Shown here: positions 1 through 64,000 of the stretch, in pieces
Numbering within the stretch: the stretch's first letter is position 1
How the letters are laid out: every line of letters begins with the position of its first letter
Assembly (NCBI GenBank): GCA_049852185.1
Contig: CP187540.1
Strand: one strand, 5' to 3'
DNA from: Methanocaldococcus sp. 28A
Lineage (GTDB): Archaea; AGJL01; Methanococci; Methanococcales; Methanocaldococcaceae
Length of the DNA: 64,000 nucleotides
Position numbers and translations under genes: made by a program
Notes under the pieces: model-generated
The model's input: the letters and a program-made list of their open reading frames with translations, nothing else
What the model was told of the DNA's origin: nothing
The model's database searches: none

Positions 1-66
<66 letters not shown>

Positions 67-146
67 TCAGTCCTTAGCTCGTGTGCGTTTCAAACATATC
101 ACATTTCTCGTATATATACTTTTCGGTTCTCCCAATAAATGGGAGA

Positions 147-223
147 TGGTCCGGCGGGCCGGATTTGAACCAGCGACATGCGGATCTACAGTCCGCCGTT
201 CTACCAGGCTGAACTACCGCCGG
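147..223 (-). tRNA. tRNA-Tyr(GTA)
   Basis: Cloverleaf, anticodon arm GCGGA-CT-GTA-GA-TCCGC, encoded CCA. Confidence 0.96.
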
Positions 224-230
224 ACACAAA

Positions 231-308
231 TGGTGGGCCTGCCCAGATTTGAACTGGGGTCTCAGGATCCCAAATCCCAAAGGATAGACCAGGCTACCCC
301 ACAGGCCC
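231..308 (-). tRNA. tRNA-Pro(TGG)
   Basis: Cloverleaf, anticodon loop TT-TGG-GA, encoded CCA. Confidence 0.95.
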
Positions 309-323
309 ACCCAAAGAAATGAA

Positions 324-400
324 TGGAGCCCCGGGGGGGATTTGAACCCCCGACCACCTGATTACAAGTCAGGCGCTCTACCAGGCTGAGCCACCGAGGC
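324..400 (-). tRNA. tRNA-Thr(TGT)
   Basis: Cloverleaf, CCTGA-CT-TGT-AA-TCAGG, encoded CCA; first gene of the Thr-Pro-Tyr-Lys cluster. Confidence 0.96.
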
Positions 401-430
401 ACGTTTGCAGTATTAGTAAATACGGGAAGT

Positions 431-448
431 AGTATATAAACTTTTTGG
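431..448 (-). promoter_or_regulatory. BRE/TATA promoter of the tRNA cluster
   Basis: Reverse complement CCAAAAAGTTTATATACT about 30 nt upstream of tRNA-Thr. Confidence 0.8.
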
Positions 449-487
449 TTATCCAACTATTTATTTATTTGGATGATGTTGATACTT

Positions 488-1189
488 TTATAATATATAG
501 GAAATAAACACTCCAACAACACCTCCAACAATAGTGGCTATTAAATTAACATGCTCATTATTTAAAATTCCTCTTCTTTCAAACAAAGCTCCAACTAAAC
601 TATCTGCTAAGTTTCCAAATATTCCTCCAATAGTACCACATATAATAATCTTAAATTTTCCAAATAATATATACCCAATTAATCCAATTAAAAACGCTCC
701 CAAAACTCCAGCTAATGTGCCAAATATTGTTATTGCCCCATCAGTCCCTTTTTCAACAACTTCAAAGGTGGTTATTAATCTCGGCTTTTCATCTGATAAG
801 ACTCCTAACTCTGAAGAAAAAGTATCTGATGTGGCAGCAGCTATTGATGATATATATCCAATTAATGCCCAATTAAATCCAAATATTGTTAAAATAGCAA
901 ATAATACTGGAATTAGGCCATTGGCTAAAACATTTCTTAAACTTCTACGGGTTTCAGCTATCTTTTTAGCCTTCTTTTTTTCTAATCCTACTCTACTCAC
1001 TAAAACTCCTAATATAAAAAAAGATAAAAGTAATATCAAATATTTAAATCCACAGAAATAAAGTAATATAAAACCCATAATTGATGAACCAACAATCCCT
1101 GTATTATCTAAGCAGTTGCTTTTTTTAATTATTAATGCTAAAAGACACACTACTAAGATAGAAACAAATAATTTAATTAGAGAGTCCAT
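488..1189 (-). CDS. DUF92/TIGR00297 family membrane protein
   Basis: Multi-TM protein with RSLRNVLANG, AAATSDTFSSELG and GTDGAIT motifs typical of DUF92. Confidence 0.85.
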   Translation of the reverse strand: MDSLIKLFVSILVVCLLALIIKKSNCLDNTGIVGSSIMGFILLYFCGFKYLILLLSFFILGVLVSRVGLEKKKAKKIAETRRSLRNVLANGLIPVLFAILTIFGFNWALIGYISSIAAATSDTFSSELGVLSDEKPRLITTFEVVEKGTDGAITIFGTLAGVLGAFLIGLIGYILFGKFKIIICGTIGGIFGNLADSLVGALFERRGILNNEHVNLIATIVGGVVGVFISYIL

Positions 1190-1207
1190 AGTCTCAACTT
1201 TTAATTA

Positions 1208-1288
1208 TAGTTGTGTGCAAAATGAAATAAACTTTAAAAAGGAAATTTTGAATGCCTTATTTAATTAAAAAACTTTTACACGCAACTA
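1208..1288. mobile_element. MITE family A copy (internally deleted)
   Basis: TAGTTGTGTGCAAAA...TTTTACACGCAACTA flanked by TA/TA. Confidence 0.85.
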
Positions 1289-1297
1289 TAATTCTGA

Positions 1298-1372
1298 CGC
1301 CCCCGAGGGGATTTGAACCCCCGACCTTTCGGTCCGAAGCCGAACGCTCTATCCTGGCTGAGCTACGGGGGC
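1298..1372 (-). tRNA. tRNA-Arg(TCG)
   Basis: Cloverleaf, TTCGG-CT-TCG-GA-CCGAA; followed by TCA rather than CCA. Confidence 0.94.
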
Positions 1373-1499
1373 ACATATAGCTGTTTATAGCAGTCTCTCT
1401 AAAATAACAATAAAAACCTAAAACTAAATTAAAACCAATTTAAAATAATCTTTTTTGCATAAAATAAACAAAAGAATAAAAAATTAGAGGTTTAACAAT

Positions 1500-1703
1500 T
1501 TACTGCTTTAAAGCTAACTTTATGTCTTCAACTTTTACAGTTTTTCTTTTAGCATGTTTAGCTAACTCAACAGCTTCCTTAGCAATTTCTAATGCGATTT
1601 CTTCAACAGCTTCTGCTAAGTATTCTGCAGCTGCTCTGCTAACTCTCTCTGCTCCAGCTTTTTTCAAGATTCTTTCAAATGGTGCAACTGGAAGCTCAGC
1701 CAT
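1500..1703 (-). CDS. Archaeal histone (HMf family)
   Basis: [22 protein letters not shown]...[15 protein letters not shown] histone fold. Confidence 0.97.
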
Positions 1704-1853
1704 AATACCACCTCAGAAATTTTACAAGGATTTTTATTAAAAAATAGTATTTAAAATTTTCGGTTTAGATTTAGGATTTATGATAGTTTAACTAATAGAA
1801 TAGAACTTTATGTGAAAAATAAAATTTTTATAAAATTTAATGGGCAACTATCT

Positions 1854-2975
1854 CTATACAAGTTTAACTTTTTCCTTTATTTTTTTGATATCTTCTGGTT
1901 TAGCGATAGTTTTTGGATATTTTGGAAGGTAAGGGCATTTTATTTCTTTTTCAGTAGATATTTCATAAGTTCCAATTTCTTCAGCTATATTTACAATATC
2001 ATTTTTATCCAAACCAATTAAAGGTCTTAGGATTGGATATTTTATATCCTCATTTATAACTCTCAAGTTCTTTAATGTTTGAGAAGCTACTTGTCCTAAA
2101 TTATCTCCAGTAACAATAGCATCACAATCTAAATATTTTGCATACTTTTCAGCTATTTTTAGCATTTTTCTCTTACAGAATATGCATGTATAATTCTCTC
2201 TTTTAATGCTCTTGAGTTTTTCTACAATATCCTCTATATCTTTTGAGTAATCATAGACAACAAATTCCAACTCAATATCGTAATCACTCAAAACCTCTAC
2301 TATCTTTCTAACTTTATTTAACGCCTCTTCACTCATCTTTAAGTGTAGCAAAACAGCCCTACAACCCCTTCTAATCATCATATATGCCGCTACAGGGCTG
2401 TCTATTCCATCAGATATTAAGCAAAGAACTTTCCCTTGGCTACCTGTTGGTAGTCCTCCAATGCCCTCATATTTTTCTGTAAATATGTAGGCTCTATCAT
2501 TTAGAATCTCTATTCCTAAAACAATATCTGGATTTTCCAAATCAACCTCTAATCCAAGTTTTTCAACTATTGCCTCACCAACTTTTTTATTTACTTCAAC
2601 TGATGTGAATGGGAATTTTTTATAACTTCTTTTTGTTTTAACTGCGAAGGTTACTTTTTCTTTATTTAGAGTTTTTATCTTATTTTTTATTATTTGAACT
2701 GCAAAGCTTACAATTTCATTAATATCTAATGAGCATTCATAAACTGGACTATAAGAAACAATCCCAGCAACTTTTTTTAATAATTTTAGTGCTAATTCCT
2801 CTTTATCTTTTGTATTTACTTTAACTAACAATCTTCTATGTAAAATCTTGACATCACAGTCAATTTCATACTTTCTAAGCAATTTTATAATATTTTTTCT
2901 TAAGATTTCTTCTAAGTTTTTTCTAATTGGGTCTGATTTCAAACCAATTTCTCCATATCTAACCAATATTTCCAT
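1854..2975 (-). CDS. thiI: tRNA 4-thiouridine synthase ThiI
   Basis: VRYGEIGLKS N-terminus, THUMP domain, PP-loop SDGIDS, GDNLGQVASQT, CxxC. Confidence 0.95.
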   Translation of the reverse strand: MEILVRYGEIGLKSDPIRKNLEEILRKNIIKLLRKYEIDCDVKILHRRLLVKVNTKDKEELALKLLKKVAGIVSYSPVYECSLDINEIVSFAVQIIKNKIKTLNKEKVTFAVKTKRSYKKFPFTSVEVNKKVGEAIVEKLGLEVDLENPDIVLGIEILNDRAYIFTEKYEGIGGLPTGSQGKVLCLISDGIDSPVAAYMMIRRGCRAVLLHLKMSEEALNKVRKIVEVLSDYDIELEFVVYDYSKDIEDIVEKLKSIKRENYTCIFCKRKMLKIAEKYAKYLDCDAIVTGDNLGQVASQTLKNLRVINEDIKYPILRPLIGLDKNDIVNIAEEIGTYEISTEKEIKCPYLPKYPKTIAKPEDIKKIKEKVKLV

Positions 2976-2984
2976 AATTTCACC

Positions 2985-3626
2985 TTAAGCTCTTTCATCT
3001 TTTGCATATGCAATGATTCCATTAATTATAGCAACAGCTACTGGTGTTCCACCTTTAGGACCTATAGTCGATATATTTGGAATATTTAACTCTCTAAGAG
3101 CTTCTTTTGATTCTGATGCCTGAACAAATCCTACTGGAACACCTACCACTAATTTTGGTTTTATTCCTTCTTCTTTAACTAATCTTATAACCTCAAATAA
3201 TGCAGTTGGAGAGTTTCCAATAACTACAACTCCATCATCTATTAAATCCTTAGCTAATCTCATCGAAGCTACAGCCCTTGTTATCCCTTCTTTTTTAGCA
3301 ATTTCATAAGCATTAGGATGATTTATAAAACAATGAATTTTATCATATCTAATTCCTGCTTTAATCATATTTACATCAACAATTATAGGTTTTCCATCTT
3401 TTATTGCTTCAATCCCATTTTCTATTGGATTATTTTTAAACACCAAAAGTTTGGCATATTCTTCATCAGCAGTAGCATGAACTACTCTTTCAATAATTCC
3501 CATCTCCTTATCACTAAATTCATTTATTTTATCCCCTAAAACTTCTTTTATTTTATTTCTAACAATTTCTCTTGATTTATTTGCTATATTTAGTCCATCT
3601 TTTGATATTGCCCCCATAAAATCCAT
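2985..3626 (-). CDS. cbiC: Cobalt-precorrin-8 methylmutase
   Basis: RVVHATAD, IGNSPTAL, GVPVGFV, KGGTPVAVA motifs; start set to the ATG after the GGTGA RBS. Confidence 0.93.
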   Translation of the reverse strand: MDFMGAISKDGLNIANKSREIVRNKIKEVLGDKINEFSDKEMGIIERVVHATADEEYAKLLVFKNNPIENGIEAIKDGKPIIVDVNMIKAGIRYDKIHCFINHPNAYEIAKKEGITRAVASMRLAKDLIDDGVVVIGNSPTALFEVIRLVKEEGIKPKLVVGVPVGFVQASESKEALRELNIPNISTIGPKGGTPVAVAIINGIIAYAKDERA

Positions 3627-3693
3627 AAAAATCACCTAAATTAAAAATATAGAAATTAAAAATAGAAAAATAGAATAATTCATTTTTTAGTAA

Positions 3694-3768
3694 TTATTTC
3701 TTACTTCTTAAAGTTTTTATAACATTATCTACGATTTCTGGAGCTAACCCAATATATGTTTTAGGATG
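3694..3768 (-). pseudogene. Diverged duplicate of the purB 3' end
   Basis: Translates HPKTYIGLAPEIVDNVIKTLRSKK*, versus purB NPKTYIGLAPKIVDEVIKTLRNK*. Confidence 0.85.
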
Positions 3769-3824
3769 AACCTTTAATAAAGGTTCATCAAAGATAACAC
3801 CTCTTCGCTTATGCTCAGAGGTGT
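3766..3824. repeat. Two inverted repeats (possible MITE remnant or terminator)
   Basis: GATGAACCTTT-AAT-AAAGGTTCATC and ACACCTCT...AGAGGTGT. Confidence 0.6.
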
Positions 3825-3848
3825 AAATTAATGTTTGCTTTGGTTTAG

Positions 3849-5195
3849 TTATTTATTTCTTAATGTTTTTATGACCTCATCTACTATTTTTGGTGCTAAA
3901 CCAATATATGTCTTTGGATTCATCAACTCATCCAACTCTTCTTTTGTTAAATACTTCATAACCTCCTTATCTTCTAATAAGACATCTTTCAAGTGCCTCT
4001 TTTCTTCATAAGCTTTCATTGCACATCTTCTTACAACTTCATGGGCTGTTTGCCTACCCATTCCCCTCTTAGCTAACTCAATCATTATTCTTTCAGCCAT
4101 TATAAGACCTTTTGTTAATTCTAAGTTTCTTTCAACATTTTCAATATTAACTCTCAATTTTTTAACTCCTTTAATTGCTAAAGTTAAAATATGGTCTGTT
4201 AAAACGCAAACTTCAGCAAATATACATCTTTCAGCAGATGAGTTTGTTAAATCTCTCTCTTCCCATAATGGGATATTATCCATCTCAGCAATGCATAGAG
4301 ATTTTATAACCCTTGATAAACCACAAATTTGCTCAAATGTTATTGGATTTCTCTTATGAGGCATTGTTGATGAACCTGTCTGCTTTGCAGGGTCGAACTC
4401 CTCCTCTAATTCCCCAATTTCTGTTCTCTGCATGTTCCTAACAGTAACTCCAATTTTATTTAATGTTTGAGCAATTAAAGCTAATAAAAATACAAATTCA
4501 GCATGTCTATCTCTTTGAATAACCTGATTTGAAATTAAAACTGGCTCTAAGCCTAAGATTTCAGCAACTCTTTTATGCACTTCTAAACCTTTTTCTCCCA
4601 TAGCAGCCATTGTTCCAACAGCTCCAGTAATCATAGAAACGCATATTCTTTTCTTAGCTTCTTTTAATCTCTCTAAGTGTCTGTCAATCTCAGCAGCCCA
4701 TAAAGCAAATCTCATACCATAAGTTGTTGGGATTGCATGCTGTCCATGAGTTCTACCAACGCAGACAGTATATTTATGTTCTTCTGCTTTATTTAATAAA
4801 ATATCTCTCAACTGCTTTAGTTTTTCCTCTATAATTTCAATTGATTCTTTTAACAGTAAAGAATTGGCTGTATCAACAATATCGTTTGATGTAGCTCCAA
4901 AGTGTATATATTCTCCAGCATTTCCTTCACAAACCTCAGCTAAAGCCTTAATCATTGCAACAATATCATGCCTTGTATGTTTTTCAATTTCTTTAACTCT
5001 TTTTAGTTTTACATATTTGGTTGATGCTTTTCTATTTATTTCTTCAGCAGCTTCTTTTGGGATTAAACCGAGTTCTGCCTGAGCTTTAGCTAATGCTGCT
5101 TCAACTTTTAACATTTTTTCTAATTTGTTTTCTTCTTCCCAAACTCTCCTCATTTCTGGAGTACCATATCTATAATCAATTGGATGTACTGCCAT
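3849..5195 (-). CDS. purB: Adenylosuccinate lyase
   Basis: HFGATSND, GRTHGQHA, GSSTMPHKRNP signature. Confidence 0.97.
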   Translation of the reverse strand: MAVHPIDYRYGTPEMRRVWEEENKLEKMLKVEAALAKAQAELGLIPKEAAEEINRKASTKYVKLKRVKEIEKHTRHDIVAMIKALAEVCEGNAGEYIHFGATSNDIVDTANSLLLKESIEIIEEKLKQLRDILLNKAEEHKYTVCVGRTHGQHAIPTTYGMRFALWAAEIDRHLERLKEAKKRICVSMITGAVGTMAAMGEKGLEVHKRVAEILGLEPVLISNQVIQRDRHAEFVFLLALIAQTLNKIGVTVRNMQRTEIGELEEEFDPAKQTGSSTMPHKRNPITFEQICGLSRVIKSLCIAEMDNIPLWEERDLTNSSAERCIFAEVCVLTDHILTLAIKGVKKLRVNIENVERNLELTKGLIMAERIMIELAKRGMGRQTAHEVVRRCAMKAYEEKRHLKDVLLEDKEVMKYLTKEELDELMNPKTYIGLAPKIVDEVIKTLRNK

Positions 5196-5217
5196 TTTTT
5201 CACCATGATTGTTATTA

Positions 5218-5439
5218 TAATTGTGAGCAAAAGTATATAAGTTGAATAAGGAATTATAGTTGTGTGCAAAATAAAATAAACTTTTATAAGGACAATTTGA
5301 ATGCCTTCCTTATGGAAGGCATTCACTGATTCCTTATTTTATTTAAAATAGTTTTGCACACAACTATAAAGAATACCTTCCAAAAGGAAGGCACTTATAT
5401 TTTCCTTTTTGAAAGTTTATTTTATTTTGCTCACAACTA
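5218..5439. mobile_element. MITE family A, outer copy interrupted by a nested copy
   Basis: Halves 5218-5256 and 5369-5439 join to match the intact copy at 46808-46917. Confidence 0.85.
5257..5366. mobile_element. MITE family A, inner full-length copy
   Basis: 15-bp TIR TAGTTGTGTGCAAAA, internal hairpin GAATGCCTTCC-TTAT-GGAAGGCATTC, TA duplication. Confidence 0.9.
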
Positions 5440-5441
5440 TA

Positions 5442-5879
5442 AGTTTTCAGTTTTACCATTATAATTTTTATAGTTTGATGATATTTAATTTAATAATTTA
5501 AATATTTAAGTGATATTTATCACGCTAAAAGTTTTTTATTTTTAATTTAGAAATTTTTAAAGGAATATTTTTTGATTTTAAGGATTTTTAGCTAATTTCT
5601 AAGGGTAGCTTATTTTTAATATTTTACTTATTTAGATGTATTAAATTAGTAAGATTTTTAGGAGATTTTAGATAATTATTTTTATATTTATATTTCCCCG
5701 ATAGATAATTTGATTTTTTAGATTTAGGGGTTTTATTGTTCTAATTCACACAATACCGTAAAGTATTTATATTAGTTAGGATATATAAAGAAACCAAGTA
5801 ATTGGGGGGTCGTAATATAACCCCTATAAAATAAAGATTTAAAAATGCTTAATTTCGTTTAATTCAAAAAATGCCTCCT
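5442..5879 (+). promoter_or_regulatory. CRISPR leader
   Basis: Long AT-rich ORF-free region abutting repeat 1, with AAAGTATTTATA BRE/TATA-like motif and a GGGG...CCCC hairpin; left boundary approximate. Confidence 0.75.
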
Positions 5880-6753
5880 ATTAAAATAAGACCGATTCGG
5901 TATGGAAACTATTTTTCCTGAATATCCATCGTCTGTTCTATTTAATTAAAATAAGACCGATTCGGTATGGAAACTTCGTAAATCTTTCTACGCAAAAATT
6001 AATGGCTGGATTAAAATAAGACCGATTCGGTATGGAAACTTTCACCAAATCTTTACACATTAGAGAAACAATTAAAATATCATATTAAAATAAGACCGAT
6101 TCGGTATGGAAACAGTTCTCTTTTTTTAACGCGAAACTTAAGGTAAACGTCTTTATTAAAATAAGACCGATTCGGTATGGAAACATAATTGAGTCTATAT
6201 TTGTGCTATTTTCTATGATATTTTCTATGATTAAAATAAGACCGATTCGGTATGGAAACATATATATACTTTTCCATACCCAACTCACACCCACATTAAA
6301 ATAAGACCGATTCGGTATGGAAACTTTTTACTTTTTTATACAACAATGTTAAGGTAATCGTCATTAAAATAAGACCGATTCGGTATGGAAACCAGCAACC
6401 ACTTCGGAAGACACTTTTCATCGAACTTGTAATTAAAATAATTAAAATAAGACCGATTCGGTATGGAAACATATTCAAAATAATGGACTTAAAACAGTTT
6501 GAGGATGTCATTAAAATAAGACCGATTTGGTATGGAAACTTATCAGCACTACAGCAACAATAACATTGCATGCAATAAGTAATTAAAATAAGACCGATTC
6601 GGTATGGAAACATAAAAATGCTGAAATTATTAAAAACAATATAAAAGAAAACATTAAAATAAGACCGATTCGGTATGGAAACGAATTGATTGAAATGTTA
6701 GCAACAAGAATTAGTTTTTTTTCATTAAAATAAGACCGATTCGGTATGGAAAC
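5880..6753 (+). CRISPR. CRISPR array, 13 x 30-bp repeats ATTAAAATAAGACCGATTCGGTATGGAAAC, 12 spacers of 35-48 nt
   Basis: Repeats start at 5880, 5945, 6010, 6084, 6155, 6230, 6295, 6363, 6441, 6510 (one C>T), 6582, 6653, 6724; GAAAC 3' end and leader on the left give + orientation. Confidence 0.98.
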
Positions 6754-6841
6754 TTAAAAGGCAATGCTCTTATGAGATGGAAACTTTTTTAAATAGGATT
6801 TTTACAGTTTAATATTAAAAATAATCCATAATGATGGTAGT

Positions 6842-7105
6842 ATGTATGTTATTATTGTCTATGATGTGAATGTTACAAGAGTAAATAAAGTAAAAAGCTT
6901 TTTAAGAAAACATTTAAACTGGGTTCAAAATAGTGTTTTTGAGGGAGAAATAACAAAAGCTGAGCTTGAAAGGATAAAATATGGACTTTTAAGAATTATT
7001 GATGAAAATGAAGATTCGGTAATTATTTATCAATTTCCATTAGATTTTATGCCTAAAAGAGAGATTTTTGGTGTAGAGAAAAATCCAATTGATGATATTA
7101 TTTAA
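6842..7105 (+). CDS. cas2: CRISPR-associated Cas2
   Basis: MYVIIVYDV...WVQNSVFEG...DSVIIY. Confidence 0.97.
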   Translation: MYVIIVYDVNVTRVNKVKSFLRKHLNWVQNSVFEGEITKAELERIKYGLLRIIDENEDSVIIYQFPLDFMPKREIFGVEKNPIDDII

Positions 7106-7106
7106 T

Positions 7107-7727
7107 TTATTCATAAAGTTCTAAATAAAGCTTCCCTGAATCTGTCAAATTAAATTTTTCATCAATAAGCCCTAGTTCTTGAAGTTTTTGAACTTCTCTA
7201 CTAATTGTTGCTGGAGATAAACCAAGATTCCTCGCAGTTTCTCTAATCCCATAACCATTATAAATGGATTTTAATATCCTAATCCACCTGTCATTTTTTG
7301 GAACTAAAAATGCTTTTATTGGAATCTCTGTATAGCCCTCAAAGTTTTCAAATTCAACTTCTACTTTTACATCAAGATTTTTTAATAATAGAAGTGTAGA
7401 AACCACAAGTAAAATTAATGCTCTCATACCTCCAGAAAGATTCGCACAAATGGAATTCTCTCCAATTTCTAAAATTTTCTGTTTTATTTTTTTTACATTT
7501 TTAACTATTGGCTCTTTTAAATCAATCTCAGTAATAATAACATTTTCTTTTTTAACAAGATTATTCAAAAGAGAAATTAAATTGTTTAATGCATTTTGAA
7601 CTTTATGGTTATTATTAACATCGTTTGGTAAAATTATGAGAACTTTATCATTGCTTTTTACCCCATGCCTAAGTAAGAATCTAATGGCAAATTTTTCATC
7701 AAATCCTAAGGTTATTATGTAGAGCAT
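7107..7727 (-). CDS. csa3: Csa3 CARF-wHTH transcriptional regulator (I-A associated)
   Basis: TLGFDEKF, NLSGGMR CARF motif, C-terminal HTH. Confidence 0.9.
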   Translation of the reverse strand: MLYIITLGFDEKFAIRFLLRHGVKSNDKVLIILPNDVNNNHKVQNALNNLISLLNNLVKKENVIITEIDLKEPIVKNVKKIKQKILEIGENSICANLSGGMRALILLVVSTLLLLKNLDVKVEVEFENFEGYTEIPIKAFLVPKNDRWIRILKSIYNGYGIRETARNLGLSPATISREVQKLQELGLIDEKFNLTDSGKLYLELYE

Positions 7728-8397
7728 AGTTATCTCCAATAAATTTTTTGTAAATATTATAAATCTCTATAACCTCCCTACCAAGAACTCCTAAATTTTC
7801 TTTATCAGTGTTTCTATTTAAAATTGCCGAGATGTTATCTGCAACCATTAATGGGACTAAGATTAAATAAATTTCTCTAAAATTATTATTTGTGAAATAT
7901 TCTGAAACACTATGTATTATATTGCCTTTAATTATCTTAGGAATATCAACATCAATTGGAGAATATTTCTCAATGATATTGATACAATCCTTACATAATT
8001 TTGAATAATTTACATTTAAATAATGTCTATTTACCATTGTATGGTGATGCAATGCAATTGCACAAGATATTATTCTTTTAATCTTCTCATCCATCTTTTC
8101 ATTTCCAGTAATTTTATTTATTGAGTTATAGGTAATATATGCAGAATAAAACTCATGCCCACGAAATGTTTTACTTTTTTGGTAATATGTTAATCCTTTA
8201 CCAATGTCATGAAATACATAAGATGTTTTTAATATAATCTCTCCTACTTTGTTGTTATTAACATGCAAACACTTAGCAAGTTTTTTATAATATTTCCTTT
8301 TAATGTAAAAATCTATAACTTCCAAACCTTTTTCAATATGCTCCTCCATAGTTTCTGATTTTTCTCCATCTTTTCCAAAGTATGCATAGCATGTCAT
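7699..8397 (-). CDS. cas3'': Type I-A Cas3'' HD nuclease
   Basis: EEH, FHDIGK, GHEFYSA, LHHH, VAD HD-domain motifs. Confidence 0.92.
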   Translation of the reverse strand: MTCYAYFGKDGEKSETMEEHIEKGLEVIDFYIKRKYYKKLAKCLHVNNNKVGEIILKTSYVFHDIGKGLTYYQKSKTFRGHEFYSAYITYNSINKITGNEKMDEKIKRIISCAIALHHHTMVNRHYLNVNYSKLCKDCINIIEKYSPIDVDIPKIIKGNIIHSVSEYFTNNNFREIYLILVPLMVADNISAILNRNTDKENLGVLGREVIEIYNIYKKFIGDNYALHNNLRI

Positions 8398-9986
8398 ACT
8401 ACAAGCCCTCTCTCTTTGTCGTATCCATAAATTAATTTAACAACTATCGGTTCTCCAAGAGCAATCTTTTTTGCTATATCAAAGGCTTCCTCTTCATTTT
8501 CAACTTTTAATATTTTTTCAGAATTATTCTTTATTTCAAGAATTTTAACTTTCTCTGATTTATAGAGTTTAAATAATTCTTTTGGATTAACTAAAACTAC
8601 ATCATTTTCAACATCTACAGGTATTAAAAAATCTCTTAAAAATGCATGTCCTTTAGAAATGTGGTCAGATATAAAATTATACATATCAAAACTCCTTGTT
8701 CTAAAGTTTCTAAGTTGGTTAATTAGTTCATTCATTATATTTTTATTTAAATTTGATTCAGCGTCAATTAAAGTTATTCCATGGATTTTATCTATCCACT
8801 GTTGGTAAGTTTTTGGAATTCTTGGATGAATATCTGTATTGCTTTCAAGATATTTCCAAGTTTTTTCAATTTTATCTTTATCATAAGGTATTCCATTAGA
8901 TTTTAGAATAATTATCTTTCCTTCTTTTTCATCATACCTTGCTACTCTCCCAAACCTTTGAATTAATGAATTTGGTGGTGCAATTTCTGTTATCATAACA
9001 TCTGAAGAGATATCAACTCCTGCCTCAATAACTTGAGTTGAGATTATTAAAAACTCATCTTCATTTTTTAATTTTCTTATTTTTTCTACAATACCTTTTC
9101 TATGATTGGATGTCATCTTTCCATGAATTAATACAACATTGTTAAATCTTTCTTCTTTCAATGCCATATCATAGAGTTTTACACACTTTTTTGGAGTATT
9201 AACCACAATAATGTTTCTTTTTCCTTCTTCAGCATATTTTAAATAATCTACAAGGTCATTTTCCTTTGATATGGAAATTTGGAAATCCTTTTTTACTTCT
9301 CTCTTCAGGAATTCATCATTCTCTTCTATTTCATAAATTTTAAATTCATATCTTTCTGGCTTTGCATAACTTTTAAAAAGTTCTTCATATCCTTTTGAAA
9401 GAGTTGCAGTTAATATTAAAATTGGAACATCATTTTCAAGTAAAAAATTTAAAACACAAAGAAAAATACTTTTTAATTTCTCATCCTCTAAGATAAAATG
9501 TGCTTCATCAAAAATAAGCATTGAATTTAATATAGATGCCTGAGTGAAAAAGTCATATCCAAACTCTTTTCTTTCTTTTATTCTACTAAATTTTTTTGTG
9601 TTCAATTTTAAAACATCCCATATAAAAGTATCAATTGTTGTAAAATTTAAAGGAAATAGATGAAAAATTTCTTCGCTAACTCCCATCATCTTTGCCCTTG
9701 AAAACTCAAAAAGTTCCTTTGCAGACATTGATAAATCTTCAACTATTGAACGCATTGGTAAAATATGAAGGACCTTATCAAACTTTTCTGCATTATAAAT
9801 GGAATATAAAGCTAAAGTGTAGCTTAAAGTAGTTTTTCCATAGCCAGTTGGTGCTTTCACGATAAAGAAAGTTTTTTCAGAATTTTCAATATCTTTTAAT
9901 ATTTGTTCAATTAAAGGTCTTCTTTTTGGTTTAAACCCCTTTATTTTCCCAAGTCTTTTAAGAACTAAATCATAATATTCAATCAT
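8394..9986 (-). CDS. cas3': Type I-A Cas3' helicase
   Basis: APTGYGKT, DEAH, TAT, TQVIEAGVD, QRFGRVAR; start at MIEYY behind a GGAGG RBS. Confidence 0.93.
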   Translation of the reverse strand: MIEYYDLVLKRLGKIKGFKPKRRPLIEQILKDIENSEKTFFIVKAPTGYGKTTLSYTLALYSIYNAEKFDKVLHILPMRSIVEDLSMSAKELFEFSRAKMMGVSEEIFHLFPLNFTTIDTFIWDVLKLNTKKFSRIKERKEFGYDFFTQASILNSMLIFDEAHFILEDEKLKSIFLCVLNFLLENDVPILILTATLSKGYEELFKSYAKPERYEFKIYEIEENDEFLKREVKKDFQISISKENDLVDYLKYAEEGKRNIIVVNTPKKCVKLYDMALKEERFNNVVLIHGKMTSNHRKGIVEKIRKLKNEDEFLIISTQVIEAGVDISSDVMITEIAPPNSLIQRFGRVARYDEKEGKIIILKSNGIPYDKDKIEKTWKYLESNTDIHPRIPKTYQQWIDKIHGITLIDAESNLNKNIMNELINQLRNFRTRSFDMYNFISDHISKGHAFLRDFLIPVDVENDVVLVNPKELFKLYKSEKVKILEIKNNSEKILKVENEEEAFDIAKKIALGEPIVVKLIYGYDKERGLVV

Positions 9987-11172
9987 AAAATCCCTCCAAT
10001 ATGGATATAATATTACTCTCTTTGGCAAAGTTTTTGAATATTCTTTCCACATTATGTTTTGATTTACTTTTTCTTTTTGATGAGATAGAATGCCCTTTTC
10101 TAAGTAACAAATAAAGAGTATTTTCTAAAACATCCAAACGTTCAGAGTTTATTGCTCTATATAAATCTTTTACCATAATATAAGCAAGATTTTCGTTATC
10201 CTCACTTATAGGATTTCTATGCTCATATAAAGCTAAATATAAAAGCTCTTCAAGTGGAATTTTATTGTCTGATGATTCAAACATTAAATAACGATTAATT
10301 CTGTTAATGTATTTTTTCATAAATTTCAAACTATTTCTTAAATTAAGTTCTAAAACATATTTTGCAAGATATATGTTATTATCACTAAGTTCAATAACAT
10401 AGAGTGTCACTGGAAATAACTCTAAAGATACTTGCCTTTTTGCAAGTTCCATTGATAATAATAACTCGTAAATTTCTTCACTTTCAAGAGAAAATTTCCT
10501 TTGAATATTAATTTGAGTTAATAACTCTAACTCTCCTAAAATTTTCCCTAACGCATATTTTTCATCTTCTATACCATATTTTACTGCTAAATAGTATCTT
10601 TCAATATCATTTTTTAGCATTAAGTAATATTTCTTCCCAAAGTATCCAGCAAAACATAACAAAAACCCAATAGATAATATACTAAACCATACTGGGTCAA
10701 GATTTATTATGGATTTTCTACCTTTTGTTGGAGTTAAGAATTCACTTGCATATTCATAAAACTCAACTTGCTTTATAATTGCAGGTAAAATTGCATAAAT
10801 TTTCTTATATGGAATTCCAAAATTAATAGAATCTTTTTCTATTTTTATAGTAGTTAAAGATGTTTTTGCATCAATTTTATTTTCTTCTAAGAGTTTTATA
10901 GTTTTTTCAACAATATTAACCATTAAAGATGTATATTCCACTGGAGGATTTGTATTAAACCAGTTTTGATATGTCTTTGTATATGATATTTTATCGTTTC
11001 TTGATAACTTACTTGAACTTATATTTTTGATTTTTTCTTTGAAACTATTTAAATAATTTCTTAAAATTTTCGCTAAAGTAGGATTATCTATTTTATCAAT
11101 ATCAACTCTGGTTATTATTTGAGACAGTCCATGCAATAAAATTTCTTTGGTAAATCCATCTATTGGAATCAT
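9979..11172 (-). CDS. cas8a: Type I-A large subunit Cas8a2 (Csa4-like)
   Basis: Size and position between cas5 and cas3' in a csa5-cas7-cas5 operon; LSRND motif. Confidence 0.75.
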   Translation of the reverse strand: MIPIDGFTKEILLHGLSQIITRVDIDKIDNPTLAKILRNYLNSFKEKIKNISSSKLSRNDKISYTKTYQNWFNTNPPVEYTSLMVNIVEKTIKLLEENKIDAKTSLTTIKIEKDSINFGIPYKKIYAILPAIIKQVEFYEYASEFLTPTKGRKSIINLDPVWFSILSIGFLLCFAGYFGKKYYLMLKNDIERYYLAVKYGIEDEKYALGKILGELELLTQINIQRKFSLESEEIYELLLSMELAKRQVSLELFPVTLYVIELSDNNIYLAKYVLELNLRNSLKFMKKYINRINRYLMFESSDNKIPLEELLYLALYEHRNPISEDNENLAYIMVKDLYRAINSERLDVLENTLYLLLRKGHSISSKRKSKSKHNVERIFKNFAKESNIISILEGFYD

Positions 11173-11891
11173 ACTAAAATCACCTCTTCATCAACATCAA
11201 TAAATCTCAAATCTCCCCTAACTTTTACTTTACCAATTGGATACACAATAATCATCTTCTTTGCATTTGTATAGTTGGTTAATTCCTCTCTCCAATCAAC
11301 TACTGCCTGTAATATCCCTTTTCCATCGTAATCAGTTATATTTTTAAACTCAAAAGAATACTGTGTTTCAACTTCATTTCCTTCTTTAATTTTACCTTTT
11401 CCAACAATAACATTTTCAACTGAAACTACTGATTCCCTTGAACCAATTCTTACAATTCCCCATCCAGCCCTTTCAAAGTCCTTAATTGTATATTCTGAAT
11501 TTTCTAAAATCTCATCATTGAATACATAAGCAATTTTTATTTTGAAGTCCTTTTCTCCATACATTATACTCATTGGCAGAGATGTTATTGCACTATCTAC
11601 TTCTCCCCTATAATATCTATTAATTCTCAATATTGAACCATAGATTACTGGATTTCCTTCAACTTTAACTGCAACAGTCATGAACAAATTCCTCAACATT
11701 TCTGTAGAGCATTTATCCCCATTTATAACTTCTTTACGTAGCCCTTTTACATGAAACAAGGAATAACTTATCGCCCCAATGAGAGATGTTAATGTAGGAT
11801 ACCTAAATGCTGAACGCATCTTACTCTGTGGGGCAGAACGCAAAGCTAAAATACCGCTTGGCTTTGCTTCAATAATTAAAAAGGAAGGCAA
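11169..11891 (-). CDS. cas5: Type I-A Cas5
   Basis: RYPTLTSLIGA and RIGSRES RAMP motifs. Confidence 0.9.
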   Translation of the reverse strand: MPSFLIIEAKPSGILALRSAPQSKMRSAFRYPTLTSLIGAISYSLFHVKGLRKEVINGDKCSTEMLRNLFMTVAVKVEGNPVIYGSILRINRYYRGEVDSAITSLPMSIMYGEKDFKIKIAYVFNDEILENSEYTIKDFERAGWGIVRIGSRESVVSVENVIVGKGKIKEGNEVETQYSFEFKNITDYDGKGILQAVVDWREELTNYTNAKKMIIVYPIGKVKVRGDLRFIDVDEEVILV

Positions 11892-11902
11892 AAGAAATCA
11901 CC

Positions 11903-12853
11903 TCAGATAACATTTTTTTCTCTTGCATAACTAATCATCTCTGCCAAACATTCTTCTGGAGTTTCAATACCATTTTCAATTGTTATGAATTTTGTTTCTT
12001 CGTCAAATATATTTTTGACGACTTCAAGTCTCTTTTTTGTTTTTTCTATATAGTTATCATATATTGGGGATGTTACACTAAATGGATGTTCAGTTATTGC
12101 TATTGCAATGGATGTTATGTTTCCTACAGGGAAAAACCTTGAAAGTTTTGCCCCAAATTGTTGAGATGATAGCATTCTAAATATCTCTTTTAATGAAACC
12201 TCTCTTCTTTTTTTAATGTTTTCTTTATCAACAACACGCTTATTTGTTAAACCACTTATTCCAATTGCATCTAAATCAAGGTTAAAAATAAAACCATATA
12301 ATGCTGTTCCAGTCTCTACATAGTAAATCATCTGTTCAGATGCCCCCTCTTTTTTCTCCCCTCCTGTTTGTGCATGTCTTGCATGTAGTTGTGGTTCTGT
12401 TGTTGCATAAACAGCCATAGATTTTATTGGTAATGCATAACTAAACTGGAATGCAGAGGTTCTTTTTACTGGAGGTTTCTCAGCATACATAAAACCTCCA
12501 ACATCCTCGATAACACAAGATTTTATTATACTTTCTTCTATTTTTTCTCTATTATTTGGTATTGGCTTTATTTTTTTCTCCAAATGTTTTTTATTCATTG
12601 ATTTAAAGAACTCAAATTTTTTACAATCTTCGCAGACTGGGAGATTTAATTTCTTACATTCCTTAACAAGTAATTCCTGATATGCATGTCCTAAACTCTC
12701 CCCACTTATTGCGGGAACATAAATAGTTTTTAATTTTCCATCTTTTTCTATAATATATGGAACTCTTCTATGCTTTGAGTAGTTTCCAACAGTCTCTACC
12801 ATATTCAATGCTTCAACATTAGCCTCAAATCTAACTCCGATACTAATAAACAT
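11903..12853 (-). CDS. cas7: Type I-A Cas7 (Csa2)
   Basis: EALNMVETVGNYSKHR, VPAISGESLGHAYQ, EDVGGF, FGAKLSRF. Confidence 0.95.
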   Translation of the reverse strand: MFISIGVRFEANVEALNMVETVGNYSKHRRVPYIIEKDGKLKTIYVPAISGESLGHAYQELLVKECKKLNLPVCEDCKKFEFFKSMNKKHLEKKIKPIPNNREKIEESIIKSCVIEDVGGFMYAEKPPVKRTSAFQFSYALPIKSMAVYATTEPQLHARHAQTGGEKKEGASEQMIYYVETGTALYGFIFNLDLDAIGISGLTNKRVVDKENIKKRREVSLKEIFRMLSSQQFGAKLSRFFPVGNITSIAIAITEHPFSVTSPIYDNYIEKTKKRLEVVKNIFDEETKFITIENGIETPEECLAEMISYAREKNVI

Positions 12854-13206
12854 TATTCATCACCTCCATATGTCAGTGGAATCGTTAAAGCAAATATAGC
12901 CAATTTTCTTGCATAACTCATATCTTCTTTAACTTTTTTTAAAAAATTCTCAACTTCTTCTGAATTTGGGATATTTGGTAAATAAATAGGCTTATTTGTT
13001 TGCTTATCGTAGATAACTTTTTTACCATCTTCAATTTCTGCACTATTGTGGATTGATTGAAAATCTCTTAAAGCATCTTTTATAGCTACTTCTACGGGCT
13101 CATATGTTAAAGCATTACCAATTCTGTCTATATAACTAAAATTTTTTGTTCTTACAAAGAATCTCAGCATTTTTATTAAACTACTAAAATCTTCTACGAA
13201 CTCCAT
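12853..13206 (-). CDS. csa5: Type I-A small subunit Csa5 (Cas11)
   Basis: YIDRIGNAL motif, 117 aa, first gene of the I-A operon. Confidence 0.88.
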   Translation of the reverse strand: MEFVEDFSSLIKMLRFFVRTKNFSYIDRIGNALTYEPVEVAIKDALRDFQSIHNSAEIEDGKKVIYDKQTNKPIYLPNIPNSEEVENFLKKVKEDMSYARKLAIFALTIPLTYGGDE

Positions 13207-13288
13207 CGTATCACCTCACCATGTATTATAAATGAATGTCATAATATATAAACTTTTTGGTTAATTTGTTTTATTGGAAATTGCAAAG

Positions 13289-13308
13289 TGTTTCATAATT
13301 ATGAAACA
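13289..13308. promoter_or_regulatory. Perfect 20-bp palindrome upstream of the I-A operon promoter (candidate Csa3 operator)
   Basis: TGTTTCATAATTATGAAACA; BRE/TATA CCAAAAAGTTTATATA on the minus strand at 13245-13260. Confidence 0.55.
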
Positions 13309-13456
13309 AAAATAAATATGTGTAATATTGAGAATCAAATTTCTAATTTAACAAAAAAAACAAAAAATATCCGAATATTATGACAAAATAAAGTTTAAAT
13401 TAGAGTTAAAAATATTCATTATATGTTCTAATGAAACACTTTTAGTAATGTTTCAT

Positions 13457-14972
<1,516 letters not shown>

Positions 14973-16964
14973 TTAAAGAATGTCGTCATCCAAAGATATA
15001 TCACTGTATTTTACGAGCAAATCATAAATTTCAATTCTCTTTTTTGAGTATATTGGAGCAAGTAACTCTATCTCTTTACTCAATTCTTCAAAGAAATTTT
15101 TATTTTCAAAGTATTTTTCTTTGAATATTTTCCAACTTTCAAATTTTTGTAAAAATATGTCCCCAATATAATCAGAATACAAAAATTTAAACCATTCTCC
15201 AATATCACTTCCGCCAATAGTTGAAGGAAATTCCCTATCGAGTAAAGAAAAAGTTAAAATTCCTCTAACTATAGTTTCTCTCTTCTCTCTAAAATCTTTA
15301 ATAATAACAGTTCTATTTTTTTTATCAACTTCAACAAAGGCATTATCTAAAATCCACAATAAGTCATATTCTGTCTCTCTTCCATCTTCATAGATAACCT
15401 TCCAAATAACGCTGTCTCCTCTAAACCTTTTGAAAGAATTTTTAATGCTATTCCACCATTTTAATAATTCTTCCTTTATATTTTCTTCAACGATTTCTTC
15501 ATTCTCATCTTTTTCAATTTTCTTTATTTTTTCATTTAGATGATGTAAAACCCAATAATATGGAAACTTATCCCTTAAATTTTCAAGTATTTCTCTTCTT
15601 TGATAAGTTAATTTTTCATTATATTCTTTCATAGAGTTAAGAACACTCCAAAGAACCGCTCCACAAAATTTAGGAACTTTGTCTTTTTTAAATTCTTTAT
15701 CTTCAAAAGCCTTTTTCATCAAATTTACAAATTCATAGTAATCCAATTTTTCTTTTTTAATTCCATTGAAATGTTTCTTTAAGTTATTGTAGGTTTTTGT
15801 TATTATTGTACAGTATATTTTACATTTCTCCATTCTCCTCCCCACTCTTCCAATCCTTTGCATAAAATTCCTAAAATATAATCCTGAATCCATAAAACAT
15901 AGAGAAACTGGATAATTAACTCCAACTTCTGCCTTTGATGTAGTTATTATGACATCAGTTTTGTTTAAAATTTCATCCAAATTTTCATTGCTTTTTTCTC
16001 TTGTTTGTAAGCCAGTATTAACCCAAACCTCTGCATCAATCTCATTTTCAATAATATATTTTATTTTCATGGCATCTCTCAAAGAATTAAAAATAATCAA
16101 AATCTTCTCATTGTTAGAGATTGCTTTTTCTATAATATCCTTTATATCTTCTTTTAATTTCCCATCTTCAACTAAATAACCAAATAAACTCCTTTCAATA
16201 TGTCTTGAAATTTTTATAAACTCAATTTCCATTTCTCCTTGAATAATTCTCCCTTCATTACTCAATGGTTGTTCAATAATTTCAGGGGTAATTCCATTTT
16301 CATATAACAATTCTATTAAATTCTCTTCTGGTGTTGCTGAAACAAAAAACCATTTTATCTGCTTAAATACCTCTTTTGTCATTAGAAACCAAATTAAAAT
16401 ATTTGCTATTTGCTCCTCATCATACAAATGATATTCATCGAAAATAACATAATCTAATGCATTGAAAAACTCTAACCAATCAGAAAATCCCTTTAAATGT
16501 CTAAATTTTTCATTTTTTCTCGGCAGATGATATCCACTATTTATCATATAATTTAGAATGTCTGGATTCGTTACAGCAATTTCGCAATTTTTTAATTTTT
16601 CTATTAATTCTTCTCCTCTTTCTTTTCCCTTTTTCGTTAATGTTTTTCCAGTTATTACCTCAACCTTAATTCCTTGCTCTTTTAATGTCTTTTCAATATC
16701 TTCAGCCAATGCATTTGTCGGAACTACAATTAACCCTCTTTTAGAAGTTAAATAATTGTTGTCCTTTGCATATAAGATAGGAAAAGCAAAAGAAAATGTC
16801 TTTCCTGCACCAGTTGGGGCAACAATAAAATAAACATCGTTCTTTAATTCAGCAATATCTGAATAAAATATCTCTTGAAATTTATGTAATCTAAGATTTC
16901 CTCTAATAACCTTATCTCCAAAAGGCAAACATTTTTTTGAAATCCTTAATTTTAAAGACTCCAT
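14973..16964 (-). CDS. cas3: Type I-D Cas3' helicase (no HD domain)
   Basis: APTGAGKT, TNPDI, FDEYHLY, SATP, EVGVN, QRIGRVGR; downstream of csc1/csc2/cas10d. Confidence 0.9.
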   Translation of the reverse strand: MESLKLRISKKCLPFGDKVIRGNLRLHKFQEIFYSDIAELKNDVYFIVAPTGAGKTFSFAFPILYAKDNNYLTSKRGLIVVPTNALAEDIEKTLKEQGIKVEVITGKTLTKKGKERGEELIEKLKNCEIAVTNPDILNYMINSGYHLPRKNEKFRHLKGFSDWLEFFNALDYVIFDEYHLYDEEQIANILIWFLMTKEVFKQIKWFFVSATPEENLIELLYENGITPEIIEQPLSNEGRIIQGEMEIEFIKISRHIERSLFGYLVEDGKLKEDIKDIIEKAISNNEKILIIFNSLRDAMKIKYIIENEIDAEVWVNTGLQTREKSNENLDEILNKTDVIITTSKAEVGVNYPVSLCFMDSGLYFRNFMQRIGRVGRRMEKCKIYCTIITKTYNNLKKHFNGIKKEKLDYYEFVNLMKKAFEDKEFKKDKVPKFCGAVLWSVLNSMKEYNEKLTYQRREILENLRDKFPYYWVLHHLNEKIKKIEKDENEEIVEENIKEELLKWWNSIKNSFKRFRGDSVIWKVIYEDGRETEYDLLWILDNAFVEVDKKNRTVIIKDFREKRETIVRGILTFSLLDREFPSTIGGSDIGEWFKFLYSDYIGDIFLQKFESWKIFKEKYFENKNFFEELSKEIELLAPIYSKKRIEIYDLLVKYSDISLDDDIL

Positions 16965-16990
16965 AAATATCCCCTAAAAAAAATTAGTTA

Positions 16991-17081
16991 TAGGACTTTC
17001 GCATGAATAAATTTTTATTGAATATAGACACCTATAGGTGTCAAAGTTCCTTATTTAATAATATAAACTGCGAAAGTCCTA
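16991..17081. mobile_element. MITE family B (IS701-type ends)
   Basis: TAGGACTTTCGCA...TGCGAAAGTCCTA, internal palindrome GACACCTATAGGTGTC, 7-bp TSD TTAGTTA. Confidence 0.9.
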
Positions 17082-17714
17082 TTAGTTAGAAAAGATATAT
17101 TCTAAATCTTCAACTTTAAACCCAGTTCCAATAATATAGTGAGAAAGAACAAATCTTAACATCTGAGATTCTCTCAATTTTACATCTTTTCTAAATATTT
17201 TCTTAATTGTGTAGAGATTTAGCCAAATTTCTACAGGTTTTTCCTTTTTTTCTTCAAACAATAAAAGACACTCTCTACCAACCCCCACCCTTAAAGTAAA
17301 TGTTTTTGGAAGTTTAATATCTTCAAAAGTCAATAAAGATGCTTCAAAAACTGAACCTTCTTTTATTCCTTGAATGTGGAAGTAATTTTTAAACAGACCT
17401 TTTCCCATTTGTTCAATAATATCTCTTCTAACCATATAGTCAGATATTTCTGATGTTTTTCTTGCAAATATTGGCGTTTTTTCATAATATATTGGCTTTC
17501 CAATAGTCCAAACAAACCCAAATTCTTTAATCTCATTATAATCGGGTTTATCTTTTACTTGGTAAGTATATTCTCTTTTCTTTGCCATTGCAAAATTTAA
17601 TGCATAATCTAAAGCGATATCTCCAATAAATGGCTCTGTTGATGCAACCCCTCCCTCTGTCTTGTTATAACAAAATAAAGGAGAGAGAAGAGTTATTTTA
17701 TAATGTCTAAGCAT
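17082..17714 (-). CDS. csc1: Type I-D Cas5 (Csc1)
   Basis: FIGDIALDYAL, LRVGVGR; follows csc2. Confidence 0.8.
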   Translation of the reverse strand: MLRHYKITLLSPLFCYNKTEGGVASTEPFIGDIALDYALNFAMAKKREYTYQVKDKPDYNEIKEFGFVWTIGKPIYYEKTPIFARKTSEISDYMVRRDIIEQMGKGLFKNYFHIQGIKEGSVFEASLLTFEDIKLPKTFTLRVGVGRECLLLFEEKKEKPVEIWLNLYTIKKIFRKDVKLRESQMLRFVLSHYIIGTGFKVEDLEYIFSN

Positions 17715-17715
17715 A

Positions 17716-18759
17716 TTAGACACCCATTTCCTCTAATAACTTTTTAATACCATTTTCTTTAATGATTTTACACTCAACTAAATAATTTATACAATCGTTC
17801 AAATGTTTCAAATAAAGTTGCTTCAATTTTTCTTCATCTTTTAAATACTCATTAATTAAGTTTAAGAGCTCATCTAATTTATCATTTTCAATCAATTGAG
17901 AAGACTTTTCTCTTAATTTTTCTTTAACAAACTCTTTTACATTTTCATAAGTTACTTCTCCATTAAACTCTTTTGAGATTAGATAGGATGACACTGGTGG
18001 TTCAAAAGTATCTAATGCTATTGCTATAATCTCATTTTTCATATTTGCATCCATAACATTTGATTGAGCCCCATATCTAGTTGTTTTTAAGTGGGATATT
18101 ATAGCGTGGATAAATCCTTCTGGTGTTATGTCATAGAATGTTATAAACTGTGGGAAATAAACTTCTGGTTTGATATATTGAATCCCAAACAAACTTTGTC
18201 TTTGAGAACCCTCATTTTTATCCCACATTGTTCCCTCTTCACTTAAGGCATTGTGAGTTAGTTCTTCTGTTATTTCATCTTTATCTCTAATTGAATATGC
18301 CCACTCGTAAATAACTCTTGAAGGTAAACCTACAGCTTCATTTGATTGTGTTACGCTATCTCCAAACACTATGGAGTTTGGATTTGCTAAATATTCTGAT
18401 TTTTTTATGAAGTTGTATTCAACCTCTGGATGAACTACTTTAAATTTTCTACATAATACTAATCCTGTCAATTTTTCTTTTGATTTTAATTTTCTTGAAG
18501 GAATTACTACAACGTCTTTATTTCCTATTGTTGTGCTTATAACTTCATCTGGCTCAGTTGAACGATTAATTAAATAACCAGTTGTAGTTCTTATTGTCGC
18601 TACTTTTATTACATTTGGAGTTCTTTTCGTGTATATATCTTGGAAATACTCTTTTGGGATTATTGAATAGAGTTTTTCTCTAAACTCATTAACAACATTC
18701 TCATCATACTCAACATATTTTTTGTATCCATTTTCAACCAATTTCTTTTGCTTTGCCAT
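17716..18759 (-). CDS. csc2: Type I-D Cas7 (Csc2)
   Basis: SRKLKSKEKLTG, IVFGDS, SRVIYEWAYS, THNA, TTRYGA. Confidence 0.9.
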   Translation of the reverse strand: MAKQKKLVENGYKKYVEYDENVVNEFREKLYSIIPKEYFQDIYTKRTPNVIKVATIRTTTGYLINRSTEPDEVISTTIGNKDVVVIPSRKLKSKEKLTGLVLCRKFKVVHPEVEYNFIKKSEYLANPNSIVFGDSVTQSNEAVGLPSRVIYEWAYSIRDKDEITEELTHNALSEEGTMWDKNEGSQRQSLFGIQYIKPEVYFPQFITFYDITPEGFIHAIISHLKTTRYGAQSNVMDANMKNEIIAIALDTFEPPVSSYLISKEFNGEVTYENVKEFVKEKLREKSSQLIENDKLDELLNLINEYLKDEEKLKQLYLKHLNDCINYLVECKIIKENGIKKLLEEMGV

Positions 18760-18774
18760 TGTTATCACCCCATT

Positions 18775-19149
18775 TTATTGATTTTCTTCTTGATAAGTTC
18801 TTACATTTCTTTTTTCTTTTGATTTTGTATCATAGTGGTATGCAAATGCGTATATCCAGTATCTAAGTTCTTTTTTTGAAGGAATTTTCCCTCTCCACAA
18901 TCCTTTAAACAACTCATCATACAACACATTGCAAAATTCCTCAATTTTTTCTTTTTTGCTTGGATATGGATACTTCTTATAAAGTATTCCAGCCATCATG
19001 GATTTTATCTCTTCATCACCATATCCCCTCTTTACTCCAGTTTTTAGCACATCTAAAGTCTCTCTAATCATTGACGTCTTTGATGATGCACTACCCTTGG
19101 CCCACTCTATATCTGAAGCAATATCTGCTAATTTTTCAATAATGTTCAT
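18775..19149 (-). CDS. cas11d: Putative Cas11d small subunit from internal in-frame start in cas10d (124 aa)
   Basis: GGGGTG RBS then GAAAAAATG (MNIIEKLA...), in frame with cas10d. Confidence 0.7.
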   Translation of the reverse strand: MNIIEKLADIASDIEWAKGSASSKTSMIRETLDVLKTGVKRGYGDEEIKSMMAGILYKKYPYPSKKEKIEEFCNVLYDELFKGLWRGKIPSKKELRYWIYAFAYHYDTKSKEKRNVRTYQEENQ

Positions 19150-21339
19150 TTTTTCCACCCCAATTCTTTTATTTATAAGATTTAAGTTGTATTTTTCAGC
19201 AAATGAAAGTGGAGATGATAATTTAAACAAATAGAAATAAAATGCCATAGGATTGTCAGCATAATTATTGAATAATGAGACAATAATATTGTCAGATTTT
19301 GAACCTCCTTTTAAGGTATATCCTAATTTCCAAAGTAATTTAAATTCATCCCTAATTTTTTCAATTTCGTCTATCCTAACTTTGTCCCACCTTAATTTTT
19401 TGAACGATTTTATAGAATAATCAAATATAATCGTCTCTCTTTTTGCCTTATCTGGATTAAATGGATATGTTAAATAAAACTTAAAGCCAGTCTCATAGAC
19501 AAAATCTAAAATTTTCTTGTAGAATCTTATAAACTCAATCTGTTTGGATATATCAACAAAAGTCATTAAAAATGGCGATAATTCCTCTTCTCTTTTTACA
19601 TTGAATCCATAAACTGCTTTTATAAACAATTTAGCATCGTTCATTAAATTTCCTAAATTCTCTTCAACATTTTCAATGTATTTTGTTAAATTTTCGTCCA
19701 TTATTGGAATAAAGTAGTCATAAACGTCAATATATACCGCTTGAACATTTTCTTTTTTTCCAAAGATTAATTTTCTAAAGGTTATTTCAGTTAAACACAA
19801 GGGGCAGATGTTCTTTTTAGTGTTATTTAAAGAAACTACTGTTCTATTAGTAAAACCTCTTGGTTTAAATCCAAAACATAAGTTTTCTGTTGCTATTATA
19901 GATGATTTTCTTCCACATAATGAGCATATATTCTTTTTTGAGCCAATATCATCAAATTTCATTTCTTTTATCTTTTTTCCATTTAAATAGGCGTATCCCA
20001 GTAACTCACTAATAATCTCTTTTAAATTTACTCTCTCAGAACCACTGTAATTTGTTTTTAACAATGTTATTAAGTCAGATAGTATCTCTTTCTCATCAAA
20101 TCCTTTTTTTGTAGCAATATAAAGTTTGAGATAATTTTTTAGCCCAGTATCAGAATTTTTAATTCTATTAACAAAATCTTCATCTAAATCAAAATATTTA
20201 TCTATTTTGAAATATTTATCTTCAAACTTGGATTTTAATTTTTTAATAGTTTTTTCATTAGTTTCCGTTGGTGTTAATTGTAACAACAATTTTAAGAGTT
20301 TAAATTTTCTAAATTCCTCTTCATCGAAATCTTCAATCTTTTTTGTAAATATCTCTCTAGCTTCTTCGTCTTTTTTGGAGATATCTTTATAGAATATAAC
20401 ATCATCTAAAGATTTGATTAATCTTAATATTCTATCTTCTGTAATCTCTATAAATCTAAAAATGTCCACTTGTGCCTTTTGTCTATCAATTTTGACCATA
20501 TTTTCAATATTTCTATAAAGAAACTCTTCAAATGATTTTACCAAATAATCTTCGTCTATTTTTAAATTCCCTTCGTAAATGAAACCCTTTGGAGATATAA
20601 TGTAACAATCTACATTTTCTCTTAACCTCTCAACGATAAACCTTGCTAAAACTTCATAAGGAATATCATCAAAGTAAAATACATTTACATCCACATAATT
20701 TCTCAATTTTTTCCAAATATTTAATATTCCACTGTAACTTTCAATTGGTATAGAGATGCTATCTGCTAAATGAATAATCTCAATTAAATCATCTTTTATT
20801 AACCTATTTAATCCTCTTCTTGTTGGTAATTTGTTATCAGGAATAACAAATCTTGTTCTTTCTTCAGTTGCTAATATAAGATATTTCACAATCTCCTTTT
20901 CTTCTTCATTTAGTTCAATTTCTAAATCTTTCAAATCATTTTCAAAATATTTTTCAACTGATGTTTTCAAGTCAATTTCATTATGCAACTTATTTATATC
21001 GTGGAACGTATATGCAATTAAAAGGCACTTTAAAAGCATTCTTATGTCTTTATCATCATTATTTTCATCTATTAATCCTTTATTCAGCCATCTATTTTCT
21101 AAAACTTTTAAAGAAGGAATTATTCCATTTAGTATGTGCATAGGATAACTCATATCTGGAAGGTCTTTTGCTTCAATCTCTCCACTTTTAACTTTTTCCT
21201 CAAAAGATTTTCCACCTTTTGCTGGCTTTAAGTGATATTTTTTAAATAGATTAATAAAAACTTTATTTAAATAGTTTTTAGTTTCTTCTTGGAATAACTT
21301 AGTTTTAAAGATTTTTTTGGTTTTTACTTTAATTTCCAT
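18775..21339 (-). CDS. cas10d: Type I-D Cas10d (Csc3) with N-terminal HD nuclease
   Basis: H-ILNG, AYTFHDINK, HLAD, CSLC...CPLC zinc finger, 854 aa. Confidence 0.9.
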   Translation of the reverse strand: MEIKVKTKKIFKTKLFQEETKNYLNKVFINLFKKYHLKPAKGGKSFEEKVKSGEIEAKDLPDMSYPMHILNGIIPSLKVLENRWLNKGLIDENNDDKDIRMLLKCLLIAYTFHDINKLHNEIDLKTSVEKYFENDLKDLEIELNEEEKEIVKYLILATEERTRFVIPDNKLPTRRGLNRLIKDDLIEIIHLADSISIPIESYSGILNIWKKLRNYVDVNVFYFDDIPYEVLARFIVERLRENVDCYIISPKGFIYEGNLKIDEDYLVKSFEEFLYRNIENMVKIDRQKAQVDIFRFIEITEDRILRLIKSLDDVIFYKDISKKDEEAREIFTKKIEDFDEEEFRKFKLLKLLLQLTPTETNEKTIKKLKSKFEDKYFKIDKYFDLDEDFVNRIKNSDTGLKNYLKLYIATKKGFDEKEILSDLITLLKTNYSGSERVNLKEIISELLGYAYLNGKKIKEMKFDDIGSKKNICSLCGRKSSIIATENLCFGFKPRGFTNRTVVSLNNTKKNICPLCLTEITFRKLIFGKKENVQAVYIDVYDYFIPIMDENLTKYIENVEENLGNLMNDAKLFIKAVYGFNVKREEELSPFLMTFVDISKQIEFIRFYKKILDFVYETGFKFYLTYPFNPDKAKRETIIFDYSIKSFKKLRWDKVRIDEIEKIRDEFKLLWKLGYTLKGGSKSDNIIVSLFNNYADNPMAFYFYLFKLSSPLSFAEKYNLNLINKRIGVEKMNIIEKLADIASDIEWAKGSASSKTSMIRETLDVLKTGVKRGYGDEEIKSMMAGILYKKYPYPSKKEKIEEFCNVLYDELFKGLWRGKIPSKKELRYWIYAFAYHYDTKSKEKRNVRTYQEENQ

Positions 21340-21510
21340 AATTACACCTTAGGTATAACTTACCAATAATATCCGTTACTTCACTATATCCTTACATTTC
21401 TTGATATATAAATTTAACCATTAACTTTTTTGGTTAAGTTTTTTAGAAATATTTATTAACATTAACTAAATGCTAAACTTAAAAAAGGTAGTTATAAAAG
21501 AGGGAGAAAA

Positions 21511-22116
21511 ATGACAACGCATATAATAAACATAGGATTTCACGCTGAGCATATTTATAAACCAATTGCAGAGTATGGAGCAAAAAAAGTAATTCTTGTA
21601 TATTCAAAAGATAAAGAAGAATATGTAAAAGAAGAGGATTTAAAAAAAGTTGATGAGGCTCTAAAAAAAGCAAAAGAGTTATGCAATATGCTTGGGATTG
21701 AATGTGAGGAAGTAAAGATAAACGGGATAGAGTTTGAAAAAAATGTTGAAATGTTAAGAGACATCATAAAAAAAGAGGACGACAAAGTTATTGTAAATAT
21801 AACTGGTGGTAGAAAAATAACATCTCTCGCATTGCTTTATGCCTCATTATATGAATTTCAAAAAGTAGATAAAATTGTTTATGTACACAAAAAGAGGATT
21901 ATAGAACTTCCAAAAATAGCACATCCATACAATTTAACAAAATTTGAAAGGAAAATTTTAGCATCGCTAAACGAAGGAGAAAAAACGATAACTGAGTTGG
22001 CAAAAGAGTTTAATGTCTCTCTACCAGCAATTATAAAGTATGTAAATTCCTTAGAAAGTAAAGGACTCATAAAAACTAAAAAAATAGGTAGAAAAAGAAT
22101 AGTTAAATTAAATTAA
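21511..22116 (+). CDS. csa3: Csa3-like CARF-wHTH regulator divergent from the I-D operon
   Basis: NIGF, NITGGRK CARF motif, ArsR-like HTH. Confidence 0.85.
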   Translation: MTTHIINIGFHAEHIYKPIAEYGAKKVILVYSKDKEEYVKEEDLKKVDEALKKAKELCNMLGIECEEVKINGIEFEKNVEMLRDIIKKEDDKVIVNITGGRKITSLALLYASLYEFQKVDKIVYVHKKRIIELPKIAHPYNLTKFERKILASLNEGEKTITELAKEFNVSLPAIIKYVNSLESKGLIKTKKIGRKRIVKLN

Positions 22117-22823
22117 TCAATATTCATAACCATCCCAAAACCCATACTATTTTTCTCTCCAAAGCCACACTCATAACCAAATTTTATTAGTTCATAATCT
22201 CCCCAAACCTTAAACACCATTTCAGAACATCTACAGTAAATATCCTTTATTCTCATTCTCTTAGTTTTATATTTTAAGATTTCGAATTCAAAGTTCATAT
22301 CACATTTTTCGTTATAAAATGCTTCATATTTCTTTTTTAGATTATTTTTTAAATTTTCATAAAATTTTGAATTATTTGGAAGTAAATCATAGTCTTTTAA
22401 TTTACCATCTACATTAATTTTTGTTTTTAAATATATTGGAGAAATTGTTTTTAATATATTAAATTTTTTTGGTATTGGAAGTATTTTAGCCTTATTTATA
22501 TAAAACTCAATATTTCCTACTCTTAGTTTTCCATCTTCTAAAAGCCCTTCAACAAAATTCTCTATAAATTCAGTTTTTGGAGAAGAGATATAGAGATAAG
22601 CTTTTCCATCTATTGTTTCAATCCCCTCCTTTCTAATAACTCTCTTTTTTATCTGCAATAAAGAGAAGGTAAAGAACTTAAATTTTTGATAGCTATGTAA
22701 TCTTTCAGCATATTCTGGACTTGCAGAGTGTATTTTGTTATATATGGCGGATGCCAAATAATACTGATGATTGTAAGGAATAACTGTAAAATTATCTGTT
22801 TGCAGTTCTAATTCAATTCTCAT
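22113..22823 (-). CDS. cas6: Cas6 crRNA endoribonuclease
   Basis: FKFFTFS, TISPI, GFGEKNSMGFG glycine-rich loop. Confidence 0.96.
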   Translation of the reverse strand: MRIELELQTDNFTVIPYNHQYYLASAIYNKIHSASPEYAERLHSYQKFKFFTFSLLQIKKRVIRKEGIETIDGKAYLYISSPKTEFIENFVEGLLEDGKLRVGNIEFYINKAKILPIPKKFNILKTISPIYLKTKINVDGKLKDYDLLPNNSKFYENLKNNLKKKYEAFYNEKCDMNFEFEILKYKTKRMRIKDIYCRCSEMVFKVWGDYELIKFGYECGFGEKNSMGFGMVMNID

Positions 22824-22877
22824 ACTCCCCCTCAAAAAAGATTTAAATAGATGATAATTGTTTTATTTTATATTTAA

Positions 22878-22973
22878 TAAGACTTTCGCAGTAATAAATA
22901 TAAAAATGTAAAAAATACTTAAAATAGGACTTTCATGCTTTATATATTTGATAATATTCCTGCAAAAGTCATA
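22878..22973. mobile_element. Degenerate MITE family B ends
   Basis: TAAGACTTTCGCAG (22878) and TAGGACTTTCA...TGCAAAAGTCATA (22925-22973). Confidence 0.6.
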
Positions 22974-23014
22974 TTGGAAATTATATCATTAAAAAATATA
23001 AAAAAAGAAATAAT

Positions 23015-23500
23015 TTATTCTTCTTTGAAGTATTCATCATAAACTCCGGCATCAATTTCTTTTTGTACTTCTTTAGGGTCTTTTCCTTCAACTGTTACTC
23101 CCATTGAACCACATGTTCCTAAAACTTCTTTTACAGCGTTTTTTAAAGTATAGGAGAGCATTGAATCCATTTTCATCTTGGCTATTTTAATAACTTGCTC
23201 TAATGTTAAGTTTCCAACAACTTCGTGTCTTGGTTCGTGAGCGGCTGTTTCAATTCCCAACTCTTTTTTAATTAAAGCAGTTGTTGGAGGAATTCCTACT
23301 TCAATTTCAAACTTTCTTGTTTCTGTATCAACTATAACTTTAACTGGAACTTGCATTCCTTCATAGTCTTTTGTTTTTTCATTAATCTCTTTAACAACCT
23401 GCATGACGTTAACTCCTAAAGGCCCAATTGCTGGTCCTAATGGTGGTCCTGCTGTTGCTCTACCTCCAGTAACTAATACTTCAACAACCTCTTTAGCCAT
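23015..23500 (-). CDS. rpl11: 50S ribosomal protein L11
   Basis: [28 protein letters not shown]. Confidence 0.98.
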
Positions 23501-23686
23501 AATATTCACCTCAAAGTATATTGGAATGACTGTTCAGTTTAGATACTTAAATGTTTCATTTTTCCTTATAAAAAGAATTAATGTGTAGATAAAATTAATG
23601 CATTAGGTATATAAAGTTATGCCTTCCATATAAATTTAATAGAACTATAATAAGATTTTATAATAATTATGGTGATGTTTATTATA

Positions 23687-23799
23687 TAGTATTGTGCAAA
23701 ATAAAATAAACTTTAAGTAAGAAGGACAATTTAAATGCCTTCCAAAAGGAAGACATTTATTAATGCCTTATTTATTATAAACACATTTGCACAAAGCTA
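23687..23799. mobile_element. MITE family A copy, next to a family B right end (23805-23817)
   Basis: TAGTATTGTGCAAAATAAAATAAAC...TTTGCACAAAGCTA, TA flanks, then AACTGCGGAAGTCCTA. Confidence 0.8.
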
Positions 23800-23818
23800 T
23801 AAACTGCGGAAGTCCTAT

Positions 23819-24262
23819 TTAATCTTTATGCTTTGAAACTATTTTAACACCTTCGACAGATAAGGTTATTGGTATAGGAACTGTAGCATTCTCAAGTTCT
23901 AAAGTAACCTCTTCTTTATTTTTATCTACTCTAATAACCTTTGCTCTCTCTCCTTTAAACGGACCTGCAATAATTTCAACAACATCTCCTTTCTCAATGT
24001 TTTCAATAATTTTCTTTGGAGTTAATAATGGTTCTATTTCTTCAATAGCCACTGTCCCAGGAACGATTCCTCTAACTCTTGGCATTCCTTTTATTAATTC
24101 CTCGACATCTCCTTTAGACTCCGCCTCAACTAAAACATATCCTTTCAATGATTCAGATGCTAATATTGAGTAAACATCTAATTGTTCCTTTTCAACTCTA
24201 CTTGCCATTAATCCTGCTATATTCTTTTCCTGACCAACCATAGTTCTAACTGCAAAAATCAT
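23819..24262 (-). CDS. spt5: Transcription elongation factor Spt5 (NusG)
   Basis: NGN domain plus KOW motif (GDVVEIIAGPFKG). Confidence 0.97.
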   Translation of the reverse strand: MIFAVRTMVGQEKNIAGLMASRVEKEQLDVYSILASESLKGYVLVEAESKGDVEELIKGMPRVRGIVPGTVAIEEIEPLLTPKKIIENIEKGDVVEIIAGPFKGERAKVIRVDKNKEEVTLELENATVPIPITLSVEGVKIVSKHKD

Positions 24263-24358
24263 AGTCTCACCTAATAAATTTTAAAAAAATAAAATAAAAA
24301 ATACGTTAAAATACTGTATAAAAAAGTTTCTAAATTTATTTATTGTTGTTTAATTAAG

Positions 24359-24583
24359 TTATACTTTTGGAGTAGCAGGAGGTTTTAATAAACTTTTAAT
24401 ATATGTTGCTGGGACGTGGATTATATAGCCAATAATTCCTAATAAAGATATCCCTAAGGCAGTAATTTTAGCAACAGCTATATATTCATCTTTTGTGGGC
24501 TTTTTCAAAACTAACCAAACTCTCTTACATTCTTCAAGGAACTCTTTAAGCTGTTCCATTTTTTGATTAAAATTTACTTCCAT
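24359..24583 (-). CDS. secE: Protein translocase SecE/Sec61-gamma
   Basis: RVWLVLKKPTKDEY plus one TM helix, ftsZ-secE-spt5-rpl11 context. Confidence 0.96.
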   Translation of the reverse strand: MEVNFNQKMEQLKEFLEECKRVWLVLKKPTKDEYIAVAKITALGISLLGIIGYIIHVPATYIKSLLKPPATPKV

Positions 24584-24592
24584 TGTATCCCC

Positions 24593-25687
24593 TTAAATTT
24601 TTGGAATATTTAGTAAATCAGTTTTTTTCCTTTTAAGTCCAGTAGCTCCAAATTCAACTCTTGATTGAACTCCAGTAACAACTAATAAAACTTTCACAGT
24701 ATTTTCTAAGTTTTCATCTATTGTTGCTCCCCAAATTATTGTAGCGTTAGGGTCCAATCTTGAGGAAACTGTAGCAACTACATCTTTAGCTTCATCTAAT
24801 GTTAAATCTTCAGGACCCATTATATGTATTAAAGCCCCAGTAGCTCCATCTATATCAACATCTAATAGTGGAGAGTTTAATGCCATGTTAACAGCTTCTT
24901 TAGCCCTTTTCTCACTATCACTCTCGCCAATACCAATCATTGCTAATCCTCCATTGCTCATAACAGCTTTAACATCGGCAAAGTCAACGTTAATTAATCC
25001 ATCTTTAGTTATTAATTCTACTAATCCTTTTACAGCGTTAATTAAAACTTCATCAGCTACTTTAAATGCCAATTTTAATGGCATATTTGGAACTATTTCA
25101 AATAATTTTTCATTAGGGATAACAACTAATGTGTCAGTATTTTGCTTTAGTTTTTCTAAACCTTCCATTGCATTTTTCATTCTAACTTTTCCTTCCATAG
25201 CAAATGGTAGAGTAACTACAGCAACAGTTAAAGCTCCTATTTTTTTGGAAATTTCAGCTACAATTGGGGCTGAACCTGTTCCTGTACCTCCACCTAATCC
25301 ACAGGTAATAAATACCATATCTGAATCCTGAATTGCTGCTTTAATCTCTTCAGCACTTTCTTTTGCTGCTTCTTCACCAATCTTTGGATTACCTCCAGCA
25401 CCAAGACCTCTTGTTAATTTTTTACCAATTAAAATCTTTTTATCTGCTTTTGTTCTTATTAATTGTTGAGCATCTGTATTAATAGCAATTGTTTTAGCTC
25501 CTTCTATACCCTCCAATGTTAATCTTGTAATGGTGTTGTTTCCTGCCCCACCACAACCTACTACTGTAATCCTTGCTTTAGTTTGTTGCAAATATTCCAT
25601 TAATTCTTGATCTTCTGGGGATAATTCTAATTCGTTGAATTCCTCTGATTTATATCCCTCTTCTAAAACATTTTTTAGAAATTTCAC
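24593..25687 (-). CDS. ftsZ: Cell division protein FtsZ
   Basis: GCGGAGNN, GGGTGTG tubulin signature, INVDFADV. Confidence 0.98.
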
Positions 25688-25962
25688 GTTATGACCTCCA
25701 TAAAATTATTTTTGTTTTTAATATTACTATTACTATAAATTAATTACTATAAATTAATAAATATTAGTAAATAACCTAAATGGTTATATATGAATATTTT
25801 ATATACTATTCTCCTACGTGGTTCTTCATCTGGAATCATTGATGTGGCATATTATTATTACAATTTTAAAATTTGATATAAAAATCTATTGGTCATAACT
25901 TATCATAATAAAATAATTTAGGTTGAAATCATTGAGTATTAAAAAGTTATTTGGTGAGTATT

Positions 25963-27072
25963 ATGGTTAAACTTCCTGCCATATCAAAAAAACCAAGGGA
26001 AATTGCCAAACAAAAAATTATTGAACTGGCTAAAAAGATGTATGATGATTTAATGAAGGGGAAAAGACCAAGGATAACAATGCCAATTAGAAGTTTATCT
26101 AATGCCGTATTTGATAAAGAGAAGGGTTCATTTACTTTGGTAGGTAAAGAAAAGACAAGAACATTAACTGTAAATCAGGCAAAGATTTTTGCACAAACTA
26201 CTAAGATGTTGGAATTTGCTAAGCAGTTATTAGAAACTAATGATTTTTCAACATTAAGGGAAGCTTATTATGTCTCAAAAAATTGGGGAGAAGCAAGATT
26301 TGATGACCAACAGGCATCAAACAATGTTATTGAAGATTTAGAAGCAGCTTTAGGAGTTTTGAGAGAACACCTTGGATTTATTCCTGAGGAAGATGGTTCT
26401 TCTGTTGTAGGACCATTAAAAATTATAGAAGAAACTCCTGAAGGAGAGCTTGTTGTTGATTGTACAAAGTTGGGTACTGGAGCTTATAACATTCCAAATG
26501 ATGTAACAAAATTAAATCTTGAGACAGATGCTGATTTTGTATTGGCAATAGAAACATCAGGTATGTTTGCAAGATTAAATGCAGAGAGATTTTGGGATAA
26601 GCATAACTGTATATTGGTTTCATTAAAAGGGGTTCCTGCAAGAGCAACAAGGAGGTTTATAAAAAGACTTCATGAAGAACACGACCTACCTGTTTTAGTA
26701 TTTACAGATGGGGACCCTTATGGATATTTAAATATTTATAGAACTCTAAAAGTTGGTAGTGGTAAAGCAATTCATTTAGCTGATAAGTTATCAATTCCTG
26801 CCGCGAGGCTGATTGGAGTTACCCCACAGGATATTGTTGATTATGATTTACCAACTCACCCATTGAAGGAACAAGATATTAAGAGGATAAAAGATGGTTT
26901 AAAAAATGATGACTTTGTAAGAAGTTTCCCAGAATGGCAAAAAGCTTTAAAACAGATGCTTGATATGGGTGTGAGAGCAGAGCAGCAGTCTTTAGCTAAG
27001 TATGGTTTAAAGTATGTGGTTAATACTTATTTACCTGAAAAAATTAAAGATGAAAGCACATGGTTACCATAA
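25963..27072 (+). CDS. top6A: DNA topoisomerase VI subunit A
   Basis: TLREAYY catalytic Tyr, Toprim IE and DGDPYG, EQQ. Confidence 0.97.
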   Translation: MVKLPAISKKPREIAKQKIIELAKKMYDDLMKGKRPRITMPIRSLSNAVFDKEKGSFTLVGKEKTRTLTVNQAKIFAQTTKMLEFAKQLLETNDFSTLREAYYVSKNWGEARFDDQQASNNVIEDLEAALGVLREHLGFIPEEDGSSVVGPLKIIEETPEGELVVDCTKLGTGAYNIPNDVTKLNLETDADFVLAIETSGMFARLNAERFWDKHNCILVSLKGVPARATRRFIKRLHEEHDLPVLVFTDGDPYGYLNIYRTLKVGSGKAIHLADKLSIPAARLIGVTPQDIVDYDLPTHPLKEQDIKRIKDGLKNDDFVRSFPEWQKALKQMLDMGVRAEQQSLAKYGLKYVVNTYLPEKIKDESTWLP

Positions 27073-27181
27073 TTTTTTGAATGTGGATTAAATTAATTTA
27101 AATTTTATTTAACTATTAATTCAAAAATTATTTGGTTTTAATATCTAAAATAAAAAATAAAAACAAAAATTTTTAAAATTA

Positions 27182-27271
27182 TGGCGCAGGGGCTGGGATT
27201 TGAACCCAGGCGGGGCAAAGCCCCACTGGATCTCAAGTCCAGCGCCGTAGTCCTGGCTTGGCTACCCCTGC
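27182..27271 (-). tRNA. tRNA-Ser(TGA)
   Basis: CTGGA-CT-TGA-GA-TCCAG, long variable arm, G discriminator, CCA. Confidence 0.95.
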
Positions 27272-27334
27272 ACAAAACAGGCATAATGAAGAATATAATG
27301 ATTTAGTATATAAATTTTACGGTCAATGAGAAGA

Positions 27335-27533
27335 TGTCAAGATAAGGATTAAATAAATAATTAAATAAATATGTGCAAATATACAGGAAAATATGAAACT
27401 CTCACAAATAGAAACGTTAAAGGATGGATTATTTAGCTGGAATTTTGTATTATTTAGGATTATCGTTAAGAAATGTTAGTTTGTTTCTCTAACAGTTTAA
27501 GAGTATAAGTCATGAATCGGTTAGACAATTTTT
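27335..27533 (+). mobile_element. IS6-family transposase 5' remnant
   Basis: Reads [31 protein letters not shown], resembling the N-terminal HTH of archaeal IS6 transposases; in-frame stop, truncated. Confidence 0.65.
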
Positions 27534-27536
27534 ATT

Positions 27537-27977
27537 TTATAAAATTTTTATATCAAATTGACAGAAATCATCGCCTAAACCTACACAGTGTGTTTCAGTT
27601 GCTCTAACCTTTTTATTTAATATCTTTTCTAAACAACCTGCAATAAATCCTCCTTCAAACCAACATAGTGGCTTACCAACTTTTGGAAGTCCAGAGCAAG
27701 AGATACACTCATAAACTCTAATTTGTAGAGGATTTTTATTTACAATCTCCATTTTCCCAAGTTTATATTCATCATAAAATTTTATCATATCATCAATAGA
27801 TGAATGATTCAAACTTTTTCCCAGTTCTTTCCCACATTCATAAATTATTCCATTTGCTTCTCTTCCTAAAAATCTTTCTAAGTCCATAAATCTTATTAAT
27901 CTAAAAACGGTAATATCTATATCTCTACCTAAGGAATTTCTATTAGATTTTGAAAGTTCATCTATTGAAAATTTCAT
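27537..27977 (-). CDS. V4R domain protein
   Basis: ECISCSG, PLCWFEGGFIAG, ETHC...CQF. Confidence 0.9.
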   Translation of the reverse strand: MKFSIDELSKSNRNSLGRDIDITVFRLIRFMDLERFLGREANGIIYECGKELGKSLNHSSIDDMIKFYDEYKLGKMEIVNKNPLQIRVYECISCSGLPKVGKPLCWFEGGFIAGCLEKILNKKVRATETHCVGLGDDFCQFDIKIL

Positions 27978-28069
27978 AATATTGCCCCCTTAATAAAAAT
28001 AATAAGTAATCTAGGAATTATGATGGTTTAATTGTTCATAGATATTTAAATTTTAATAAATTTTAAATT

Positions 28070-29086
28070 CTACTTAAATAAGTTATTTGAGCTTCTTCTA
28101 ATCATTCCCTCAACAGCACACTTTCCAACTAATGATATGGCTTCTTTTATCAAAGCCTGAGGAGCTACTAAATATGTCTCATTAACTTCTTTCTCTCCAA
28201 TAGTTGATTTATCAAACTCTTCGATAATCTTCAAAGCTAACTTTAAATCTTTCTGCTTTTCATCAATTAGCATATTTTTTGCAGATGTAATTAAAGCATC
28301 TTTATCTAAAACCGTCATCAATCCTTCAAGTCCTGAAGTTTCAATAATTGAGGCAATAGTTTGAAGAGAAACCAATATTTGCTTTTCTATCATATCTTTT
28401 GGAACATTAATAATTTCTTTTCCGACTCTATAATAGTCTAAGACTCCTACTAAAGTTATTGCAGTAACTAAAACATTCATATCTGCAACTGCAGGCACTA
28501 CATCTGCAGGAGCTATATATGGTGTTTTTCCAATGCTTTTCACTAGTTCAACTAATTTGTTTATTTGTTCTTCTGTTACATACTCTTTACCTTCTAATGC
28601 TTTTCCAGCAATTGTATAATATTTCTGTCCTGGAGTTCCTGGAACTCCTGTTGGGTGCATTGATGAAATTCCAACATCTTTTCTTTTTAATCTTAAAATT
28701 CCTTCCAATGACCTATATAAAACAGGAGTAGGAATAGTACATGTGTTACAAATAACAGCATTTTCGGGGACATGTTCAATAATCTTCTTTGCAATGTTTA
28801 TTGTTATTTTACCAAACGGTGTAAATAAGATATGAACTTCTCCATGTTTTGCTGCTTCTATATCATCACTAACAACTTTAACTCCAGCTTCTTCAACTTT
28901 CTTCCATAATTCTTCACTCATTATATTTTTATTAGGTTCTGATAGGATAACATCATGTCCAGCTTTAGCAAATTCTATAGCCATTCTTGCTCCACCATAA
29001 GGTGGTTCTCCACCAAATTTTTCTGGTAGATTTAATTGGTTTATATATAAATCTTGATTTCCCGCTCCGTATATTGATATTTTCAT
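28070..29086 (-). CDS. H2-forming methylene-H4MPT dehydrogenase paralogue (HmdII-like)
   Basis: YGAGNQ, FGGEPPYGG, LFTPFG, CNTCT, SSMHPTGVPGT. Confidence 0.9.
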   Translation of the reverse strand: MKISIYGAGNQDLYINQLNLPEKFGGEPPYGGARMAIEFAKAGHDVILSEPNKNIMSEELWKKVEEAGVKVVSDDIEAAKHGEVHILFTPFGKITINIAKKIIEHVPENAVICNTCTIPTPVLYRSLEGILRLKRKDVGISSMHPTGVPGTPGQKYYTIAGKALEGKEYVTEEQINKLVELVKSIGKTPYIAPADVVPAVADMNVLVTAITLVGVLDYYRVGKEIINVPKDMIEKQILVSLQTIASIIETSGLEGLMTVLDKDALITSAKNMLIDEKQKDLKLALKIIEEFDKSTIGEKEVNETYLVAPQALIKEAISLVGKCAVEGMIRRSSNNLFK

Positions 29087-29126
29087 TTTAATCCCTCCAT
29101 AGTAAAATTTAGAAGACTTAATTAGT

Positions 29127-29471
29127 TTAAATCATAGCTTTTATTTTTTCTGCAGCTCTTTTCATAGTAATTCTAATTAGACCTAAGTTAACTTTTGCAT
29201 CAGTTAAAACAACTAAGATTCCCTCACCAGCATCGACCATTAAAGTTTTACCATGCTCTCCTTCAACCATTGTTTGCACTAAACTACCCATACCAATTTC
29301 TGCAGCTGTTCTCTCAGCTGCCCCAAATGCTGCTGATGCCATAGCCCCTACTAACTCGGCATCAATATTTCCTGGCAATTGAGTAGCTATAACTAATCCA
29401 TCTTTCCCTACAACCATTGAACCTTTAATCCCTTCTGTCTTATTTAGCTCTATTAATACTCTATCTATCAT
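29127..29471 (-). CDS. Roadblock/LC7 domain protein
   Basis: [23 protein letters not shown]. Confidence 0.92.
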
Positions 29472-29863
29472 ACAACCCCCCAAGAAATTAATTAATATAA
29501 ACTATTTAAATTTTATTTTTTAAATTTTATTTTATCTATTATAAACTATATTTTAAAATTTTAAATTTTATTTTATTAACTTTTATTTTATAATATATAA
29601 ACCTTACCATAAATATATCATAAATCATAACTGTTAATATATATTATTTAAAAATTAATAATACCTATTAAATTTCTAAAATAAAATCATTAAAAATTTT
29701 AATAACAACTACATTTATAGAGGACTTTCACAGTTTAAATATTCATTAAGGAATTAACTATCCTAATACACTTTATTTGGTATTAAGGAAATTTTAAAGC
29801 TTTTGTTTTAATAAATTGGTATTCTATTATCCTTAAGAAAGCAATATAATTTTGGTGTCAAAA

Positions 29864-32134
29864 ATGAGAGTAAAGATTAGAGTTAACGGTATAGTTCAAG
29901 GCGTGGGTTTTAGACCATTTGTTTATAGAATAGCTAAGAAAAATAATTTAAAAGGCTATGTAAAAAACATGGGAAATTATGTGGAAATTCTTATTGAAGG
30001 AACAAAAAAGAATATTGAAGATTTTATTAATGATTTAAAAAATAAGAAACCGCCATTATCAAGAATTGATAAATTAGATATTGAAGAGATTAAAGGGATT
30101 GAAGAGTTCAATGACTTCTACATTATAAGGAGTGAAGATACAAAAGATGAAGAAGAAGGAACTATTCCGGCTGATGTAGCAATATGTGATGACTGCTTAA
30201 AAGAAATGCTTGATAAAAAGGATAGAAGATATAGATACCCTTTTATAGCATGCACAAACTGTGGGCCTAGGTTTACAATAGTTGAAAAACTTCCTTATGA
30301 TAGAGAAAACACATCTATGAGAGATTTTCCTTTATGTGAAGAATGTTTAAAAGAATATAAAAATCCATTAGATAGGAGATTTCATGCTCAAGCTACTTGC
30401 TGTCCAATTTGCGGACCTAAGGTATTTTTAACTGATGGAAAAGATATTATTGCTGAGAAAGATGATGCAATTAGAGAAGCTGTTAAGTTATTAGAAGAAG
30501 GAAAAATCTTAGCTATAAAAGGGATTGGAGGAACTCATCTATGTTGTAAGGTTAGTGAAGATGAGCCTATTTTAAATTTGAGAAATAGATTAGGAAGACC
30601 TACACAACCATTTGCTGTGATGAGTAAAAGAGAGTATATAGATTTGTTTGCTGAAGTTGATGAAGATGAAAAAGAAGCGTTATTATCCTTAAGAAGGCCA
30701 ATAGTTGTTTTAAAGAAAGGGAAGGATTATGATAAATATTTTTCAGAGTATGTTTCTAATTTAGATACTATTGGAGTTATGCTTCCATATAGTGGGCTGC
30801 ATTATCTTTTATTTGATAAAGAGATAGCTTATGTTATGACCTCTGCTAATCTACCAGGATTGCCAATGGTTAAAGATAATTATGAGATATTAAAAAAACT
30901 CAATAGCATTGCAGATTATTTCTTATTGCATAATAGAAGGATAGTGAATAGGTGTGATGATAGCGTTGTTAAAAAGGTAGCTAATAGATTGGTTTTTTTA
31001 AGAAGGTCGAGGGGCTTTTCTCCTGAACCTATAAAGGTTGATATTGAAAATAACAAAAATATTCTATGCGTTGGGCCTGAACTAAACTCAACAGCTTGTA
31101 TAGTAAAGAAAGATAAGTTTTATTTAACTCAATATATAGGAAATACTTCAAAATATGAGACATTCTGCTATTTAAAAGATGCTATAAATAACATTTTGAG
31201 ATTAACAAATACAAATAAAATTGATGCTATTGTCTGTGACTTACATCCACAATTTAATTCAACAAAATTAGCTGAAGAGTTAGCTGAAAAATTTGGTGTT
31301 GAGGTTTTTAGAGTTCAGCACCACTTTGCACATGCTTATAGCTTATTTGGAGATAATAACTATTTTGGAGATGCTGTTATTTTGGCATTGGATGGAGTGG
31401 GGTATGGATTGGATGGAAATATATGGGGAGGGGAAGTTTTGTTATTTAAAGATGGTAAGATAGAAAGAGTAGGACATTTAGAAGAGCAGTATCAGTTGGG
31501 AGGAGATTTAGCAACTAAATATCCTTTGAGGATGCTACTTTCTATATTATATAAGGCAATTGGTGAAGAGGCTTTTGATTTTATAGAAAGATACAATTTC
31601 TTCTCAGAGAAAGAACTTAGATTATTAAAATTTCAAATTGAAAAAAAAATTAATTGTCCAATAACCACATCTACAGGAAGAGTTTTAGATGCTGTTTCAT
31701 CATTATTAGGAATTTGCTTTGAAAAAACATATGATGGAGAACCAAGTATAAGATTAGAGCCAGTGGCAAATAGGTTTAAAGGAGATATTGATGTAGAGCC
31801 AAGAATAAAAAATAATGTGTTAAATACTACAGAACTTATTTATAAATCCTATGAGATGCTTTTAAATAATGAAAGTAAAGAGAGAATAGCATACTTTGCT
31901 CATATTTATATAGCAAATGGATTATTTGAGATTGCTAAAAAATTGGCTGATAGATTTGGAATAGATACTATAGGTATTACTGGTGGGGTTTCGTACAATA
32001 GAATAATAACTGAAAGGATTATGAATAATGCAAAAAGAGAAGGCTTTAATTTTATTTATCATCAAAGAGTCCCTAATGGGGATGGAGGAATTAGTTTTGG
32101 ACAAGGTATTGCTTATTTATTTAGAGAGGGGTAA
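29864..32134 (+). CDS. hypF: Hydrogenase maturation carbamoyltransferase HypF
   Basis: [11 protein letters not shown], two CxxC zinc fingers, [14 protein letters not shown]. Confidence 0.97.
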
Positions 32135-32135
32135 A

Positions 32136-33140
32136 ATGATAATTATAACTCCAAGATATACAATTATAGAAGATGGAGCAATTAATAAATTAGAAGAAGT
32201 TTTAAAAAATCTCAAATTAAAAAATCCTTTAATTGTAACAGGAAAAAATACAAAAAAGTACTGTAAGTTTTCTTATGATATTGTATATTATGATGAAATC
32301 TTAAATTCTCAAATAATTGAGCGGAGATATTTTGGATATGATTGTATAATTGGTGTTGGAGGCGGGAGGGCAATAGACACTGGTAAATACTTAGCTCATA
32401 AATTAGGAATTCCATTTATTAGTGTGCCAACAACAGCATCAAATGATGGTATAGCCTCACCAATTGTATCTATAAAACAGCCTTCATTTATGGCTGATGC
32501 ACCAATAGCTATTATTGCCGATACTGAGATAATAAAAAAATCTCCAAAAAGATTATTGAGTGCTGGAATGGGAGATATTGTTTCAAATATTACTGCAGTT
32601 TTAGATTGGAAATTAGCTTATAAAGAAAAAGGGGTGAAATATAGTGAAAGTTCCGCAATATTTTCAAAAACAATAGCTAAGGAATTAATAAGCTATGTTT
32701 TAAACTCTGACCTATCAGAGTATCACTGCAAACTTGTAAAAGCATTAGTTGGGAGTGGAATTGCTATTGCTATAGCTAACTCTTCTCGTCCAGCTTCTGG
32801 AAGTGAGCATCTTTTTTCACATGCTTTGGATAAATTAAAAGAGGAGTATGATTTAGATATTAATTCATTACATGGAGAGCAATGTGGAATAGGAACAATA
32901 ATGATGAGCTATCTACATGAGAAAGAGAATAAAAAATTATTTGGAATGCATGAAAAGATTAAAAAATCTCTAAAAAAAGTTAAATCTCCTACAACAGCTA
33001 AAGAACTTGGATTTGATGAAGATATTGTTATTGAGGCATTAACTATAGCTCATAAAATAAGAAATAGATGGACTATATTAAGAGATGGATTAAGTAGAGA
33101 AGAGGCAAAAAAATTGGCTGAAGAGACAGGAATTATTTAA
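32136..33140 (+). CDS. egsA: sn-glycerol-1-phosphate dehydrogenase
   Basis: [32 protein letters not shown]; start moved to ATG 32136. Confidence 0.96.
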
Positions 33141-33221
33141 ATAGGACTTTTTTTCTTTTTTCTTTTTTAAGGACCGTAGTTCCCATCAAGCATTCACATA
33201 TTTTTTAATGTTTTTTAATTA

Positions 33222-34354
33222 TAGGACTTTCGCATCCACATTTAAATACTTAGATTAACGATAAACCAATTTCTTCACACAAAGAGATTATGGCATTACC
33301 AACAGCTATTCGATTTAGTTTTCTTCTAAGTTCGTACCAACTGATATTTTTATCGATTCTAATTTTCTCTAAGAGGTAGAAGGCTCTCATAGAAAGGGAG
33401 ATATGACCTAAAATTGGAAATTTTTTTCTAACGAAGAAATTGCCAGTATTACAGCACTGTTTAACACCCCTATGGAATTCCTCGATTCTCCAAGAGGCGT
33501 TTTTGACCTCTTGGAATTCTTCGAAACTCATAAATAGGTTATTAGTTATATAATATTTTGCCTTTCCGTTTTTGGAAAGGCAGAAGAGTCTAACATAGCC
33601 AACTTTTCGTAGATAAACGATTAATCCATTCTTAGGAATTTCCTTAATGTCTTCGATTGATACCCACTCTCTGTTTTTGGAGAGTTTTACCTTTCTATTC
33701 CTTTTAATTCTGCAGAGGTAGAATAAACCTAAACTATCGATAAGTTTTAAGTTATCTTTACTTGAATACCAACTATCGAAACAGATATATCTAATATTTA
33801 ATCCTTTATCTACTAAAGACTTTATTATCTCCCTACATAAATTATTTTTCGTCTTTCCATCTCTTGGTCTGTCATATACTCTAAAATCGATTGGAATAAT
33901 ATGTTTTCCATTTGTAATTATGCAATCAACGATATGTATGCCTTTAATTACTCGTTTATGTAGATTACTCCAACAATAATAAGCAAATTCAGTCGATTTA
34001 GAGTAAATTTTATCTATAACAAAGTCATCTATAACGACAATATTATAATCAGGAGGGATTAAATCTTTAACGAAATTAAAAAGCTTTTCTTGTGGGAAGA
34101 TTCCTTCTTCCCAAAGTATTCTATTTATTGTATCGTGAGATATGTCGATTCCGAAAATACGCAACGTTTTCGATAACTCTACACACGAATTAATCTCTGA
34201 AAGTAAATAAAAAGCATATAAACGATAGTCCTCGACATTTTTAGCATATTTTCCCCAAAATAAACTTTTGTTTCGAAAAATTATAATATCTGATAAAAAT
34301 AGATTATCATAAAATATTATAATAAAATATTTAAATATGCTTGCAAAAGTCCTA
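33222..34354 (-). mobile_element. IS701-family element, frameshifted copy
   Basis: TIR TAGGACTTT(C/T)GCA, flanking direct repeat TAATTA; nearly identical to 54976-56108. Confidence 0.92.
33250..34247 (-). pseudogene. IS701-family transposase with a 1-nt deletion near the 5' end
   Basis: ATTTAC versus ATATTAC in the intact copy, near 34207. Confidence 0.85.
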
Positions 34355-34373
34355 TAATTATATAAGAGTTATA

Positions 34374-34482
34374 GGCAGTACTGGTTCGTATAAGTCTAAA
34401 GTTGTTAGATGAGTTCGAATATTAAATCATGGTTATGCGTAATACTCGGTTGTGTATGTTTAATGCATATTAGTAGATACTG
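34374..34482 (+). mobile_element. Deleted derivative of the ISH3-like element (right end)
   Basis: GGCAGTACTGGTTCGTATAA and ATCATGGTTATGCGTAATACT...AGATACTG match segments of 52202-53400. Confidence 0.8.
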
Positions 34483-34514
34483 TATTTTATCTTAACTATT
34501 TTAAAAATTCTGAT

Positions 34515-35618
34515 TTATAGATGAGATAACAGTAATTTTCTTTCATTTCCTAATGGAACTATATTTTTATTTTCAACTTCAATATATGCCCTCCATATAT
34601 TTTTACATTTACACTCAATATCTATAACCTTCAAATCTTGTGTTAATGTGAATTTTTCTAACTTATCTTTAATTAACTTATTGCACTTGCATCCATATAG
34701 GTTGTGAGCGCCTCTCTCACTTCCAATTCCTGATGTGTCACACATAATTAATGTATTTGGGTTATTTTCTTTAACCTTTTTTAATATTTCAATTACACTC
34801 CATAAGAATGGTGGTCTATATTGATTTTTATTAAAAAAGAGTTCCATTACACTACCTTTATGGATTGTTGCTGGACAGAATGATATTCTTGAACATCCTA
34901 ACTCTATACATTTGTTTGCTGAATATATGGCATCTTCAATTGCTTCCTTTTCAGTTATAAATAAAGGTTTTATTAATAGATAAGCTTTTATTCCAATGTT
35001 GTAGTTTTTAGCCAACTCTATAGCTCTAATTATTTGCTCATTTGTTATTCCTTTGTTAATTGCCTTTTCTCTAATTTCTTCATTAAAACTTTCTATCCCT
35101 ACTCCAATTTCAACATTAACATCCAAATAGTTTCTAATCTCATTTAATCTATCAGCATCAATAAATTCAGGTCTTGATTCAATAGCTACCTCTTTTAAAT
35201 TGCAAAATTCTCTAAGTTTTTTGAAAATGTAATCTCTGGCCTCTTTAGGAACTTCTCTATCATCTAAAAAACTTCCAGAAGTGAAGATTTTAACACTAAA
35301 ATCTTTTAAATCTTCTAACTTTTCTTTATGCTTTTCAATTGCATAATTAAACTGATTTATTATGTTTTCAGCAGTTATTTTCTCAGGGGAAGTGTCCATT
35401 AAATAGGAACACATTAAACAGCCCCCTTCTTTTGCATAGTAACATCCCTCTGTCCTTAAAATTATTGTTAGTGATTTTCCAATATTAAAATCTCTATATA
35501 TATCATCTTGAATCCAAACAGCTATTGGTTTATTTTTATCCATTGGTTTTCTTTTCTTTAAATGTCTCTCTCTAAATTTCTTTAAAAACTCCTTATAATT
35601 ATAATTAATTTGGTTCAT
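34515..35618 (-). CDS. Radical SAM protein, RaSEA/TIGR01210 (archaeosine synthesis)
   Basis: CYYAKEGGCLMC (CX7CX2C), KIFTSGSFLD, ESRPE, YRPPFLWS. Confidence 0.88.
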   Translation of the reverse strand: MNQINYNYKEFLKKFRERHLKKRKPMDKNKPIAVWIQDDIYRDFNIGKSLTIILRTEGCYYAKEGGCLMCSYLMDTSPEKITAENIINQFNYAIEKHKEKLEDLKDFSVKIFTSGSFLDDREVPKEARDYIFKKLREFCNLKEVAIESRPEFIDADRLNEIRNYLDVNVEIGVGIESFNEEIREKAINKGITNEQIIRAIELAKNYNIGIKAYLLIKPLFITEKEAIEDAIYSANKCIELGCSRISFCPATIHKGSVMELFFNKNQYRPPFLWSVIEILKKVKENNPNTLIMCDTSGIGSERGAHNLYGCKCNKLIKDKLEKFTLTQDLKVIDIECKCKNIWRAYIEVENKNIVPLGNERKLLLSHL

Positions 35619-35905
35619 TCTATCAACTAATCTATATTCTTTTTTAATTTTTCAATCCCATAATTTTCAACAAAATCTGCCATCCTACCTTTTCCAAACT
35701 TTGCATATAAACTTATCAATTCATCAATAACCAATAAAACATCATCTTCAGTTTTTAAATCTATTAGATGTTTTCCTTCTTTATATATTTTCTCACCCTT
35801 TCCTCCAACAAAAATACTAATAACTTTCTCAGCTCTAAATGAGTAACATAAACCGTAACATTTTCCCTCTTCAGTGCAATATCTCTTATTATTTTATTTT
35901 TCCAA
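35614..35905 (-). pseudogene. 3' remnant of a 4Fe-4S sulfite/nitrite reductase-like gene
   Basis: Reads CTEEGKCYGLC...IFVGGKG...GRMADFVENYGIEKLK with an internal stop; 5' part missing. Confidence 0.65.
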
Positions 35906-35910
35906 TTTAT

Positions 35911-36008
35911 GGGTCTTACCGATATAGTCAAAGATAGGGCAGTAATGGCTGGGTGAGCTTAGGTTCGCTCTCTCGAAACTTCGTCCTAAAGGGCGGCGGA
36001 GAGCTGTT
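35911..36008 (+). ncRNA. GC-rich IS200/IS605 (tnpB) right-end / omega-RNA-like remnant
   Basis: GC island ending GAAACTTCGTCC-TAAA-GGGCGGCGGAGAGCTGTTA, similar to tnpB right-end hairpins; no tnpB ORF adjacent. Confidence 0.5.
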
Positions 36009-36038
36009 ATAAATTAAGATATAAGTTAAGATAAAATC

Positions 36039-37061
36039 TTATAATTTTTCATTCCTTAAATCAATTGTTTGATGCATTTCTGGACCTGTAGAGATTATAG
36101 TCACAGGAACTCCAGTAGCTTCTTCAATCTTGTCTATAAATTCTTTAGCTTTTTTACTAAGCTTTTTATATTCTGTTACTCCATAACACTCTTTATCATA
36201 TTTATCTAATCCAGTTAAGGCAATTTGTGTAGCTCCATTCAACCTGCAAGCTTTTCTTGCTAATTCAAAGTCAAAATACCCTACTCTTCTCCTTCTTCCA
36301 GTAACTGTTCCATACTCAACAATTCCTAAATCTTCAGCCTCTTCTAATGACATTTCAGTTGGGAATGGCCCAGCTCCTACTCTTGTAGGAAAGCTTTTGA
36401 ATACTACTACAACTTCATCTACTTTTGTAGGGCCTATTCCAACATCAGCGGCAAATGATGACGCGGTCGTATCTTTAGAAGTTACATAAGGATAAGTTCC
36501 GTAGTATAATGAAAGCAAAGTCCCTTGTGTTCCTTCAATTAGAACATTTTCATCTCTATCCAACGCATTATTAACTTCTTCAGAAACATCTCCTAAAAAT
36601 TCTTTTAGCTCTTCAATATCTTTCGCCTGTTTCAAAATCCTTAACACTCTATCAACATTTGCAGGTCCACAGCCACTTCCAGTAGTTCCAATCTCTTTAG
36701 CTAAGTGCTCATCCTTTCTATCCATAATTTTATGTTTTTCTTCAATAATTCCACATCTATAATCTACGATTAATCTTTCTCTAACATTAAAATCTTTAAG
36801 CATCTCAACCTCTCTTAACAAAACTTCTGGGTCTACTAAAACACCGGCTCCTATAGCTAACTTTGTCTCTTTGTATGGAAAGCCAGTAGGTATCATTCTA
36901 ATTCCATAACTCTTTCCACCAATATTTACAGTATGTCCTGCATTTGGCCCTACTCCTCCTCTTGCAATAATTGATGGCTTGTCTTTATCACAAATATAGC
37001 TTATTATCTTTCCTTTTCCTTCATCTCCCCACTGTCCTCCTACAATAATGGTGCAGGTCAA
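36039..37061 (-). CDS. purA: Adenylosuccinate synthetase
   Basis: [31 protein letters not shown]; TTG start after GGTGA. Confidence 0.97.
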
Positions 37062-37172
37062 TAAAATCACCTTTTTCACTGTTCAAAACTTTACATTTTT
37101 TTGTAATTGTTATATTTAAAGTTAATTAACATTGAATAATAAAAATGTATAAATTGGAGTTATATTATTTCT

Positions 37173-37979
37173 TTATTTTATATTTTCACAAAGAATTTTT
37201 CCATATTTGTTCTTAAACTCATCTAAATTCTTAATAGTTGTATCTAAAGTTAGAGGAGTTATTGATATATGTTTTTTCTTCCTTAAAACATAAACATCCG
37301 TATCTTCCTCCTCCTCAAATATTGGATAGCCGTCAATCCAATAGTAACTTCTCCCTCTTGGGTCCACTCTTTCCTCAACGTGGGTTGTGTACATCTTTTT
37401 TGCCAATCTTGTTATTTCTATGGGGGTTTCTAAGGTTGCATTTTCTGGGATGTTTATATTTAAGACATCACAGGGCATGTCATAATCTAAATATTTCTCA
37501 GCAATTTTTGCAGTTATTTTTGCAGGAATTTCAAAGTTTATTGGAATTTCTAACTCTCTAAATTTTAAGTGGTCTGAAGTTATTTGTAAAGAAGAGGCTA
37601 TAGATTTAGCTCCATGATGTGCTGCTTCAAACGCAGCTCCCAAAGTTCCAGAAGTCATTATTTCAGTTCCAAGATTTTCTCCAATATTTATCCCAGAAAT
37701 TACTAAATCTGGAACTTTTTTTAATATTTGATAGATTCCTAAGATTACACAATCAGTTGGTGTTCCAGAAACTGCATAACCAATAATATCCTTTGCTAAC
37801 TTAACCTTTGTCATCCTCAGCGGTTCAAATAAACTTATTGCCCTTCCAATTCCACTCTGCTGATTTGTTGGAGCTACTATAGTTATGTTTGCATCACTAA
37901 ATATCTCTTTTAAAGCATTGTATAATGCTATTAATGAAGGAGAGTAAATGCCATCATCATTAACTATCAATATTTCCAT
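37173..37979 (-). CDS. surE: 5'/3'-nucleotidase SurE
   Basis: NDDG, SGTPTDCV, SGINIGEN, SGT. Confidence 0.96.
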   Translation of the reverse strand: MEILIVNDDGIYSPSLIALYNALKEIFSDANITIVAPTNQQSGIGRAISLFEPLRMTKVKLAKDIIGYAVSGTPTDCVILGIYQILKKVPDLVISGINIGENLGTEIMTSGTLGAAFEAAHHGAKSIASSLQITSDHLKFRELEIPINFEIPAKITAKIAEKYLDYDMPCDVLNINIPENATLETPIEITRLAKKMYTTHVEERVDPRGRSYYWIDGYPIFEEEEDTDVYVLRKKKHISITPLTLDTTIKNLDEFKNKYGKILCENIK

Positions 37980-38058
37980 AATTCTCACCTATTTAAAGTT
38001 ATCTTTAACATTTAAATACCTTTGATAATATTATTATTAAGATAAGATTAAGTAATTA

Positions 38059-38177
38059 TAGTTGTGTGCAAAATAAAAATAAACTTTAAAAAGGATGATT
38101 TGAATGCCTTCCTTGTAGAAGGCAGTAGAAGGCATTTACTAATTTCTTATTTTAATTAAGATAGTTTTGCACAACTA
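38059..38177. mobile_element. MITE family A copy
   Basis: TIRs, TA flanks, internal GTAGAAGGCA tandem duplication. Confidence 0.88.
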
Positions 38178-38194
38178 TAAAAGGTTTTTGAGGG

Positions 38195-38986
38195 ATGATA
38201 ATGAAGAAAAGAAATATAACTGAATTTCAAGTCCTATCCGAAATTATAAGAAAACAACCTCACATAAAGCAGAAAGAAATAGCCGAAAATTTAGGAATTA
38301 CTGTTCAAGCAGTTTCAGAGCATATAAGAAATTTAGTTAAAGAGGGTTATGTTAAATCAAGAGGTAGGGGAGAGTATGTTGTAACTGATAAAGGTTTAAG
38401 AAAATTAAAAAATTGGATATCAGAGTTTAGAGAGTATTTAGATGAAATAAATTCGGCTGTATATAGATATAAAGATATATGGCCAGCTATAGCTGATGAG
38501 GATATTGAAGATGGAGAAACAGTATATTTGTTTATGAAAAATGGTTTATTATATGCTTCAAAACAACCAAAAGGAGAAGCAAAGGCAAAGACATTATATG
38601 GTGGAAAGAGGGAGGAGGATATAGCAATATGTGAGATTAAAGGGATTATTGATGTTCCTAAAGGGAAGGTTATTGTTTTTAGAATCCCACCAGAAGTCGT
38701 TGGAGGTTCGAGGGTTGTAGATTTTGATTTAATAAAAAAGAACATTGATAATTTAGATAACTATGTTATAGCAACGATGGGAACTGTTGCTTACGTTGTT
38801 GCAAATAAATTAGGGTTTAAACCAGACATAAGATTTGCTGTTCCTGAAGCTATTGTAAATGCATGCAATAGGGGTTGTAACGTAATAGCTTTAATAACTG
38901 GAAAAATGGCAGAGAAAGTTATTAAAAAGCTTGATAATGCAAAAATCAGCTATACTGTATTAGATGCAACTAAAGAAAACAAATAA
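38195..38986 (+). CDS. Winged-helix transcriptional regulator
   Basis: QKEIAENLGITVQAVSEHI HTH. Confidence 0.85.
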   Translation: MIMKKRNITEFQVLSEIIRKQPHIKQKEIAENLGITVQAVSEHIRNLVKEGYVKSRGRGEYVVTDKGLRKLKNWISEFREYLDEINSAVYRYKDIWPAIADEDIEDGETVYLFMKNGLLYASKQPKGEAKAKTLYGGKREEDIAICEIKGIIDVPKGKVIVFRIPPEVVGGSRVVDFDLIKKNIDNLDNYVIATMGTVAYVVANKLGFKPDIRFAVPEAIVNACNRGCNVIALITGKMAEKVIKKLDNAKISYTVLDATKENK

Positions 38987-38995
38987 GGAAGGTGA

Positions 38996-40680
<1,685 letters not shown>

Positions 40681-40683
40681 TTA

Positions 40684-40789
40684 TAGTTTTGTGACTATCT
40701 TAAATAAAATAAGGAATTAGGGAATGCCTTCCTTATGGAAGGAATTCAAATTATCCTTATAAAAGTTTATTTTATTTTGCACACAACTA
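40684..40789. mobile_element. MITE family A copy (reverse orientation)
   Basis: ...AAGTTTATTTTATTTTGCACACAACTA end, internal hairpin. Confidence 0.85.
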
Positions 40790-40846
40790 TATATGATGCT
40801 TAATAAATAATAGTTGGATTAGAAATAAAATGTTTATGGTGAAGAT

Positions 40847-41611
40847 ATGAAATTGCTATTAATGGGAGGGACTAAGGATAGTGTTGAAATTGGTAAAAGG
40901 TTGAGAAATTTAGGAAATATCTTTATTTTATACACTTCTACAACTAATTATGGCGGAAAGTTAGGAGAAGAGTTTGCTGATGATGTTATAACGAAGCCTT
41001 TAGATAAAAATGAGTTAAAAGATGTGGTAAAAGAATATAATATAGATATTTTGGTTGATGCTACTCATCCATTTGCAATAAACGCAAGCAAAAATGCCAT
41101 TGATGTTTGTAAAGAGCTTAACATAAAATATGTAAGATTTGAGAGAAAAAAGGAAAAAATAGAACATCCAAATGTTATATATGTTAAAGACTTTGTCGAA
41201 GCTGCAAAATATGCCAAAAAAGCAAACAAAGTATTTCACATGGCAGGGATTAAGAATTTAAAAACCGTTGTTGATATTGTTGGAGAAGATAAGGTTATAG
41301 CAAGAGTCTTACCTATATCAGTAAATGAGGCTTTAAAAATTTTACCACAAAAAAATATTGTAGCTATGTATGGAACTTTTTCTAAGGAGCTTAACAAATA
41401 TTTGATAAAAGATTATGGATGTGATGCCATAATAACTAAGGATAGTGGAGAAAGTGGAGGATTTGAAGAAAAGGTTTATGGAGCTTTAGAAGCTGGAGCT
41501 AAGGTTATTGTTGTTGAAAGACCTAAACTTAATTATCCAATTTATTTTGATGATGTAGATGAGTTAGTTAATTACATTAAAAATTTAATTCTTGTTGTGT
41601 CCCGAAAATAA
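40847..41611 (+). CDS. cbiJ: Cobalt-precorrin-6A reductase
   Basis: MGGTKDS, VDATHPFA, ARVLP, TKDSG, VERP. Confidence 0.93.
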   Translation: MKLLLMGGTKDSVEIGKRLRNLGNIFILYTSTTNYGGKLGEEFADDVITKPLDKNELKDVVKEYNIDILVDATHPFAINASKNAIDVCKELNIKYVRFERKKEKIEHPNVIYVKDFVEAAKYAKKANKVFHMAGIKNLKTVVDIVGEDKVIARVLPISVNEALKILPQKNIVAMYGTFSKELNKYLIKDYGCDAIITKDSGESGGFEEKVYGALEAGAKVIVVERPKLNYPIYFDDVDELVNYIKNLILVVSRK

Positions 41612-42260
41612 TTTCGCACCTATAAGTAATAAAAAGTAATAACCCATATATAATATGGGCGGTGTAAAACTTGACAATAAAAAGATTAAGAAAATTTAAG
41701 AAAATTATTTAGATGGAAGGAGAAGGGATTTAGAACGAAAGATATTACTAAGAATTTGAGAATATCTACTCATAGAGTTTAGCAGATATGGAAGGAATAT
41801 TGAGAGACTGGGAAATTCCGAAGATAAAGAGTAGAAGTTGGAAGCCAAAAGAAATTACTCAGGAAGAGACTGTTCTCAAAGTAGTCGAGGAATATTAAAG
41901 GACTAGTTCGTTTGGAACACTTATCGAATGTAGGTATAATGAAATTTGATGCCTTTGGCATCATTTTTTCCTTAATTATATAAAGTGTGAAAGTCTTGCT
42001 ATAGGAAAAGTTGAACGGATAAATAAAGAGCGTTGAATATCGATTAGATAGATTTAATAGTTTAGAAGAGTTCATAATTTGTATGAAATCACTAATGTGA
42101 TTTTATAACTCTCCGCTACGCTCCGATTGACATAATAAAATAAAATCTCATCGTTCTTTAGATTATAGGACTCCTTACGAGGTTTATTTCGAAAATACCG
42201 TTAATAATATTGAGGAGCTCTCATGAATTATAATTACGAAATAATTTCAGATACCACACA
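41593..42260 (+). mobile_element. Degraded IS481-family element
   Basis: TGT...ACA ends with imperfect TIR (TGTTGTGTCCCGAAAATAATTTCG / CGAAATAATTTCAGATACCACACA); broken integrase-core text GKVERINK. Confidence 0.6.
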
Positions 42261-42359
42261 TCAAAGTTTTTTAATAGAACTGTAGGGATAAATGTTTTAT
42301 TATATTTTTTATTATAACAAAATTCCATTATACAGTTCCATACAGTTAGAGGTGATGAA

Positions 42360-43577
42360 ATGTTACAAAAATGTATCGAATGTGGTAAAACTTACGATGT
42401 GGATGAAATAATCTACACCTGCGAATGTGGTGGCTTATTAGAAATTGTTTATGATTATGAAGAAATAAAAGATAAAGTTTCAAAAGAAAAATTTAGAGAA
42501 AGAGAAATTGGTGTTTGGAGGTATTTAGAATACTTACCAGTAAAAGATGAAAGTAAAATTGTAAGTTTATGTGAAGGAGGGACTCCCCTATATAGATGTA
42601 AAAACTTAGAGAAAGAGCTTGGAGTTAAAGAACTCTATGTAAAAAACGAAGGAGCTAATCCTACAGGAAGTTTTAAAGATAGAGGGATGACTGTTGGGGT
42701 AACAAGAGCTAATGAGTTGGGAGTTGAAGTTGTTGGTTGTGCATCAACAGGAAATACATCAGCATCTTTAGCTGCATATTCAGCAAGATGTGGAAAAAAA
42801 TGCATAGTTTTATTACCAGATGGAAAGGTAGCTTTAGGTAAATTAGCTCAAGCAATGTTTTATGGAGCTAAGGTTATTCAAGTTAAAGGAAACTTTGATG
42901 ATGCCTTAAATATGGTTAAACAGTTAGCAAAAGAAAAATTAATTTATTTATTAAATTCAATAAATCCATTTAGATTGGAAGGACAAAAAACAATTGCATT
43001 TGAGATTTGCGACCAACTAAATTGGCAAGTTCCAGATAGAGTTATAGTTCCAGTAGGAAATGCTGGAAACATCTCAGCTATATGGAAAGGATTTAAAGAG
43101 TTTGAAATGACTGGAATTATTGATGAACTTCCAAAAATGACAGGAATTCAAGCTGAAGGAGCTAAGCCAATTGTTGAAGCTTTCAAAAAGAAAGCTAAAG
43201 AAATCACTCCATTCAAAAATCCAGAAACAATTGCAACAGCTATAAGAATTGGAAATCCAGTAAATGCCCCAAAGGCATTAGATGCTATATATTCATCAAA
43301 TGGATATGCTGAGGCAGTTACTGATGAAGAGATTGTAGAGGCACAAAAATTATTAGCAAGGAGAGAAGGAATTTTTGTTGAACCTGCTTCAGCCTCTTCA
43401 ATAGCTGGACTTAAGAAGTTGTTAGAAGAAGGAATTATTGATAAAGATGAAAGAATTGTTTGTATAACAACAGGACATGGATTAAAAGACCCAGATGCTG
43501 CTATAAGAGCGAGTGAAGAGCCAATAAAAATTGAATGTGACATGGAAATTCTAAAGAAATTATTGAAGGAGTTATAA
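42360..43577 (+). CDS. thrC: Threonine synthase
   Basis: NPTGSFKDRG, ASTGNTS, PVGNAGN, TGHGLKD. Confidence 0.96.
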   Translation: MLQKCIECGKTYDVDEIIYTCECGGLLEIVYDYEEIKDKVSKEKFREREIGVWRYLEYLPVKDESKIVSLCEGGTPLYRCKNLEKELGVKELYVKNEGANPTGSFKDRGMTVGVTRANELGVEVVGCASTGNTSASLAAYSARCGKKCIVLLPDGKVALGKLAQAMFYGAKVIQVKGNFDDALNMVKQLAKEKLIYLLNSINPFRLEGQKTIAFEICDQLNWQVPDRVIVPVGNAGNISAIWKGFKEFEMTGIIDELPKMTGIQAEGAKPIVEAFKKKAKEITPFKNPETIATAIRIGNPVNAPKALDAIYSSNGYAEAVTDEEIVEAQKLLARREGIFVEPASASSIAGLKKLLEEGIIDKDERIVCITTGHGLKDPDAAIRASEEPIKIECDMEILKKLLKEL

Positions 43578-43704
43578 TCCTTACTAATTATCTCTCCTAT
43601 ACCTTAAATACTTTAAATACTTAAAAAATATATGGAGTCATAAAAGTATTTATTATACTTTGAATCTTTTTTTATTTTTAATAGAACTTTATAAGGTGAG
43701 AATT

Positions 43705-44214
43705 ATGCAGAGTGTAATAAAAGGAAGAGTTTGGAAGTTTGGAGATAACATAGATACAGATGCCATATTACCAGCAAGATACTTAGTTTATACAAAACCT
43801 GAAGAATTAGCTCAGTTTGTTATGACTGGTATAGATGAAGCGTTTCCAAAAAAAGTTAAGCCAGGAGATATAATTGTTGGAGGAAAGAACTTTGGTTGTG
43901 GTTCAAGTAGAGAACACGCTCCATTAGGATTAAAAGGAGCAGGAATTAGTTGTGTCATTGCTGAAAGCTTTGCAAGAATATTTTATAGAAATGCTATTAA
44001 CGTTGGATTGCCATTGATTGAATGTAAAGGAATTTCAGAGAAGGTTAATGAAGGAGATGAATTGGAAGTTAATTTAGAAACTGGAGAGATTAAAAACTTA
44101 ACCACTGGAGAAGTAATGAAAGGAAATAAATTGCCAGAATTCATGATGGAAATCTTAGAGGCAGGTGGATTAATGCCATATTTAAAGAAAAAGATGGAAG
44201 CTGAAAGCCAGTAA
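43705..44214 (+). CDS. leuD: Isopropylmalate/citramalate isomerase small subunit
   Basis: [30 protein letters not shown]; start at ATG after GGTGA. Confidence 0.9.
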
Positions 44215-44295
44215 ATTAAATTTACTTTCTATTTTTATTTTTTGAATTTCTAAAATTAGAGAATACAATATCTAAATTTTATTTAGAGGGATAAA

Positions 44296-45969
44296 ATGAT
44301 AAGTGATAGTGTAAAAAAAGGATTAAAAAGAGCTCCAAATAGAAGTTTATTAAAAGCTTGTGGATACACAGACGAAGAGATAGATAGACCTTTTATTGGA
44401 GTTGTTAACAGTTTTACTGAAGTTGTTCCAGGACATATACATTTAAGAGACATTGCTGAAGCAGTAAAAAAAGGAATATATGCAAATGGAGGAACTGCCT
44501 TTGAATTCAACACAATGGCAATATGTGATGGAATAGCTATGGGACATGAGGGTATGAAATACTCTTTACCTTCAAGAGAGATTATTGCTGATACCGTAGA
44601 GAGTATGGCAAAAGCCCATGGATTTGATGGATTAGTTTTAATTCCAAGCTGTGATAAAATAGTTCCTGGAATGATAATGGGAGCTATAAGAACTGGATTA
44701 CCATTTATAGTTGTTACTGGAGGGCCGATGTTTCCTGGAGAGTTGAGAGGGAAAAAATATGATTTAATTAGTGTATTTGAAGGGGTTGGGGCTTGTGCAG
44801 CTGGAAAAATTACAGAGGAAGAACTTAAAGAAATTGAAGATATTGCATGTCCAGGAGCTGGAAGCTGTGCAGGTCTATTTACAGCAAATACAATGGCTTG
44901 TTTAACTGAAGCTATGGGTTTATCGTTACCTTATTGCGCAACAGCTCATGCAACAACAGCAGAAAAGATAAGAATAGCTAAGAGAAGTGGAATGAGAATA
45001 GTTGATTTAGTTAGAAATAATATAACTCCAGATAAGATTTTAACTAAAGAGGCTTTTGAAAATGCTATATTAGTAGATTTAGCTTTGGGAGGTTCTACAA
45101 ACACAACCTTACATATTCCAGCAATAGCAAATGAAATAAAGCCAAAGTTTATAACATTAGATGACTTTGATAGGTTGAGTGATGAAGTGCCTCATATAGC
45201 TTCTTTAAGACCTGGAGGAGAACACTTCATAATTGATTTACATAGAGCTGGAGGAATTCCTGCCGTATTAAAAGTTTTAGAAGAGAAAATAAGGAAAAAT
45301 TGCCTAACAGTTAGTGGAAAAACCATTGAAGAGATAATTAATGAGGTTAAGTACATTGATTATAATATTATCAGACCAATAGACAACCCAGTCCATGAAA
45401 CAGCTGGTTTGAGAATATTGAAAGGAAGCTTAGCTCCTAATGGAGCAGTAGTAAAAATAGGTGCTGTAAATCCAAAGATGTATAAACATGAAGGGCCTGC
45501 AAGAGTATTTGATAGTGAGGAAGAAGCAGTTGACGCTATATTGGGAGGGGAGATTGAGAAAGGTGATGTTGTAGTTATTAGATATGAAGGCCCTGCAGGA
45601 GGTCCTGGGATGAGGGAGATGCTATCTCCAACTTCAGCAATATGTGGAATGGGATTAGATGATTCAGTGGCATTAATTACAGATGGTAGATTCAGTGGAG
45701 GGAGTAGAGGGCCATGTATTGGGCATGTTTCACCAGAAGCAATGGCTGGAGGGCCGATAGCGATAGTTGAGGATGGAGATATAATTAAAATAGATATGAT
45801 AAACAAAAAATTGGATTTGGCTTTAGAAGAGGAAGAGATTAAAGAAAGATTAGCTAAATGGAAAAAACCTGAGCCTAAAGTTAAAAAAGGTTACTTGGCA
45901 AGATATGCTAAGCTTGTAACATCAGCTGATGAAGGGGCTGTGTTAAGGTACGATTATAGTCGTGTATAG
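44296..45969 (+). CDS. ilvD: Dihydroxy-acid dehydratase (last 4 aa come from a MITE)
   Basis: [37 protein letters not shown]. Confidence 0.97.
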
Positions 45970-46040
45970 AACTATCTTAACTAAAATAAGGAATTAGCAA
46001 TTGTCCTTATAAAAGTTTATTTTATTTTGCACAACTACTA
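45957..46040. mobile_element. MITE family A copy inserted in the ilvD stop codon
   Basis: GAT-TA[element]TA-A; removal restores GAT TAA. Confidence 0.8.
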
Positions 46041-46073
46041 TAAAAATGTAAAAATAAAAAAAGATGGAGAGAA

Positions 46074-46292
<219 letters not shown>

Positions 46293-46549
46293 TTAATTCA
46301 CCTTTCAGTATCTTTAATATGTCTTTCTCTTTCTTAAGAAATATTATAAATATCAATCTTTTATACTTTCCAATCACCTATATATACTTTTTTAAGATAT
46401 TGTAAAAATCACGGTAATATATATAATTTCCTTAATTTGACAGCAATCACATAATGGTTTATCTTACAGAAATTTTTAAGTGTTCAACAATTAATGCGAG
46501 ATATTTTTATATATTTCCAAATATTTTGGTGTATATTTTTCAAATATTC

Positions 46550-47058
46550 CTTTATTTAGATATATTTTTCCAAACCCATCTGCAATTGAAGATGGAATTT
46601 TTGAGATTGATGTGATAAAATCTGATTATAACCAATATTTGGGATTTGTTTTTGAAAAAGTTGCTAAGGAATTTTTGATTGAGTTAAATAAAATGAACAA
46701 ATTGCCATTTAAATTTTTAAACATTGGAAGATGGTGGAAAAAAGAAGTAGAGATTGACTTAATTGCTTTAAATAAAAATGAAAAAAAGGCATTATTTATT
46801 GAAGTTATAGTTGTGTGCAAAAGTATCTTAATTAAAATAAGGAATTAAAGAATGCCTTCCTTTTGGAAGGCATTCAAATTTTCCTTTACAAAGTTTATTT
46901 TATTTTGCACACAACTATAAATAGAAGAACTTGAAAGATATGGATGTTAAAAGAATACTCAATAATTTAGAAAGAAAATCAGAACTCGTAGGATTGAGTG
47001 ATTATGAAAATACTGTGCAATCATATGAAAAGAAATGTTTGATTTGGAAGATTTTAAT
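46550..47058 (+). pseudogene. Remnant of archaeal ATPase / DUF234 (PD-(D/E)xK) protein
   Basis: YLGFVFEKVAKE...GRWW..EIDLIA..LFIEVK*; split by a MITE, 5' part lost. Confidence 0.8.
46808..46917. mobile_element. MITE family A full-length copy
   Basis: Perfect 15-bp TIR, TA duplication inside the GTT AAA codons of the host gene. Confidence 0.92.
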
Positions 47059-48163
47059 AAACTTCTTTAATCTTCTCGCACAACAACTCAAAATCCTCCT
47101 TTTTATGTCCAACGTTTATACTTACCCTTATCCTTTCTGAGCCTTTAGGAACTGTTGGATATCTAATTCCCACACAAAAGATGTTATTTTTTATTAAATA
47201 CTCTGCTATTTCCATAGTTTTTTCTTTAAAAATGAATGGGTATATTGGAGTTAAATTATCCTCCCTAATAAATCCATTTTTCTTAAAAATTTCATTTGCT
47301 ATTTTTATGTTTTTTTGGAGATTTTTAACAACGTCTCCCTTTTCAATAATTTCAAATGCTTTAATGCAACCTTCAACAACATGTGGGGGAAGAGCAGTAG
47401 AATAAATAAAGCTCCTTGAAGTGTTTATTAAATACTCTATAACTTCCTCAATTCCACAAACAAATCCTCCCAAACCACCAATTGCCTTTGATAAAGTCCC
47501 AATTTGAATGATGTTGTCAGAAAGTTTTAAATTAAAGTGCTTTAAACTTCCTTTCCCATTACCCAAAACTCCTGTCCCATGTGCATCATCTATAATTAAA
47601 ATGGCATTAAACTCATCTGCTATCTTCTTTAAATCTTTAAGTGGGGCTATATCCCCATCCATACTAAAAACGCCGTCAGTTATAATAAATAAATTGTTGT
47701 ATTTTTTCCAATCTTCTTCAATTAAATTAAATAGATGTTCTACATCACAATGATTGTAAATCAAAACATCCGCCTTACTTAACCTACAGCCATCAATGAT
47801 AGATGCATGATTAAGTTTATCACTCAAAATTAAATCCCCTTTTTTGCATAATGAGGAAATAACTCCAACATTTGTAGCATAGCCAGAAGAATAAATTAAA
47901 GCCCTCTCTGTTTCTTTAAACTCCGCTATTTTATCTTCCAATCTTTGATGGTTTATATTTCCAGATGTTAATCTTGAGCCAGTTGCTCCTACTCCATATT
48001 TTAGTCCTTCTTTTACAGCTTCAATAACCTCTGGATGTTTTGATAGGCATAGATAATCATTTGAAGAGAAATCTAATATATTATCTCCTTTTTCTCTCAA
48101 AAATCTATACAATCCACTGTTATTTATGATTTCAATCTCTCTCTTTAATTTTTCTCTAAACAT
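47054..48163 (-). CDS. bioF: 8-amino-7-oxononanoate synthase
   Basis: SSNDYL, NHASIIDG, FSMDGD, DDAHG, TLSKA. Confidence 0.95.
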   Translation of the reverse strand: MFREKLKREIEIINNSGLYRFLREKGDNILDFSSNDYLCLSKHPEVIEAVKEGLKYGVGATGSRLTSGNINHQRLEDKIAEFKETERALIYSSGYATNVGVISSLCKKGDLILSDKLNHASIIDGCRLSKADVLIYNHCDVEHLFNLIEEDWKKYNNLFIITDGVFSMDGDIAPLKDLKKIADEFNAILIIDDAHGTGVLGNGKGSLKHFNLKLSDNIIQIGTLSKAIGGLGGFVCGIEEVIEYLINTSRSFIYSTALPPHVVEGCIKAFEIIEKGDVVKNLQKNIKIANEIFKKNGFIREDNLTPIYPFIFKEKTMEIAEYLIKNNIFCVGIRYPTVPKGSERIRVSINVGHKKEDFELLCEKIKEVY

Positions 48164-48175
48164 AAAAATCCCTTT

Positions 48176-48877
48176 TTATTTTATAATGAATGGCTTATTT
48201 TCTAATTTATTTATTAGGTCCTCTATATCAACATCATTTTTAACAAAAAATACCCTCCCTCCATTCTCTCCTTTTTCTTTTAAATTTGTAATCCTAAAAT
48301 AGCCCTTTTTAGTTGCAACATAGCCAGTAGTGTAACTTTTATTATCTGAGGTGCATAACTCAGCCATAACACCCAAATGAATAACCTTAGAGGCTATTGC
48401 AATAGCATCAACAGTCCTTTCTGTCCCTAAATTTTCTTTTAGAATCTTCTCTTTTAGTTCTTTTGTTGTATCTATATTTTTAACTCTAACGCCCCTGTCC
48501 TTATCTGGCTCTAATCTCTCCCCTCTTAAATTTAAAATTGCCGCCCCCCTCATTCCTCCCTTATCAATAATCTCAAATGCATAATCTATTACTTCATCTG
48601 AAATGCCCTCACTTTTTAATAACTCTCTTGCCTTTTCTCTTGCCTCTTTTTTATTTTTACATTCTATTGTTTTTATTGGTAAGTGGTTGATATAAATTAT
48701 ATTTTCCTTAATCTCATAAATCTTTAGGTTTATAAAATCTGGTGTTCCATTTTCATGTGTTAAAGCCCTTCTTATTAATTCTCTTGCAACATCTTCAATC
48801 TCTTCCTTATTTACAATCCTTTCTGCTCCAGAAAGGTGTTTCCCATTTTTTGAAGCTCTCATTTTTATGCTATACAT
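48176..48877 (-). CDS. bioW: 6-carboxyhexanoate-CoA ligase
   Basis: SIKMRAS, HLSGAE, MRGA, RGVRV, ELCTSD, YTTGYV, GGRV. Confidence 0.93.
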
Positions 48878-49001
48878 ATTCTCACATTTTAGTCTTTTTA
48901 TTTATTAGATTTTTATTTTAGCATAAGATATTATAACAGTATGGCTATAATTAGCAGTAATATAAAATAGCATACAGGATTTAATAATATAAGGTGATAA
49001 T

Positions 49002-49658
49002 TTGAGATTTGACTTTCATACGCATACAGTTTTTAGTGATGGTGAGCTAATACCCTCAGAGTTAGTTAGAAGAGCAATAGTCTTAAAACACAAAGCTATA
49101 GCTATAACAGACCATGCTGATTTCAGCAACTATAAAGAGTTGATTGAAAAAACTACTATTGCAAAAGAAGAGTTAAAAAAATACTGGGATATTGAGGTTA
49201 TAGTAGGGATTGAGTTGACTCACATCCCACCAAAATCCATACCAAAAATGGCAAAAAAAGCTAAAGATTTGGGAGCTGAGATTGTTGTAGTTCATGGAGA
49301 GACAGTAGTTGAGCCTGTTGAAGAAAAAACCAATTACTATGCCTCAATATCTGAAGATGTTGATATCTTAGCTCATCCAGGATTTATTGATAAAGAGGTT
49401 GCTGAAAATTTGAAGGAGAATGATATATTTGTTGAGATTACTTCAAGGAGAGGACATAATATTACAAATGGTTTTGTAGCCAATATTGCGAGAGAATTTG
49501 GATTAAAAACTTTGATAAATACTGACACTCACTCCCCAGATGATTTAATTGATGTTGAGTTTGCAAAAAAAGTAGGTTTAGGAGCAGGACTAACAAATAA
49601 AGAATTGGAAAATATACTATTACATTATCCAAAAGAGTTATTGAAGAGAATAAAATAA
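49002..49658 (+). CDS. PHP domain protein (histidinol-phosphatase-like)
   Basis: DFHTHTVFSDG, ITDH, LAHPG, NTDTH. Confidence 0.92.
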   Translation: MRFDFHTHTVFSDGELIPSELVRRAIVLKHKAIAITDHADFSNYKELIEKTTIAKEELKKYWDIEVIVGIELTHIPPKSIPKMAKKAKDLGAEIVVVHGETVVEPVEEKTNYYASISEDVDILAHPGFIDKEVAENLKENDIFVEITSRRGHNITNGFVANIAREFGLKTLINTDTHSPDDLIDVEFAKKVGLGAGLTNKELENILLHYPKELLKRIK

Positions 49659-49696
49659 CATGATGAATACGGGCAAATAATAACAGTATGGTTTTA

Positions 49697-49808
49697 TATT
49701 TTGTGCAAAATAAACTAAACTCTTATAAGGACAATTTGAATGCCTTTATTATGGAAGACATTCTTTAATACCTAATTATTTTATTTAAAATAGTTTTGCA
49801 CACAACTA
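49697..49808. mobile_element. MITE family A copy
   Basis: Degenerate left TIR, intact right TIR TTTTGCACACAACTA. Confidence 0.85.
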
Positions 49809-49867
49809 TATATTCATACTCTTATAAAGTGTTATTTGTTTGATGATTGACTATAGCAAAAATATAG

Positions 49868-50713
49868 GTGGATGGAATGACATCTATGGATGTATTTTTC
49901 TTTCTATTCCTATTTCTATTGTTTATTTATCCAGAAATGATGATGAGATATAGGATAATGAAAAGGTTGAGATGCATAAGGGAAATAGAGAGAGAAAGAA
50001 AAAGTAGGGTTATAGCTATGATACATAGACAAGAGGCATTAACATTTTTGGGAATACCAATATACAAATTTATCACTATTGAAGATAGTGAAGAGATTTT
50101 GAGGGCAATAAGATTAACTCCAGAAGATATGCCTATTGATTTAATCATACATACTCCTGGAGGTTTAGCTTTAGCGAGTGAGCAAATTGCCTTAGCTTTA
50201 AAAGAACATAAAGCAAAAACAACAGTTATAATTCCACATTATGCTATGAGTGGTGGCTCTCTAATAGCTTTAGCTGCAGATGAAATAATTATGGATAAAA
50301 ATGCAGTAATGGGGCCAGTAGACCCTCAAATTGGACAATATCCAGCTGCCTCTATTCTTGAAGCATACTATAGGAAAGGGGATAAAGTAACTGATGAGAC
50401 ATTAATATTAGTAGATATATCAAAAAAAGCAATTAAACAGATGGAAGAATTTGTTTATGAGTTGTTGAAAGATAAATATGGAGATGAAAAAGCTAAGGAT
50501 ATTGCAAAAAAACTTACTGAGGGAAGATGGACACATGATTATCCTTTAACAGTTAATAAATTAAAAGAACTTGGTATTGAAGTTAATATAAATGTCCCAA
50601 GAAAGGTTTATGAGTTATTGGAGCTTTATCCACAACCAATGGGTGCAAAGCCATCTGTCTATTACATCCCCGTTCCATATAGCAAAAAAGATAAGGGAGA
50701 GGATGCAAAATAA
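49868..50713 (+). CDS. ClpP-class membrane serine protease (SDH_sah family)
   Basis: [27 protein letters not shown]. Confidence 0.9.
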
Positions 50714-51047
50714 AAAAATTAAAAAAGTTAAAGTTGGAGAGTTAGAGTTTGACGTTGTGTTGGCTGATAATTTTATTAAAAGAGCTTTTGGTTTAATGTT
50801 TAGAGATATTGGGAATAAAGCCATGCTATTTTTATACAAGAGGAGAAAGATATCTATGCATACTTTCTTTATGCTTTATCCCATTGATGTAATTTTTATT
50901 GATGAAAATAAAGTAGTGGAAGCAGTAAGATTAAAGCCATGGAAAACATACAAATGCAAAAATTACTCAACGGCAATGCTTGAATTTAAGTGTATAGATA
51001 TCAACTTAGATAAACTTGTTGGGGAAAAAGTAGAGTTTATGAGATGA
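50703..51047 (+). CDS. DUF192 family protein
   Basis: [28 protein letters not shown]; real start at ATG 50703. Confidence 0.88.
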
Positions 51048-51052
51048 TAATT

Positions 51053-52087
51053 ATGGATTATCTAAAAATCTTAGAGGATTTAGTAAAAATTAGAACAGAT
51101 AATAGAATTGGTGTTAAAAAAGCATTTAAATATTTGTCTAATCTTTTCAACAACTTAGGAATAAAAAATACTATCATTGATGGATGTTTTATAGCTTATA
51201 AAGAAAAAGAAAACTTTGATTTGATATTAAATTCACATATAGATACTGTAAAAGTTCAATCAAATTTTAAAAAAGATGAAAATAACTTTTATGGAACTGG
51301 AGTTATAGATGCCAAGGGAAATGTTGTTTTAATGATTCATGCTTTTTTAAACACTAATAAATCATTATTGGTTATCTCTCCCGATGAAGAAAAAGAATCA
51401 AATGGTATTTATAATTTTTGCCAACATTTAAAGGATAAATATAAAATTAAAAAGGATATTAAATGCATAGTTGGTGAGCCAACTGACTTAAAAGTTTGTA
51501 TTGGGCATAAAGGAAGGTTTGAATACATTGTAGAAAGTTTTGGTAAAGCGAAGCATGCTTCATCATCTAACTGCATAAATCCAATAGAAATTTTGAGCTA
51601 TGTCATTTTAGATTTAAAAAATCTCCATTTAAAAAAGATTAAAGTTGATAAAATATATAGTTCGTCAATAACTCCAACAATAATAAATGGTGGAATTCAA
51701 AGCAATATTATCCCAGATTATGCTTATCTCTTATTTGATGTTAGAAGTGTTGAGAAAAACATAATAAAAAAGATAGACAACTTTTTATCTCAAAAAAAAT
51801 ATTCAAAGCATATAAAAAGTGGATTAAATCCAAAAAGGCATTATGCAGATTTCTATATGCTTGAAAATAAAGAACTAATAGATAAATTATCTAAAGAGTT
51901 TGAAATATCATTTTTCAATGCCACCTGTGAAGCATATTACTTCAACAAATTTTTAAACGCTGATACTATTATTTATGGTGTAGGAAAATTAGAACTTGCA
52001 CATTCTAAAGAAGAGTATTTAAATTTAAATGATTTTAACATAGGAATTAAAAGAATAGAAAAGCTTGCAGAATTAATTAAAGAATAA
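51053..52087 (+). CDS. M20 family metallopeptidase/deacylase
   Basis: [25 protein letters not shown]. Confidence 0.9.
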
Positions 52088-52098
52088 TGGGAGCAAAA

Positions 52099-52200
52099 AT
52101 GGATGTAAATAAAATTTACTGTATAGATTGTTTAGAGGGAATGAAAGAATTAAAAGATAAGTCTGTCATAGTTGTTACTTCTCCTTTATAAAATTTAGGT
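52099..52200 (+). pseudogene. 5' remnant of a beta-class N4-C/N6-A DNA methyltransferase
   Basis: [33 protein letters not shown], a decayed TSPPYN motif; cut by the IS. Confidence 0.8.
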
Positions 52201-52201
52201 A

Positions 52202-53400
52202 CAGTATCTCCAAACATCATAAAATAAACAGAAAAGTTAATATTTCATAATATTGAATAATATTTGAATAATTATTAAAAAAATAGGGGGAGATGGAACA
52301 ATGAACGACATAAGATTGTTGGCTATAAAATCATTTAACGAATTTAACGAATTCATAAGCAATGTTCTTCAAATTTGTCTAAGGATTTATGAGTTGAGGA
52401 TTATGCAATAGGACTTATAGAGGCAATGTCGAATAACACATACTTAGAGACTGTTAGTAAGCTAAATTATCCATCGGCAGACTCTTACTATCGATATATA
52501 AATAAGGCAGGTAATTCTATGTTTAAAGAAATTTATAAATCTTTTGTTAAAAATATATTCAATGATTTAAAAAAATAATAGAAATTTTTGCCTATCGATA
52601 GATACGCATTATGATGCCTATTATGGTAATAATTTAGATTTAGAATTAATTCACGAATATAGAAAAGAGAGGGGCAGTACTGGTTCGTATAAATATATAG
52701 CTGCTACATTACATACTGAAGATTTTTCGTTAATAATCTATTGTGATATTCTTGTTAAGGAAGATTCGTTGCTTAATCATGTGAAGGAAATTATGGGCTT
52801 TACTATTAACGATTTAGAAATAAATCCATCTAATATTGCAGTACTTACCGATAGAGAGTTTAAAGACTTTGAAATAATAAAAATTTTTGAAAAATACGGA
52901 TGTAATTACATAAGCTTTATTCCGAAAAATGATAAAGTTAAATACTATCTTGAGGAGGAATATAAAAAAGAAGAAAAATGGAAATTCGATTATGTTATCG
53001 ATAAAAATACTATTCCTAAATTAGTTATTGCTGAGGACGAAATAATTACAAACTACAAAAGAAAAAAGGTATATTATACCTTTTTAACTAATATCGACTT
53101 TGAAAATCAAGAATCTTACATAAAAATGTATAAAAAACGATGGAATATTAAAACACGATTTAGAATGCTTAAAGATGCAGTTATAAAAACGAAATCAACC
53201 TCTTTAAAAGTTAGGTTGTTCCTTTTTATGCTTAAATGCGTTATTCATAACTTATGGATTAAAATTCGTAATAAAAAAGAATGTATTTCTTTAAAATTCT
53301 TCATCGTCGAAATATGTAAGTTATTAAATGAGTTCGATTATTCAATCATGGTTATGCGTAATACTCCGTTGTGTATACCTATGCATATTCGTAGATACTG
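52202..53400 (+). mobile_element. ISH3/IS4-like element with frameshifted transposase
   Basis: TIR CAGTATCT...AGATACTG; IDDT, TDREF and YKKRWNI(K)TRFR DDE motifs in broken frames (ORF 52769-53404). Confidence 0.8.
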
Positions 53401-53697
53401 GTAGACATAACAAGCAATGTAATTTTAAATACATTGTTAATAATCTCTGGAGCAATGTTTAATATTTTAGTTATAAAATTATTAAAATTAGAGAAACTAT
53501 TATTGGAAAATAGGTATTTGTTAATGATATATTTAGTAGCTGTAGTTGTTGCTATGAATATATTTGATTAGATAGCTCGACCGATTATCTCTAATTATTT
53601 TAACGTAATTAACTACGTACCATTATCATTTTTTGTTGGGTTTGGAGGAGGAATATTGGTTTCATTCTTTTATTTAATTGCATGGAAAAAATCATAG
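53401..53697 (+). pseudogene. Truncated small multi-TM protein (immunity-like)
   Basis: 99-codon hydrophobic frame ...AMNIFD*IARPII...FFYLIAWKKS*, 5' end removed at the IS boundary. Confidence 0.6.
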
Positions 53698-53817
53698 ATG
53701 TTTAATTCACGCGAAATTTTAGAACTATAATGTTCTAATCTCTGCAATTTCATTTTATATAATTTAGTTTTATCCTTAAAAATCAGTATAACAAAAATTC
53801 ATCTTAATTGTGAAACC

Positions 53818-53982
53818 ATAAAAAACTTACTATCAATATTAACACTCCTAATTTTCTCAATGGGATTCATATTTGGCTTTATATTCATAAATGACTTTTC
53901 AAAAAACTACAAAGGAGAAGAAATAAATTAAAATTTCTACTTTTATATTACTCCAAAAGTTGCAAATTTAGTTATAAAATAA
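53818..53982 (+). pseudogene. SpoIIM scar 1 (internally deleted)
   Basis: FINDFSKNYKGEEIN joined to YITPKVANL, both matching 57699-58256. Confidence 0.85.
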
Positions 53983-54227
53983 ATTTTACTTTTATAAAGT
54001 TTTAGTTATTTTAGAATTATTAAAAATCTTAATTGGCTAATTATTTGTATATTTATGCTTTACTATTTAGTTTAAAATAGTAATATATATATGTGTTTTT
54101 ACATTTATAATTATGAAAAATGTGGAAAATGATATGATATTAAAAAGTATGTTAAATTAAAAAATATTTGGCGATGATGCCCTCTATGGGCGGAGCCAAT
54201 ATTAACGGGCTATATTGAACCACCATA
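53975..54227 (+). repeat. About 250-bp duplicated promoter/5' UTR block, copy 1
   Basis: Near-identical to 56752-57001. Confidence 0.93.
54170..54197 (+). promoter_or_regulatory. Kink-turn hairpin in 5' UTR, copy 1
   Basis: GGC-GAT-GA-TGCCC-TCTAT-GGGCG-GA-GCC. Confidence 0.7.
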
Positions 54228-54240
54228 GAAAGGTGGCATT

Positions 54241-54543
54241 ATAAATATATTAAAGGGTAGTGTATTAAAAGTTTTCGGAGCTGTAGTTTTAGTTAGCATG
54301 ATAGGTGCTTTAGTAGCTGAGCCTGTTGCTTTAGGGGATATTGGAGTGGCTTATTATTTAAAATATCATAACGATTATGGATATATTGATGATGGAAAAG
54401 ACTATGGTAAAAAAGGAATAAAAATTCTTGCAGCGGTAGCTGCAATTGAAGAAGTTGAAGGAACTACTGAAGCAGCTGTTTTAGCTGCATGTGGTCTTAC
54501 TGGTATAGGATTAGTAGCTGTGGGAGCCACAATGGTTTGCTAA
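54241..54543 (+). CDS. Bacteriocin/archaeocin-like precursor 1 (start codon position reads ATA; probably impaired)
   Basis: Frame open from ATA 54241 behind a GGTGG RBS; leader aligns codon for codon with precursor 2 (..ALVAEPVALGDIG); Gly/Ala-rich hydrophobic core. Confidence 0.7.
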   Translation: MNILKGSVLKVFGAVVLVSMIGALVAEPVALGDIGVAYYLKYHNDYGYIDDGKDYGKKGIKILAAVAAIEEVEGTTEAAVLAACGLTGIGLVAVGATMVC

Positions 54544-54574
54544 ATCTATAATAAGTATAAGTAGTGTGATAATT

Positions 54575-54967
54575 ATGAAATCTTTTATTTTTTATTTTTT
54601 TTATAATTGGCGTACAATATTAAATTTATGGATAGTATTTATTGTTGTTTTATTAGCTATTGTAACATTAAAACCTAAAATATCTATTAACATTAAAAAA
54701 TCTGGGGCGATATTGGTTATTTGTATAATTTATACATTACTAAATATATTTGCTTATTATGTTATAGGAAATATTAGTTTAAACATATTGTCTAATGTTT
54801 TTATATCTGTTGTATTATTTGGAATTGGAATAATATTGTATGTTAAGTACCAGTCTGAAAAATTAACAAATAATACTGTTAAATATGCAGCAATTGTGTT
54901 ATTGTTTTTGTCTTTAATAGATGTAATAGAATTATATATAAAAATTCTAATTAAATTAGTTTCTTAA
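54575..54967 (+). CDS. Small 4-TM membrane protein, candidate immunity protein 1
   Basis: Hydrophobic and basic, directly after precursor 1. Confidence 0.65.
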   Translation: MKSFIFYFFYNWRTILNLWIVFIVVLLAIVTLKPKISINIKKSGAILVICIIYTLLNIFAYYVIGNISLNILSNVFISVVLFGIGIILYVKYQSEKLTNNTVKYAAIVLLFLSLIDVIELYIKILIKLVS

Positions 54968-54975
54968 TTTAAATA

Positions 54976-56108
54976 TAGGACTTTTGCAAGCATATTTAAA
55001 TATTTATTATAATATTTCATGATAATCTATTTTTATCAGATATTATAATTTTTCGAAACAAAAGTTTATTTTGGGGAAAATATGCTAAAAATGTCGAGGA
55101 CTATCGTTTATATGCTTTTTATATTACTTTCAGAGATTAATTCGTGTGTAGAGTTATCGAAAACGTTGCGTATTTTCGGAATCGACATATCTCACGATAC
55201 AATAAATAGAATACTTTGGGAAGAAGGAATCTTCCCACAAGAAAAGCTTTTTAATTTCGTTAAAGATTTAATCACTCCTGATTATAATATTGTCGTTATA
55301 GATGACTTTGTTATAGATAAAATTTACTCTAAATCGACTGAATTTGCTTATTATTGTTGGAGTAATCTACATAAACGAGTAATTAAAGGCTTACATATCG
55401 TTGATTGCATAATTACAAATGGAAAACATATTATTCCAATCGATTTTAGAGTATATGACAGACCAAGAGATGGAAAGACGAAAAATAATTTATGTAGGGA
55501 GATAATAAAGTCTTTAGTGGATAAAGGATTAAATATTAGATATATCTGTTTCGATAGTTGGTATTCAAGTAAAGATAACTTAAAACTTATCGATAGTTTA
55601 GGTTTATTCTACCTCTGCAGAATTAAAAGGAATAGAAAGGTAAAACTCTCCAAAAACAGAGAGTGGGTATCAATCGAAGACATTAAGGAAATTCCTAAGA
55701 ATGGATTAATCGTTTATCTACGAAAAGTTGGCTATGTCAGACTCTTCTGCCTTTCCAAAAACGGAAAGGCAAAATATTATATAACTAATAACCTATTTAT
55801 GAGTTTCGAAGAATTCCAAGAGGTCAAAAACGCCTCTTGGAGAATCGAGGAATTCCATAGAGGTGTTAAACAGTGCTGTAATACAGGCAATTTCTTCGTT
55901 AGAAAAAAATTTCCAATTTTAGGTCATATCTCCCTTTCTATGAGAGCTTTTTACCTCTTAGAGAAAATTAGAATCGATAAAAATATTAGTTGGTATGAAC
56001 TTAGAAGAAAACTAAATCGAATAGCTGTTGGTAATGCCATAATCTCTTTGTGTGAAGAAATTGGTTTATCGTTAATCTAAGTATTTAAATGTGGATGCGA
56101 AAGTCCTA
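54976..56108 (+). mobile_element. IS701-family element, intact copy
   Basis: TIR TAGGACTTT(T/C)GCA, 8-bp TSD TTTAAATA. Confidence 0.94.
55082..56080 (+). CDS. IS701-family DDE transposase
   Basis: VIDD, FDSWYSS, WRIEEFHRGVKQ. Confidence 0.93.
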   Translation: MLKMSRTIVYMLFILLSEINSCVELSKTLRIFGIDISHDTINRILWEEGIFPQEKLFNFVKDLITPDYNIVVIDDFVIDKIYSKSTEFAYYCWSNLHKRVIKGLHIVDCIITNGKHIIPIDFRVYDRPRDGKTKNNLCREIIKSLVDKGLNIRYICFDSWYSSKDNLKLIDSLGLFYLCRIKRNRKVKLSKNREWVSIEDIKEIPKNGLIVYLRKVGYVRLFCLSKNGKAKYYITNNLFMSFEEFQEVKNASWRIEEFHRGVKQCCNTGNFFVRKKFPILGHISLSMRAFYLLEKIRIDKNISWYELRRKLNRIAVGNAIISLCEEIGLSLI

Positions 56109-56142
56109 TTTAAATATTTAATTCAAATCTGCCTGTGAAACC

Positions 56143-56255
56143 ATGAAAAAACTACCATCAATATTAACAATACTTAGATTAGAATATTAATCGTTATAGC
56201 AGCTTTCATATAGGTTTATATTACTCCATAAGTAGCAAATTATTTATTGGCATAA
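56143..56255 (+). pseudogene. SpoIIM scar 2 (internally deleted)
   Basis: MKKLPSILT start fused to IAAFI*VYITP*VANYLLA*. Confidence 0.78.
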
Positions 56256-56311
56256 GGTTCAAATAGATTATAAGGATAGGATAATAAAACCAAAATTAAG
56301 GTGGTTTAAGA

Positions 56312-56524
56312 ATGAAAACAATTAAATTTAGAGTTTATTATGATGGGAAGTATTGGGTTGCAGAAGGTATTGATGTAAGTATATTTACACAGGGAGAGAC
56401 GTTAGATAAATTAATGAAAAATATTAAGGAAGCGGTAGAATTACATTTTGAAGATGAGTTAAAGGCAGGAGAAGTTATAAAAATCCTCTCAGTCTCTGAA
56501 ATGGAGGTGCGAGAATTTGCATAA
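56312..56524 (+). CDS. hicB: HicB-like antitoxin
   Basis: IFTQGETLDKLMKNIKEAVELH. Confidence 0.88.
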   Translation: MKTIKFRVYYDGKYWVAEGIDVSIFTQGETLDKLMKNIKEAVELHFEDELKAGEVIKILSVSEMEVREFA

Positions 56525-56759
56525 ACTTCCAGTTGTTAGTGGTAGAGATTTAATAAAATTCCTTAAAAAGTTGGGATATGAGATTGTTAGACAGAGAGGT
56601 AGTCATGTAAGATTAAGAAAAGAAACTGAAAATGGTATTCATAATATAACTATCCCATATCATGATGAAATTGCTAAGGGAACTTTAAATGCTATTTTAA
56701 ATGATGTTTCTAAATGGAATAATATATCAAAAGAGGAATTGATAAAAAGACTAAAATAA
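56517..56759 (+). CDS. hicA: HicA mRNA interferase toxin
   Basis: LGYEIVRQRGSH, TIPYH, GTLNAIL. Confidence 0.92.
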   Translation: MHKLPVVSGRDLIKFLKKLGYEIVRQRGSHVRLRKETENGIHNITIPYHDEIAKGTLNAILNDVSKWNNISKEELIKRLK

Positions 56760-57001
56760 TTTACTTTTATAAAGTTTTAGTTATTTTAGAATTATTAAAA
56801 ATCTTAATTGGCTAATTATTTGTATATTTATGCTTTACTATTTAGTTTAAAATAGTAATATATATGTGTTTTTACAATTACAATTACGAAAAATGTGGAA
56901 AATGATATGATATTGAGAAGTATAAAAAAATTAAAAAATAGTTGGCGATGATGCCCTCTATGGGCGGAGCCAATATTAACACGCTATATTGAACCACCAT
57001 A
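56752..57001 (+). repeat. About 250-bp duplicated promoter/5' UTR block, copy 2
   Basis: Near-identical to 53975-54227; has BRE/TATA GAGAAGTATAAAA. Confidence 0.93.
56944..56971 (+). promoter_or_regulatory. Kink-turn hairpin in 5' UTR, copy 2
   Basis: Identical 28-mer to 54170-54197, about 23 nt downstream of the TATA box. Confidence 0.7.
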
Positions 57002-57013
57002 AGAGGTGACTAA

Positions 57014-57295
57014 ATGAATATATTTAAAAGGAACATACTTAAAGGTTTCGCTGCTGTGGCTATGCTTTGCATGGTGGGAGCTGTGTTTGCTACACCAGTG
57101 GCTTTGGGGGATGTTGGCGGTGCATTATATGGATATTGTGCAGCTGCAGATAATACAAACAATCACCCAATTGCTCACGCAGCAAAAGCAGGATTTGAGG
57201 TAGGAATGGGAACAGCCGCGCTTTATGCAGGACTAGTAGCTGCTGAAATAGCAACAGGAGGAACTTTTGTGGTATTTTTAGGACTTGCTATGTAA
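57014..57295 (+). CDS. Bacteriocin/archaeocin-like precursor 2 (intact)
   Basis: Signal-like leader (K/R n-region, h-region, AVFA), conserved PVALGD, Gly/Ala-rich 60-67 aa core, GGTGA RBS. Confidence 0.75.
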   Translation: MNIFKRNILKGFAAVAMLCMVGAVFATPVALGDVGGALYGYCAAADNTNNHPIAHAAKAGFEVGMGTAALYAGLVAAEIATGGTFVVFLGLAM

Positions 57296-57363
57296 ATCTT
57301 TACAATAATTTTATTAATTTATTTTTTGATTTGGTTTAAAAATATTAATTTGGTGTGATTGGT

Positions 57364-57663
57364 ATGAAAATTAATAACCGATGTGTATGTCACGTCCTAT
57401 TTCCTGAGTATTATTTATACACAATAGGGAAAAAACAAACAGGAAGAATTAGGGAAGCGCTATTTTCCATGTCATTTTTATGGATATTTGTTAAAATCTA
57501 TTTGATATTGGGGTTTATAGTTAGTATAGTGTATCAAGTAAATTTTTTTACATCTAGTGTGTTTTTAATGGTATTTGTGATGTTAATAATTACATTTAGT
57601 ATTATTGTAAAGATTAATATCCAAAAAAAAAAGAAGAGTGGCAGTAATACTATAATAATCTAA
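57364..57663 (+). CDS. Small 2-TM basic membrane protein, candidate immunity protein 2
   Basis: Hydrophobic helices, poly-Lys tail, directly after precursor 2. Confidence 0.6.
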   Translation: MKINNRCVCHVLFPEYYLYTIGKKQTGRIREALFSMSFLWIFVKIYLILGFIVSIVYQVNFFTSSVFLMVFVMLIITFSIIVKINIQKKKKSGSNTIII

Positions 57664-57698
57664 ATTTAACTATTGAATGAGGATAAAAATGTGGTGGC

Positions 57699-58256
57699 AT
57701 GAGAACTGGAAGTAAATTATCACTAGTATTAATATTAGTAATCTTTATGTTTTTAGTGGGCTTCATTTCAGGTATCTTCTTCATAAATGACTTCTCAAAA
57801 AACTATAAAGGGGAAGAAATAAATCAAAAACCAAACTTAAAATTTAATTTTCCTTTTATATTAACAAACAACTTAAAAGTTATCTTTCTAATGTTAGCAG
57901 GTTCTATAACCTTTGGTTTATCCACTTTTATAAACTTAATATTTAATGGTTTTAATGTTGGCGTTTTAATTGGTTCTACTTTTCAAACTAATGAACCTTT
58001 AAAACTTATTGCTGGTTTGATTCTTCCACATGGAATATTTGAAATTCCAGCAATGCTTATATCGGCAGTAGCAGGTTTTAAAATACCGTATGAAATAACT
58101 CTTTATCTCTTAGATAAGAAAGAAAAGCCAATAACAGAAGAAGATATAAAAGAATTCTTAAAATTAGCATTAATTTCAATAATTCTAATTATTATAGCCG
58201 CTTTCGTAGAGGTTTATATTACACCAAAAGTTGCAAATTTAATATTAAATATTTAA
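57699..58256 (+). CDS. SpoIIM/DUF95 membrane protein
   Basis: ILTNN, FNGFNVG, LPHGIFEIPA, AAFVEVYITP. Confidence 0.92.
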   Translation: MRTGSKLSLVLILVIFMFLVGFISGIFFINDFSKNYKGEEINQKPNLKFNFPFILTNNLKVIFLMLAGSITFGLSTFINLIFNGFNVGVLIGSTFQTNEPLKLIAGLILPHGIFEIPAMLISAVAGFKIPYEITLYLLDKKEKPITEEDIKEFLKLALISIILIIIAAFVEVYITPKVANLILNI

Positions 58257-58332
58257 GGCATAAGGAAACTGATAACCATTTATATATAACATTACATTAA
58301 AATTAGATATCAAAAAAATAAAAGGTGAAATA

Positions 58333-58986
58333 ATGGATATAAAAGAACTCATCTTAAATCCAAACAATTTCTTTAAAAATTTAGCAAATAGAGAAATCTC
58401 TCTTAAAGAGCCATTTATTATTATTTTAATTTTCTCTATATTAATAGCAATCTCTGCCTATATCTCAACTTCAATAATATACAAAATATTTCCACCACAA
58501 TATCAACAAATTATGGCATTCACAAAAATAATTGGCTTAGTATCAACATTTATTGGAGGATTTATTGCTTGGATAATAGTAGCAGGAATTATGCATCTAA
58601 TATCAATTGCTTTTAAGGGGGAGGGAAGTTTTAAAAAGACACTATCTTTTGTAGGTTATGGATTTATACCCAACATTATAGGGGCATTAATAACTATTCC
58701 TATTGCATATTATTATTTATCACAAATCCATATTCAGCCATTGACTATATCTCAATTACAAAACCCTATTGTTGTTAAAATGATTATGAAACAGATAATC
58801 CCAAGAACTTTAATATACACCAATGCATTAATAGGATTTGCTGTAACGATATGGAATTTGTATATATGGACTTATGCTATAAAATATGCAAGAAACTTAG
58901 ATTTAAAGAAAGCATTTATTGTAGCTCTAATCCCAACAGTTATATTTGGTTTATATCAACTATACAGTGTATTAAAGTTTTTATAA
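58333..58986 (+). CDS. Yip1 family membrane protein
   Basis: LILNPNNFF, GEGSFKKTLSFVGYGFIP, about five TM helices. Confidence 0.88.
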   Translation: MDIKELILNPNNFFKNLANREISLKEPFIIILIFSILIAISAYISTSIIYKIFPPQYQQIMAFTKIIGLVSTFIGGFIAWIIVAGIMHLISIAFKGEGSFKKTLSFVGYGFIPNIIGALITIPIAYYYLSQIHIQPLTISQLQNPIVVKMIMKQIIPRTLIYTNALIGFAVTIWNLYIWTYAIKYARNLDLKKAFIVALIPTVIFGLYQLYSVLKFL

Positions 58987-58999
58987 GTTGGGGGAAAAT

Positions 59000-60517
59000 A
59001 TGAAGGGGTTGAAAAATCTATTGGTTATTTTTTCACTTTTATTCCTTTTAACTCAAACCTCAGCTTATATAACATTTAAAAATATTGATTATAAAGCTCA
59101 ATACTTAGAGCCATCAAAAACCTATGATTTATATGTAACGTTTGAGTCAGATGAAGAGATTAATAACACCGTTGTTTATATAAAACCTTATAACCAAATG
59201 TCAGAAAATAATATCCAAATTATTAAAGGTAAGCAGTGGATAGGACATCTTTTTCCATCTGAAATAGGTGTTGCTCATTTTATAATAAAAGTTAGCCCAA
59301 ATGCACCAAATTATGATTATAGTATGGTAGTTTATTGCAACTATACTAAAAATGGAGAGCAATACTCTGAAAATAGAATTTTTACACTACCAGTAAGAGG
59401 AAAAGCCAACGTAATTGTAAAACCTGATAACTACATTCTACAAGTAGGAACTAATAAAGTTTTAATTTTATTAACAAATAAAGGAACAGGAATTGCTGAA
59501 AATATTAAAATAACATTCCAAAATTCAAACAATCTAATAATTTTAGGAGATAATACTTTCACAATAACTTCTTTAAATCCAAAAATTTCTACCTACATTC
59601 CACTAACAGTATTTGCTAAAAAAGAGGGAGTTTATTCAATAAATTATAAAATATCATACGAAAATCCTTATGATTTATTGGAATTAACTCAAAAATCAGA
59701 AACAATAAATGGGGATTCAAAAACAGAAACTTTAACCTATCAGAATAAAAATATAGTTGAGAATATAGGTATTTTAACATTCAATGTATTTCCAAATGAG
59801 TTGGTCTCAATAAATATGAATAATCCAATAATCACAGTTGGAAAGATTGAAAATCTGACAATTTCAATAAAAAATAATTATAAAGATTCTTTATTTATAG
59901 TCCAAATAAGTAAATACTTTATTGGAAATAACCAAAAAACCGTATTCATTAAAAAAGGAGAAACAAAAAATTTAACCTTTCAAATAAAAGTTGATAAAGA
60001 AGGAATTATCCAAATTCCTGTAGTTATATATTTCGATAACAATCAAATAGAGAAAAATTTAACAATAAATGTTATAGGAAAAGCTGATTTGGTTTTAAGT
60101 GGAATTGATGTAGAAAATTCATTTGATGACGTTAAAATAACTGGCGATATAGACAACATTGGGACTGGAAAGGCGAAGAGTGTTCTAATCTCAATAGAAA
60201 AAACAAACAATATAATTCCAAAAAAGCCATATGAAAACTATTTTGTTGGGACATTAAACCCAGATGACTATGGAAGTTTTGAATTACACTGCCAAATTAA
60301 TGGAACTGTGAATGAGATTCCAATTAAAATAACATATAGGGATGAAAATAACAACTTAATAACAATCCATAAGACAATAAAAATTAATAGGGAACTTATT
60401 TCCTTAAAAAATGAAAATAGTGGTGGAATTAATTATTTAGTAATTGGAATAGCAATTATATTTGTTATTGGAGTAGTTTATTTAATTTATAGAGGATTTG
60501 TAAAGAAAAATTATTAA
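59000..60517 (+). CDS. COG1361 (S-layer-domain/CARDB-like) secreted, C-terminally anchored ABC accessory protein
   Basis: Signal peptide, NKGTGIA and NIGTGKA repeats, GTLNPDDYGSFEL, C-terminal TM. Confidence 0.82.
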   Translation: MKGLKNLLVIFSLLFLLTQTSAYITFKNIDYKAQYLEPSKTYDLYVTFESDEEINNTVVYIKPYNQMSENNIQIIKGKQWIGHLFPSEIGVAHFIIKVSPNAPNYDYSMVVYCNYTKNGEQYSENRIFTLPVRGKANVIVKPDNYILQVGTNKVLILLTNKGTGIAENIKITFQNSNNLIILGDNTFTITSLNPKISTYIPLTVFAKKEGVYSINYKISYENPYDLLELTQKSETINGDSKTETLTYQNKNIVENIGILTFNVFPNELVSINMNNPIITVGKIENLTISIKNNYKDSLFIVQISKYFIGNNQKTVFIKKGETKNLTFQIKVDKEGIIQIPVVIYFDNNQIEKNLTINVIGKADLVLSGIDVENSFDDVKITGDIDNIGTGKAKSVLISIEKTNNIIPKKPYENYFVGTLNPDDYGSFELHCQINGTVNEIPIKITYRDENNNLITIHKTIKINRELISLKNENSGGINYLVIGIAIIFVIGVVYLIYRGFVKKNY

Positions 60518-60725
60518 AATATGTCTGAATGAAAGTGAGAATGTGATTTGATGGATAAAAAATTTACATAATATTATTTTTATCACTCATTAAATCTTAA
60601 CATGGTAATTTAACAGTGAAATAATAAATGGAAAAAAGATATGGAAAGAAATCAGGAGTTAGCAGACATTATGAAAGGAATTTTAATAGAAAGAGGTGAA
60701 TTAAGATAATAATGGGGTGAATAAA

Positions 60726-60991
60726 ATGAAGAATGTAGATATAGATAATCTACAAGCATTTGTTTATTAAATATGCGAAGCTATTAAAGAAAGAGTTTTA
60801 GAAGCTAAAAAAGAAAAAGACGAAGCTGAAAAACATAAGGATAATGATAAGGAAGAGTATATGTACGCGGTTGGTAGATTATTGGGTCTAACGAAGTGAT
60901 ATCAATAATTAAGCAAACGGCAGAACCTCTTGGAATAGATTTGAAAGAGTTAAAACTTGATGATATAGATCCAGACAAGGATTTGATATAA
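60726..60991 (+). pseudogene. Small acidic protein pseudogene (immunity-like)
   Basis: GGGGTGA RBS; MKNVD...Y*ICEAIKERVLEAKKE...(frameshift)EVISIIKQTAEPLGIDLKELKLDDIDPDKDLI*. Confidence 0.65.
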
Positions 60992-61087
60992 TATATTGAA
61001 ATATTCGTATTTTCTACTTAAGGTCTAATCTCCTCTATTATTTATTTCATCGTCCTTTAAATCTTAATAAATATTTATGGTGAACTA

Positions 61088-61472
61088 CTGAATGATTTAA
61101 TATTAAATCTAGATAAATTTTTCAAAGAGATTGTAACTAAACCAATGAATTTAAAACTTCCTTTAATAATAGTCCTATTATGGTCTTTAGTTAGTTCAGC
61201 TGTTATTTTATAGTTGTGTGCAAAATAAAATAAACTTTTATAATGACAATTACTAATTCCTTACTTTAATTAAGATGCTTTTGCACACAACTATAATTCC
61301 AATGGTATATTTTGAAGGTGTTGAAGATGTCATGTTGTTAATTTTAAAATTTATTATTTTGTTTATAGCTACATTTTTATCTAATACACTAATTTTATTA
61401 ATTATTGCAGGAGTTTCTCATATAATTTTAATAAAATTTTTATTGAATCTTCTAAGTAATGTGGCAAGTTAA
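61088..61472 (+). pseudogene. Second Yip1 paralogue, MITE-disrupted and truncated
   Basis: LNDLILNLDKFFKEIVTKPMNLKLP aligns with the 58333 Yip1 N-terminus; frame restored on MITE removal. Confidence 0.8.
61211..61293. mobile_element. MITE family A copy
   Basis: Perfect TIR, TA duplication. Confidence 0.92.
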
Positions 61473-61502
61473 ATTTTTGTAAGATACTATTAGAGGGAAA
61501 GA

Positions 61503-62207
61503 ATGATTAAACTAAAAAATGTAACAAAAATATACAAAATGGGAGATGAGACAATATATGCCCTAAAAAATGTAAATCTAAGAATAAAAAAAGGAGAATT
61601 TGTTTCAATTATGGGGCCTTCTGGAAGTGGAAAATCTACACTTTTAAATATTATTGGTTGTTTGGACAAACCAACAGAAGGAGAAGTTTATATTGATAAT
61701 ATAATGACAAATGACTTAGATGACAATGAATTAACAAAAATTAGGAGAGATAAAATTGGTTTTGTTTTTCAGCAATTTAATTTAATTCCTTTATTAACAG
61801 CTTTAGAAAATGTTGAACTTCCACTAATTTTTAAGTATAGAAATGCTATGAGTGAAGAAGATAGAAAGAAAAGAGCTTTAGAATGTTTAAAAATGGCTGA
61901 GTTAGAGGAGAGATTTGCCAATCACAAACCAAATCAGTTAAGTGGAGGACAACAGCAAAGAGTAGCTATAGCGAGGGCTTTAGCTAATAATCCACCGATT
62001 ATATTGGCAGATGAGCCTACAGGAGCTTTAGATAGTAAGACAGGAGAAAAGATAATGATATTGTTAAAAAAACTAAATGAAAATGGAAAAACCATTGTTG
62101 TTGTAACACATGATATAAACGTTGCAAAATTTGGAGACAGGATAATTTATTTAAAAGATGGAATGATTGAAAAAGAAGAAATATTAAGGGGAGATTATGA
62201 TAAATAA
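61503..62207 (+). CDS. ABC exporter ATPase (LolD/MacB type, MJ0796-like)
   Basis: GPSGSGKST, FVFQQFNL, LSGGQQQR, ILADEPTGALD, VTH. Confidence 0.96.
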   Translation: MIKLKNVTKIYKMGDETIYALKNVNLRIKKGEFVSIMGPSGSGKSTLLNIIGCLDKPTEGEVYIDNIMTNDLDDNELTKIRRDKIGFVFQQFNLIPLLTALENVELPLIFKYRNAMSEEDRKKRALECLKMAELEERFANHKPNQLSGGQQQRVAIARALANNPPIILADEPTGALDSKTGEKIMILLKKLNENGKTIVVVTHDINVAKFGDRIIYLKDGMIEKEEILRGDYDK

Positions 62208-62595
62208 AAATTCAAATTATGACGAAACTAAGTCAGTTATCATAGGGATTTTTATTTTTATTTTAATGCTAATTGTTGTTAAATATCTTATTGAACTCTT
62301 TGTAATTAACTACCTACCAGAATCATCTATAAATTGGGATAATGTAATTTATTCATTTGTATCTCCAATAGGAGTATTTCTTTCTTTTTCATTATCAACA
62401 TACTTTTTTTCGAAAGGTAAAGTTAAAGAGTTTGCAAAATTCACAGTAAAATTTTTTGGGGTATCCTTAATTATAGGGATTATCTTCTTATATCTTTGGA
62501 TATTTTTTAAAAGAGAGATTCCATCAATGGGTGGATATACAATATTAGTTTTAATTTCATACTTAATAACCACCTTTGAAAAGTTAGATAAGTGA
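62197..62595 (+). CDS. Small 4-TM membrane protein
   Basis: Hydrophobic ORF translationally coupled between the ATPase and the permease. Confidence 0.75.
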
Positions 62596-62599
62596 GATT

Positions 62600-64000: not shown

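Follow-up and report, generated by a model that had tools for sequence, protein, structure and literature searches.

Two Methanocaldococcus precursor ORFs with a shared Sec-like leader and divergent cores lie in tandem cassettes that may encode bacteriocin-like peptides and their immunity proteins

Introduction

Sec-dependent class II bacteriocins are small, membrane-active peptides exported by means of a signal peptide, and in B. subtilis SdpC is paired with the YknWXYZ resistance system, in which a Yip1 protein and a MacB-type ABC transporter provide protection. Polymorphic toxin systems, reportedly set out by Zhang et al. in 2012 (cited in PMC9425974), combine a conserved N-terminal export part with a variable C-terminal part and a specific gene directly downstream, and occur as tandem and orphan cassettes subject to lateral transfer; the classical toxins are large, with enzymatic toxin domains.

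The circular bacteriocins of Bacillota (gassericin A/acidocin B, AS-48, cerecyclin) are described, in the available parts of the sources, as small precursors in which a leader is followed by a helical, hydrophobic core of ~60–70 aa, encoded with a PF01944 membrane protein, a small hydrophobic partner, and an ABC ATPase and permease. SpoIIM/DUF95 has been termed the class-defining gene of these clusters (PMC13289728), and the cerecyclin cluster is said to hold a YIP1 protein as well (PMC8534725, PMC13289728). The word 'Archaea' is absent from two in silico bacteriocin surveys (PMC8534725, PMC7132975), and circular, SpoIIM, DUF95, Methanoc and Yip1 are all absent from the text of a 2026 preprint that deals with archaeal bacteriocins.

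In Methanococci, Thermococci and Archaeoglobi, Makarova et al. (2014, 2015) describe arCOG01996 cassettes that comprise a SpoIIM-like paralogue and small diverged membrane proteins, together with Yip1 (arCOG02054), a SalXY-like ABC transporter and S-layer-like proteins, and the available portions take these loci to be systems for defence, for remodelling of the membrane or for vesicles (PMC4158269, PMC5898192). A conserved leader, core/partner specificity, a parallel with bacteriocins and a K-turn go unmentioned in the main text of these papers, as far as it is available. We examined a locus that, judged by gene content, appears to be of the same type, in a 64,000-nucleotide window of the Methanocaldococcus sp. 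28A genome (Table 1).

Results

Two precursor ORFs share a leader and differ in their cores

As the initial annotation had claimed, the two precursors, the only copies in the whole genome, have a gap-free common leader and dissimilar cores. BLASTP of the translations gave 21/39 identities and 29/39 positives (0 gaps, E 2e-12) in an alignment that stops 6 residues past GD; between the cores no BLASTP alignment was found even at E <= 100, and a profile comparison (hhalign, prob 94%) aligned only the last 20 hydrophobic residues. DNA identity between the copies is 68% in the leader and 42% in the core. The resemblance is not a matter of chance, because the ~255 nt upstream are 92–94% identical (237/257 columns); this upstream block is likewise present in two copies only in the genome.

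Copy 2 matches a protein of genome G026 from end to end at 83–84% identity, and the core of copy 1 is 94% identical to a core of genome G006. Copy 1 is probably a pseudogene that has lost its start codon: codon 54241–54243 is ATA where the G006 homologues have ATG, and no ATG, GTG or TTG occurs from the in-frame stop at 54226–54228 to M24 at 54298.

Table 1. Features of the cassette locus (positions in the 64,000-nucleotide window)
Feature	Position	Strand	Details
Transposase fragment (DDE_Tnp_1)	52769..53404	+	Pfam E 2.6e-06; truncates cassette 0 on 5' side
Cassette 0 partner (ORF1)-type membrane protein pseudogene	53398..53694	+	5'-truncated; in-frame stop near 53575
Cassette 0 SpoIIM-like gene remnant	53824..53967	+	N-terminal piece fused to C-terminal YITPKVAN piece
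Conserved upstream block, copy 1	53985..54240	+	92–94% identical to 56760–57013; presumed promoter and 5' leader
K-turn-type hairpin, copy 1	54168..54199	+	C stem UUGGC/GCCAA, GAU bulge, tandem GA/GA, NC stem GCCC/GGGC
CCACC...GGTGG hairpin over Shine-Dalgarno sequence, copy 1	54220..54236	+	In minimum-free-energy fold; weakly supported
Precursor copy 1	54241..54543	+	100 codons; class-B leader, EPVALGD, 67-aa core after GD; ATA at start-codon position
Cassette 1 partner	54566..54967	+	Intact membrane protein, ~4 TM segments, 130–133 aa; putative cognate immunity protein
IS transposase (DDE)	55082..56080	+	Pfam DDE_Tnp_2 and DDE_Tnp_1; occupies expected site of cassette 1 SpoIIM-like gene
hicB-like and hicA toxin-antitoxin pair	56312..56759	+	Between cassettes 1 and 2; HicA_toxin E 3.8e-19
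Conserved upstream block, copy 2	56760..57013	+	Contains K-turn hairpin 56942–56973 and CACC/GGTG hairpin 56995–57008
Precursor copy 2	57014..57295	+	93 aa, ATG start; class-A leader, TPVALGD, 60-aa core after GD, rich in G and A
Cassette 2 partner	57355..57663	+	Membrane protein, 99–102 aa; putative cognate immunity protein
Cassette 2 SpoIIM/DUF95-family membrane protein	57699..58256	+	185 aa; PF01944 E 4.1e-36
Yip1-domain membrane protein	58333..58986	+	217 aa; PF04893 E 2.6e-30
Exported protein, CARDB domain and C-terminal anchor	58988..60517	+	509 aa; PF07705 E 3.5e-05
ABC transporter ATPase	61503..62207	+	PF00005 (ABC_tran) E 7.1e-39
Membrane protein between ATPase and permease	62197..62595	+	132 aa; family search without match
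MacB-type permease (FtsX and MacB_PCD)	62600..63697	+	PF02687 E 1.3e-22, PF12704 E 5.6e-18

The leader resembles a Sec-type signal peptide

The PVALGD leader looks like a Sec signal peptide in its n-h-c build, with K or R within residues 5–10, a 16-aa h-region, and then VFA|T or ALG|D. By inspection of the sequences this agrees with what a Sec signal peptide should show, namely a basic n-region, ~15 aa of h-region and a small residue at each of −3 and −1, and 47/48 leaders carry the pattern [GS][AVS][VAL][FVLI][AT]. PVALG itself may be merely the c-region of the signal peptide, with A at −3, G at −1 and D at +1. Since the same leader is also N-terminal on proteins of 190–390 aa, it appears to be a general export signal. 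The conserved leader of the initial annotation stands, and its type is corrected to a Sec-like signal peptide; PVALGD was taken there for a processing or cyclisation recognition motif. To our knowledge the leaders of known circular bacteriocins are not Sec-like, in contrast to the highly conserved one found here.

Two other kinds of signal were ruled out. The leaders have no lipobox expected of a lipoprotein, class-B leaders having S where class-A leaders have C; and in class-B leaders the residue that precedes the hydrophobic stretch is K, where the class III signal of archaeal type IV pilins has G or A. No pilin family was found among the Pfam matches of the precursors.

The precursors belong to a narrow archaeal family

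A conserved-leader/variable-core family in archaeal genomes, which the initial annotation had proposed, does exist: it was found in 17 of 40 Methanococcales genomes (the phylum-level search set being these same 40 genomes) and has look-alikes in Thermococcus and Archaeoglobaceae. The family is small: a search of 1.84 billion proteins at E <= 1e-3 yielded just 43 representative clusters. Precursors stand in tandem arrays of 2–6 copies, each cassette running from the precursor to a core-specific small membrane protein to a SpoIIM/DUF95-family protein, and the cassettes are located upstream of genes for Yip1, a CARDB protein and a MacB-type ABC transporter. One SpoIIM/DUF95 gene per cassette was present in 23 of the 36 cassettes examined. 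The partner proteins are 63–201 aa long and some are apparently soluble; the cores span 46–97 aa (median ~67–69 aa) and are rich in A (17%) and G (16%).

Pfam gave no meaningful match for 44 family precursors at E <= 0.05, NCBIfam gave none for five, and no Pfam family for a recognisable toxin domain was found in the variable part. AlphaFold predicted four helices for core 2 alone (pLDDT 57.7) and for core 1 with a 12-row alignment (pLDDT 52.4); these low-confidence models suggest that the cores are helical and say no more. Modelling the mature peptide in complex with the partner from cassette 2 gave no verdict (score 0.01), and the nearest named cluster in the ESM Atlas, 'glycine zipper' at 0.77, serves as a lead only.

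Partner and SpoIIM types follow the core, and leader type does not

We compared 36 non-redundant cassettes, which fall into 18 core types and 25 types of the partner gene (ORF1); cores were typed by BLASTP clustering, global-identity single-linkage having over-merged the G/A-rich cores. Thirteen of 34 same-core pairs share an ORF1 type, as against 0/596 different-core pairs, counts that overstate the support because related genomes are not independent. Core similarity tracks ORF1 similarity (Mantel r 0.63, matched by 0/2000 permutations) and also the SpoIIM N-terminus (r 0.49, 0/2000): the N-terminal 60 aa of SpoIIM vary with core type, against 85% conservation in the C-terminal 60 aa. Leader type shows no dependence on core type (r 0.06, matched by 167/2000 permutations), and both leader classes occur within 4 of 9 multi-member core types. 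Leader similarity follows the genome (r 0.31, 0/2000 permutations), whereas core similarity does not.

In the window, the cassette 1 partner is 91% identical to the ORF behind the same core type in G006 and 66% identical to that in G016, the cassette 2 partner is 79% identical to the ORF behind its core in G026, and the two show no similarity to each other (best E 0.26), as the initial annotation had observed. Its proposal that each core has its own immunity protein is borne out for the core-specific partner type, immunity being the putative part. The arrangement is that of polymorphic toxin systems, with a conserved N-terminal part, a variable C-terminal part and a type-specific gene directly downstream, and tandem cassettes, orphans and lateral transfer are further traits in common; unlike in the classical toxins, the variable parts are hydrophobic peptides without a known domain. 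Stably paired genes would also be expected for variable subunits of a membrane complex.

The three co-varying membrane proteins would indeed fit interacting subunits, and the cassettes could supply the variable parts of a complex in the membrane, made up of small proteins together with SpoIIM-like and Yip1 proteins and acting in vesicle formation, in remodelling of the membrane or in telling self from non-self at the surface, much as the available text has it for arCOG01996 cassettes that are accompanied by Yip1, S-layer proteins and a SalXY-like ABC transporter (PMC5898192). The peptides would then be anchored components, not toxins, and the long hydrophobic stretch in which the cores end might be the anchor; yet 31/36 precursors have no charged residue in the last 12 aa, lacking the charged tail usual after a C-terminal anchor. 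Patchy presence (17/40 genomes), decay by IS insertion, orphan partners and module transfer between families would be unexpected for a housekeeping complex, and we consider this explanation possible but somewhat doubtful.

Type-specific pairing of a peptide with a membrane protein, alongside export machinery, is also what secreted pheromone-like signals and their receptors would show. The partners have no kinase or other signalling domain in Pfam, however, the cores are long, hydrophobic and G/A-rich, and partner-type genes without a precursor (L033 4169–4582, L034 14038–14379, L041 7958–8419, G000:C1:741487–741657) suit immunity better than sensing, so that a signalling role seems highly improbable.

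The array in the window is decaying

Cassette 2 is the sole intact cassette of a decaying array, cassette 0 being a remnant and cassette 1 partly lost. The ORF1-type remnant of cassette 0 starts directly after the transposase fragment and is 74% identical (tblastn) to residues 35–132 of the 140-aa ORF1 of L009, with the stop falling within the alignment. The middle of the SpoIIM-like gene of cassette 0 has been deleted, since its N-terminal piece adjoins the C-terminal YITPKVAN piece. In cassette 1 the SpoIIM gene has been replaced by the IS and hicBA; a search of the IS site for a SpoIIM remnant found none. The HicB_lk match of the hicB-like gene (24.1 bits) lies under the cut-off of 27.

The third cassette gene, present or formerly present after both ORFs, was missed in the initial annotation, and the Yip1 and ABC transporter genes also went unseen there. 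Cassette 2 is 79–87% identical to a cassette of G026, a genome of another family, as against 54% for the neighbouring CARDB gene, which has full-length orthologues in 21/40 genomes.

Pairs of hicBA genes and IS elements are found in the same islands as the cassettes, which would suit a membrane-associated defence, aimed at viruses or foreign peptides, whose membrane components vary and whose ABC transporter exports incoming antimicrobial peptides. In its available text one paper does put forward 'novel membrane-associated defense systems' as the reading of these loci, which adjoin a SalXY-like transporter (PMC4158269). The cassettes bear no evident resemblance to known defence proteins, though, and a hypervariable small peptide that carries a conserved export signal is more readily seen as an exported product than as a sensor; we regard a defence role as quite unlikely.

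The 5' leader carries a K-turn-type hairpin

A covarying K-turn hairpin was found in the 5' leader of every Methanococcales copy examined. Among 32 distinct hairpins the NC helix is 100% paired, with 4/7 NC pairs changed on both sides, and overall 94.2% of cells are paired versus 80.3% in shuffles (0/500 reach 94.2%) and 25–42% in slid controls. C stem, 3-nt bulge, tandem G.A/A.G pairs and an NC stem with compensatory changes are all present, as in the L7Ae-binding K-turns reported, in the text available, from archaeal 5' UTRs (PMC5539422, PMC6298567). The candidate L7Ae site here precedes genes for exported peptides and not the l7ae gene. A second hairpin may sequester the Shine-Dalgarno sequence, a weak case: the tetramer is paired in 27/29 sequences versus 0.71 of shuffles. 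An Rfam scan of 52000–60000 at E <= 1 gave no match, and a sigma-70 promoter scan found fewer sites than in shuffles, a bacterial model not meaningful for an archaeon.

Discussion

That the cassettes encode bacteriocin-like toxins with cognate immunity proteins is plausible, with the case evenly balanced, because the gene set matches bacterial circular-bacteriocin clusters: the locus has a SpoIIM/DUF95 gene and an ABC protein with an FtsX/MacB_PCD permease alongside. Both ORFs belong to a family of small exported peptides that is archaeal and narrow, with its genes in swappable three-gene cassettes. The precursor joins two conserved elements, the 5' leader RNA and a Sec-type signal peptide with (T/E)PVALG-D at its end, to a core that is hypervariable, hydrophobic and G/A-rich; the second gene encodes a small membrane protein specific to the core type, and the third a SpoIIM/DUF95-family membrane protein with a cassette-specific N-terminal part. 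The cores would most likely be membrane-active, bacteriocin-like toxins (archaeocins) and the core-specific membrane protein the cognate immunity factor, with DUF95, Yip1 and the ABC transporter serving export and self-protection as in the clusters of Bacillota. Cassettes could recombine and move between genomes via conserved flanks, namely the SpoIIM gene 3' end, the intergenic leader and the signal peptide.

The gassericin A-type resemblance seen in the initial annotation holds for gene content (SpoIIM/DUF95, a small hydrophobic partner, Yip1, ABC transporter) and for the general build of the precursors, a leader and a hydrophobic core, of 60 and 67 aa in the window. Membership of the precursors in a bacteriocin family is not supported, since neither Pfam nor NCBIfam matched them. 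The locus also differs from the Bacillota clusters in its archaeal host, its tandem arrays with one DUF95 gene per cassette and its larger partner proteins. It shares signal-peptide export, small peptides, and Yip1 with a MacB-type transporter with Sec-dependent class II bacteriocins and SdpC-YknWXYZ, although its Yip1 protein scores 32.5 bits against the NCBIfam YknW_fam, far under the cut-off of 110. It would be a bolder proposal, and we think an unlikely one, that these are the first archaeal head-to-tail cyclised bacteriocins, each with its own DUF95 and immunity protein, shuffled as cassettes via conserved flanks among hyperthermophilic Methanococci, Thermococci and Archaeoglobi, with translation in Methanococcales restrained by L7Ae on the K-turn of the 5' leader.

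Such cassettes are already known under a different reading, in what is available of Makarova et al. (2014, 2015). Next to nothing is understood of the ways in which hyperthermophilic archaea, methanogens included, fight or recognise one another. If the toxin/immunity reading is true, the cassettes would represent a widespread archaeocin system at hydrothermal vents, directly testable in genetically tractable Methanococcus or Methanocaldococcus strains, and would link SpoIIM/DUF95 and Yip1, two families that are still poorly understood, to immunity and the export of peptides in a second domain of life. A class of mRNA that may be regulated by L7Ae would be added by the K-turn leader.

Two precursors with a common leader and unlike cores

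The AT-rich window (G+C about 25-30%) lies in a 1.56 Mb genome of the order Methanococcales. The leaders of its two precursors, copy 1 and copy 2, align without gaps (21/39 identities, E 2e-12, BLASTP), the alignment ending just past the GD dipeptide. Their cores (67 and 60 aa) gave no BLASTP alignment at E <= 100, and a profile comparison found only the final 20 hydrophobic residues in common. The membrane ORFs downstream are mutually unrelated. BLASTP of both copies and their partner ORFs thus bears out the initial annotation, which had described a gap-free leader alignment, diverged cores and dissimilar downstream ORFs; the leader/core observation is real and not a matter of chance. The DNA upstream of the two copies is identical at 237/257 columns (92-94%), a level of conservation far above that of the precursor genes themselves (68% over the leader, 42% over the core). 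Upstream block and precursor protein each occur only twice in the window's genome.

Judged by its start region, copy 1 is probably dead. ATG, GTG and TTG are absent between the in-frame stop and M24 (see table); homologues in G006, a comparison genome, read ..GGNMNILKGSVLK.. where the window reads ..GGIINILKGSVLK.. and carries ATA. A start at M24 would delete most of the signal peptide. The loss would be recent, since the core is still 94% identical to the G006 core.

The precursor family and its leader

Among 5.8 billion proteins a word-indexed search drew up 120 candidates, of which 17 proved to be relatives at E <= 0.01; all 17 are annotated 'hypothetical', the named sources being Methanothermococcus okinawensis, Methanocaldococcus infernus and Methanococcus aeolicus. 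Searching 1.84 billion representatives with a profile gave 43 matches at E <= 1e-3, a few of them giant low-complexity proteins; Pfam and NCBIfam scans of the precursors gave no family match. Six-frame searches located the family in 17/40 Methanococcales genomes (13/30 high-quality ones), often in several copies spaced 1.3-1.6 kb apart. In the family alignment an almost invariant leader is followed by a hypervariable part and a C-terminal end that is always hydrophobic, confirming the variable core of the conserved-leader family that the initial annotation had envisaged.

As read from the sequence, the leader comprises a basic n-region, a 16-aa h-region and small residues at -3 and -1, with two candidate signal-peptidase sites, VFA/T and ALG/D (P at -5). 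Cleavage at ALG/D would make PVALG the signal-peptide c-region. The same leader, with the same K-turn (described below), precedes proteins of 190-390 aa with other bodies, which fits a general export signal; the same system may export these proteins as larger cargoes. Downstream of each lies a gene for either a membrane protein or a small soluble one. Longer leader-bearing proteins that match no Pfam family are tabulated, and further leader-headed open frames run to 256-391 aa.

Cassette architecture and the array in the window

A repeating unit emerges from gene maps of ten loci and from a systematic parse: the precursor is followed, 4-80 nt past its stop, by a small protein with mostly 2-4 TM segments (ORF1, the partner) and then by a SpoIIM/DUF95-family protein of ~180 aa (PF01944, E 4.1e-36). 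The unit is repeated 2-6 times per array, and downstream of the array lie genes for a Yip1 protein, a ~500-aa CARDB protein, an ABC ATPase and a MacB-type permease. A full-length CARDB orthologue is present in 21/40 genomes and in 15/17 that carry precursors.

Of the three cassettes in the window, cassette 2 is complete and only a remnant is left of cassette 0. Cassette 1 retains an intact partner gene and lacks its SpoIIM gene, the place of which is occupied by an IS and hicBA. Two DDE transposase ORFs, one truncated, lie inside the array. hicB/hicA pairs recur beside the cassette SpoIIM-like gene or in its stead, including one SpoIIM-N::HicA-C fusion remnant and one case in an Archaeoglobaceae locus. 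An archaeal AAA-type ATPase gene (~340-365 aa) recurs beside arrays of other genomes; none was seen adjoining the window's array. About 1 kb of extra DNA, containing only small ORFs, separates the window's CARDB and ABC ATPase genes, which are contiguous in G006 (locus L037).

Coordinates of precursors, hairpins and associated features (L numbers are loci cut from comparison genomes)
Feature	Sequence	Position	Strand	Remark
Copy 1	window	54229-54543		open frame
Stop before copy 1	window	54226-54228		in frame
ATA, copy 1	window	54241-54243
M24, copy 1	window	54298
Copy 2	window	57014-57295		uninterrupted, 93 codons; ATG preceded by GAGGTGA
K-turn-type hairpin	window	54168-54199
K-turn-type hairpin	window	56942-56973
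K-turn-type hairpins	L007, L014, L016-L018, L021, L022, L029, L031, L033-L040, L043-L047
ORF1-type pseudogene, cassette 0	window	53398-53694		cut by transposase fragment; carries stop
SpoIIM gene, cassette 0	window	53824-53967		internal deletion; adjoins the pseudogene
DDE transposase ORF	window	52769-53404
DDE transposase ORF (IS)	window	55082-56080		cassette 1
hicB/hicA	window	56312-56759		cassette 1
hicB/hicA	L038	8068-8515
hicB/hicA	L009
hicB/hicA	L039	6721-7008
hicB/hicA	L052	4693-5115
AAA-type ATPase	L037	3961-5043
AAA-type ATPase	L039	8030-9127
AAA-type ATPase	L041	4538-5551
AAA-type ATPase	L052	1939-2982
Longer leader-bearing protein	L029	1455-2376	-
Longer leader-bearing protein	L040	6338-7150	-
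Longer leader-bearing protein	L039	2193-2765	-
Extra DNA	window	60518-61502
Small ORF	window	60805-60978	-
Small ORF	window	61275-61472	+
Orphan partner-type homologue	window's genome (G000)	C1:741487-741657		outside window; 72% identity over 58 aa

Each core type has its own partner type

Of the 67 leader hits parsed, 48 were non-redundant; 36 cassettes remained after removal of proteins >135 aa, cores truncated at a locus end, duplicates, and cassettes lacking a complete ORF within 160 nt. BLASTP clustering sorted these into 18 core types and 25 ORF1 types. The ORF1 type was common to 13/34 same-core pairs vs 0/596 different-core pairs, counts drawn from related, non-independent genomes for which the leader serves as internal control. 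The proposal that each core type has its own downstream partner type is upheld by these counts. In Mantel tests, core similarity was correlated with ORF1 (r 0.63; 0/2000 permutations reaching r) and with the N-terminal 60 aa of the SpoIIM-like protein (r 0.49; 0/2000); for the leader r was 0.06 (167/2000). Membership of the same genome was correlated with the leader (r 0.31; 0/2000) and the SpoIIM C-terminal 60 aa (r 0.21; 7/2000), and not significantly with the core (r -0.02). Over its N-terminal 60 aa the SpoIIM-like protein varies (mean identity 37%), and over its C-terminal 60 aa it is 85% identical. Together, the correlations and identities delimit a variable cassette of core, ORF1 and SpoIIM N-terminus; within any one genome the flanks (SpoIIM 3' end, intergenic leader and signal peptide) stay uniform. 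Both leader classes, A (copy 2, TPVALGD) and B (copy 1, EPVALGD), are found inside 4/9 multi-member core types.

Cassette 2 is much closer to its counterpart in G026, a genome of another family (core 84%, ORF1 79%, SpoIIM-like protein 87% identity), than is the neighbouring CARDB gene (54%), which suggests that whole modules have moved laterally. Some partner-type genes stand without a precursor; one such orphan lies elsewhere in the window's genome, from which the core type that usually accompanies it is absent.

A K-turn hairpin precedes the precursors

One hairpin, or sometimes two in tandem, lies 24-86 nt before the start codon of all but two of the Methanococcales precursors whose upstream DNA was examined. 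They have the layout of a K-turn: a C stem (YYGGC/GCCRR), a 3-nt bulge, tandem GA/GA and an NC stem of 4-8 bp. Across 32 distinct hairpins the NC helix is 100% paired with at least 7 different stems, and both sides change in 4/7 pairs, a strong compensatory variation. Paired cells amount to 94.2%, vs 80.3% in shuffles (0/500 reach this value) and 25-42% in slid controls. Exactly two such hairpins occur in the window's genome, one before each precursor, and five shuffled genomes contain none. The K-turn hairpin was absent from the Thermococcus and Archaeoglobi loci examined. By analogy with archaeal L7Ae regulation via 5'-UTR K-turns (PMC5539422), the hairpins, presumably in the 5' leader, may be L7Ae binding sites through which L7Ae regulates the precursors. 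A second, weakly supported hairpin may lie over the Shine-Dalgarno sequence.

Related loci and published readings

A SpoIIM-like profile scan of species-representative genomes gave 55 loci, many of them from Thermococcus, Archaeoglobaceae and Geoglobus MAGs. Outside Methanococcales, 27 loci had sufficient DNA upstream; in 11 of these a strict filter finds there a small G/A-rich ORF whose N-terminus is a hydrophobic leader, and by eye at least two more have one. These leaders are conserved inside each lineage and similar to the Methanococcales leader; some cores share a terminal ATGG-hydrophobic motif.

From Methanococci, Thermococci and Archaeoglobi, Makarova et al. had reported arCOG01996 cassettes that also comprise Yip1, a SalXY-like ABC transporter and S-layer proteins. 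One of their papers (PMC4158269) interprets these as defence systems, the other (PMC5898192) as systems for membrane remodelling or vesicles. Our main-text literature search found arCOG01996 named only in these two papers. The circular-bacteriocin literature treats SpoIIM/DUF95 as the class-defining gene (PMC13289728). Archaea are mentioned in neither of two surveys of circular bacteriocins (PMC8534725, PMC7132975), and a main-text search for Methanocaldococcus with circular bacteriocin gave unrelated matches only. Cyclisation of the peptides is possible, if rather unlikely. The cassettes are a real system with a family-wide structure, and the toxin-immunity pairing suggested initially, in the form of a bacteriocin-like function, is its best-supported reading, one that we regard as about evenly balanced.
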